From Basidiobolus meristosporus CBS 931.73 (lineage: Eukaryota; Fungi; Basidiobolomycota), in contig MCFE01000013.1 in the NCBI GenBank assembly GCA_002104905.1, positions 62,001 through 126,000 on the forward strand: a stretch of DNA of 64,000 nucleotides. The letters run 5' to 3'. Under the pieces are notes generated by a model. It was not told the origin of the DNA. It saw only the letters and a list, made by a program, of their open reading frames with translations, and searched no databases. Both the position numbers and the translations under genes were made by a program. Within the stretch, counting starts at the first letter, position 1; each line of letters starts with the position of its first letter. Below, piece by piece: positions 1 through 64,000 of this stretch.

Positions 1-2577
<2,577 letters not shown>

Positions 2578-3912
2578 CTGTACTGTTCGAATTCAACCAA
2601 AGTAGAGAGGAGTTGCCGTTTTAATGATTGTAGGATGTCTGCCTTGAGCTCAAGGGCTATTTAGATTCGAGGTAGAGAACTTGGGTTGTCTTATCACCAG
2701 TCCTGTTGAGAACTTATATTGGCAAAATCCAAGAAAAGTATGACTTAGATGAAGCGCTGTAACCACAATACTTTCTTGACAGCTTCAAAGGTTCTTTTGC
2801 CCTGATGAAAGTATTTGTCAGATATATTACAGCAGTGTGTGTATATGTACGTATATGTTTGTGGTTGATGACGAAAGGAAAACCGCAAAGAGAAAAGCTG
2901 TAAAAAACTCGAGTCAGAGGTGAAAGAGACTAGTGATTTGAAATTCCTGACCGCTTACAAACGACGTTCTCATCTAATGATTCCAGGGGAATTCACAACC
3001 GATAAAAATGATCGATAATTACTCATTCGTATTTGTAATTCTGATGATTAATGTCGGCTAAAAATTGTAAACTGATGAATCATGTGTATCCCAGATCAGA
3101 GTTGTTTTGCGGAAAAAAAGAGAAGATTAAGACGTCACTTAATACTAAATAAATATTTCGATTCTCCATAAAACACCATGAATTTAGTCATCCATCATAA
3201 TCGAGGCTGAAACGGCTAGAAAAACGAAACTTCTTTCGATAATAGATTGTTTCCACATCGTAAACAAGAAGGTTAATCTGGTGCAGATGGTCTAAGTGGT
3301 TTCTGTGACATTGTCACTGCATATTTAAAGAACACCAATCATCCGATCAGCCGGACATTACATAGCTTTTTTGCCCTTCCCAATATGGCTGAAAATGTGT
3401 ACAATTCCGCATGGATTATAAACCAGTCTACAACGAGCTTCTTAACCATGTGCATCAATGTATGCCAAGCAGTGCCTTATTTAAGGTTGGCTTGTGAAGT
3501 GGTGCAATATTGAGCGGTGGTAGAGACTTATTTTTAGTTTGGCACGGGTATATGTTCAGTCGTCGTTTTAAGGAAATTCCTTTTATTGCTGATAAGGGCT
3601 GATGTGCAAGGTGTTTGGTGTGCGAAGTATTACTTGGCATGGCCGGTCTCTCGGACATCATATAGCTTGCAACTTGAACAGCTCTCCATGCAGTTACTGT
3701 GGGGCTTGGCACTACCTCTTTCTGATGCGCGCCTTGACTCTTTCCTTCATTTTATTTCTCTAGAAACGTGATTCATGTATGTTTCAGGGTACATGCTTAA
3801 TATTATGTCATTATCACTCGGGATTACCATATTGGTATGTGATTCTATTTAGGATGTTTGTTGCGTCCGCAATGTCCAAATAGTACTAGTGTTTCCGCTC
3901 TGTAAACTAGAA

Positions 3913-5124
3913 ATGAAGCAGCGGCTCAAACTGACTGACGAGCAAATCTTGAGTTTCCATAGAAATGGATACTTAATAGTGAAGAACTGTTAGCATATAA
4001 TACTTTATATCAAGTTAATCGGATGACTAACATCTAACGCTATCGACAGGTCTATCAGAAGAGGAAATATCCCAATTAACAGAGGAATGTGACACCTTAA
4101 TAAATCATGTCTACTTGGAGCTGGATCTTTTAGAGCACCTTGGCTGCGTCATAGGTATTGGTCTATATTCACAGTGAGAAATAGGAACACTCTGGTAAGA
4201 CTCACGCAATCTGAAAATAGAGCCTTGGAATTGCGGATATTTCGAATCCATTGAAAAGGAATCCTTCAAGTCGAATCCACAAGTCTACAGAAATTTACGA
4301 GCTGAACTTGCGGAAGAAGTGAGTTCGGTAATTTTGGATACGGTTCCTAATATATGCGGACAGTTATTACCCACGCATCAGGTCGACGGAAAACCTAGGC
4401 TTTATCTTGTCGGTGGAGTTCACGTCTATGCCTATATCTCCATTATAAGCTGACCTTTCTCTAGTGTAATGAGCAGTACGTTGTTAAGCCGCCAAACACT
4501 GGTTCCAGTGGTCAATTTGAGTGGCATCAGGTTTGCTTTTTCTAGTACTATTGTATCTGTTCAACTCGCAATAACCGAATACAACCAGGATTCCCAGTAC
4601 ATGCCTGAGGTATGTCGTTCCACACCCTCAGTAACTTGCTGGGCGACCCTAGACAAAGTCAGCGAGGTAACATATCATATTACTTTTTAATTTTGTAACA
4701 TTTATCGACTCCCAGTTGTTGCTTTAAGATCAATGGTACTATATGCGTTGAGCCATACCCGACAGTATGTGGGCCGTGCTCACTTCCTCGTAACGTTACC
4801 GAGTTCGTTGATCATCACCAGCAAAGGGCCTCTTGTTATTCGAAAGAGCCGCCATTTGAAATCTCCTCCCGATGTATTGATGCATCAAAATATCCCGACT
4901 TGGTATTTGTTAATTTAGACCCTGGCAGCATCGTATTCATGAGTGGACAAGTCCGACACTGCAGTATATCAAATAGAACCAACAAATTCAGGAGAATATA
5001 TCTACCGCAATATACTTCACTACCAGTCTGGAAAGCTGAATTCCAGAATATGCAGTTCGATCATGAGGCTGGGGTTATAGAAAATAAACTTTTGGCGTTG
5101 GCGGTTCCATGTGAACTAGAGTAA
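3913..5124 (+). CDS. Phytanoyl-CoA dioxygenase (PhyH)-family Fe(II)/2-oxoglutarate dioxygenase, multi-exon
   Basis: N-terminus MKQRLKLTDEQILSFHRNGYLIVKN is typical of PhyH. Spliced FEWHQ|DSQYM gives the HxD motif, and the distal His is in GSIVFMSGQVRHCS. Confidence 0.85.
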
Positions 5125-5352
5125 CGAGTTCTGCAAGATTAATCATCATATATCGTATATTTTGATCATGATTGGTACAACCCATGGCCTGACAGATTAT
5201 CATCAAGATGCGACTGATTAACACACTTCAGCCTGCAAGAAAGCTTTATGGGCGGAGGAGTGGGTTTCCTTAGTTAGAAGCTGGTGCTACTCGTTTGGTT
5301 TTTAGTTACATCTGATGCACGCTGAACATCTACTCCAAACGTTTAGATGATT

Positions 5353-7403
5353 TCAACAGATCTGTGTGTTATCGTCTAGACTCGAGTCAAACCGAATCGG
5401 ATGACATTCCAGGGTGTCCAGGTTGACAAGGACAATTGTGTGAGTCGAAGAAAAGGCTGGGAGCAAAACAACTCTGGTTACTTGACCCTCAGCTCCTGAA
5501 GAAATTGATCAGTCGTGATTAGCTTCCATATGGAGATGGGAGTTTACCTTGGACCAGTGTAGTTTCAAATTGAGGCTGATTACCAAAGAAGTATACATGA
5601 GGACGGTTATGGATGACGAATGGATCCGTCGCTACATATCAGGGCTTGTTAAACCTGAGCTTCCCTTAAAATATAGCGTATTGGCCAAGTACCTGAGTTT
5701 TCTGGAGGGACTCCAGTGGGATCCATAAGACGCCATCTTAGCGTATGAGTTGCCGCCTGTAGCCGATTATGGATACCGGACATTTGAAGTAAGCCATCCA
5801 ATGTTTGACCAGAGTTCCCCAAAAAGCTAGATTGATTGGACCAGAAGGTTATTCTCTTGGTGTGGCTAGAGATTCGTTGTTTGGAGCTTTACGTGATCCC
5901 ATCAAGCTTGAAATAGTGCGGATTTGTGACGCTATTGAATGTGAAGTATCGCTGGGAACGTTCGAAAAAGGCAAAATGCATTGGTTGTTGAGGGAGTGTA
6001 GCGTTAGCGGGGTCGTGCGCCCCAGGCATCAAATCCACTGATAATGAGTCGCATATTTCTTCCAAAAACATATCAAGTTCTTTAACAGGCTTTCCATTGA
6101 ACATGCTTTGTCCGTGGGTTTTGGTTTTCTGTGACAACATGAATATCTGAATCAGTCTACATTTGGTTCTAGTTGGTGAGGCTATTGAATCTACATTACT
6201 GGCCTGCTTTCAGCGTGCTCTCGTTGTAGTTTAGCTAGTGAATTTCCTGCAAACACTGTTCGGACAATACGCGAGCTAAAATTCTGCTCTTGAACGCTAC
6301 CTAGATGTCCACAAAGGTAGTCTTTCAACATCTCAAGGTTCAGCGAGGATGCCTTATCATCTCCAATATTTAATCCGGACACCAGTGCAATATACTTGGG
6401 CTCTTGAAAACGAAGTTGTGAATCTTTGATCAAATCAATGGAAAGAACAGGCTGGGAGTTGTACCCTGAGATCGTTGTGCTATAAACGGCTCCTGAATTG
6501 AGAATTTTGGTAGACATATGTCTATTACCTCCATCTCGCCGGCGATCTTTTGAGTTCCCAATACGCCAATCACAACACCTTGGTATATAAAGTGTTAAAG
6601 CAGCACTAGAGAAAAACGTTTCATCTATTTCTTCACCTGATACAAGAGTCAACCCCTTCAGTATATCTCCTGTGAGACCCAACTGTCCAGATTCATCCTC
6701 AATGAAAATCTGAAGATCATCATGGCATTCATATCGCGGAGGGGGTGCTACTATCCAGTGCTAACATAGAAGAAAAGTTGCAAAGTGTACTGTGAGTATG
6801 GTATATATGAAGTATGTACCTCTTTTGTGAAAGCACTCAAAGCTTCAGCACTCAGCGGCCGGTCGACGTAAACTATCCCAACAAGGTAGCACAGCTCGCC
6901 ACAAACTGTGTTTTCAATTCTCTCCATAAGGCTCGGCGTTAAGTCACCTATGGTGTTTTCCCTTGAGCAATCGAAACTACGAAACGAACTGGTGCATACA
7001 AACCAACCACTTAGATTGCCCCACTTCTGATGGGCCTTTTCAACTATTTCGGGCCGTAATATTCTCAACCGATCAGCAAAAGGAGTGAGCGAAATTGCTT
7101 CGACTGTATTCTCAGTGGCTTGTCCGGCAAAGGGAACTTCTGAAGGTGCATTCTCATCTATGATGAAATTTTTCCGTAAATCCCACATTTCTTCGTGATG
7201 GGCGCTTTTTCGAAGTATAGGAGCGGTGGTGTCGGCATTCCCGATCGAAAGCAGCGATTCAACTGGACTATATCAAGTGTCCCAAAAGCCAGTATTAGGT
7301 GTCAACTCTATACAGGTCGAATTCGCACTTACCCTTGAAAACCACAGCTACTGGCATCTTCAATATTTTGCAGGATTCTCTTACTTGAGACTGGTGTCTC
7401 CAT
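5353..7403 (-). CDS. POL31: DNA polymerase delta small subunit (Pol31/POLD2), multi-exon
   Basis: Motifs RLRILRP, GELCYLVGIVY, IALVSGLNIG, RTVFAGNSL, DLMPGAHDPANATLPQQPMH, NSVTNPH and C-terminal IVLVNLDTLEC. Confidence 0.93.
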
Positions 7404-7840
7404 ATTATTTAAAGTGAGCCATTAACCGATTTTTATGGGCATTATCTGGCAGCACTTGATAAAGCGCACATTTCTTCTTATTGGCTCGATGCTAGTCAAG
7501 TTCTAAATACCCAACTTGACTCAATGTCTCATAAGCATAAGCACTTGTGAACCGGTAATGCGCCTCTACTCACATCGCCATGTATTCTCCAAAGGAGGTT
7601 GATGATACCAAACATACGCGTGTGGTATCTCCTACCGTTTTCATATAATCCAACGATCTTGGTATGAATGGTTACAAGTTACGGCAAATATATGCTTTAT
7701 TTTTGATACATGTTCAAGAGATTATTGAGAATTCAGACGGAAAATAAATCTTTATGGTGTACAAAGTCATGGGATATATGGAAAAGACTGATTGAAAAAG
7801 ACAAAAAAAGGGTTGGCTAAACGAATTTAAGGTGAACGAT

Positions 7841-10800
7841 CTATACATTAATACTACGTGCAACGGAATCAAACAAGCTCTCGATATCTGGTGCACAGCG
7901 GGTGAAGGAATGGCTCCAGAAGTTGTAGCGCGGATTCTTGATTAACTCGATGAAAGTAATCAATAGGCCCCAAGGATGTGGTCGGTTGACGATCAAACGC
8001 TCCAAGAGAACTCGAGTGACTTGCTCCTTGATCGACTCTTGGCTACCCTCCGCGAATAAATAAAGTAAGACGCAGCTGAAATAATGAGTGTGGTTGTTGG
8101 GATAGCGAAGTTGGTTGGCGATGGCACTTAAGAATAGATAGCGCCCTTCCGAGTCAAGATCAATTAGGAGCTGTTGGAAAATATCCATCGGGGCACTATG
8201 CGTAATCGGTGACGTTCCTTGATGAGTCTTGTTTTGTAGTTGTGCTATGGCTTGTGTACCAACATATAGCACCAATGAGTTGATTACTGGTACGTTGTAT
8301 TTGGGACCAGTATGTTCCTTCTCCTCATTTGGTTCGGCCATCAGTCTGCTGCGTAGGTCAAGCAAGAAGGACACTGGCCCACGAGTCTTCAAATAGGTGT
8401 CGATGTCTTGCTTGAAGTCTCCAGCTAACAAACTTGATGAATAGTCCGAGAGAACATGTGGAGATTGACTAATTTCGGGTAGAAGATCGACCTTCAGGTT
8501 TGGTGTGAATGGGTCTGGCAGACGCATATTTCGAGGGAATGCGCTCAAGATCACATTTCGGGTTTGGATGCATGTGGGAGGAATCACATCGCAGAAGCTG
8601 AAGTGATAGTCACATAAGAATTCAGGGAAATCGTGAAGAAGCACCAGCAATACTCTCATGGTTCCCTTGTATAGAGCACGGGTGCTTTCGCGATCGAAAT
8701 CCTCAAGGAGTGGTCCAATAAACTTGAAAAGGCAGATCATTAGGCGTTGAATAGCCGGCCAGCCCTTCTGGTTCTCGGCCAACAGCAACTTGGGCATAAA
8801 CAAGCGATGAGATATAAGGGAGATCCAGGCAAAAGCAAATCCAGGCAGGAACGAGGGCTGCAGGCTGTGGAAGGTATTGGCAAGAGCGGTCAAGATATTG
8901 TAGTAGATTGGCTGCAGTTGCTGTTCATACGAATTGAAATCACTCAAAAGGTTGGTGAACAATCTGAGGTAGGGCTTTTGGTTGAACTGTCCCTTATGTT
9001 GCTGATGATCGTGAACCAAAACCAAGAGAATGATGCTCAAAATCTTGGATAGGAAGGTAATCTTGGCAAGGTTAGGATTGACTGGTGTAAGCTCGTTGTA
9101 GTATTTGACAAGGACCACGATTAGCTTAGAGAATGCATCAACACCTTGATAGGCGGCAGCAGGAATTGGCCCATTACCACTCACGGAATTACTGTACTTC
9201 AAAAAACCTTCAACACTGATTTCGGTACAAACACGGAAGAATAGCGACGAAACATCCTCATCCTTCAATACACCTCGTTGTTGAAGTTGATGCGCAAAGG
9301 TGGCAAACGCCTTTTCGTTCGAGGAAACATGTTGGTACAACTTGACCCATTCGATGAACATGAATGTAAGCTGTTCCCGAAGCTGAGCGATTTCGGTATC
9401 TTGAGGGGTGGTGGTTCCTTGCTTGTGGATCTCCTCAAGAAGTTCGATGACCGAGCTGGGGCTTTTTCCTCTCTGTGTGAGGCGTGTAAGGGCATCTAGT
9501 GATGCACTGAAATCCATATGAGTGGCACAGGAATCGTCCAAGACACATTTAGCTATCAGCTTCACGGCAAATTCGATCACAGATGGTCGACCAACATCAA
9601 TCAATTTGGCCAGTTGTGCATCTTGCTCAGGAAGATTTATCAGCCCAACCTTGATCAGTGCAACAGTGACTGGGACATTGTATTTTCTTTCGTCGTCAGC
9701 ATAAATCAACCAGGCTGTTACTTCTTTGGCGACGGAAGGCGACAAATCGCACAGTCTTTCCAAGAGGTGAACATACACCTCGCGAGCAAGATTTGTATCG
9801 CCCTTGTAAAGAGATTGCACAACCTTTTGGGAGAATGTCAATGCGGTCTCATCACGGTTGTTCGAATGCGAAGCAAGTGCTTGAATTTGATGAACAATCA
9901 CGCGAATATCATGCTGTTGAGGGATGGCGGCCAATCCGTTGACTGTACATTGTCCAAGCTGCTTATCGAGTTCATTTACCAACAAAGAAAACTTCTCCAA
10001 TGCCTGATGCGCGCTAATAGTCGGTGGAGCGCTCTCGTATCCCACGTCATAGCCATAGGCATCTCCTTTGACTGGCATAGCAGTACGAAGACTTCTTTCG
10101 TCGTAAACGTTGGCCAGTTGACTCTGGAAACGCGGAATTCGAGCGAAATCTTCGTAGACCACCAATTGTTGAGGTAGCAGTCCGTTGGGCTTAAGTCGAA
10201 GTGCATCAGGCAGATTTGGCGGGTAGCGGAAAGTGGAGACCACGGCAGCATCGTAGAAAGGCTGTCCAGTGCGGAATTCCCTATGTTTCTTTCTGCTAGC
10301 GTAAGAATTTGCAAGGCCTTCGTCGATTTGAAGAATAGCCACTTCCATAGCAACCTTTTCGACAACAGAGCTTGCTAGATCAAGATTGTCCGTGACGGTG
10401 ATGGATAACGCCTGATCCGGAAAGGCTTGTTCAGAAACCCCATTCTGCAACAGCATGCTGCGCAGATGAGTGGCAATCCCACTGCGTAAATTATCTTTAC
10501 TGGCAGCAACTGCCAAACTAGCTGCTAGGTTCTGAACCATTAGATGAGCAGCCTTGCGCATCTTCTCCTCATTTGGCTCCATTGCAAAGTCCTTGGTGAT
10601 CAGCTCTTGGGTAGTAAATCTGGCAATCTTGACAGATCTTTCCACCGTAGAACCAACAGTTTCCCGCAATGCTTGATCCATAGCAATATGCACCACTCTC
10701 TTCAACACAGCCTGGTTAAGGGGTAAGTTGGGGTTGACCGAGATGTAAGGTGCAATGGTAGGTATGATAGCCCCCAGTGCATCGTCCGCTATTGCGAGAA

Positions 10801-13800
10801 TCCTTTGAGAGTTACTCTGCTGAGCCTGGCCAAGCATTTGATGATGGGTGGGAGCACGCGAAGAGGTGTCATAATCTATCGAGAGTTTTTCCATTTCCTT
10901 GACCACGTTGGACTGAGAGACGAAATCTTTGGGTGGTCGATCCTTGAGGATCGTAGTGGGCTCGATGTCCTTGATGTCAAGATTCAAGCTCTTGCACAAG
11001 ACTTCGATTTCAAACTTCAAATTCAACTTGAGATCAGCAAATTGGTAAAGCTCAACCAGTAGCCTCATGATAGCAATAAGCCAGGGGTTCGGTGGCTTAA
11101 ATACGCGACTCTTGCCGCATTGCTCCAACACCTTACAAACAAATGGAATGGCGACTATGAGTCGATTGGAATCATAACCTTCAACAAGCAACTCCTTGAA
11201 AGCAATGTTTTTGTGCTTGATCGGCTTGTTCCGAGCAAGAGTCATGCCACCAAGCCATGATCCTAAATTCTTCAGCAACGATCTCTCAGAGGAAGATTGA
11301 ACGGTCTTTTCCGAATTTAGGAGCACCTTGATGTTGGCGAAAGTTTCATGGAGCAGATACCGATATAGGAGGTCGCTGTTCAAAGAGTCTAGGAATTGGA
11401 GGTAGAGCTGATGGTTGTTAGGCTCAATACTGGCACGCTTGACGACCAGGTAATGACCAAACCAACGGAAGGCAGACTCCTTCAGAACATCCTTCATTTC
11501 TTGAACCTTGGTTTCCATGTTGCTATGAGCAACATTGTTGATGATAAACAGTATCTTGTCTTGAACAGATTCAGGCGGAACTTCATTATCACTACCGTCA
11601 CCTGAAACGAACAAGGGATCGAGATTCAGTGAGGTAAACGCAGGCAATGCTTCATTTTTCGATGGTTCCGGGGCACTGTTAACTTGCGGCTTGTCGGAAA
11701 GCGGTTGCTCAACAACTGCATTAGTTCCAGCAACTGGAGGTAGAGCAGTGCTCGGTACTTGTCCTAGGTTTGCCTTGATGTATTGCATAATCTCAGGGTG
11801 GGCTTGCTGCAACTTGGGAATCTGCAATAAATGGGAGCAGTACTGAGGCCATTCGATGAGTCGTGCTTTGAATTGTACCAAAGCTTGAACACCAAAATTA
11901 AACATCTTGACACTGCTTTCATCGCATAACGCATCCAAGACACACTTGAGTGCTACTCCTAATGGAATATAGGACACAAGCTGGTGCTGAATTAAGCTAC
12001 CAATCAGGTTACTGGTAATGGACAGCTCCTTGGGGGGATACTTGGGGAAGAACTTGAACTCATCAAACAGGTTATGCATCATACAATCAAAGACGTCCCT
12101 CTCTCTTGAAATTCTGGAATTTTTCAAGCGATGTAGAAGCTCTATCATACTCTCAACTGACAGCTCCTCCTTGTATATCTTTTCGTAATACATGTTGGCC
12201 TCTTCCTCAACGTCCGGAGAAAAGCTTACTTCACCTGAAGTAGTGGTTGGATTGGAGTTGTTTCCCATGCTAGCAAGCTCAGGGTGCTTCTTAAAGCAGA
12301 GTGTCTGCAGCTCTTTGAACTTTTCAGACGTATCGGCTGACGTAGCACTAGCTCCAATAACTTTCAGAAAGATACTGATCACCTCCAAAGACAACGGGAC
12401 GGTTTGTGTAGCCCCATTACCTGCTTGTTCGTTGTAACCCATCTTTTGGGTTAGGAACTCAAAGCATACTCTCAGAAAAGGCTCGCCATGAGTTGCGATT
12501 GAGTCTTGAAGCCACTTCTCGAGGTTAAGATACTCTCTTCTACAAGCCAGTGCAGCAAGATCAATGGCAAAGAAGAAGGGCTGAACTTCAAGCATCGATT
12601 TCAGTATTTTGATATCTTGAGCAACGTCGAGGATACGAGAAATTAGAGTCGGGTTACTGTGATACATGTCCAGGGCTGCGTGGATCAGCAAAGAGTTGTT
12701 GATATTCCAAAGTCGCCACAAGACAAAATTGGAATTCATATGTCCCGTCAAGAATGCAGCTACTAGCTTTGTAACAAGCTCTTGGTGCAGTGGATTCCAT
12801 GGCTCCGGAAGCTGTGCTAATCCAAGAAGAAGTAGCTCGGGGGTTTGCTTAGTTCCTCGTTCGAATAGGGACTTGACCTCTTCCCCAACCTCGGTTTCAT
12901 ACATGAATATCAAATTCTGGATGAGATCCAAATTATTCCAGGGCTGCGTAACCAAATTGGATGCGATATTGGCAAATTGTGGATTTGTTGACGCAACATC
13001 TTCTGGATCAACAATTTTTTTGGTAGCCAACTCTGCGATATCAATTACCTCGATGGGCGCTTGAATCGCTTGTCTCAAGAAACTGAGCTGCCCCTTGGTA
13101 TTGTTCCAGCGATGCCATAGTACATCCAAAGGAAATGGACTACTACCCTTGACTGCTGATTTATACGCCGAAGTGATGACCGAAAGACCGGCTACGCTTG
13201 GAACATAGAAACCATCATGGTCAAGCTGTTGAATAACCACAAGCCAGTCAGTGTTGGGCTGTAGGTCCATGAGCACGGTGATAAAGCCCTCGATGTTCCA
13301 TTGGCATTCAACATCATCATTATCCTCCGTAGTGGGTAGACCTTGAGCGGTATACGCCGCCATAGCACCCAATGCTTTAGCGATATCAGCCTCGCTGATG
13401 ATATTTGTGGTCGCGGTGGCTTCTAAGCCTACCTCTTTGAAGAGTGCACCAATTTCATTAGTGTCCTTGCAACACGAAGGTCCCAAATCTTTGATCTTCT
13501 GGGCTAGGGCGGAATGTTTTTCTTGAGAGCTACAGTGGTTCAGGTGAATAACTGAATGAAAAATAGTATATCTTGGATATAGTTACTTTGTGTCTGACAT
13601 GTTAGCTATAATGATATCGTGTTCCAAGCACGCTTGCGTTATCTCGTCCAAAGTGGTACGATTTAAGGAGTATTTTGGATTGATTTGGGTGAAGTAATGA
13701 AATACGAGTTTCAGTGAATTTTCCGATCCTTTGATTTCCGAAGGATTTAACTGGTTTAAACCGTCTATTTGCTTTTGAATATAGGCGCTTTCTGAAAAGA

Positions 13801-14385
13801 AATTTGAGTAAAAGCACATCTAGCAATAGGCATGAATAACTAACTTGTCTCGCTTGAGGTCTTGGTTGAGGATTCAAGGGCTAGGGAAAAGGCGGCCGAC
13901 TGAATAGGGTTAAGTTGAAGTTTGCGGGAAAGTGATTCGATATCAAGCGTGACAGTGGCAGGAATGCTATACACAGCTTCAAATAAAGTACCAACAAGAG
14001 TGGGTGATTCTAGTACAGATGAAAGCTGTTCACTAAGGAGCTTGAGGTGAGTCGATTCCTTATTATTAATAGAGTCTGTTTCGTTCTGGCTTTGCTGCAA
14101 CTGCACGAATAGATCTTGAAAAAGGTATACGTAGATATCTCTTCCAAAGGAGTTAAAATACTGGTTCAAGAGTATATGAGTAAGGACCGAGTCGACTCTT
14201 TCAAAGGACCAAAGCTTCAAACTTACCAAAGAGAGCTCTGCAAAGACTTGATTATAGTTACTGGTGTCGAGCAAGGAAAGCAGGTATTGTATACGTGATC
14301 TAACTGGTTGGAGTAGCTCACTTGAGTGATTAAAAGGGTGGGATGTTTTAGAAGATTGACTAGATTGTGAAAGCTCAAATAGCAT
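7841..14385 (-). CDS. NOT1: CCR4-NOT complex scaffold subunit Not1; short 5' exons plus one exon of about 5.6 kb
   Basis: 1881-aa ORF with DKILFIINN, RSLLKNLGSW, LKFEIEVLCK, RNVILSAFPRNMRLPDPFTPNLKVDLLPEI and RPHPWGLLITFIELIKN. 5' exons lie in 13500-14385. Confidence 0.98.
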
Positions 14386-15024
14386 GCTGCGATTGCATTA
14401 AGCAATCCAAACGTTGAATATATATATTTGAGGTTGGTAAGTTAACACAAGGTAGTTTCTTCGTTTTGATCTGACTACTTTCAGCAAGAACTAGCAGACA
14501 GTCTACTTGAAAAGGCACTATACCAAGTGAAACTAACAAGTGCTGAATGCAAGATCGCGCACGAGGTGAAATCGAGTGTAGGTTGTGGAAGATGTGGATG
14601 GAAGCGTGAACTTCGATTGAGCTATGGAGAGCGTTTACTGTTTGTCAAGATGACTGAAGTGAAGGCAACACCATAAATTAGCAGAAGATGACGAAACAAG
14701 AGAATTCTAATATCATAGAACTTCATGCAGCGTGTTTACCCGGGGTAGACTACCCCCCAGAAAAATCGATTTATAGACAATGTGTTTTTGTTGCTATTTT
14801 TGAGAATATTTTGGAATAGACTAGTGTTTTTTTCTAATCATCATAACTATCTGATAATCTACAAACACTAAATATCCTTTATCACGTATTGCCTTCGCCT
14901 AGTTGTTATGCTGTCCATGAATGAACATCTGATTATTATGCAACTGAAATTATTTATGTACATTTCTAAACCATAATTTAAAAAATGGCCTTATATGATG
15001 ACCCTCAAATATACAGTTTGGCAA

Positions 15025-18000
15025 TTAGTACTCGGAATCAATTAGTAAATCCCTATCTAGTAACTTATAGCACGAGATGCAGTTGAACAACCATGTACTA
15101 GTGCACAATTGAAAATCTTTAAGCCACGCGTTTGCCCGCTCATTGACTGGATACTTGGCATCACATATGATGACAGGTTTGCTAGTATCAATCTCCCTAT
15201 CTTGGGTATTTGCGGTAGCATATTTTTGTGAAGGCTTCCTTGAAAGCAGTCTGGCCCCGCCGAGGGTAATTAACTTTTGCAAGTCAGCTTTGCTGGGTAC
15301 CTTGAAGTCACCATGTAGGTAAAATTTGCAGTTACTAAACAAACGCGGTAGCTATATAAATTTGGCAAACAATCTGGTTATTATAAAGCAGAGAATACTC
15401 AAGATCAAGCGGGCTTCTAACCTGTTTCTTGGAGTTGCGTCGGCCTTGCTTTGGCCCAAAGGTGATTCCCATCACGGTATCTCCGGTGATTTCATAGTTG
15501 TGCTCATTTAGCCATTCGTTAGCAGTGATACTATCAATGATCCCTAATGACAGTTGTTAATAATACTGCTCTCCTGTATCAGTAGTTGAGGCATTAGTTA
15601 CAGTTGTGGTTGACAAGCCATTTCCCCACTAAAACTCCACACAGGTATTTAAACGTCCTAGGGCATATGTAATTTTCATCAGTCATCGTGACAACGTGGG
15701 TGACATTTTCGTCGAATCCATGCCCATCATCAATGGTTAATTTTAATTCAGACTGGGGCAACAGATCTAGGCTGCGTTGGAGTTCTTGCTACAAAATGCT
15801 TGGTTAACATTATATTTTGTGTCTGAATATTACGACGATTCTTTTACCCATTGTAGATCCTTTAGTCCAGTTGTCAATACATGGACAAGATAGTGCTTTC
15901 CACGGCTTGGGACTATCTGATTCTCGAAACTCAGCCGTTTTTTTAAAGCTGATTTTGGCACTGAGCCATTCACCGTGGGATTCATAATATTTGCAAGCTG
16001 GTTTGAGCCACTGTCACCAGACATGATTGGTGACGGTACCATCGTCTTTAGCGTTGCCATAGGCAGGCGTCTTTTAAGGCACATAGTGCATTTCTTGGCT
16101 CTTGGTGTGTTAAGATAAGTGCAATGCGAACAACTCCATCGATTACTACTTGTTAAAGTGTTGATGTGACCGTGCTATACTCAAGGTTGTATTAGTTTTT
16201 ATCATAGCAACCTATTTTCTCTGCAATATTACCTCTGAGCTTGGATGATTCCTGGATACACTTGGCGTCACACACGCTTCATTGCTCACTGTTGTATTTG
16301 ATTTTCTTCGCTTCCTTGGTAAAGATTCAATCTCCTGCATAATTTCCCCGTCAGTAAGTTTTAAAGCAGAAATATCGGTGTAAACACGGTCGACCTCTTT
16401 TTGTTTTTCAGAAGACACTGCGTCTTGCTTGGTTGTACCGTTCTGCTGAGCTTTATCATTACCCCGCTTTAAGCTGTTTTCCCGCGAGGAATCCTATAAA
16501 TAATATGAAGGCAACTGTGAGAAAAAACTGAATAAAAATTAACAACCGGTCTTCCTGACATGATAGGAAGTAGCTATTCTCTTGGGAGGGGATTCAATCT
16601 CAATCACAATTTTTTTGGTTTGCAGTTGAGTCGAAGGCTTGGTAACAATGGTACTGCTCCCAATACTACACTATGGTAAGGGTATTAAACTAAGTGGCAA
16701 TATATAAAACCAGCACCGAGCATCTAGCTAGTCCTTAATTATCTCCTCACCTGTTCAGTTGAATTTCCAGATACACCAGTTTTTGAGAGCTTACGAGTTC
16801 GATTTTTGGGTGTGACTTTTGGCTCTTGTTTTCCTATGATGATTATGAAGTTGTAGATCTATTTCAGTTATAATAATGGAATGTTACCATACCAAGAAGG
16901 TCTGAGGTTTTTGCGGATTCGATGGCAGGAAGTGTTGTTGTGGACTGATTTTTGTCATCCAGAGTCGAGTCTGTGTGGCTGTGTTGAGGGTCAACGTTCT
17001 CTTTGTTATCACTTGGTTCGATAGTGTTGAAGTTCTTGATGGTTTTATCGCTGATATTGCTTGGGCGCCTCTTTTTGCGTTGATATTTTACTTTGACAGA
17101 TGGGGAGTTAAGGAGTTCCATTGCGCTTTTGGAAATATTGAACGACTCGTCGTGCGGATTTTCATTAAAAGTGTAGATAGAGGCTGTCTCATCCGTGCGT
17201 TTCTTAGATAATGGCGTCTTGGATTTCGACCTCAAAGTATCGCCAGTAAATTGCAGAGGTTTGACGTTGTTGTTTTTTTGTTCAGAAAACTCAACATTTG
17301 ATACACTAGTCGCTTCAAGATCACAATCGTTAGGTCCAATATGTCGTTCAAGGAAAACGGCTCCTCTCATTTCCTTTTCTGTCTCAGTAGTCGCGAGCGG
17401 ATTCAAGTTCACAGTTTTCTGAATCTGGAGCAGTGGTGAGTTTTCTTCAGTATTAGTATCGTTTCCATTCCCTTGCGCCAGGTGATTCTCAGTAAGGCCT
17501 ATTTTGTAGAATATTTAGCGAAAGTAGTGCTAAATTATTCACAAATTGACTCACCATCGAATGCTTCTTTAGACACGTTGGCAAACAATAGCTGCGATTT
17601 GGATTCATTCGTAGAAGTACAAACGTCTACCATCGAGGCATTGGTTTAGGATGCTATTATCGAGTTTCAACAACGTTCGTGTAATACCTTCTGGCAACGT
17701 GTCATTCATTTCAGTGGGATTGGTAAGTACCAATTGTTTGATTCTTTTGAGGCAAGCGACAAGAGTGTCTTGGGAAGGATTTCTCTTTAAATTGCCAACT
17801 CTAGCAGGTAATTTACACTTTGGGCAGCGGCATTCTCGGCCTAGCTTTGGGTATATGCAATTTCTAAGCGATTGCAAGGTAAGGAAATAATACGCTGGTG
17901 GAGCTTCAGAAAGAATTTACATTACTTGCAAAAGTGATGTCCACATTCAGTCGAAGTAAACGTCTCAGTCAAAAGATTACAACTGAGAAACGGTAAGAAA

Positions 18001-18150
18001 AAAGTTAGGAACGAAGAGCAACTAAGCTGTCTGGAAATTGCAATTCGGGGCACACCAGGAGCCTCATTCAAATCATAAAACTATAGAGTACCATATTTTA
18101 CACTGAAGCAAGTTCTCTAGTCTCTCCACAGCTATATCGAATCGGCTCAT
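15025..18150 (-). CDS. BRCA1/BARD1-like protein: N-terminal C3HC4 RING, low-complexity middle, C-terminal tandem BRCT
   Basis: Spliced RING: MSRFDIAVERLENLLQCKIC-NLLTETFTSTECGHHFC...CRCPKCKLPARVGNLKRNPSQDTLVACL. BRCT1: VLTTGL...FDENVTHVVTMTDENYICPRTFKYLCGVLVGKWLVNHNW. Linker/BRCT2: GPKQGRRNSKKQ|..RLFSNCKFYLHGDFKVPSKADLQKLITLGGARLLSRKP...WLFNCIS. Confidence 0.85.
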
Positions 18151-18802
18151 TCGGTACGAACGATTGCTCTATCTATGTTTATCGAATGGTGAAAGGAAAA
18201 GCGATACCTGGTTGATATATGCTTGGTTTGATTCACAAAAATTGATAGTGACTACGCTAATGAACCAAGAAAATTATATCAACAAATTTACTAAGTAAAC
18301 GTCACAACTACTATATATCAGAGAAAATCCGAGAGGATAAACAAAACAAATAAGCATTCAAACATATACCAACCGGTGAGAGATTAGTCTGTTTTGTCTT
18401 TAGTAAAGAGAATGGGATGGTCCCAAGCAGGTCGAGGAATGAACGAAAAATAAATGTATATATACCTTTATTGGCTCGACTCATGATATTATCTACGTAC
18501 GTTCCAGTGCACAAATGGAAGACCCATTACCGCAGTCGACCGCGGTTTTTAATGTATTGCATGAATTCGATTTAAGGGTGGCTCATACCAAGATAGGATC
18601 ACCACAACAAGTGCCCTATCGAGTAGTTCATGCTTAGCATCTGCTCTAGATAACCATAAATAATAGGAAAGAAAATCAAAAGAAACACATTTTTGGGTCT
18701 GTATCTTTATGGCGATATGGTGGCATTACAAAGATTGTTTGTGGTAGAGTGGTAAGAAGAGATGACATTCTTCTATCATCATACATCAACATTTGCTCAT
18801 GT

Positions 18803-19749
18803 CTAATTATCAGCTGCATTACGATCGGCGAAATAGATACCTTCCTACCAAGCATGACAAACGATTAAGCTTTTGAAAAATCAATGTCTGTATAAATGAA
18901 CCGACTTACCAATGCTTTCCAAGCTGTACTCTTACTCTTCTGTGATAGCGCATGAACTTCAAGTTGTCCATAAATTACGTGCTGGTGGTAGGTGTAACGC
19001 TTATCAGTTGAAAGATATTTTCCTGTATCAACATGATGCAAGTGTATATCGTGATTACGGATCCAAGAACTGTCTTGTGTGTTAGAACAGAGAACTTTCC
19101 AATGATCACCTGAAAACAATACTCAGTATGGTAGAAAGTATTAAACACAACAATATAGGTTTTTACCGCTATCTTCTCCTTGATAGGCACTGATCTCCTG
19201 GTAATTTGACATTGGAGCATCATGTAAATGGCTGTGAAGATGTGTTTTGGTATTCATATGTTGTAAGCGAACTACGGAGTTACACTCGATAGGTTGGCTG
19301 CGGATATGAAATAAATTACAAAGCTGAAAAGTACACTGGTTATTGATCATACTAACCCACGAGGGCAGTTTTCACCTAAAGCTCCCTTGACTATCCAAAA
19401 ACTATTTGTATCGTCGGCAGTAGGTAAGGCGGTGACAGATTGTTGTCGACTTCCGGAGCCTAGAGCGGATGTATCAGTGATCTACTCCAGGCGTATATCC
19501 TCAGGTATACGTACCATATGGAATCTCGTGTGAATGAAGTCTATATCCTGTCTCGCTGTGGCTCAATTTCAGGGCACTGCCACAAGTAACCTTTTCGAAA
19601 TCTGTAAAGAGGTTTACCCCTATTCTATCAAGCTGAAAATATTACACCATACCTTCGTCAATCTCGTACGATATTGCTCCATGGACAAGATGTTCACTTA
19701 ACAAAAAGCAGGTGAATGCGAGGGTAACAAGCCTGGGCCACTTGAGCAT
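18803..19749 (-). CDS. SDF2: Stromal cell-derived factor 2-like ER protein (signal peptide plus MIR domains), multi-exon
   Basis: Signal peptide MLKWPRLVTLAFTCFLLSEHLVHG, then VTCGSALKLSHSETGYRLHSHEIPYG, HLHSHLH, LHHVDTGKYLS and GQLEVHA...EGIYF. Confidence 0.88.
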
Positions 19750-20102
19750 TTTCAAAATAACTATGATAGAGTGAAGTCTCTAGAGCTTGCTTACAACAGA
19801 CAAGTGCCATGAGATTATTTAGAGTATATTATCTACCAATAAACCGCTACCAACTGGTCATTGAATCGAATCTTAGTGAGTTGGTGTATAAGCGGTGCGA
19901 TTAGTCTAAATCCCAAATCAGCATTTGATTGATACGCTTTTATGTTGGTGCGGTCCATGTGGCCATTGACATTGTATCCGGCAGTGCACAAAATATCGGG
20001 ATCTATTAGATGAATTTTTTTCTACAGACAAGACTTGGACACATTATCTGCTTACTATTCGCGACAGCCACCTCACCGTTGCTTAGTTGAAACTTTGTAA
20101 CA

Positions 20103-21548
20103 ATGATACATATCAACTTCACAAAGATTTGTGGAGTGGCCATCGTTTTACGTTTGGTATTGCTCATATATGGCGAATGGCAAGATGCAAATATGACAGT
20201 TAAATACACAGATATTGATTATTTGGTTTTTACTGATGCTTCTCGTTTTGTGACCGAAGGAAAAAGCCCATACGAGAGAGCTACATATAGATACACGCCA
20301 TTACTTGCCGTTATGTTGATGCCAAACATCTACTTGCACAAGGCGTTCGGTAAATGTTTGTTTGTTCTGGCCGATATAGTTGTAGGAATTCTGATTGCGA
20401 AAATTCTTCAACGTCGTGGTCTAAATCCAACGAAAATCAACTTCTATACGAGTTTGTGGCTTCTCAACCCGGTGGTTGCTAATATATCGACTCGTGGAAA
20501 CGCTGAATCATTGATAGGTGCTTTGATCCTGGGCTTCTTATATTGCTTGTTAACCAAGCGCTTATACCTGGGTTCGATACTTTTCGGGTTGTCCGTTCAC
20601 TTCAAAATGTACCCTATCATATACGCACTGCCCGGTTTAATGCTATTAGATGACAACTTCGATACAAAGAAAGGGAAAAGACGAGCCGTATTAAAGGAGA
20701 ATCAGAGTTGGCTAGGAAAGGCAGTTGATTTCGTTAACAAAAAGAGGATCATTTTTGGACTATTAAGCGGTGGAGTGTTCCTATTGTTGAATGGAGTGAT
20801 GTATTACTTGTAAAGTTGCTCTCCAAGCACTTCGCACTTGGTTGCCGTTCTAAAGGGATATTTATTCTGTAGGTACGGGTTTGAATTTCTATACGAGACC
20901 TATCTCTATCATGTCACACGGAAGGATCATCGCCACAATTTCTCCGTTTGGTTCTACCATATCTACCTGAACTTCTCCTCACCAGAAAGCAGATTTTTGG
21001 GGCTGGCGACATCTATTCCGCAACTAGGAATCACTTTCTTGTTGGGATTGCTTTTCGGCAAAGATATCTTCTTCAGCTGCTTTGCCCAGACATTTGCTTT
21101 TGTAATGTACAATAGAGTGTGTACCTCTCAGGTGAGCATAGCATAGACATTAAGGAGGTTTTCACCCGCAATCAACTAACTCGAGGCATTAGTACTTCAT
21201 GTGGTATATCTGCCTGTTTCCACTAATACTTCCTTCCACTACTCTCAACTTCAGGTGGAAGGGAGTGCTCATGATCCTAGCATGGGTGGGCAGCCAGGTA
21301 AGTCAGCTAGCCATTATCAATGCAGCATGGATCAGATCTAATCAATCGGTGTGGCTTAGGGATTCTGGTTGAACTTTGGGTACCAACTCGAGTTCCTTGG
21401 ACAGAATGTATTCTATCAATTGTGGGTTTCTGGAATCTTGTTCTTCATGGCAAATACATGGATCCTGGTGGAATTTGTTCAGAACCATTGCTACGAGCCA
21501 GTTTTCAATGCTGGTAAGGTTAGAAGGGTTTGGGCAAGCACTAAATAG
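20103..21548 (+). CDS. GPI14: GPI mannosyltransferase 1 (PIG-M/Gpi14), multi-exon
   Basis: Motifs VKYTDIDYLVFTDA, PYERATYRYTPLLA, ISTRGNAE, VHFKMYPIIY, YHVTRKDHRHNFS and VCTSQ|YFMWY. Confidence 0.96.
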
Positions 21549-21864
21549 CCAGCACTAAATACACTTGATCCTCATGACCAATGTTTCAATAAACTGAATC
21601 CATCTACTAGTGTCGATATCCAGTTCTGATTGGTGTTTAGGAATTAGGCTGCAATGATTACAGAATATGTACAACCACATACTGAACAAATACAAATGCC
21701 TTCGTGGAGGCTGAAATTAATTTAACGTAAAACCGGTCTGCAACGGCTTTTGTTCGAGGAAAACATGACTCTGTAGACGATATTGGAAGCTCCCCTATTT
21801 GCACTTCCCAACCCTTCACAGGAGCTAATAACCATCTTAACCTCACAAGCAAAAACTTCTTATC

Positions 21865-24088
21865 ATGGTCACTACAGTGAGCCGGACGGACCCCGAGCAG
21901 ATATACACAATACTGGAAAAGCGGGGTAGTGGCTCCTTTGGAACAGTGTATAAAGCCATCCATAATACAACAAAACAGCTTGTCGCCATTAAGAAAATTG
22001 ATCTAGAGGCTGCGGAAGATGATATATCTGACATTCAACAAGAGATAGCTTTGCTTTCTCAGTGCGATTCAGACTTTATAACTCGATATTACGACTCGTA
22101 TGTCAAGGGATTCAAACTGTGGATTGGTAAGATATGTCTCTTTCAGTGTAAACGAATATTGACTCCTCTTGAACACGTCTAGTCATGGAATATATGTCAG
22201 GGGGATCTTGTTTAGACCTAGTAAGTAGCTCCTACACTAACCTTAGCTCACATGCACTCTAGCGGAGATTGATGTATTTTGACTAGTTAAAGCCAGGACC
22301 TTTCCCTGAGCAGATGATTGCTGTGATATTAAGGGAGTTGCTGTTGGGGTTGGATTATTTACACGCCGAAGGAAAAATCCATCGTGACATCAAGTGTATG
22401 GCTTTGGTTGGGTTGTGGAGTGCTGATATTCATTGCGGGAAATCTAATTGGACTTTTGGGGCTAGGTGCCAACATCTTACTATCCGGGGAAGGAAACGTG
22501 AAGCTAGGTAGTTGTTAAAGCAAAAAGATTGAGTCAATACTTAATAACCTGATTGCTCTGTAGCTGACTTCGGGGTTGCTGCACAGCTAGCACACCAAAA
22601 GAGCAAGCGGCGCACCTTTGTGGGAACACCGGTAAACTTTGCTCGTTCGTAGAGTTTGGTGCAATGAAGTTATATAACATATACAATTTAGTTCTGGATG
22701 GCACCAGAAGTGATACAGCAGACTGGATACGACTCGAAGGTACTTGCTGTAGAATTCATTAAACGTAGCGGAATCTGATAGCCCTGCAGGCGGATATCTG
22801 GTCATTAGGGATCACTGCCATTGAAATGGCTCATGGTCAACCTCCCTATGCTGACTATAATCCGATGAGAGTGCTTTTTCTTATTCCAAAAAGCAACCCA
22901 CCTGTACTCGATGGCAAGTTTTCTACCGAGTTTAAGGATTTCGTTTCTTTGTGTTTGACCAAGAATCAGAACGCGGTAATTGCTCCCCACCACTCACTGC
23001 CAAATCTGTTATTAATTTTCATCCGTGATAGCGACCTTCTGCCAAAGAGCTGCTGAAGCATCCTTTTATCAAGAATTCCAAGAGAGGAGTTGGTTGTCTT
23101 CAAGAATTAATAGAACAGTATGAGCAGTGGAGAATTGCCGAGGACGAGGGTGATCCATACGCCGAGAGTTGGAGAACACCGTAAATACTCTAACGTTCGT
23201 AGACTCTCTCCTCAAGTTATATTCAATATGATTGCCATAGCGTTGTGGAAACCGAAGAAAACTATTATATGTCCTGGGATTTCGATACGGTTAAGATGAC
23301 TCACAAGACGATAAAGGAACTCGCCCCTGGTAAAAGAGTAAGTGCCTTCGCATTAATTCTCAGCCAGGAATACACGACTGAATCGATTGCTAGACCTCGA
23401 TCATTTCTGAAGCCACTATTTCGCTTGCGGAGATCAAAAGGTTCTATGACATGGAAGGCACCTTGGAAGAAACGTAATGTAGCTTTATTTTTAGGGGAAT
23501 TTTTTGGTTTGGTCCTCACCCTCATACAAAATCCAAAACATTCTAGTTCACAAACAATGAAGCATACCAACATACTCTTCCCTGGTGATACTTTTGAAGA
23601 AAATGGGATGAATATAACAAGCGAAAGTAGTAATCCGCTTGCCGATAATGTTCTCGTCCCGACTATATTAAAGGTAACAAGGCTGTTAAGATTTGTGTAA
23701 ATTGAACAAGCTTCTTTAACCTCCTCTGACAGATTAAAGAAAAGCATCCTGAGGCGGTTGATGCGCTGCATATCGTTTCTCTGGGAATAGAAAAGTTGAG
23801 AAAATCGGTACCCGGCGTGGTGGATGAATTTGTTACGGAACTCTGGGATAATTTGAAAAGGTATTTATTGGTGACAGAGCGTATTGCTGGTTAAAGAGAG
23901 ATAGGAAGTTTACCTCGCTTTGGTGTGTTCCAGAAATCCTGAACTCTACTCAGAAATTAGCCAAAGCGGGACATGGAAATTCTCTACGAAAAAGCGGAAA
24001 AACCTTACCACAGCTCATTTCGAGATGCCCGAGGTTTCTAGTTCAATACTTGTGGGACATCAAGGGCAAACTGAATTTCGAGAGGTAA
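21865..24088 (+). CDS. Ste20-family (GCK-III, MST3/4/STK25-like) serine/threonine kinase, many exons; 3' end uncertain (23942 or 24088)
   Basis: Motifs [46 protein letters not shown]...TFVGTP|FWMAPEVI and [14 protein letters not shown]...[10 protein letters not shown]. Confidence 0.92.
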
Positions 24089-24548
24089 AACAGGCCGCCC
24101 CTACTGATAATAAGGGCGCTCGGTTCGATTTCTTTGGTTGGAAATGGGGTTGGTAAAGTTTGAAATTTGGAGCTGGAATCTCCGCTCACACATTTACCCC
24201 TCGATACTTCAGTGCTCCACGAGTATAGCTGAACCTTAATAAGTTGGTAGCTACTATTCTTCACGCGTTAACTATAGGGTCCTTCGCTGTTTCTTACGCT
24301 TATCGTATATCTACTCTAATTACTCCATTTAAATTAAGCTAGTAAAGCAAGTTGGTCTATCAAGACTGTAAAAGTGTCACCAATCGTCATTGCAGTGAAT
24401 AGTTTCATATTAGCTTATTGATGATAGGGTTAGGATATGTATTTCTATCCATTAGTATATTCTCATAGATCAAGATTCCCAAAGGGCAAAGCCACAATCT
24501 TCTCATATTTATGGTCATCCACAGTCTCGTTTATCTAGAGTATCTGCT

Positions 24549-25343
24549 ATGACTAAAGGGTTAAGAGAGAATGTACTTAAGAGTGCAATCCATTTTTTGC
24601 GCATCCCTGAAGTTAGAAACAGTTCATTAGCAAAGAAGATAGCTTTTCTAGAGTTTAAAGGGTTGACCAAAACCGAAATCCACGAGGCTCTGAGGTTGGC
24701 TTCGTCAGATAAAGAATCTGGTGACCTGCTCCTTACCCCCTACACTTCTGAAGCGAGCATATGGAAGCGGTGCTTGGCCGCTGCTGCTGCTGTCAGTGGT
24801 GTCAGCTGTGGTTTGTATTATCTATTGAAGGTATAGTAGCTATGTAGGAACGTTCTTTCGAAGCAAAAGCTAAGTTTTTGGTGTTCTAGGAGTCTTCGCC
24901 TAAAATTACGCGCAACGAGGGTCTGGAGGCCGAAACAGAATATACAAGAGAGTATCAGACAGCCTCAAGCTCAACTGCTAACGATTAAACAGGATGCCAT
25001 GGATATGGTACAATGCATCCAAACACAAAAAGATGAAGTAAATACCAAGGTGGCCCACATGAGTGAATTATTAGGACATTTGAAAACACGGGATCACGAA
25101 CGTCATCAAGAGCTACTGTTGCTGCGCGAAGAGCTCCACAAAATCAAATATTTTATACCGAAGGTCAGTTGAAAGCTTGCCATAGCTCAAGAATGTCAAT
25201 CAACTGAATATGTCTTCAAGATACTTGAAAATCAGAAGGAATCACAGAACACTATGCTGACCGAATTACAAGACGAACTTAAATCCCTAAAAGAAATTCT
25301 GCTCACTGGAAAAACTAAGCGACTGAGTAAATCAGATCAATAA
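24549..25343 (+). CDS. PEX14: Short Pex14-like peroxin with an apparent +1 frameshift near 24967
   Basis: Pex14_N-type LRENVLKSAIHFLRIPEVRNSSLAKKIAFLEFKGLTKTEIHEAL, a hydrophobic segment, and a coiled coil ending ELQDELKSLKEILL. The canonical splice reads into a stop near 24990 unless one base is removed. Confidence 0.75.
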
Positions 25344-25657
25344 AGTGGATATAAATATCTACCTTCACATACAACATGCATCAAATAAAGCATACTGAGA
25401 GCACATGCATGTGAAAGCAACCGTCGCACGTGATATCACCAAGTTGTTTTCTTCAGGTCATATGAAGCTCGCTTACGTTGTTTATTTGCACTCGATTGGA
25501 TCTTACCAACCCCGCGTGACGGCATTTTACTTTAAGATTCTTCACGTGAAAACATTGCAGTTCAGGGATGAAGGGGAGAAGTAAATCAGTGTATAAGTAC
25601 GAGGCAAGTTGAACCGTCCAAGTTCACTTCATCTTCTCACAACACATATCTACACCA

Positions 25658-26531
25658 ATGACTGTCAACATCCCAGGATTCAAGAGCTCCGTCGTCTTCG
25701 AGCAACTCAAGAACAGTATCGAGAGCCAAGATGAGGCCAAAAAACAAGCTACTATCAAAAAGGTTTGTTCGTAATCCCCTCCCCCGATGCCTAACTTCGT
25801 CACTAACAAATCTTGCCTCCTAGACTAATGGCATCTATCAATTCGATATTAAAAACGCTGAGGGTAAAGAACAGACATGGCATATGGACCTCAAGAAGCA
25901 GGGTACCGTAAATACTGGAAAGCCAAGTGGAAAGCCCGATGTCCACTTGACCCTTAGCGATGACGTGTTTGCTGACTTGGCTTCTGGTAAGCTCGATGCT
26001 ACCAAGGCCTATATGCAAGGAAAGCTCAAGTTCAAGGGCTCCATGATGCTTGCAACCAAGTTGGACAGCGTCCTCAAGGATGCCAAAAACTCTCAGGCCA
26101 CCGCGGCAGCACCTGCTCCCAGCAACCAGACACCAACCGGTTCAGTTGTTGTAGACGGATTCCAAGCATCCAATGTCTTTAAGCAGATTGAGGCAGGAAT
26201 GAAGGCCTCCTCACCCCAACAGCGCAAAGACAATGTTCAAAAGGTTAAAGGCGTGTTCCAGATCGATATTAAGAATGCTGAAGGCAAGCAGCAATCCTGG
26301 ACCTTGGACATGAAGAACGGTGAAGGCAGCCTTTCGTTGGGAGCCATCAAGCCACCAAAGAAGGCTGATGTTGTGATCACTGTGAACGACCAGGATTTTG
26401 TTGACATGAGTTCCGGCAAGTTAAACGGCCAAAAGGCCTTCATGCAGGGAAAATTAAAATTCAAGGGTTCGATGATGTTGGCTACCAAGCTTGACACTGT
26501 CCTCAAGGGCTTCCAAAAATCGAAACTATAA
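25658..26531 (+). CDS. Tandem two-domain sterol carrier protein 2 (SCP2) with C-terminal PTS1 (SKL), one intron
   Basis: Exon 1 is MTVNIPGFKSSVVFEQLK. There are two copies of QGKLKFKGSMMLATKLD, and the protein ends FQKSKL*. Confidence 0.92.
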
Positions 26532-26732
26532 AGCCACCATATGAAAGCACTATATGAAATAAAATCATCATGTAAAATAAAAGCCACTTACGTTGAGGAT
26601 GGAACATTCCGATGTTTGATTGATGGAGGATCTTTGTTCAAGACCCGGGATCAACCGTTTTTTTTTATCCAGCACTACTATTACATTGCTCAAGGATGCC
26701 TACTAGTGTTTCTTCACGTTAACTTTTCGAAC

Positions 26733-27386
26733 ATGCCCTCAGCAAAGATTGCCCCTTCTCTCCTCTCAGGAGATTTCGCCAAGCTGGCTGAAGACTGCCA
26801 GTATATGGTAGAATGCGGAGCTGACTACTTACATATGGACGTAATGGACGGCCATTTTGTCCCCAATCTCACCTTGGGCGCTCCCATCATTAAATCCCTT
26901 CGCAAGCACACCAAGGCTTTCCTCGATTGCCACCTCATGGTTTCTCACCCTGAACAATGGGTGGAGGATTTTGCCAACGCTGGAGCTGACATGTTTACTT
27001 TCCATATCGAGGCTACTCAAGATGCCCCTGCCCTCATTGAATCCGTTCGCAAAACCGGAATGAAGGTTGGTATTGCCTTGAAGCCCAAAACACCAGCTTC
27101 AGCAGTTCTTGACCTTGCTGATAAGGTCGATATGATTCTTGTCATGACTGTGGAGCCAGGCTTTGGTGGCCAATCGTTCATGGCCGATATGATGCCAAAG
27201 GTCCAAGAAATCCGCCAAAAATACCCCAACCTTGACATCCAAGTCGATGGAGGTCTTGCACTTGATACCATCGATCAAGCAGCCAAGGCTGGCGCCAACG
27301 TGATCGTTGCTGGTACAGCCATTTTCAAGGCCGAGTCCCCCAAAGATACCATTGCACTTCTTAGAAAAGCTGTTGACGAACAATAG
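26733..27386 (+). CDS. RPE1: Ribulose-5-phosphate 3-epimerase, intronless
   Basis: Motifs MPSAKIAPSLLSGDFA, HMDVMDGHFVPNLT, DCHLMV, MTVEPGFGGQ and IQVDGG. Confidence 0.97.
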   Translation: MPSAKIAPSLLSGDFAKLAEDCQYMVECGADYLHMDVMDGHFVPNLTLGAPIIKSLRKHTKAFLDCHLMVSHPEQWVEDFANAGADMFTFHIEATQDAPALIESVRKTGMKVGIALKPKTPASAVLDLADKVDMILVMTVEPGFGGQSFMADMMPKVQEIRQKYPNLDIQVDGGLALDTIDQAAKAGANVIVAGTAIFKAESPKDTIALLRKAVDEQ

Positions 27387-27644
27387 AATAGATAATTCTG
27401 ATACCCAAACATCTGAACCAAACGTAAATTAAATTGTAGTGCATTTAATAATAGAGCTTGGCTAATTATCAGATTTTGGTGCAAGTGGGCTCCCCTGCCT
27501 GGAGCTATTTAAAATGATGTTGGTGTGTAATAAATTAGAGTATTTGTGTAACTCGATGTTTACCCTGACCCTTTCTAAGACTTCTTCAGCAAGCGTGACT
27601 CTTTCAAACTGTCTTGATTCAGTACCCAAACTTGACTGTTGGCA

Positions 27645-28234
27645 ATGACAGAGCAAGAGCCAAGTACAACTAACCACGATAGCGTACGAATCACCTTTCT
27701 TCTTCTTTCAGGAAAACGCCACTCTTTAACTTTTCAACCTAGTAATACAATCGGCGAGGTTAAACAGTACTTGTTTGACAATTGGCCTTCAGGTTGTTAG
27801 AATACCATTCGTTTACTTACTAGCTCCTTCTCATTCGAGCCATCTTTACTCACTGCTGGTAAAGTGCTTCACTAAAGACTCCTTTTCCAATTCAACAGAG
27901 TGGACAGAAGGGCAACCCACTTCCCCCGCAAGCTTAAAGATTGTTCACTTGGGACGTTTCTTGGAGAACAGTTCTACGATAGCCTGTAAATGCGACCTTT
28001 CGTCCACCCCTTACGCTACGAACAACACTGACCTTCTTCCATCCCTCAGCCACAAAAATAAACACGCAGCAGGAGAACATTGTGCATTTGACCATCAAAA
28101 TCCCCTCACAGACTGATAGTAATGGTATGCTGCAGTTACAGGGCCTTCTTTGTTCCAAGCTAACCGCTTCTTATCTAGATACAAATAAGCACTCTGACAA
28201 TGCTCCCAAGTGCCGAGTCTGCCTAATCTTATAG
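27645..28234 (+). CDS. Membrane-anchored ubiquitin-fold protein (MUB/UBL3-like) with CAAX box, 4 exons
   Basis: Spliced product: VRITFLLLSGKRHSLTFQPSNTIGEVKQYLFDNWPSEWTEGQPTSPASLKIVHLGRFLE...IVHLTIK...APKCRVCLIL*. Confidence 0.82.
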
Positions 28235-28581
28235 CCCTGGTGCTGTGAAAAACCACTACTGCGTTGTTTGCAACTTTATTACCTTCCACTTTTTGTTTCG
28301 AGCCGGAATTATATTCATTACTTTCTAGATTCTTTACTGTTTGTTGACTTTTAAATTCTCATTTATGCGACCTTACTTAACCCACGTCATTACAACACTC
28401 TTTCTAACTTTTTACTCTCTTCCTCCGAGGCTTCAACAGTCCAATTTAATCCAAACATAAACTGTGACTCTATCTTGTCCAAATCATGTGATTAGTCCTT
28501 CTCATTAGCTGATCATCCAAACATCAGATCACCAAGCATTGTTGAGTGATTCCGATCAATTAATCTCTCCCAATTGCAGTC

Positions 28582-29143
28582 ATGTCTAGGAGAGGGAGTG
28601 GAGCAGGTAAAAAAGGTAAAAAGAAGAGTAAAAAGCTGGAGGTGACGGAAGAGCAACTTCAAGAGATCCGTGAAGCCTTTGGAGTATTCAATCCAGATGA
28701 GGACGGGTATATAAGAACCAGCAAACTCCATAACCTTCTGATCGCTCTGAGTCTCCACCTTGAACCTGCCGAGTTGAAAGAACTCAAGGGAGAATTGGAT
28801 CCAGATGGTGAGGGCCGATTTGGCTTCGATGAGTTCGTAGTGCTAATAAGCGATCGACTAGTAAGTGGTTGTATATTGCATTTGACCTGAACGCTGGTCT
28901 AATTTTCTTGTTAAGAACGACCGTGATGTTCGAGAAGAAGCTTTGAAATCGTTCGAGCTATTTGATCGTAAAGGACGAGGATACATCACCATCGCTGATC
29001 TGAGACAAGCGTCCCGTGAACTAGGTCAAAACATGGCGGAGGAAGAGCTTCAGGGAATGATGGAAATTGCAGACGCTAACCAGGATGGACGTGTTACGAA
29101 GGACGATTTTCTAAGGATTTTAGAACGAACACATCTAGTTTAG
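28582..29143 (+). CDS. Centrin/caltractin-like four-EF-hand protein, one intron
   Basis: Basic N-terminal tail followed by EEQLQEIREAFGVF, LDPDGEGRFGFDEF, FELFDRKGRGYITIADLRQASRELG and ADANQDGRVTKDDF. Confidence 0.85.
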
Positions 29144-29257
29144 CTTTGTGGTTAGTGTGTGTATGTTCGAAGGAATATTCATGTTTTATTAAAATAGGAT
29201 GTAGTAAACGATTATGTATGGATTTCGGTATTATATTAAATGTAATTGCCATGAGGG

Positions 29258-30602
29258 CTATTTCTTGATTACTGTGAAATAGATAATCAAGATGATCACC
29301 ACAATAAGAATGAGTAGGAAAACGAAAAGACACCATTTTTTCTATATACCACATGGGAAATGGAATGAGTACGAAGCTTTGCTGCGGTGGAACTGCCATG
29401 ATACACATACCTTTCTAGCACTAGCGGCATGGTCTTTTGCTACATCCAATTCCTTGTTCGCTTGCGTAGTATGGATGACCACTTCACTCATTTGTGTGTC
29501 TATTTCACGCACAACTTCATCCTGGGTCTCCACTAGCAGTTGCATCTCCTGGAACAAGTTGGCAAGTTCCTGTGTTGGAATCTTGTCAGTATTGTGCTAA
29601 CATGGCCACCACTCACGCTTCACATACTGTAATGGTTTTATCAATTTTGACAATATCCTCATGTCGATCTTGTACGGCTTGATAAACGTTACGAGCCTCA
29701 GCGCTTCTACTGGAGCTTACGATCTTTAGAGAGAAAATTAGGTGCTAGCATCAAGAGGGAGGGAGATACTGAATACCAACAGCTTGGGCGAACACTGGTT
29801 GATTACTATTTAGGGCATCATCAATCTCCTCCTGGGTGGCATCTGGATTAACTTGAAATGGAAAACCATATTAGAGGGTGTCAGTTTGAGAGCCTATTCG
29901 GCGCACCAACCAATTCGAATTTGTCTTTCTATCATCTGACGATATCTCTCTCTGTACATTCCCTCGATGTTTTGATAATTCCTCAACGCATCCAAGAACT
30001 TCGTTTTGAGGGCAAAATGCTATATACACTTGGTATGTGACAGGCCACTAGGATACATAAGAATGCCGTGTTCTACCTTGTTGACTCGGATCTGAGCATT
30101 AGCAGTGGCACCAAGCCTCATATTATTCGCCTCCATGGCTATTCATATATTCGCATTAGCACCTAATACTCGGAGTAATTTACGTCTCTGCAATTACCTC
30201 GGATGCGGTTTTTGGCATCGACCAATTTCACTCGAGTGTCATTAATAGTCTCATCCAAAGCCTGTGAGTTTCCTATAGGTTTCCGTCGTAAGAAACAGCA
30301 AATAGCGCACCCTGTACTATAGGTCATGAACATACTTGTTGACTCCTCATGACTAACAAGGTCCATGGAACGAATATGGAGGTCTTCAATGGCTCGCACA
30401 TTCTCGTTGATGTTGTTGATGCAATTCTCAATGTGTTGAGCCTATATTAGACGATTAACCACAAAGTACCGGGTGGTATGGCTAGTGTTTCCCAAGAAAA
30501 TACCTCATTCAAAAAGTCGTCAAGAGTCAGAGCACCTGGAGTAACTCTGTCAAGAGTCCCCATCTCGAGGTTACTCTCGTTATATCGTCGGGCTTGTTGC
30601 AT
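29258..30602 (-). CDS. SSO1: Plasma-membrane-type syntaxin (Sso/Psy1-like Qa-SNARE), multi-exon; start approximate
   Basis: Habc helices, SNARE segment (ALREVQDRHEDIVKIDKTI...MFQEMQLLVETQDEVVREID...ELDVAKDHAASARK) and C-terminal TM KKWCLFVFLLILIVVIILIIYFTVIKK*. Confidence 0.9.
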
Positions 30603-31206
30603 TTCTAACTAATAGAGGAGAGTTGCCAAGGAAGGAGTAGGAAGTATTTAAAGTCTGGCCACCTCTCAGTGGGGGATATGGAGTTTCAGCAAGTTGGTGA
30701 GAGGGTTGGGTATAAATGACTAAAAATAGGCGAATGAAACAATAATTAAAAAATAGCATCGCCTGCTGTTATGTTGCACAATGTAGCCAAAACCTGTCAG
30801 CTCAAGTGTATTGTAAATTGAATATTTTCATTAAAGTATGGATGTGTGACCCAGAAGAATATCATTTATTGGAGTGTTATTTAGAACAATGTTCTGGTGT
30901 GCGCAAATAATAAGTGGATGCTGATATCGAATCCTCCATCTTGTAAGATTCCAACCCGATAGCTCTGGAGTTCCCTCGCACCATGTCCTTGAAAGCTATC
31001 ACATACATCTGGCCTCTATCCAGTTTATCCAAAGTACAGGGGAATTCTCCATGGTCAAGGGATTGGTCCGGAATCATGAAGCATTTATATGACGATTTTA
31101 CCAATCATGGTTAATGATTGATAAAGTTTGTGATATTTCATTGAAATTGGTGATATGCTGAATGCTGTTTTCTAGCTTGAGCCTGGTTACTCGAACAACA
31201 TAATTA

Positions 31207-33535
31207 ATGCACTCAGTTCACTCCGTTTCCCTTGTAAAGCGCCTGAAATGGCATTTTACTGGAAATATGAACACGCACGCCCTTACCATTGGGGATGTTG
31301 ACAATGATAATGTATGTACTACTGAGCCTATTTGATAGAGATGCACAGAAGTAATGGAAAATGTAGGAGAATGAATTTGTGATTGGAAACATCAATGGTG
31401 ACTTGTCCATCTTTAAAGGTGCTTCTTTGGCTGGTACTCCCTGGAAGACTTGTAAAGGCTTGGGAACGGTACTATCTATTTGTGGTTCAGTCTACAAGTG
31501 CCTGTAACTTGACATTCTACTGGCTTCTAGATCACTGCAATTGCTGTCGGAGATATACGAAATTACGGAAAGGTAATTACTGTAAAATGCACTGAATCGA
31601 CAACCACCACGACATACTCACAGATTCGGATTTGCAAAGAACTCTGTCGTGTGTATCAATGCCGAGGGGGAGTGCCATGTATTCGATTGGCCTTTCTTGA
31701 TAGACACAAGCACCACTTCTTTTAAATTTAACCTCACAGATGAGGCAAGCTCAATCCGAAGAAATTCTGATGGTGGATCTATAGTCAACCAAAATACTCG
31801 TGGGTCTCGAGTGGTAGCCGCAGAGCGACTGCAAGCTATAGAACGACCTAACCTTACCATTCCGGTTCCGCTGAATATTGTTCAAATAATCATCGCTGAT
31901 ATTGGTAAATTACAATGCTTTACTGTGTCAATTCTATGGTCTTAGCTGATCTGACCTCTCACCGAAAGACGGGGATGGGATGAATGAGTTGGTCGTCGGC
32001 CGAACCGACCGAGTGCTTCATTCCTTCAATTTGAAAGAGCCTGTGGTGCCAAACAAAAGACCATCGACCCCTTCCGTCACTCCCAAGAAAGAGAATATTA
32101 AAGAAAGCAATTCCAGCCTGTCTACTTCGGTCAAGTCCATTGAAGAGTGGTCCAAGTATTCTCTGGAAGGCACAAAGATCAATATAGATACCAAACGAAA
32201 GGAGTATAAATCTACTGAAGAAGTCAGCACAGAGAAGCATGTTCTTGTGGAGAATCATCGATGGATCTTCGCTGATCAGGTTAGACACTACTCGTATGGA
32301 TTCTATCATCAAGTTGTTAATGCTGAGTGGATCTGCCTCAATATTTGTAGATTGGTTCGTTGGCGCTGTCACATGATGAAAACGGCGATCCGCTATTGCT
32401 TGTTGCCCAACCCAACGCTAGCTTTGTCATCATCAATAAGCAAGGGCAAAAAAGATCTTCGGATTCCAATGTAATACAGGAGAATTCATATGGAAGCGAG
32501 AACACGGAGAAGGACGATTATTTTAGCGGGGAGGTATCAACCGAGCTGGTTAGCAATGTGATGAGCTACGATGGTACACATTTGGTCATATGGATGCTCT
32601 CTAATTATCAGCTCTGACGTACCGATCCATTGACAGAAACTGGAAAGCCTACTTCAGATTTTGTTGCTGCTTTAACCATGGACGGTTGGCTCGACTCTGC
32701 ATGTCTTACTCATATTTAACATGTGTTCTAATCCAGTTTGTAAACTTATCTAGGCTTGATTGAATTCCACGATTTGAAGAACAAACTCATCAAAGTATGG
32801 CACCTGAAGATCATTCATAATCTGTTTGCCGCATGCAAACTGGATCTCAACGGAGACAATAATGATGAAGTAGTTACATGTGCCTGGGATGGGAACACTT
32901 ATATCATCGATAGCTCTTTCAATGTAGTTCATTTCGAATTTCCTGAGCGGGTGTGTGCCTTTATTGCAGGTAGAATCAAGTGGCAATTTGGATATTATTA
33001 TTACTTGTTATTAGGCAATCTTCTTAATCACATCACTCGTAGGACGTTATGCAATAGGCCCTGGGAAAAGTGTTCCTTGCTTATTTTACGTAGATTTTCA
33101 AGATCAAATCTACGTATACTATGATGTAAACGTCAAGTGCAAACCAACTCCAGATTTCCTGGAGATGGTTAAAGATATTGAACTGGTAGTTTTTGTATCA
33201 TCCCCCTTCGTGTTAACAAGTGTTGACAGATACCATGCTAGGATCCCGAATTGATCGCCGACAATATTGAATTGAAAGGTACCAGCAACTTGAGAGACAT
33301 TTCCGTTAGCCCAGTGCATAATCCGTTGTTTGCAGAGCACCTCTCAACTGATGAGCATCTGGATCGAGCAGCCAGAGTCAAATTCCTTCGGCATTGTTTG
33401 TACGATATACACACCTCAGCAGAGTTTAGACAATGGTATAGAGAGCATGTCAGTCCAAAGGTAGGCGTGTTTGGCAATCTGACGAATCCGAATCCATATA
33501 CTTATTTACCGCATCTTTCTACTCAAGAACAATAG
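31207..33535 (+). CDS. ITFG2: ITFG2-like FG-GAP beta-propeller protein (KICSTOR subunit family), multi-exon
   Basis: MHSVHSVSLVKRLKWHFTGNMNTHALTIGDVDNDN|ENEFVIGNINGDLSIFKG, DGDGMNELVVGRTDRVLHSF, LFAACKLDLNGDNNDEVVTCAWDGNTYIID and FPERVCAFIAG match my recollection of ITFG2. Confidence 0.82.
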
Positions 33536-33924
33536 CGCTAACGAAGATGAAGGTGAATATACTATGTATGGCGTTTGAATGTGCACACACTCAACAAACG
33601 AAAACTCAATTGTAATATATGGACAGTTCCAACCAAAAGCTAAATAAAACCGAGCCAAGGTTTACTGTTATGGTAATAGGAATTAATCTATCATTAGCTT
33701 AGTATGGAATATACGGATATTACAAATGCAGTGAGTATATTGAACAAGACCAATGATTTAGGGCTGACATTGCTGTTGCCATGGCTTTTTTTGCTATCCT
33801 CCTTGTTGGGACTAATGCTTCCAGTAGTAGAATCCACCTGTTGACCACCAGTAGATGCGTTATCGATGGACTACGGGATACCAACGAATTAGCCAAACCG
33901 CATGATTTTATCAGGTATATGAAA

Positions 33925-34640
33925 CTATCTTACCACAGCCAAACCAACCCGGGCATTCTCCACATCGTAGGCAGTATAGTATTGTCTCAAAAATACATCA
34001 CCCACAATCCAGATAGGCTAAGGAAAGGAGTAACATTAGACACTCACGCATGTGTTTGATATGATCTAATTAAAACCAATACCTGATTGACTTGGATAGC
34101 GGTAAATGTCGAAAAGCACCCATCGCTATCACGCATAATGTATTGGTCAGGAGTCAAAATATATGACTGACCACCAATCTGGAGAGAGATGTTTGGTAAT
34201 TTAGCCTTACAGGAAACTGCGTAGATTCCTTGGCTGCTGTTGATGGGGATTCCTCCCAGCAGCTGATTGATCCTCCGAGCTTCATCAGCGGGCATTGCAA
34301 TCAAGCTGGTGCCAGTATCCAATGCCGCGCCACTGGATCGGATAGAGATCTTGGAATTGCCCAAACTGACTGAATTCAACGCTACCTCCCAGTAACCTTT
34401 ACGAATAACTGGGGTCCAATGGATATCGCCGCGGTATCGACTACTATCGATTCCTCCGAAAGTGATCTCGCCACCAGCCGGATAAGATCCGAGATAAACG
34501 CCAAAAACCCCCTGATTAACCTTCTTTTGAGCGATCATGGTGTAAAAAGGTGGGAGGGTTTTCATTGAGCTAATGGTTGCGAAACCTAGCCCCAGAATTC
34601 CATCTGCCTTGACGTTTCTGAAAAAGTCCGCCTCCTTTAG
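33925..34640 (-). pseudogene. 5'-truncated pepsin-family (A1) aspartic protease: C-terminal half only
   Basis: ADGILGLGF, GEITFGG, GYWEV, AALDTGTSLI and [16 protein letters not shown] are present. No signal peptide, propeptide or first DTG lobe is found upstream on this strand. Confidence 0.7.
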
Positions 34641-34987
34641 GTATTGGTGTTCTATGTGGTCAGAAACCCAATTTGGAAATCCAGTCGCACTCTTGGCAAC
34701 AGCAATACACAAATCAGGCAAATGTGCCTGTCAAGCCTAGCATGAAATGATATATTCACTTCACATTAGAATTAATTAACAATTTGCCGGAATATTTATA
34801 ATAGATCAACGGCATTATGGTGAGATGATCAATAGTAATTAGTATTTTAATGGCATAGTATGTTGATACCAATTTGTATTAAACATGAAACCTGGAGTTT
34901 CATGGTGATATGGTCAATAAAAACGGCCCTGCTTGTGGCCCTGCTTGCTATTTCTAAATAGAAACCTGACTCTGATTCACCAATCCC

Positions 34988-35275
34988 ATGGGCCTTCCAT
35001 TGAACACATATCAGCACCCGTTGAAATTGGACGTCTCCACACAGTCCCGAACACCTGTTGTTTCTAGACATCACTCCAACATCGAATTCTATACTCAACT
35101 GTATCGCTTGGTTTTGGATGCTCGAGTCAACCAGATGAATATGGAAGCGTCTGATACTAGTCAACCAGCTTCAAGAAGCCCTCAACCTGTTGGACGGAAT
35201 CCTTTAGAAACCCTCACAGAGCTCCTACGAGATATAATCATTCAGGAGCAAAGACGACAACAAAGCGCAGCATAG
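34988..35275 (+). CDS. Hypothetical 95-aa protein
   Basis: ATG-initiated single-exon ORF with protein-like helical segments (EFYTQLYRLVLDARV; LETLTELLRDIIIQE). No family recognised. Confidence 0.35.
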   Translation: MGLPLNTYQHPLKLDVSTQSRTPVVSRHHSNIEFYTQLYRLVLDARVNQMNMEASDTSQPASRSPQPVGRNPLETLTELLRDIIIQEQRRQQSAA

Positions 35276-35710
35276 ATTGTTGCATGGATATCCATAAGCA
35301 TGTTAATTCTAGAGCGCGCTTTTCTTTAGCTTAACAATTGTTGAACTGGAGTGGGTCAAATCCCGGCATTCATAGATAAATAAAAATCACATGGTTATCA
35401 CCAATTAATCATGACTTGCCAGTAGGTGAATATTTATCCGCGCTCCGGTTCTCGGGAATGAATAGTACTTGCCTTCGTTGTTGGGGCAATTGATAACCAC
35501 AATCAGAGAATTGATGAGTAGATTTGCCAATCAATGTAATCATAGTCTAAACAGTATATTTGATGGAGCTTCTAGTTCCGGATATATAAAGAAGCCTCAG
35601 TAAACTGTGAACTTTGTTACTTCCATTAGTACATACTTTGTCCTCCCTTCGTGGTAATAACGGCGAGTCCATTTGTTTGTCGAGATCAGCAAAAACCATC
35701 CACCAGCACC

Positions 35711-35926
35711 ATGTTCAGCCTCTTCGAATTCAATTCCTGGATTTTGCTACTAGCACTTTTGACTGCCCTTCCTGTCATTCTGCTGGTATGTGTCGATTTA
35801 GCTACATATTTCGGCTTAGTTGCCTACACCGGGTTTAAGGATTTGTCCCGTCAGTCCACTTCACCGATTGGAGGAAAGATTGAGAGTAAACTTCAAAGTG
35901 CCAGAGTGAAAACCTCAGTAAATTGA
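35711..35926 (+). CDS. Hypothetical 71-aa single-pass membrane protein
   Basis: MFSLFEFNSWILLLALLTALPVILLVCVDLATYFG has a TM-like stretch and a basic tail. It is preceded by a pyrimidine-rich leader and a TATA-like GATATATAAAG near 35581. Confidence 0.4.
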   Translation: MFSLFEFNSWILLLALLTALPVILLVCVDLATYFGLVAYTGFKDLSRQSTSPIGGKIESKLQSARVKTSVN

Positions 35927-36372
35927 GAATACCTCACTACTTTTATGTCAGTTGAGTTTCAACAAATAGACTACCTGTAGGCTAGCTTATAGCTGGTCAT
36001 ATATAACACAGCAATATCCCACAACATGTTCTCCTATCACGTATATCACCAAGACTAATAAATTTTGACTACTATCGTTACTGAAATAGACAAATAGTTA
36101 TTCATGATTAGATATTTATTCGGAATGGTTGGATATTCATGCCAGATAATTTTAATGCATTCACGCAAAGAACAAATTGGAAGGTTTTTTTTCGAGAATC
36201 GTCAATAGAGAGAATCAAGAAAAAAAACATTCTCCTAGATTTGTGGTTGGTTACATGAAGAGAAGGGGGAGGGGACCATTGTAATCTATTGCCTCGAATA
36301 AAAATATCATTTAGTTAGATAGCTGACCACAGAACACCCGGAGGTCTTGACTTTCAGTTCATAGCATTTATC

Positions 36373-38334
36373 ATGGTATATACCTTCATCTACAGCATCA
36401 TAACACTGAAGTCGCTTATGCGTCAAGTGTATAACTGTCATTCCGATCTAGTAAATAATAACCACTTTTGCTCGTTTGTAGTCTCTTACCCCTGTCCAAA
36501 TTTTTAACGAAGAAGCCACACAAGAGCGTGCTGAAAATGCTCGTTTGGTCAGTATTCTTTTCGACTACCACTGCTCACTCCGACATACACTTACACATAG
36601 GTATAGTCTTGCTATGTAGGTGCAATCGCAGTCGGTGATTTAGTCAAGAGTACTTTGGGCCCCAAAGGAATGGTTTGTAGATTTTGTTTTTCTCTTGTAT
36701 GGAGCCCATAGCTAACATCTTCGGAACAGGACAAAATCCTTCAATCCGCTACCGATGGTACAATCATGGTAACCAACGATGGTGCTACTATCCTTAAATC
36801 CATCGCCTTGGATAACGCTGCCGCCAAGGTTCTTGTCAGTATCCTTTTTTCTTTGATGTAAACCTTATATAGGTATATGTATACCAGAAGCTGGTTGTTG
36901 TGTATCCTTAATGCCTACCAACAGATATTTCAAAAGTCCAAGATGATGAAGTAGGTGACGGAACTACCTCCGTATGCGTTCTTGCTTCCGAGCTTTTGAG
37001 AGAGGCTGAGAAGCTTGTTGGTCAAAAGATTCACCCACAAACCATTATTGATGGGTATAGACTTGCTAGCAGAGCTGCTTTCGAGGCTTTGGAAGCTTCC
37101 TCCAAGGACCACAGCCAGAACCCCGAGGAGTTCAGAAAAGACCTTGTCAACATTGCCCGCACTACTCTGAGCTCCAAGGTGTTGTCCCAAGATAAGGAGT
37201 ACTTCTCCAACCTTGCTGTCGATGCCGTCTTGCGTTTGAAGGGTAGCACCAACTTGGATAATATCCAAATCATCAAGAAGGTCGGTGGTCGCCTTTGCGA
37301 CTCTTTCTTGGATGAAGGTATTTAGATTTCCTCAAAGCTGGTCGTCCAGTCTATTACCTGTTGATTCATACTGATCCCACTCTTAAGGTTTCATCTTTGA
37401 CAAGAAGATTGGTGTCAACCAACCCAAGCGTATCGAAAATGCCAAGATCCTTATTGCCAACACCTCCATGGATACTGACAAGATCAAGATCTTTGGTGCC
37501 CGTGTTCGTGTAGATGCCACCGGCAAATTGGCTGAGTTGGAGAGAGCAGAGAAAGACAAGATGAAGGAGAAGGTTGAGAAGATCAAATCTCACGGAATCA
37601 ACTGCTTCGTTAACCGTCAACTTATCTACAACTGGCCCGAGCAATTGTTTGCTGATGCCGGTATCGCTGCCATCGAGCATGCTGACTTCGAAGGTGTTGA
37701 GAGATTGGCACTTGTCACTGGTGGTGAAATTGCCTCCACCTTTGATAACCCCGAGCTTGTTAAGCTTGGTCACTGTGATTTGATCGAGGAGATCATGATT
37801 GGGGAGGACAAGATGGTCAAGTTCTCTGGTGTTGCTGCCGGTGAGGCCTGTACCGTTGTCATCCGTGGTGCCACTCATCAAATCCTTGACGAAGCTGAGC
37901 GTTCTCTCCACGATGCTCTCTGTGTCCTCTCCCAAACCGTCAAGGAGCCACGTACCGTTCTTGGCGGTGGCTGCTCTGAAATGTTGATGTCCAAGGCCGT
38001 TGATGAGCTTGCTGCTGTCACTCCCGGCAAACAAGCCATTGCTATGGAATCCTTCTCTAAGGCTTTGAGACAGATCCCTACCATTTTGGCTGACAATGCT
38101 GGTTATGACAGTGCCGATTTGGTCTCCAAATTGAAGGCAGCCCACTACGAGCAGAAGAAGACTCATGGCCTTGACATGTACAACGGAGCTGTTGCCGATG
38201 TCCAAGAGCTTGGTATCACTGAATCTTTCAAACTCAAGCGTCAAGTTTTGCTCAGTGCTTCTGAAGCTGCTGAGATGATCTTGCGTGTTGACGACATTCT
38301 TAGAGCCGCCCCTCGGAGACGCGGTAACTATTAA
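36373..38334 (+). CDS. CCT2: T-complex protein 1 subunit beta (CCT2), multi-exon
   Basis: Motifs [18 protein letters not shown]|[40 protein letters not shown] and [12 protein letters not shown]. Confidence 0.98.
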
Positions 38335-38568
38335 TCATCCACATTGATTGACCAAGACTACCTGGATTCCGGTACATTCCAAATCACAATATTTTTAGTA
38401 GTAGATTGAACTTCACTTGCTATAATAAACCCCTGTTGTATTTTTGACCTTTTTCCTTTTCAAAACTGTACCATGATTCAGGGCATATCTGATCCAGCAC
38501 ATCTCCAAATAAATGGTGTCATCTCACTTGGATGGTATTTATTATTATCATGGACTTCAAAGCGCTTG

Positions 38569-40858
38569 TCAGGCCTGCTTGCCGGCTTCAAGGTGAGCTG
38601 CCACCTTCAGCAAGGTTTTCTCATCGCCATACTGTGACAGTAGTTGGACGCCAATAGGATGCCCGTCCACATCAGATATGCCAAAGGGAACAGTGATTGC
38701 GGGGATGCCTTGAATTTCACAGAATAGGTTAGAGTGAAACCAATATGAACCATGGTAGAAGATCAAGAGATTTACCTGCTAGAGAGGGAGGGATAGTCAT
38801 GACATCGTTGACATAAGCGTCCACTGGGTTTTTCGTTGCCTGATAATCCTTGACCAAGGGTGCGGTAGAGATGGCTGCGGGGGTGATCAGCACATGAACG
38901 TCAGCGTTAGTGTGCTTTTTGGTTGAGGCTGAGGTTGGGGAAAGGCGGTTAGGTAGTGCAAAAACTTGGTTGAAATCCTCTTGAATTAGACGGCGGATCT
39001 TCTGTGCTTGAAGGAAATATTGGTCATAGGCGCTGAGTTGTCAAAAGTGGGTTATAAGCTGATGTTCTATGCTCATATACTCCATACCCAGCTTACTTGG
39101 CAGTGAGCACATAGGTTCCTAACAGAATTCTACGTTGCACTTCTGGTCCAAACCCTTCATCTCTGGTTTTGGAGTAGAGTTCGCCAGCTTTAGGCACATT
39201 TTCACAATCTCTGTGGCCTATGAGAACCACAATTAAGCACCGAATTCACAGTCAAGAGTAACATCCTATACATACCGTAGCGCACACCATCATAACGTGC
39301 CAAGTTGGAGGAGGCCTCGGCTGGGGCTAGGATGTAGTAGGCAGAGAGTGCGTAAGGGGTATATGGACACGAAACTGGAACAATAGTGGCGCCCTCGCTA
39401 CGAAGGAACTCGATAGATCTTTTCCAGGTATCCAGTGAGGGCTGCGTGAGCTCCTCCACATAATATTCCTGCAGGTAGGTTTTGATTATTAGCATCTACC
39501 TGGCGCATCTCGCTCCACTTTTCCTACCTCTGGAACGCCAACTCTAAGGCCCTCAAGTCCAGGTGAATTAAACAAGTCAAGCTTGGCCCGATCCTCATCA
39601 ATTTGTGTCCGGATTTCTGTAGGGATAGCAGTGGGATCTCTGGCATCATACCTGGAGATGACATCTATGAGGAGAGCTGTTGAATAAAGGTTTCCTACTT
39701 CGAGTAGCATATCCGCGTAGTTAATATACCGTATACTTTCTCGACACTGTCAACACTTTTGGCTAGTATCCCGACGGTATCAAGTGAGTTGGCATAGGAG
39801 ATTAGGCCGTAACGTGAGCAGCGACCATATGATGGCTTGAAACCAACGACCCCGCAATAGGATGCAGGGAGTCGAACAGAACCACCGGTATCCGAGCCAA
39901 GGGCCCTATATCAAATCATGGACTTGTTAGCGATTACATACACCTTCACTGGGGATTAACTTACGCAAAACACATATCAGCAGCAACAGCGGCTGCACTC
40001 CCACCAGAGCTTCCACCCGCTACCCTCAGCAGGTCCTCATCCAGGTCTACCAATGATGAGTTTCCTCCCAACTTCAGAGTGGCAGGATTGTAGGTTATGC
40101 CATGGGCGCTAAACGTGTTAGCCGAGCTAAAACCATACCGCAGAATGTAAATGCACACGAACCGAGCCTATCCCCAATTAAACTACATTACCCCATCCCA
40201 AACTCGTCCATATTGGTTTTGCCGATAATGATGCCGCCAGAATCTTTGATATACTGCACTACACTTGCGTCGTATGGGGAGGTGAAGTCTAAGTATTACA
40301 TGGTGGTTGTATTAGAAGCTACGGCGATATTACGAGTGGTCGACGCATTTCTATATCCATATATACCCTTCAACATGTTGGAGCCACAAGTCGTGGGGAA
40401 ATCCTTAGTACAAAAATTTGCTTTTACAGCGATGGGAAGTCCTTCGAGAGGTGACTCGGCAGACACTTCGGCTGTGATATTGTTAATTCAGTAAGTTCAA
40501 AGCAGAGTGGAGAGTGTATTTAACTCTCACCTTTTTTCTGACTTTCTATATGCAGCAAGGTTGCTCTGTCGGTGACAGAACTGAAAGCGTTGATTTTTGA
40601 GTTGTATGTTTCTATGTTATTCAAGCATGTCCCCAACTGGATTTTTGGCTGTGAGGAAGCGACCTATTTGACGTTCAAACGGTTGAGCCAAAAGATTCTT
40701 TTTCAAAGTGAAACAAACCACCCGGAATAGCATTGAATGTGACTTACAAAGGTACTCTGCTTACGTAGAGCGGCAGTGAAAAGTGGCTTAAGTACTCCGG
40801 AGCTACATGTCTCTCTCAAGAGCAATCTTTTCGTAACTGAAAGTAAACCGGACTTCAT
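38569..40858 (-). CDS. QRSL1: Mitochondrial glutamyl-tRNA(Gln) amidotransferase subunit A (amidase signature), multi-exon
   Basis: Presequence-like exon 1 ([16 protein letters not shown]), then [39 protein letters not shown] and [18 protein letters not shown]. Confidence 0.93.
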
Positions 40859-41627
40859 GTTCCTGTCCACTATGCCACACTTGAATGACTACTTGTCTTT
40901 TTGGAAGTAGTAACTAAAATCAAAAAGTTTTGGTCCCTCGAAAAAGGGTAAATTCACAGCATGACTATACGAGGGTGATGATCGTGGCTATCTTCAATTT
41001 GGATTAAATGCCCACATCGTGATTAGAATGAGCATTGTTTAACGAAAAATGAAATTCATTGTAGCATGCTGATCGAACAAGGGCAATAGCAAGAGTACCA
41101 CCGGATTTAAAGAGTCACAAAAAACTGACTACCGGGCAAACAGTAGACAGCTTCTGTCAAGCTCGCCTTAAATCCCAAAACCCGCTTATGACTAATGCAC
41201 CATCACATCATTTCATTCATGGTGCCTCTCGCCTGCATATGGAAATATCGAGATACCTGTGCATCGAGATATCTTATTTGAGTGACCTAGATCCATTTGG
41301 CTGTTGGTTGGGTTCGAATTCGAAATGGATGAGAACGTTTGCTTTGGCCACGCTTCGCTTCACGTTGGTGGAATTCACCTGACCCTAGCTTACTCTAACC
41401 AGGGTAATCTTCCTCAAGATTACTGGCTTCGTGGAACATTAGCGAGCGTTTCACACGTATCTGAATCTGGCTGAAAACAATTTTATGGGGAAACCCAAGA
41501 GCACTGATGGCTGTCGGCCAAGATCAGAAGTATCTACAAGCCATCTCATCAACTTATATATAGCCAACATCACTAGTATCCACCGCCAATCTATTCACTC
41601 TTTTACTCTCTGCAACCTGGAAAAATC

Positions 41628-42664
41628 ATGACTGGCCTTCCGGACTTTATGACAAACCCCAACGCGGTCCTCAACGACACTGACCACGAGGTAGGATCAT
41701 TCATGAACACTGCTTGTTGTCTGCTGAACGACTAATGATTTGATACCAGTGGCGTTACAAGAGAGTTCCCGACTATACCAAAGTCAATGAAGCCTTTGAA
41801 GCTGGTAAGGAAGTAATCTTTTTGCGGTAGTTGCAAACATACGAACACCTTGCCATAGAAAAAACCACCAACCACGCTGAAGGCTCTCTTGAATGGCTGG
41901 TTTCTAACCTTGTAAAGGTAAGAACATTTTGTGAATGAAAACAGGGGGTTGCTAAGCCATTGTTTCAATATAGAACTGGGAAAAGGAAATGTCTTATAAG
42001 CTTCGCGCTGATCAAATTAGAACCATTGATCCCGAGAAGTATCGTTTTTCGGTCAACGGGTTAAAATGGCAGAGTATTGATGAGATGCTACAAGTTGGTA
42101 AAATCCATGTCTTTCGAGCGGCTTCACTTTATTCATGGATTTTTCCAGATCGGTACCTACAACGCACTCATCGGTGACACCGAACTGTACAAAGCCAGCG
42201 AGATGGATTTCAGCGAATCTCACAAGCTGTTCAAACGTGCTCTTCGCACATTTTCCTGGGAAGTTCTTGAGGTTTACAGTGGCCCACCAGTGGTTGCCTT
42301 CAAGTGGCGGTAGGTTTGATCATCTAATTGGAGCTATTGGTTTCGATGTTGATTTATCTTCATTAGTCACTGGGGTTTGATGACTGGCAACCTCTCGGTA
42401 AATGTGGGTGATGGAAAGAAACTTGAAGCACCTGCTTCGAATGAAGTTGTAGAATCTATCGGTATCACTGTTGCTAGAGTCAATGAGAAGTTCCAAATTG
42501 AGCAGGTAATGATGATAATATGTATCCATTTGAAGACCACGTATTAACCTTCGGAGCAATAGCTGGAGACCTTCTACGATGCCAACATCTTGATGAAACA
42601 ACTAGCAAAAAATAGAGACGTAAATGAAACCGCACCCTCCAAATGCCCATTTGCCCCTCAATGA
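41628..42664 (+). CDS. 'Pathogen-related protein' (SnoaL/NTF2-like) family protein of unknown function, multi-exon
   Basis: MTGLPDFMTNPNAVLND, PDYTKVN, GSLEWLVSNLVK|NWEKEMSYK, GTYNALIG, FSWEVLEVYSGPPVVAFKWR|HWG and LETFYD. Ends SKCPFAPQ*. Confidence 0.85.
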
Positions 42665-42831
42665 ATATTGAATAAATCACAAAACGTTAATGTATTCTGG
42701 AATCTCTGATTGGAATTTATTTTCTGAATCCTATTCAGATCGAACGATAAGACTATAATATATATTCAGGAAAAAGGACAATACTATTTACAGCGAACAT
42801 TAGGATGATTCTAACCTCAAATTGATGCAAA

Positions 42832-44133
42832 CTAATAAGATACATTCTTGCACATCCAATCCTGAACAATCACACTAATCTTCATGAACTTCTTTGAGCT
42901 GTACTTCTTGAAGATTGCTTGATATTTGGTGGGCTTGGATAGGATTTCAATCAAAATCTCTACTACTGGAGTAACCTCTTCCTGTGTGTAACCGGAATAA
43001 TGGATAAGATTGGCGTTCCACTCGCCCCTGTTCAGCATGTGGCGGGCGAGGAACAGACTGCCAGCGGCAATCTGGGAGGGTGGGAATGGAAGGAAACGGT
43101 GGTCAATCAGAGACACCTCCATAAGGTACTTGGCAATGGTTCTGGTCTGGACGTCGTAATCGTCAGCCTTGGAGATACGGCGCAAGAAATTCAATGGATT
43201 GGGATAGCTCATGTTCCATTCGAGCACTTGCAAGATGTATCTTTCAGCCTTCTTCACTTCCTCCTCGGTGTATCCGCCATCAGCCATGTAGATGAAGTTC
43301 TCAATCGATGGGCACATAATCTCCTCGACTTTGGCGGCGATCAGCATGGAGGTGATTCCGACCAACTGCAGCTTGACAAGGGAGACCACACGTTGAGATA
43401 GGAAACGATCGATGATATTGATAGCAAAGAAGAGAGTTTCGGGAAGGAGATGGAACTTGTCATGGACTTCAACCAGCCAATCAACCAAAATGGAGCGCAT
43501 TTTCCAGGCTAATCCCTTTTGGTTTTCCATGTAGTTGGGGTTGGGCTGATACTGGGGTTCCAGCTCTCTCAAGTACTCGAAGATCTCGACCACGTACTCG
43601 GCAACCATAAGCGGATCAAACTCATCCTCGGCATCCAAATCATCCCAATCCTGAGCAGGAGCGACCTCTTCCTCCATAAGTTCGGATTCGGGCTCATCGA
43701 TGGCCATTGGAGAGCATTCAAGGAACTCCTCAACTACCATTTTGTGGTCGCCTGCAACCTTTTTGGGGGGATGTTCCAGAGCAGGAACCGAAACCTCGAC
43801 AGTCTGAGAAGCACGCTTCTTGGGAATCAAGGTCGTGGAGGGTTTGGTTTCAATTTGCTTACGTACTACAAGCGTAGACTTCTTTTTCAAGCCAGCATTC
43901 TGCTGCACGGGGGCCAAGACATTGCTAACGTCACCAAGGGCCGATCTTTTCTTCACCGCAGCCCCCTTGGCAGCCAGCTTGGTTTTGAGCCCGGCAACGG
44001 GGTTGGCGGTGGTGTTTTTCGCTGCTTGCAGTTTGGAAGCATTTTTGGATAAAAGTGGTTTGCCTACTCCGACGCTATTCTCGTCGGTGGTAGTCCTTCT
44101 AAGGTTCATGGATGCACGGGTCTGAGCGAACAT
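42832..44133 (-). CDS. G2/M B-type cyclin, intronless
   Basis: Destruction box RSALGDVSN, cyclin box MRSILVDWLVEVH...KLQLVGITSMLIAAKVEE, and PNPLNFLRRISKAD. Confidence 0.96.
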   Translation of the reverse strand: MFAQTRASMNLRRTTTDENSVGVGKPLLSKNASKLQAAKNTTANPVAGLKTKLAAKGAAVKKRSALGDVSNVLAPVQQNAGLKKKSTLVVRKQIETKPSTTLIPKKRASQTVEVSVPALEHPPKKVAGDHKMVVEEFLECSPMAIDEPESELMEEEVAPAQDWDDLDAEDEFDPLMVAEYVVEIFEYLRELEPQYQPNPNYMENQKGLAWKMRSILVDWLVEVHDKFHLLPETLFFAINIIDRFLSQRVVSLVKLQLVGITSMLIAAKVEEIMCPSIENFIYMADGGYTEEEVKKAERYILQVLEWNMSYPNPLNFLRRISKADDYDVQTRTIAKYLMEVSLIDHRFLPFPPSQIAAGSLFLARHMLNRGEWNANLIHYSGYTQEEVTPVVEILIEILSKPTKYQAIFKKYSSKKFMKISVIVQDWMCKNVSY

Positions 44134-45230
44134 AACTAGGCTGTATAAAGGTTAGTACTGATGGAGAAGTGGATGGACCTGGAGGGAGCGGGTCACAATT
44201 ATATTCTATGAATAACGATGTTGTAGTGGAATTGATGATAAATGGTCAGCACAATGAGAGAAGCCCATTCCTCAGAGATATTTTATACGGATGACAGGAG
44301 TGTAGGGGTTCAATGGATTGGTGAGATTGATTGGCTGTACCCTCGGCTTCTGGGTTGTTTTGCTTTAGTATCACATCTGCGAAATCCTGGCTGGTTTTCG
44401 AGATGAGAGTCTATTGTTTTGGCCTTGCCATCCAATTTCCAATTCAAGGGGTATCCCACCCTTGGAATCAAATTCGAGTTGGTTGTGTTTGTTTACCATT
44501 CGGCGCTCCACCAATGGCCGCGCACCATATCAAATTAATCATTATTCCAGTCTTATCCGTTGCCCACAAAATAGCTTCATCGAGTGATAATTGATGCTAT
44601 AAATGTCCTGCTGAGGGAGTTAACCATTTTTAATATATAAACTTTACAAGGAGATTCGTTTATGCATCAACACCATCGAAAAGCTCTTATTAAGATTATC
44701 AACTGACTATTTAAGAATCATCAAGTTGACTAGTAAATATCCCTACCTGGCGATGTTTGGCGTGGCTCGCTGGCCATTTGGCCCAAAACACCCCAAAACA
44801 ACTGCCCATCGAACGGTGCCGTTGACCGCTTAGCAAAACATTCGAGTGGCTGCAGTGATGTCAAGGGGCCGTAACCTATCATGATTGTTTCATGTACCAC
44901 TTCACCAAGAGGTGTGCATCATACGTATCATATGATTGCTCGCGGAAGGTGGTACAGCACTCTCGATCCTCGCTATTTCATCTGAATTTTTCTCCGCCTC
45001 AGCATACGCTATGGCTAGTGATCAATCGGATTTCGTGTGGACTATTTTATTGGATTTATACAATTGGGAAGGAGTAAGAGCCGTGTACATTTCGTGCTCA
45101 CAAATCAACTATGGCTCCTGGTTTGGTAGGTTGGATTTTCTAAAGGTATTATAGTAGTAGAGTGTGAAATGTTCGGGTGCTCCTCGTGGCGCGAGTTTCT
45201 CGACTCTTCTTTAAAATCTACATACATGAT

Positions 45231-46622
<1,392 letters not shown>

Positions 46623-47083
46623 TCAGGAATTAAGTAGGAAGTAACCAACAACAGAAAGGAATTCACCGAATTTCCTGGATAATTTTGTGGATTATGAATT
46701 GTATCAATTTGCATCCGCTTCGCTTTTCTTTTTTTCCTTTTTTTCTTGGGCCATCCGCGGCAGTGACTTCGCACGGGATCGATCTTGGTTGACGTCATTT
46801 GGCCCTGAATTTTCTGGGAATTTTTTTTCTCGCCCATTGGTGTCCGAGGGAATGTGGGTGATTTTGGGATGGGGAATATTCGAGCTGATTGAGGTTCATG
46901 CATAGGCGGCGGATCCGGATCATTTTGTTGGTTTAGGTGGAAAATTAACCGTCGATGGGATAGTTTGTATATCTCCAGTCTTCCAAATCTCTGTTAACAA
47001 GCGAGGTCTGCTGGGTGTTCACTCTAACCTGATCAACCTTCGTAAATACTAGACACACACAAGACCTTTGTTCAATTCACATC

Positions 47084-47691
47084 ATGCCAAAGTTGATCAC
47101 CTCAAGAACCAAGAAGCCACCCCAAGATTGGGACAAGATCGAGTCAGTCCTCGAAGAATTTGCACAGAAAATGAGAGATGGTAAGTGCGACCTCCCGATA
47201 CGAACGATACGACAGTAACGGGTCTTTCAAAGTCTATCAAAGATCGATACGGGCGCTAATACCTTTCTTGTCTAGCTGAAAACGAGCCTCACGAAGGAAA
47301 GCGTAAATCTGAATCCTTATGGGCCATTTTCCGCTTACATCACCAGCGCTCAAGGTTTATTTACGACCAATATAAGGCGAAGAAAATCTCCCGTGAGTTG
47401 TACGACTATTGCCTAAAACGCGGCTTCGCCGACGGCAATCTGATCGCCAAGTGGAAAAAGGTATTTCTTTTCGTCGCTTCACCTTTGTCCCCGTTCTTCG
47501 CTAATCCAGCATGTTCCCTTTGTGCGCTTTAGCCTGGATATGAGAAACTTTGCTGTCTGCGTTGTGTCCAACCTAGGGACACGAATTTCGGTACCACGTG
47601 TATCTGTCGCGTTCCGAAGGAGAAACTCGAAGAAGGCCGTGTTGTAGAATGTATACACTGTGGATGTCGTGGTTGCGCCAGTGGTGATTAA
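47084..47691 (+). CDS. BUD31: Splicing factor Bud31 (G10), 3 exons
   Basis: [20 protein letters not shown]...HHQRSRFIY...LIAKWKK|[11 protein letters not shown]...CICRVP...[13 protein letters not shown]. Confidence 0.96.
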
Positions 47692-48000
47692 TAGAATTCA
47701 GGGATTTCGTTTGGGTTTCACGTGTATCAGCATCGATTCTTTTTGGACCGGAGACATTTACATCGCTCGACGTTCGTTTATTGTTAACTCATATGACATA
47801 CGACATCAATACAGAAATAAACAACTGACGTTCCGGGAGGTTTTTTAAAACTATAATGGAAATCAATGGGAAAGGAAGGAAGAAGGGAAGGAAAATGCTA
47901 ATATGATATTGCAAAGTCAAGATGCAATGGTTATGAAAGTTTTGTATATAAATAGGTTAATGAAAGACATGTATCAATCAGCGAGCTACCTGTTTAGAAT

Positions 48001-49050
48001 TTAGCGTCTTTCTCTAGGCTTAATAACATACTTGTTGGGCTTGGTTCTAGTCTTTCCACCCTTGGCAGGCTTACCCCAAGGTGACACTGGATGACGGTTA
48101 CCCTTGGATTTACCACGACCACCACCGTGTGGATGATCACAAGGGTTCATGGCCATACCACGAACTCTGGGTCTCCAGCCTCTCCAACGTCTAGCACCAG
48201 CTTTTCCAAGAATTTGATGTTGGTGGTTGGGGTTGGAGACTACACCAATGGTGGCGATACAATCAACATGAATGCGACGCACCTCACCAGAAGACAAACG
48301 AACCTGGGCATAACCAGTTTGACCGGTGGCCATCAATTGACCGTAAGTACCAGCGGCACGGCACATGATTCCAGGTCCGCCAGGAATAAGACCAATGCAG
48401 TGAATCAATGAACCAACTGGGATCATTTTCAAAGGCATGCAGTTTCCACGCTCAATGGAGACGGTCTGGGTAATGTCAGCATGCTGAGCTTTGTTGACAG
48501 TAGGGGGTTTACGATAGGATTGGATGATATCTCCTGGCTGGATCTTGTCGGGTGCAACGATGTAAGAAAGCTCCTCATTTTTGAGGTTCTTGAGCAATGC
48601 GATGTGGGCGGTACGTCCGGGGTCGTATTCGAGGCGTACTACTTCGTGGGCGCCAGGCTTGGTACGTAGCCAGTCGAGAATACGAATACGACGCTTGTGA
48701 CCACCACCACGGTGACGAACGGTGATACGTCCAGTGTTGTTTCTACCTCCCTTCTTACGCTTGGCGACGGTAAGCTTGCGGATGGGTCGGCCCTTCCAAA
48801 GATGATCTCTCAAGACCATACGCTTAAAACGTAAGCCTGGGGTGATGGGCTTCCAGGTTTTGAATTGCCCGTCTTTGCGAACAACAGCGAAGCCTCTTTG
48901 TTGAATGGCGGCAAGGGGGTTCTGCACTCCGTGTTGCAGGCTAGGTGCGACCGCAGGAAGAATGCGGGGGGTGAGCACCCTGCTAAGTAATGGAGCTCTG
49001 AGGGTGGGCTTTAGGGCCATGAGGGCCATATTGCTGGAAAAAATCGACAT
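48001..49050 (-). CDS. RML2: Mitochondrial large ribosomal subunit protein uL2m, intronless
   Basis: Presequence followed by GGRNNTGRITVRHRGGGHKRR, EYDPGRTAHIALL and RPRVRGMAMNPCDHPHGGG. Confidence 0.96.
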   Translation of the reverse strand: MSIFSSNMALMALKPTLRAPLLSRVLTPRILPAVAPSLQHGVQNPLAAIQQRGFAVVRKDGQFKTWKPITPGLRFKRMVLRDHLWKGRPIRKLTVAKRKKGGRNNTGRITVRHRGGGHKRRIRILDWLRTKPGAHEVVRLEYDPGRTAHIALLKNLKNEELSYIVAPDKIQPGDIIQSYRKPPTVNKAQHADITQTVSIERGNCMPLKMIPVGSLIHCIGLIPGGPGIMCRAAGTYGQLMATGQTGYAQVRLSSGEVRRIHVDCIATIGVVSNPNHQHQILGKAGARRWRGWRPRVRGMAMNPCDHPHGGGRGKSKGNRHPVSPWGKPAKGGKTRTKPNKYVIKPRERR

Positions 49051-49570
49051 TGTCTACGGAGAGGTTCGGGAATTGGGACTCTAACCACGTTCTTGTCTGC
49101 GTACTAGTCTATATCAGAAAAATGAGGGACCCTTTACCTTGGTGAGGAAGTACTCGGGCTCTACTAAATGGGCAAACGAAGTATGTAGGAATGGGTGAAC
49201 TCCAAGCAACTTGTCGTCTGTAGAACACAATGAAGGTGAATCAAAAATTTTCGATGCGAGGCATTAGTTCACACCAAAATTTCTCTGGCTTGGGAAATCC
49301 AGAAAATTTCATTGGGTAATTCTAGGGAATTGAGATTTCCGATGATTTACCCCACCAAAAAATGGGTTGGTGCCATATCTAGCTGGAGCAGCGCGTGGAT
49401 CAATGCGAGATGTAACATCGTGTTCTTTATTAAAGTTCGCACTTCTAAGTAGAACCAGATCATCTCTGGAGGGTAAGGAATAGGGAGCGAGCATACACTC
49501 GCTGTTCATAAACGTCAAGAAAGGGGTGTATATAGTGAAAATGAAGTACAGCCATCCGTCATGCGAAGGA

Positions 49571-50780
49571 TTAGGTAAGTGTGGGTTCTTCGTTGATGGA
49601 TTTCTTGATGCGGAGTAGCATGGTAGTTTTCCAGTTGTCAAGTTTGGTGAGCTGATCGAATTCATACACATGATTCGTAAATGCCTCAACATCACCTGAG
49701 TCAACCGCCTCCATGATGCTCTGTTCACCTTGGTCAATACATGTGTTGCCTGATGATATGAATTATGATTTTCGACCAACCTGAAGGAACTTGTACTCTC
49801 TGGTGGTGGAGAATGATACATCCATGTCTTGATACCTCTCAAGTGCACGTTGAGCTCCAACCATATCCTAGTGTGGATTCCAAGGTAAATGATTGGTCTT
49901 GCGCCAACAGAGTAGAATAATCTCTTACGCTGGTAGCAATGTGGCACAGTCCTGCTTTGAGGAAGTACTCCTTAAGAGACCACTTGGTAAGATTGTTGTC
50001 CATACTAGCATTTGCAACCTGCTCAAATTTCTCGATAGCTTTGTCATATTGTTCCAGCTGAGCAGCAAAAGCGGCGACTTTGAGATAACAGTTGTTGGCC
50101 ATTCTAGTTGCACGTCGGTTAAATACTACCCCTGAGTTCAAGTTCTGTAAGAAATACTAACGCAGTAGCCTCTTCTCCACTGTACCAATCTGCAGCAAGC
50201 TCATAGCTGTTCATCGCCCTTTCGATGTCGATCAAGTCGGATTCATAAATCTGGGCGATGTCCTTTTGGTGGCCAGCGGCGGCATGGAAACGGCCACGCT
50301 CTGTCAGGATCTCAATGGCCAATTTAAGAGATGATATGGCATCTGGAAAAGTCACGTTTAGTTGACAACCCCACTCTAAAAGCAAGTAAACAAAACCACT
50401 GGTGTTGAGGGAGAATACCTTCTGGGTTGCTCTTTTTGTAGCACTTGGAGGCATTGATGTAAGTGGAGGAGGCTTCATCTCGCTCCTGGGCACGGATCTG
50501 CATATCAGCAGCTTTCATGAATGCATCCCCGGCCTCTTTCCCTTTATGTGGATAGAGAGTAAAGGTAAATAATAGGTAACAAAGTGACGCAGCACTTTGC
50601 GCAAGTGCTGTGGAACAAAGTATGGAAAGTAACCGTACATTTCTTGGCGAGTTTGAGACTGTTGGCGGCACTCATGTAAAGCTCTGCGGCCTCATCGTAT
50701 TTTTTACCACCAAACCAGCCGTTGTAGTTGGCTTTCTTTTCGGCCTTTGCCAGTAAATCTTGGACCTCACGGTCGCCCAT
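49571..50780 (-). CDS. SEC17: Alpha-soluble NSF attachment protein, multi-exon
   Basis: Motifs [53 protein letters not shown] and [16 protein letters not shown]. Confidence 0.96.
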
Positions 50781-52750
50781 GTCTATGTTGTGCGTTGTAT
50801 CAAGCTTCGGGTAGGATTTAAGAGGGGCAGCTTTGACTCCAGTTGGTTATAGTTGACTAAACTGGAGGGGTTTCTTTAGTAGTGAGAGCGGTCTTGGCAA
50901 TGAGAATGGGAAGTTGTGGTTAAGTAAATTGAATATTTAGTGATGATAAGATAGGGCTGAAACCAAGATTTTCATATTAACCGCGTGGTTATATTCAGTT
51001 ATTCAGGCCAATACCCTTTCGGCCTGATCCTCAGGGAAGGTCGAGCCGAATCGAAAACCGAAGTGTGACCATGGATGACATCAACACTCGGTGAAAGGTC
51101 GAGTTCCATGGTGACTAATCAGATGATCGTATTGGCGATCATTCTGTGCATAATTCTTATTATTGGTCTGACAGCATGAAAGGTTCGACGATAAATCCCC
51201 TCCATTATTCATCGTTCTACACTCACTGCAAGGCTAAAGGCTAGGCTATAAACATGCCCGTTGACCAGGGGCAGATGCTACATTGAATAAATGAATCCTT
51301 ATTAGTGTGTAATTTCAACGAAAACTGTAATCATCTAAGATTCTCACCTGTCATCATTAGAACATAATACCATGTTGTCCTGATCATATTAAGTATATTC
51401 AAACCCAATTGAATGGTGTTATGAGGATCCTTTTTATTTCCAAGGAATGCATTAGCTAAAAATCATTCTCTATTATTCTAATACTTTTCCGATTCCATAG
51501 CCAGGTTGACTATATACTAATTGGGTACAACATTAGAGATGTGTAGCATCAGTGGTATTTTATTATGCTTTTAGGTGCAACAATCGCCATCCATTTGAAA
51601 TTTTCTAAGGGGTATGGTGGAGTATTAGAATGCATGCTAGAGATGTAAACAGGGTGTTCAAAGTAAGTGGAGGTGATTCTGAGAATCTTGGAGTATGCCA
51701 TTAACTTTTTGGTTGATTGGGTTAATATAGAATGTGTACAAAATGAAGAGAGTGGGCAAAAGTGTGGATTCTTGCTGGGTTAACACTAAATTAATCAAGT
51801 ATAAAGATATGATACATCAATAACCATACATAATACTCATCCTTTGCAACAGTTATGATCCAGCTACACTCTAAGAATTATATGTATCACAGAGAAATTC
51901 CAGATGGAAGCCATCAAAATACCAAATGAATATGAGCAGAAATTCAACTTGGATTATACTTAAACTTTTCAAAAATAAAGATTATAGAACACTCCTGTGT
52001 CTTTTTGAGCAATCATGAGAAGTACAAAATTTAGGACTATTTTTTGTTGTAAGAGTCTTGGAGATATTGGAAGTGATTTGGAGAACAAGTAGATTATGTG
52101 GTTTTCACTTAATGATTTATTGAATGAAAAAGTAGTATTTATACTTTTACATGGTCTTGGCATTACAAACACGTAGAATAGGTTAAGGAAGGTCCCAAGA
52201 ACATGTGTGCAAAGTTTGGGGCTGTTTGGACAACTTTGAGAATTTTCATGTTCTGGGTACCTGGTATTTTGGTGAAAATATTCTAAGTAAATCCCGACAA
52301 GGAATTTGGTCAGTATTCTCTAGGATTTGAAGGTGATGATCTAAGTGACTAAGTTAGGTGAATATTTAGGTGGAAAATACGAATTTTTACAACATTTTTT
52401 GGGTGGAGTACCATCTCAAGACCGTATTGAAAGGGTATGAATTCTGTTAAAAATCCAATATTGAAATTTCTGATGGGGATTGCCTTAACTGTACATAAAC
52501 TGATTGATATTCTAGTTCAAACACTAAGAAAAGGAACAAATCCAAAACCTATGATTCAGATTCAGAAAAGGTACATGATCAGAAGGTCAGCGGAGTTCGA
52601 ATCGGAAACCAGATAGTAGATTCAAAGGCTTGCCTCTGTTTGCATGACTCAAGAGGTTTACTCCCAAGTAAAATAGCTATAAGCGCTCAAGATAAAAATT
52701 CTGATAACTAGGGTATCCTATCAAATTTTATTGAGGTGTACTCGTTATAA

Positions 52751-52994
52751 GCAAAAGAATCGCCATCTGAGGTTCACCTACAAGGCATTGAAAGGAGACG
52801 GCGAAAGCATTGGGTATTGCCGCTGGTGGAAAGATCAAGTGTCATTACAACGAGATGAGGTTGTCAGAGATCGCCCAAGCGTTTGAGGAACTGGATAATG
52901 TAATGGTTGCTGGCCGTATTGTTCTGAATTTATGTCTGGCGTATTTCTCATGGAGAGGGGCAATAAAACATACCAAATCAACTTCTGAATCATA
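52751..52994 (+). pseudogene. Remnant of the 3' end and 3' UTR of an ADH gene, paralogous to about 54007-54250
   Basis: AAAAGAATC(G/A)CCATC...AAGCATTGGGTATTGC...AGAGATCGCCCAAGCGTTTGAGGAACT...GCAATAAAACATACCAAATCAA is shared with the end of ADH-a. No upstream ADH sequence is present. Confidence 0.9.
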
Positions 52995-53109
52995 CTTGGA
53001 GTTGTTATTCTGTTCATGTACAAGCCACTCATTCCAAAGCAATAAACCGTCAAATAATCGCACAGGTTTCGCATGAACAAATGCATGAAAATCGTAACAC
53101 TCAAAATAG

Positions 53110-53116
53110 TATAAAA
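53110..53116 (+). promoter_or_regulatory. TATA box of ADH-a
   Basis: TATAAAA about 35 bp upstream of the ATG at 53149. Confidence 0.55.
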
Positions 53117-53148
53117 AGGAAGCTTGCAATTAAGAAAGGTAATCTATA

Positions 53149-54201
53149 ATGTCTATTCAACTCCCAAAGACTCAGTTGGCAGCTTGCATAATAGCCCCCA
53201 AAGGCCCTCTAAAAATTGACTATATTGCAGTACCTCAACCAGGTCCTGAGGAAGTACTCATCAAGCTTGAATATTCTGGTGTCTGTCACACTGATGTTCA
53301 TATAGCTGAAGGTGAGCTAATGGTGCTTCAGGAGTTTCCTCGAGTCGGTGGTCATGAAGGCACCGGGAAGGTGATATCTGTTGGAGAAAGGGTAAGTGGC
53401 GTTCGAATTGGGGATAGGGTAGGGATTTCATGGCTTTCCTCCACTTGCATGAACTGTGAGGATTGTTTCCAAGGCAATGAAACTGTGTGCACTCAACAGA
53501 AGAACTCTGGATGCACGGTTGATGGAAGTTTCCAGGAATATTGTGTTGCTCGTGCTACTCATATTGCTCGTATTCCGGATAGTCTTCCCCTAGCTGATGC
53601 AGCTCCTATACTCTGTGCAGGTATTACTGTCTATAAAGGCCTCAAAGAGAGTAAAGTTCGCGCTGGGCAATTTGTCGCAATTGTTGGTGCAGGTGGAGGA
53701 CTTGGTCACCTGGCTGTCCAGTATGCCAAGGCAATGGGTATGCGAGTCATCGCTGTAGATACTGGTGATGAGAAACGCAACTTGTGTACACAAATTGGTG
53801 CCGAGTACTTCATCGACTTCAAGAAAGAAAATGTCATCCAGGAGGTTCAGAAAATAACGACTTCGGGAGCCCACGGAGTCATAGTTCTCTCAACAGCTGA
53901 CAAATCCTATCAAGACTCGGTGAAGTATACACGTCGCTGTGGCAGTGTTATATGTATAGGTGTTATTCGAGGTGGTCTTGGAGTATTCCCTATTGCTGAG
54001 CTTGTAGCCAAAAGAATCACCATCCGTGGTTCACTCATAGGGAACCGACAGGAGATGGCGGAAGCATTGGGTATTGCTGCTAGTGGAAAGATCAAGTGTC
54101 ATTACAAAGAGATGAAGTTGTCAGAGATCGCCCAAGCGTTTGAGGAACTTAAGAATGGAGCGGTTGCTGGCCGTATTGTTCTGAATTTAAGTCAGTCGTA
54201 A
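53149..54201 (+). CDS. Zinc-dependent medium-chain alcohol dehydrogenase (ADH-a, divergent paralog), intronless
   Basis: GVCHTD, GGHEG, structural-zinc CxxCxxCx7C, PILCAG, GAGGGLG, and Asp at AVDTG (NAD-type). Confidence 0.95.
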   Translation: MSIQLPKTQLAACIIAPKGPLKIDYIAVPQPGPEEVLIKLEYSGVCHTDVHIAEGELMVLQEFPRVGGHEGTGKVISVGERVSGVRIGDRVGISWLSSTCMNCEDCFQGNETVCTQQKNSGCTVDGSFQEYCVARATHIARIPDSLPLADAAPILCAGITVYKGLKESKVRAGQFVAIVGAGGGLGHLAVQYAKAMGMRVIAVDTGDEKRNLCTQIGAEYFIDFKKENVIQEVQKITTSGAHGVIVLSTADKSYQDSVKYTRRCGSVICIGVIRGGLGVFPIAELVAKRITIRGSLIGNRQEMAEALGIAASGKIKCHYKEMKLSEIAQAFEELKNGAVAGRIVLNLSQS

Positions 54202-54629
54202 TTCTCATGGAGGGGCAATAAAACATACCAAATCAATTTCTGAGGCATACCGTAAGACGTCATTCTAGCTCGATCCCAGTCTAGACAAGCAGTGTGAAAG
54301 TTTCAATCAGTAGTACAAACATACTGGTTTGATTTTAGACCTAATTCAGATATACATCTCGACTGTCATTTATAAGCCACCCAAATCGCAAAGAAAACAA
54401 ATGTTTATGGGATGGCAGTTGTGATTGATAGTCACACTGACCCAGAATTTTCAGATTATGTACAGTGGACAATGCTGGGTGAATGTTGTTACCCCATTTC
54501 CCACGTACATTACCTGGATTGAATTGAATTTGAGATTACATTCGGATAAAATCCGAGATATGAGAAAGTACTCGAATCAAGATTCGGGAAAATGAGAATC
54601 TATGTGAACCAACACGCAAAGATAGCTAG

Positions 54630-54637
54630 TATATAAA
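54630..54637 (+). promoter_or_regulatory. TATA box of ADH-b
   Basis: TATATAAA about 55 bp upstream of the ATG at 54691. Confidence 0.6.
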
Positions 54638-54690
54638 TAGAAGGCCTCCAACTACCACTTGACCAAACAAACCAACAGTTGATACCAAAC

Positions 54691-55749
54691 ATGTCTGCTC
54701 AACAACTCCCCAAAACCCAAAAGGCAGCTGTCATTGAATCTCATGACAAACCAGTCGAAATCAAAGATATCCCTGTTCCTGAACCAGGCCCTGAAGATGT
54801 CCTGATCAAAATTGAATACTCCGGAGTCTGCCACACTGACCTTCACGCTGCCGAGGGTGATTGGCCTATCCCAACAAAGCTCCCATTAGTAGGCGGCCAC
54901 GAAGGTGCTGGAAAAGTGGTAGCTTTAGGGGAGAAGGTCAAGGGCTTCAAGATTGGTGATAGCGTTGGTGTTGTGTGGCTTCATTCCGCATGCTTGAGTT
55001 GTGAATACTGTATCGCAGGCCGGGAGACTGTATGTACTCAGCAACAAAATTCTGGTTACAGTGTCGATGGAAGTTTCCAAGAATACTGCGTAGCTCGCGC
55101 TTCTCACGTTGCTCGTATCCCAGATAATCTTCCCCTTGCTGAGGCCGCACCAATTCTTTGTGCAGGTGTCACTGTTTATAAGGGACTTAAGGAGACTGAA
55201 GTTCGTGCGGGTCAGTTTGTCACAGTTGTTGGGGCAGGTGGAGGCCTTGGACATTTGGCCGTTCAATATGCTAAGGCAATGGGTATGAATGTCATTGCTG
55301 TGGATACCGGGGATGATAAGAAGAACCTTTGCACTAAGGATTTGGGTGCTGACTTCTTCGTTGACTTCATGAAGGATGACGTTGTTGCTGAGGTGAAGAA
55401 AATCACTAATGGTGGATCTCATGGAGTTTTGCTCCTCTCTCCGGCCGAAAAACCTTTCCAACAGGCTGTCGATTATACACGTCGTTGGGGAACCGTTGCC
55501 TGTATTGCTCTTCCCGCGGGTGCCAAGGGCTCATTCCCCGTCTTTGATCTTGTTCTTCAACGTTTAACAATCCGTGGCTCCATTGTTGGCAATCGTCAAG
55601 ATTTGGCCGAGGCTCTGGAGTTTGCTGCAAACGGAAAAGTGAAATGCTATTATAAGACTTTGGGCTTGAAAGATCTTCCCCAAGTGTATAAGGATATGCA
55701 CGATGGTAAAATTGCTGGCCGTATTGTCCTTGATTTGCAACAGAACTAA
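54691..55749 (+). CDS. ADH1: Zinc/NAD alcohol dehydrogenase, Adh1-like (ADH-b), intronless
   Basis: MSAQQLPKTQKAAV, CHTDLHAAEGDWP, VGGHEGAG, APILCAGVTVYKGLK, GAGGGLG and IAGRIVLD. Confidence 0.95.
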   Translation: MSAQQLPKTQKAAVIESHDKPVEIKDIPVPEPGPEDVLIKIEYSGVCHTDLHAAEGDWPIPTKLPLVGGHEGAGKVVALGEKVKGFKIGDSVGVVWLHSACLSCEYCIAGRETVCTQQQNSGYSVDGSFQEYCVARASHVARIPDNLPLAEAAPILCAGVTVYKGLKETEVRAGQFVTVVGAGGGLGHLAVQYAKAMGMNVIAVDTGDDKKNLCTKDLGADFFVDFMKDDVVAEVKKITNGGSHGVLLLSPAEKPFQQAVDYTRRWGTVACIALPAGAKGSFPVFDLVLQRLTIRGSIVGNRQDLAEALEFAANGKVKCYYKTLGLKDLPQVYKDMHDGKIAGRIVLDLQQN

Positions 55750-55928
55750 TGACCTTCGTCTGTTGACTTTACGTTCTGTACATTACAGGACCAATTTTGT
55801 CGTTTTTTGACTCCATTAAACATTTAAAAACACATTACAGAATAGTGCTTTATTTTACAGGCTCTAAATGGAATGCCTACTTGAAATCGTGATCAACATG
55901 AAAATCTATTTAGCTATTAACAAGAATA

Positions 55929-57687
<1,759 letters not shown>

Positions 57688-57728
57688 TTACGCTACGATT
57701 TAACTGCTACCTAACGTTAATACCGAGT

Positions 57729-57735
57729 TTTTATA
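57729..57735 (-). promoter_or_regulatory. TATA box of PDC-A
   Basis: TATAAAA on the minus strand about 45 bp upstream of the ATG at 57684. Confidence 0.55.
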
Positions 57736-58747
57736 TCTTTTAAGTGGTTATACTTGTCTATAGACCTATCTAGAAGCCCGTCTAACACGATCCTAATATT
57801 TCCACATCTGAAATCTCATCATGAGGAATTATCCCAACTCGAAATCCGGCATATATGAATTAACGCAAATATGTGCAGCATTGTGATCATCGTATCACAC
57901 CTAACTTTCCAAAATATTTAGGCGTAGGGTTAGATCAGAGATCGATTGGGTTTCCATATATGGGCCTCTGCGAGTAGCATGCTCCTTCAGATTACTAAAT
58001 ATGCTTACACTTGAACGAAGTTTTCTGATGCCATGAATGAAATACCATGGTGCGATCAATAACCTCAAAATGCTGTCAGGCTACAAGATACAAACTGGTA
58101 AAATTATATACCCAGCTGTCTATTTTAATTTCAATGCTTCAGTAACACTAACCTACAATTTTAAACAACTATATTGATTGGTATGTCATTACTTAATTAA
58201 TCGCCAGTCACTGAGATAGACTTAAATGAAGATACTGTACCAGTAGTTCAGTCATTTCAACTCAATTGACGATATCAAACACGCATTGAGCCTAAAGCAT
58301 TGCACTTCAATATGCTAATGTTTGAAGTGACAAGTTCTAACCAGCTTCCAGGACTGACCAATTTCTCAGTTGTCTGGCCCATACTTCATATAAATATAAA
58401 ACACAACGCTTCCTCTTATCCGGGATATTCCGAAGAATAGTAGATAGCTTTCACTGTAAACACATCCAATTCATTTTCAAATACGGAATTCTTGGATTAA
58501 CCAAGCCATGGACCAGAGTGGGGCATAGTCCAGGCAATACCTCTATATGGGAGTAGATATAAGTGTGTCTCAGTGCTACCATATGTGATCGATTGGTGGA
58601 ATGCTGATCAAAAAGGGTCCTTTTGGGAAAAAATCCTAAATCAACACCTGGATTTGCTGAATTTGTTGGGAAGTTTACTTTAACCGGTCATTTAAACATC
58701 ATTGGCTGATTGAAATCACTGATAAAGATGTTGTGGAAATCCTGTAA

Positions 58748-58754
58748 TATAAAT
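58748..58754 (+). promoter_or_regulatory. TATA box of PDC-B
   Basis: TATAAAT about 55 bp upstream of the ATG at 58808. Confidence 0.55.
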
Positions 58755-58756
58755 AA

Positions 58757-60561
<1,805 letters not shown>

Positions 60562-61099
60562 ATTTGTTGTCAATATATATTTGGAGTGAATACCCATACA
60601 TATCTAATATAGACTCTGTATAATAAAACACAGTAAAATATCAATTCTTGAGGTAATTATATCATTATTGCTGAACATTGGAGCGACTTGGAAACCTGGA
60701 CTTGATCATTACGAACTTAGATTCGTATTCTATATAATATCCTACCAATTGCCAATTCGTACTCATTGCATGAATGGTGCTAATTGCTAGCCCGTAGAAT
60801 TTACATATTTGAATGGAGCAAAGAAATAGTATATGATAATTTAGGTAGTTGAATCAAAGGTTCTTGCACTGTTTGGGCTGCCACGTTGAAGGACCCGATA
60901 TTGGTGGCGACAAAATTTTTGGCTATCATTCGACTCATACTCAGATCTTAAAGATTGAGTAAATATGTACTAGGAACGAATTCATCACATATTTAGCAAT
61001 TGTAAATACACATGGAGCAGTGGGTACAAATATAGAAATCAGATGTCAAATATTTTTTCATTCAGAAGTAAATCGGGCTGAGCAGGAGTAGCAATAGAA

Positions 61100-61106
61100 T
61101 ATAAAT
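61100..61106 (+). promoter_or_regulatory. TATA box of PDC-C
   Basis: TATAAAT about 55 bp upstream of the ATG at 61159. Confidence 0.55.
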
Positions 61107-61158
61107 AAACGGGTGTTGCATAGCGCAATAGTCAGTGTGTTCCACTAATTCTTACAAA

Positions 61159-62917
61159 ATGGCTTCTAACATGCAAACTATGACCGTGAAGCAAGTACCT
61201 CATCCTTCGTTTGAAGGAGATCGGTATCGATGACTTGTTCTCCGTTCCCGGTGACTTCAACCTGGTCTTCCTTGGACCGTGTCCAAGACTCCGGCCTCAT
61301 CAACCTCATTGGTGACTGCAACGAGTTGAACGCTTCCTATGCTGCCGATGGTTATGCCAGAGTCAAGGGTGTTGGTGTAAGTAGCGAGCACTATTAATTA
61401 TGAAATGAAGTAGTAACGAGTGAGTACTAATGATATGATTTGCAATGAACAATAGGCCATCATCACTACCTTCGGTGTCGGTGAGCTCAGCTGCTGTCAA
61501 CGGTATTGCCGGTTCCTACTCCGAGATGGTTCCCGTTGTCAAGATCACTGGTACCCCCAACACCAAGTCCCAAGCTTCCGGAGCCCTCCTCCATCACACT
61601 CTTGGTAACGGAGACTTCCGTGCCTTCCAAAAGATGTTCAGCCACATCACCGTGACCAACACCACCTTGTTGCCTCACAACGCTGCTGCTGAGATCGACC
61701 GTGTATTGACTGAGTGTGTCCAAAAGGTCCGCCCTGTGTACATCTCTCTTCCCACTGATGTTGTCGATGCCGAGATCACTGTTGACATGAAGCCCTTGAA
61801 CCTTGCCCTTCCCGCTAACCCCGAGAAGACTGAGGCCGCTTGTGTCCGTGAGATTGTCAACGCTGTTGCCAAGGCAAAGAAGCCCATCATTGTTGCTGAT
61901 GCCTGTGCCATCCGTCACCACTGCGAAAAGGAGCTTCTTGAGCTGATCGAGAAGACCGGCTTGCCTTACTACACTACCCCCATGGGCAAGGCTGTCATTG
62001 GTGAAGACCATCCTCAGTTCCGCGGTATCTATGTTGGATCCCTCTCCAGCCCCAGAGTCAAGGAGGAGGTTGAGGGCGCTGACCTCATCCTCAGTGTTGG
62101 TGGCTTGAAGTCCGACTTCAACACCGGATCCTTCTCCTACCGCATGGACGCTGAGAAGACTGTCGAGATCCACTCTGACTACACTGATGTGTTCTACGGT
62201 ACCTACAAGGCTGTTGGTATGAAGTACTTGTTGCCTAAGCTTGCTGCTGCCATTCCCAAGCGCGAGGTCCAAAGCATCAACCTCCACGTCGAGCTCCCCA
62301 AGATCGACATGAAGGCCATGGTTCCTCAAGCCTGGTTCTGGAACAGAATGGGCAAGTTCTTCAAGCCTAACGACATTGTCCTTGCTGAGACCGGTACCTC
62401 CGTGTTCGGCTGCTTGAACTCTCACATGCCCGAGGGTGCCACCTTCATCTCCCAGATTCTCTGGGGTTCCATTGGTTACACCGTTGGTGGATGTCTTGGA
62501 GCTGCTGTTGCCGGACAAGAGCGTCGTGTTATCTTGTTTGTCGGTGATGGTTCCTTCCAGCTCACCTGCCAAGAAGTGTCGGTCATGATCCGTCTTGGTC
62601 TCCGCCCCATCATCTTCTTGTTGAACAACAACGGCTACACCATTGAGCGTTTGATCCACGGAGTCAAGCGTACCTACAATGACATTGACAACTGGGACTT
62701 CAGCAAGACCCTTGACTACTTCGGTGGTGCTGCTGGTCAAGACAAGATTGGATTCCAAGGCCGTGCCAACACTGCTGGTGAGTTTGAGCAAGTGTTGAAG
62801 AAGGTCGAGAGCCACGCCGACAAGATCAACTTTGTTGAGGTCATGATGGACTGGTTGGATGCCCCTGAGAACTTGGTCAAGCAAGCTGAAGCTTCTGCCG
62901 CTCTTAACCGCTCTTAG
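61159..62917 (+). CDS. PDC1: Pyruvate decarboxylase copy C; three apparent single-base insertions in the 5' part (about 61188, 61271, 61491)
   Basis: Near-identical to copies A and B from exon 2 onward. As written, exon 1 reaches TGA at 61231. Confidence 0.88.
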
Positions 62918-63759
62918 ATTCATATAAATTTCCCAAATTAGATTGTACATTAAGTGATTAATAAAACTATGTTAACACAAACTTATTATATTGAGTACAA
63001 GATGTTTGAGAGCCATAATGACCAGGCCTATTCTATCCAAGCAAAAATTTGTTGTTTACACTATCGTGGTCAATCTTGTCAAGAAGCAGTGGCCCATTTG
63101 AGCAGAGAATCGTTTTGTAATTGACAATTTGATTTGTGACTATAATCAATTGGATCTTTTAGAGCATTATTTTTGACGTAAGTGATTTAAACCTTACCCC
63201 AAGTAGTTGGTGTATTTGAAATTACAATATTTCTCATAAACATTCTCCGTAGCCACTGATCGATTGTTTCGTGTGTTTGAAACAGATTAATCGTATTATT
63301 AATTTCTTCAGCCAGTCGCTATTAATTATTATGTATGTCTATTTTTCACCTTTTGAAGGGTTTTGATTCTCCCAACTTGGTATTATCCTTGCTCAATTTT
63401 CTTAATGAAGTTATCAATTCGACAATTTCAATGTTGGCATCATGTCGGTTTCCCAATGGGCTAATAACAGCTGGACCAATGATCTTTGTTAAGGTATTCT
63501 AGAACAATTGCAATTGCAGTTTATCACACTACTGTCTACTAATAAAGCTCTATCATCGTCGATGAATAAAAGCAATTGGATTCATTCATTTTACGTGGTT
63601 GTGAGAATGCTAGTGAAAATCGGACCAGATAGTATCCATAAGGAAATCCCACTTGCGCATGTAGCATACTCTACATAATTGGTAGTCTTTCTGTATTAGG
63701 ACGCTTGCTTTGGTAGCAATCAGTTCTAGTGTATACGATATTATCGGGATGCTATGGTA

Positions 63760-63767
63760 TATATAAA
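63760..63767 (+). promoter_or_regulatory. TATA box of PDC-D
   Basis: TATATAAA about 60 bp upstream of the ATG at 63825. Confidence 0.55.
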
Positions 63768-63824
63768 GCGATCGAAATGCTACAAACATCATCAAACTAC
63801 TATTAGTTTTGTCCCACTACTAAG

Positions 63825-64000
63825 ATGGCTTCCAACATGCAAACTATGACTGTCAGCAAGTACCTCATCCTTCGTTTGAAGGAGATCGGTATCGATGACT
63901 TGTTCTCCGTTCCCGGTGACTTCAACTTGGTTTTCCTGGACCGTGTCCAAGACTCCGGCCTCATCAACCTCATTGGTGACTGCAACGAGTTGAACGCTTC
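63825..64000 (+). CDS. PDC1: Pyruvate decarboxylase copy D, 5' part only (runs off the window)
   Basis: [58 protein letters not shown], in frame. Confidence 0.92.
   Translation, partial: MASNMQTMTVSKYLILRLKEIGIDDLFSVPGDFNLVFLDRVQDSGLINLIGDCNELNA

Follow-up and report, generated by a model that had tools for sequence, protein, structure and literature searches.

A 69-kb array of pyruvate decarboxylase and alcohol dehydrogenase genes in the fungus Basidiobolus meristosporus, with signs of concerted evolution

Why would a fungus hold many near-identical genes for two consecutive metabolic steps side by side on one stretch of chromosome? The question is raised by the right end of a 64,000-nucleotide window (the whole stretch of DNA analysed, bases 62001-126000 of contig MCFE01000013.1 of Basidiobolus meristosporus CBS 931.73), where genes for pyruvate decarboxylases (PDC) and alcohol dehydrogenases (ADH) lie together. 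Our preferred answer, to which we assign a probability of roughly 70%, is that they belong to a 69-kb PDC and ADH dosage array under concerted evolution, with a putative high fermentative capacity, in which the frameshifts seen in some copies are artefactual.

We traced the extent of the array along the contig, and give all coordinates in window numbering, continued past the window end (Table 1). This walk delimited a single block at 52744-121663 (68.9 kb), which begins near the window's right end. In it lie 12 genes for PDC and 17, all full-length, for yeast-type Zn-ADH, together with four gene fragments; apart from these it includes a single gene model, of 189 residues and without a Pfam domain. 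An earlier note on the window had placed six genes (ADH-a, ADH-b and PDC-A to PDC-D) next to one another with nothing unrelated in between and had expected the array to run on past the window end. The six genes are where it put them, their coordinates hold, no ORF of another kind with a Pfam domain intervenes, and the retrieved flanking sequence carries the array for a further 57.7 kb. The amplification it proposed is thus real and far larger than could be seen in the window. Elsewhere in the block, Pfam gave no hit for a 100-aa ORF between PDC-I and ADH-g, and no regulator or transporter gene was seen in the 69 kb. These copy numbers come from one PacBio assembly, of which the public annotation mis-models several array copies and so undercounts them; PDC-C, for instance, is annotated as a product of just 490 aa whose start ATG lies inside the intron.

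Table 1. Positions of the left border, the genes at the left end of the array and the gene fragments, in window numbering
Feature	Position	Strand	Description
AT-rich spacer	50781..52743	.	about 2 kb; GC 0.34-0.40; forms the left border
ADH remnant	52744..52958	+	final ~63 codons of a lost tandem ADH-a copy, running into its 3' flank
ADH-a	53149-54201	+	intact, intronless, single 350-aa ORF; Pfam ADH_N and ADH_zinc_N
ADH-b	54691-55749	+	intact Zn-ADH, 352 aa; Pfam ADH domains
PDC-A	55929-57684	-	intact; exon 1 57469-57684, 79-nt intron 57390-57468, exon 2 55929-57389
PDC-A/PDC-B spacer	57685..58807	.	head to head; 1123 bp
PDC-B	58808-60561	+	in-frame 3-nt deletion near start; 1-nt insertion (T) at 59587
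PDC-C	61160-62917	+	1-nt insertions at about 61189, 61272 and 61491; frame back after the third
PDC-D	63825-65580 (window holds 63825..64000)	+	5' end in window; intact beyond
PDC fragment	76875		
ADH fragment	115000		
ADH fragment	121024		

The surroundings of the block are conserved in B. ranarum. Beyond the AT-rich gap, which the earlier note had described correctly, Pfam searches on the flanking ORFs identified a SNAP gene and, further left, cyclin, TIP49 and ribosomal L2 genes, and the gene order is the same in B. ranarum. Both block ends are syntenic with B. ranarum contigs (JASJQH010008153 and JASJQH010006926, 91-93% identity): the left end shows SNAP, then ADH(+), then PDC(-), and the right end a PDC-L type gene (+) followed by two ADH(-) genes. 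Whether such linkage is the ancestral state across most fungi had been set as a test, and in three other early-diverging fungi (Calcarisporiella, Umbelopsis and Rhizopus) no ADH lies within 10 kb of their PDC. Linkage of PDC and ADH is therefore not general among fungi, and B. ranarum shares the adjacency.

What the genes encode can be predicted with some precision. PDC searches used the exon-2 ORF or database protein ids rather than joined exon models, and the architecture TPP_enzyme_N, TPP_enzyme_M and TPP_enzyme_C emerges from the exon 1 and exon 2 ORFs, in agreement with the full-length products P0001 and P0003. PDC-A is the sole uninterrupted complete PDC gene inside the window; its exon structure follows from tblastn and DNA alignment, its exon 2 carries TPP_enzyme_M and TPP_enzyme_C, and the gene aligns with the other intact copies without indels. 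The PDCs match the structures of the Kluyveromyces lactis and Saccharomyces cerevisiae enzymes (E 6e-160), and the catalytic and ThDP residues align to K. lactis PDC 2vjy (D28, E51, H114/H115, I476/E477, GDGS...NN), as does the conserved NNNGYTIE. Two yeast PDC motifs have their counterparts in GYTIE, with Ile476, which in yeast PDC belongs to the small-substrate pocket, and in ADAC, with Cys221, which is the substrate-activation site of the yeast enzyme. Sequence comparison thus points to enzymes of the true fungal PDC type, as had been argued from their motifs, with a predicted preference for pyruvate over larger 2-oxo acids; their nearest relatives are found in other early-diverging fungi (~50%).

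The seventeen full-length ADHs measure 350-352 aa (ADH-o is slightly longer) and combine ADH_N (GroES-like) with ADH_zinc_N. They match yeast ADH3/ADH1 structures (E 2e-114), and the zinc and NAD motifs of 5yat are kept, namely GVCHTDLH, GHEGAG, the four-Cys structural site, PILCAGVT, GAGGGLG and the Asp in VAVDTG. By these signatures the array ADHs are Zn enzymes of the yeast ADH1/ADH3 type. Horizontal transfer from bacteria was considered for these intronless genes and set aside, since outside the genus they are closest to ADH1-type proteins of fungi (56-60% identity).

Could these enzymes serve a purpose other than making ethanol from pyruvate? The block might instead turn 2-oxo acids derived from amino acids into Ehrlich-type fusel alcohols, arm the fungus with ethanol or acetaldehyde against gut bacteria, or consume ethanol. 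Such uses would accord with the nearly equal scores of branched-chain and aromatic 2-oxo-acid decarboxylases (the branched-chain enzyme 9axw reaches E 6e-158), with metagenomic ADH homologs labelled propanol-preferring and with a gut habitat shared with bacteria (PMC7466969). Yet the array PDCs retain two features of true PDCs, the Ile476/Glu477 pocket and the activation site at Cys221, the best structural matches are the PDC and ADH of fermentative yeasts, and the consumption of ethanol needs no PDC, so that we regard these other purposes as unlikely.

Membership of the amplified set is narrower than membership of the block. Eleven PDC copies (A-K) and about 13 ADH copies encode nearly identical proteins with strong codon bias, whereas the two ADHs in the window, which the earlier note had placed in a dosage-amplified cluster, are old divergent paralogs outside this set. 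ADH-a, whose best PDB match is a yeast-type ADH3 (5yat, E 5e-102), stands at dN 0.31 from the amplified copies, and ADH-b at dN 0.10; both have weak codon bias. In B. ranarum the protein P0133, with 91% identity to ADH-b, occupies the same place beside the same flanking genes. The remnant beside ADH-a, as had been claimed, derives from an ADH: it is 86% identical to the ADH-a 3' end (54002-54215), aligns in tblastn to ADH-a residues 285-347, and its homology extends into the flank (52945-52995 against 54202-54250).

Within the amplified set, coding DNA is far more uniform than its surroundings. Among the eleven PDC copies, identity is 95.8-98.8% in coding sequence and 87-100% in the introns, whereas over the 150 nt beyond the start and stop codons it is 53-68%, where shuffled sequence gives 57%; spacer homology is patchy, with 67-94% identity where alignable. 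The array must then be old, given spacers whose similarity has decayed to chance or to the range just named, and since the copy flanks cannot be aligned, the near-identity of the genes speaks for concerted evolution and rules out simply recent duplication. Selection on the proteins is equally apparent. For dN/dS counts alone the exons were joined, with inserted bases left out as alignment columns; PDC A-K gave a mean dS of 0.094 and a mean dN of 0.0046 (dN/dS ~0.05), and the ADH core a dS of 0.155 and a dN of 0.007, with five copies encoding identical proteins despite dS of 0.06-0.14. Mosaic patterns were detected in both families by the PHI test (p=0.002 for PDC; 0/2000 permutations, p<0.0005, for ADH), and 50-57% of informative site pairs failed the four-gamete test. 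The effective number of codons (ENC) is 35-39 in amplified copies, 47-50 in neighbouring genes, 52.7 in PDC-L and 55.5 in ADH-a. Such strong bias lowers dS, and selection on synonymous sites, rather than conversion, may for this reason account for some of the difference between coding sequence and flanks. Taken together, the identity, mosaic, dN/dS and codon-bias data fit an array of old origin whose uniformity has been preserved by gene conversion and by selection on the protein.

An alternative is that the block is the decaying product of a neutral burst of tandem duplication, with several pseudogenes and no dosage benefit. The four gene fragments would suit this view, as would the single-base insertions that interrupt PDC-B, PDC-C, PDC-F and ADH-f as assembled. 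The description of the window's genes as intact or near-intact holds for ADH-a, ADH-b, PDC-A and PDC-D, and needs the qualification that PDC-B and PDC-C are frameshifted as assembled. If the frameshifts were real, three PDC copies and one ADH copy would be pseudogenes. However, purifying selection is as strong in the frameshifted copies as in the others (dN/dS ~0.05 in all): PDC-C and PDC-F differ by dN 0 and dS 0.058, and PDC-B has a dN of <=0.006 to the other copies, PDC-A excepted. Strong codon bias in the amplified copies also argues against decay, and spacers far more diverged than genes imply long retention of the copies. The insertions themselves follow the pattern expected of consensus errors. 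Five of the six put two paralog alleles side by side (chance probability ~3e-6), and the inserted T of PDC-B adjoins a C/T paralog-variable site. As the assembly was made from PacBio reads (PMC7466969), the frameshifts are most likely consensus errors in which reads from different paralogs were mixed. A decaying array is, in our judgement, improbable.

Least credible is the view that PacBio misassembly, or haplotypes set in tandem, multiplied what are in truth one or a few genes for PDC and ADH: copies 96-99% identical and consensus-type indel errors within them would be expected from it, but it is very hard to reconcile with flanks that are each copy's own directly outside the coding sequence, with 131 coding positions that differ among copies in mosaics, with unequal spacer lengths, and with an independent Illumina assembly of B. 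ranarum whose breaks fall precisely within PDC copies and which contains at least three distinct PDC sequences. In a protein tree of the C-terminal 258 residues, built to date the amplification against the split from B. ranarum, fragment P0006 of that species stood at the same distance from every B. meristosporus copy.

Returning to the dosage array, we considered how its genes might be controlled. Orientations and spacer lengths vary between copies. ADH-b and PDC-A lie tail to tail 179 bp apart (180 bp had been claimed), and the head-to-head spacer between PDC-A and PDC-B has no detectable similarity to other PDC upstream regions. The right half of the block contains four ADH(-)/PDC(+) pairs arranged head to head across 699-706 bp, in which the first 250 bp ahead of the PDC start codon are 74-99% identical, and these ~700-bp spacers could act as bidirectional promoters. 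Among 7- and 8-mers in ten independent PDC upstream regions, only TATA-like words exceeded shuffled expectation, and the lack of a common promoter motif beyond a TATA-like box leaves co-regulation without support from sequence.

In the mechanism that we propose, the block would encode the two consecutive steps from pyruvate to acetaldehyde to ethanol, and gene conversion together with purifying selection would homogenise the gene bodies, PDC intron included, into a dosage array. With so many copies the fungus would have very high PDC and ADH activity at its disposal for growth by fermentation. Gecko dung was the source of the strain, whose life includes a gut phase (PMC7466969), and such activity would suit an oxygen-poor gut. 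A more specific version, in which a conversion-homogenised block, built in part from bidirectional ADH-PDC promoter modules, is an adaptation that confers very high capacity for ethanol production in the oxygen-poor gut phase, with ethanol perhaps antibacterial too, we offer tentatively, at somewhat less than even odds. The earlier interpretation is thus supported in part (true PDC type, amplification, linkage that is not general), with co-regulation and induction by hypoxia as possibilities, and needs correction on the ADHs and the frameshifts.

A 2023 review counts 25 Zn-ADH genes in the species and gives neither their arrangement nor the PDC array (PMC10526403); beyond this count, we found no prior description of the array in the searchable fungal literature. 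The locus offers a genomic lead on the low-oxygen life of a gut-passing, early-diverging fungus, as well as a clear example from nature of two enzyme families undergoing concerted evolution together.

How does the array compare with known systems? Its enzyme families and catalytic residues are those of Saccharomyces and Kluyveromyces PDC1 and ADH1/ADH3, so that ethanol would be expected to form from pyruvate in the same two steps. Budding yeast has three PDC genes, which are dispersed, as are its ADH genes. The amplification in Basidiobolus is unusually large and far above these few scattered genes, with 12 PDC and 17 ADH genes in one 69-kb block, some of them in head-to-head pairs. The CUP1, histone, ubiquitin and hsp70 arrays are tandem dosage arrays under concerted evolution, and they resemble the present one in their near-identical coding copies homogenised by conversion or unequal exchange and in selection on the protein and its amount. 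Unlike them, the Basidiobolus array interleaves two enzyme families that act in consecutive steps, and its units are non-uniform, with varying spacers and orientations. Clusters of primary-metabolism genes form a third point of reference, and have been listed for Pichia stipitis (PMC2784038). In the GAL, DAL, MAL and alc clusters, as in Basidiobolus, genes for consecutive pathway steps are neighbours and some are divergently oriented; these clusters, however, hold one copy per gene and usually a regulator or transporter, whereas the Basidiobolus block consists of two enzymes only, each in many copies.

The pyruvate decarboxylase (PDC) and yeast-type zinc alcohol dehydrogenase (ADH) genes at the end of the window belong to a single block of 68,920 bp, running from 52744 to 121663 in continued window numbering, in which tblastn over 123 kb of continuous sequence (the window and six overlapping loci of the same contig, MCFE01000013.1, with conflict-free overlaps) located 12 PDC genes, 17 full-length ADH genes and four fragments. 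The array thus runs beyond the window end, as the earlier note had proposed. Within the window, the ORF listing, Pfam scans and DNA alignment reproduced the six-gene map and ADH remnant drawn from sequence, the tail-to-tail placement of ADH-b and PDC-A (179 bp measured, 180 bp claimed) and the roughly 2 kb of AT-rich DNA (GC 0.34-0.40) separating the block from the SNAP, ribosomal L2, TIP49 and cyclin genes further left. The six genes had been described as intact or near-intact; PDC-A, ADH-a, ADH-b and PDC-D are indeed uninterrupted, but PDC-B and PDC-C carry single-base insertions as assembled. On the right the block is bordered by a DNA_pol_A_exo1 gene. The only other gene model inside it encodes 189 residues without a Pfam domain, and its longest ORF (100 aa) likewise gave no Pfam match.

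Genes, fragments and single-base insertions of the PDC-ADH block (window numbering, continued past 64000; insertions called relative to the remaining paralog copies)
Feature	Position	Strand	Remark
ADH 3' remnant	52744-52958		matches the 3' end of ADH-a at 86% identity
ADH-a	53149-54201	+
ADH-b	54691-55749	+
PDC-A	55929-57684	-	single 79-nt intron
PDC-B	58808-60561	+	one insertion, 59587
PDC-C	61160-62917	+	three insertions, about 61189, 61272, 61491
PDC-D	start 63825	+	truncated by window end
PDC-E	start 67066	+
PDC-F	start 70326	+	one insertion, 71190
PDC-G	start 72995	+	one insertion, intronic, harmless
ADH-c to ADH-q		-	one insertion in ADH-f
PDC C-terminal fragment	76875-76988		between ADH-c and ADH-d; 38 codons, 76% identical to intact copies; relic of a lost PDC copy
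PDC-H	start 79179	+
PDC-I	start 86724	+
189-residue gene model	88831-89747		between PDC-I and ADH-g
PDC-J	start 94084	+
PDC-K	start 98302	+
PDC-L	start 111389	+
ADH fragment	115000-115584
ADH fragment	121024-121663

The PDC product matches the solved Kluyveromyces lactis and Saccharomyces cerevisiae PDC structures (E about 1e-160) and retains Asp28, Glu51, His114/His115, Cys221, Ile476/Glu477 and the GDGS...NN thiamine diphosphate motif, residues whose roles we take to be those established for the yeast enzyme. The earlier identification as true pyruvate decarboxylases therefore stands as far as the active site, Cys221 and Ile476 are concerned; because a branched-chain 2-oxo-acid decarboxylase scores nearly as well, the preference for pyruvate is one that we infer. 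Among the ADHs, a core copy (E 2e-114) and ADH-a (E 5e-102) match the tetrameric zinc enzymes of the yeast ADH3/ADH1 type, and the zinc ligands and NAD fold are present in the alignment. With PDC-A exon 2 as query, a word search returned Basidiobolus ranarum as the source of the closest named relative, and outside the genus the nearest relatives are fungal (about 50% identity for PDC, 56-60% for ADH), so bacterial transfer is not indicated. Bdelloid rotifers (Adineta, Rotaria, Didymodactylos) also have PDCs that fall between the fungal matches, at about 48-49% identity, which is what acquisition of a fungal-type PDC by rotifers would predict.

The evolution of the copies is best described as that of an old array. 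PDC-A to PDC-K share 95.8-98.8% of their coding nucleotides and 97.6-100% of their residues, with a mean dS of 0.094, a mean dN of 0.0046 and a ratio of 0.05, indicating purifying selection; the ADH core copies give dS 0.155 and dN 0.007, and the products of five of them are identical although dS among these is 0.06-0.14. Between PDC copies, the 79-nt intron is similarly well kept (87-100% identity). Homology ends at the gene borders: in the 150 nt that precede the PDC start codon and the 150 nt that follow the stop codon, identity is 53-68%, in line with a shuffled expectation of 57%; the regions preceding PDC-H to PDC-K are the exception. Similarity of the gene-masked spacers is patchy (67-94%), and in the run ADH-j to ADH-m the spacers are 67-84% alike versus about 97% for the genes. 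Variation among copies is mosaic, with four-gamete failures at 57% (PDC) and 50% (ADH) of informative site pairs and a significant PHI-type permutation test (p=0.002 for PDC; 0 of 2000 permutations for ADH). Because near-identical bodies and introns, chance-level flanks, diverged spacers and mosaic variants occur together, we regard them as the signature of gene bodies homogenised by gene conversion, the protein being kept constant by selection. A neutral, decaying array fits the selection and flank data less well than this old, gene-converted array under selection, and the same holds for copies created by faulty assembly.

Codon usage adds to this picture. The effective number of codons is 35-39 in the amplified copies versus 47-50 in neighbouring genes, a strong bias that suggests high expression; selection on synonymous sites would therefore contribute to the low dS. 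Outside the homogenised set the values are 52.7 (PDC-L), 55.5 (ADH-a) and 46.4 (ADH-b), and these three genes, with dN of 0.076 (dS saturated), 0.31 and 0.10, respectively, are old paralogs. The amplification proposed in the earlier note is borne out by a large near-identical set of genes, for which dosage is the probable purpose; the two ADHs that the note described are therefore not the amplified ones. One further ADH, which shares 84% identity with the amplified set, sits by itself on another contig of the genome (MCFE01000079.1, 152799-153851) among unrelated neighbours, with no PDC within 10 kb.

Reading frames are uninterrupted in PDC-A, D, E, G, H, I, J, K and L and in sixteen ADHs. Five of the six coding insertions adjoin a site that varies between paralogs, and what has been inserted is the alternative paralog allele (for example, C then T in one copy where others carry C or T); in simulation this befalls a single random insertion with a probability of 4-6%, and five of six with about 3e-6. 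Nor have the frameshifted copies gathered extra amino-acid changes (PDC-C versus PDC-F: dN 0, dS 0.058). Since these observations coincide with an assembly built from PacBio reads (PMC7466969), we read the frameshifts as probable sequencing errors, introduced into the consensus by mixed paralog reads. Public gene models are distorted around the insertions (58808-62917, 70326-72082 and 75730-78479): that of PDC-B (578 aa) extends into PDC-C, that of PDC-C (490 aa) starts at an ATG within the intron, and that of PDC-F has 547 aa. Several neighbouring ADH pairs are merged into models of 413, 467 or 318 aa, so published gene counts for the family are too low. A 2023 review gives 25 Zn-ADH genes for B. 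meristosporus, a number that ranks second among 37 fungi, but mentions neither how they are arranged nor PDC (PMC10526403). Full-text searches of openly accessible papers on Basidiobolus fermentation, PDC, ADH, anaerobic growth and transcriptomes and on fungal PDC/ADH clusters turned up no description of the array.

The layout of the block bears on its possible regulation. Its left half is a PDC run, with PDC-A inverted and PDC-B to PDC-G in tandem (spacers 596-1504 bp), and in its right half genes of both families are interspersed. Head-to-head ADH(-)/PDC(+) pairs occur there five times: d|H, f|I, h|J and i|K with 699-706 bp between the two genes, and n|L with 1164 bp. In pairs H, I, J and K, the 250 bp of spacer nearest the PDC show 74-90% similarity from one pair to another; for I and J, a similarity of 98.6% extends over the entire spacer. 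These spacers could be bidirectional promoters, through which the paired genes may be co-regulated; a k-mer search of independent PDC upstream regions returned only TATA-like words. Many copies would provide dosage for a high flux from pyruvate to ethanol, which might benefit this gecko-dung isolate during its oxygen-poor gut phase (PMC7466969). Another metabolic role (formation of fusel alcohols, ethanol as an antibacterial agent or ethanol consumption, for example) accords less well with the selection and flank data than fermentative dosage.

Comparison with other fungi places the block in time. No ADH lies within 10 kb of the PDC at the Calcarisporiella thermophila, Umbelopsis ramanniana and Rhizopus delemar loci; thus the synteny check called for earlier indicates, as far as so small a sample (three species) can show, that PDC-ADH linkage is not general among early-diverging fungi. 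At the R. delemar locus (CH476740.1), pyruvate kinase is encoded about 7 kb downstream of the PDC and a 2-oxo-acid dehydrogenase E1 (E1_dh) about 6 kb upstream, a neighbourhood of pyruvate-handling genes that may or may not be due to chance. In the short-read assembly of B. ranarum, cyclin, TIP49, BUD31, ribosomal L2 and SNAP genes occur together on one contig, followed by a gap, an ADH (+) 91% identical to ADH-b and, at the contig end, the C-terminus of a PDC (-), so that the left border is common to both species. A second contig, with a PDC-L ortholog (93% identical) followed by two ADHs (-), corresponds to the right-hand part of the block. The presence of both ends, which are what could be compared where contigs break in repeats, indicates that the block predates the split of B. 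meristosporus and B. ranarum.
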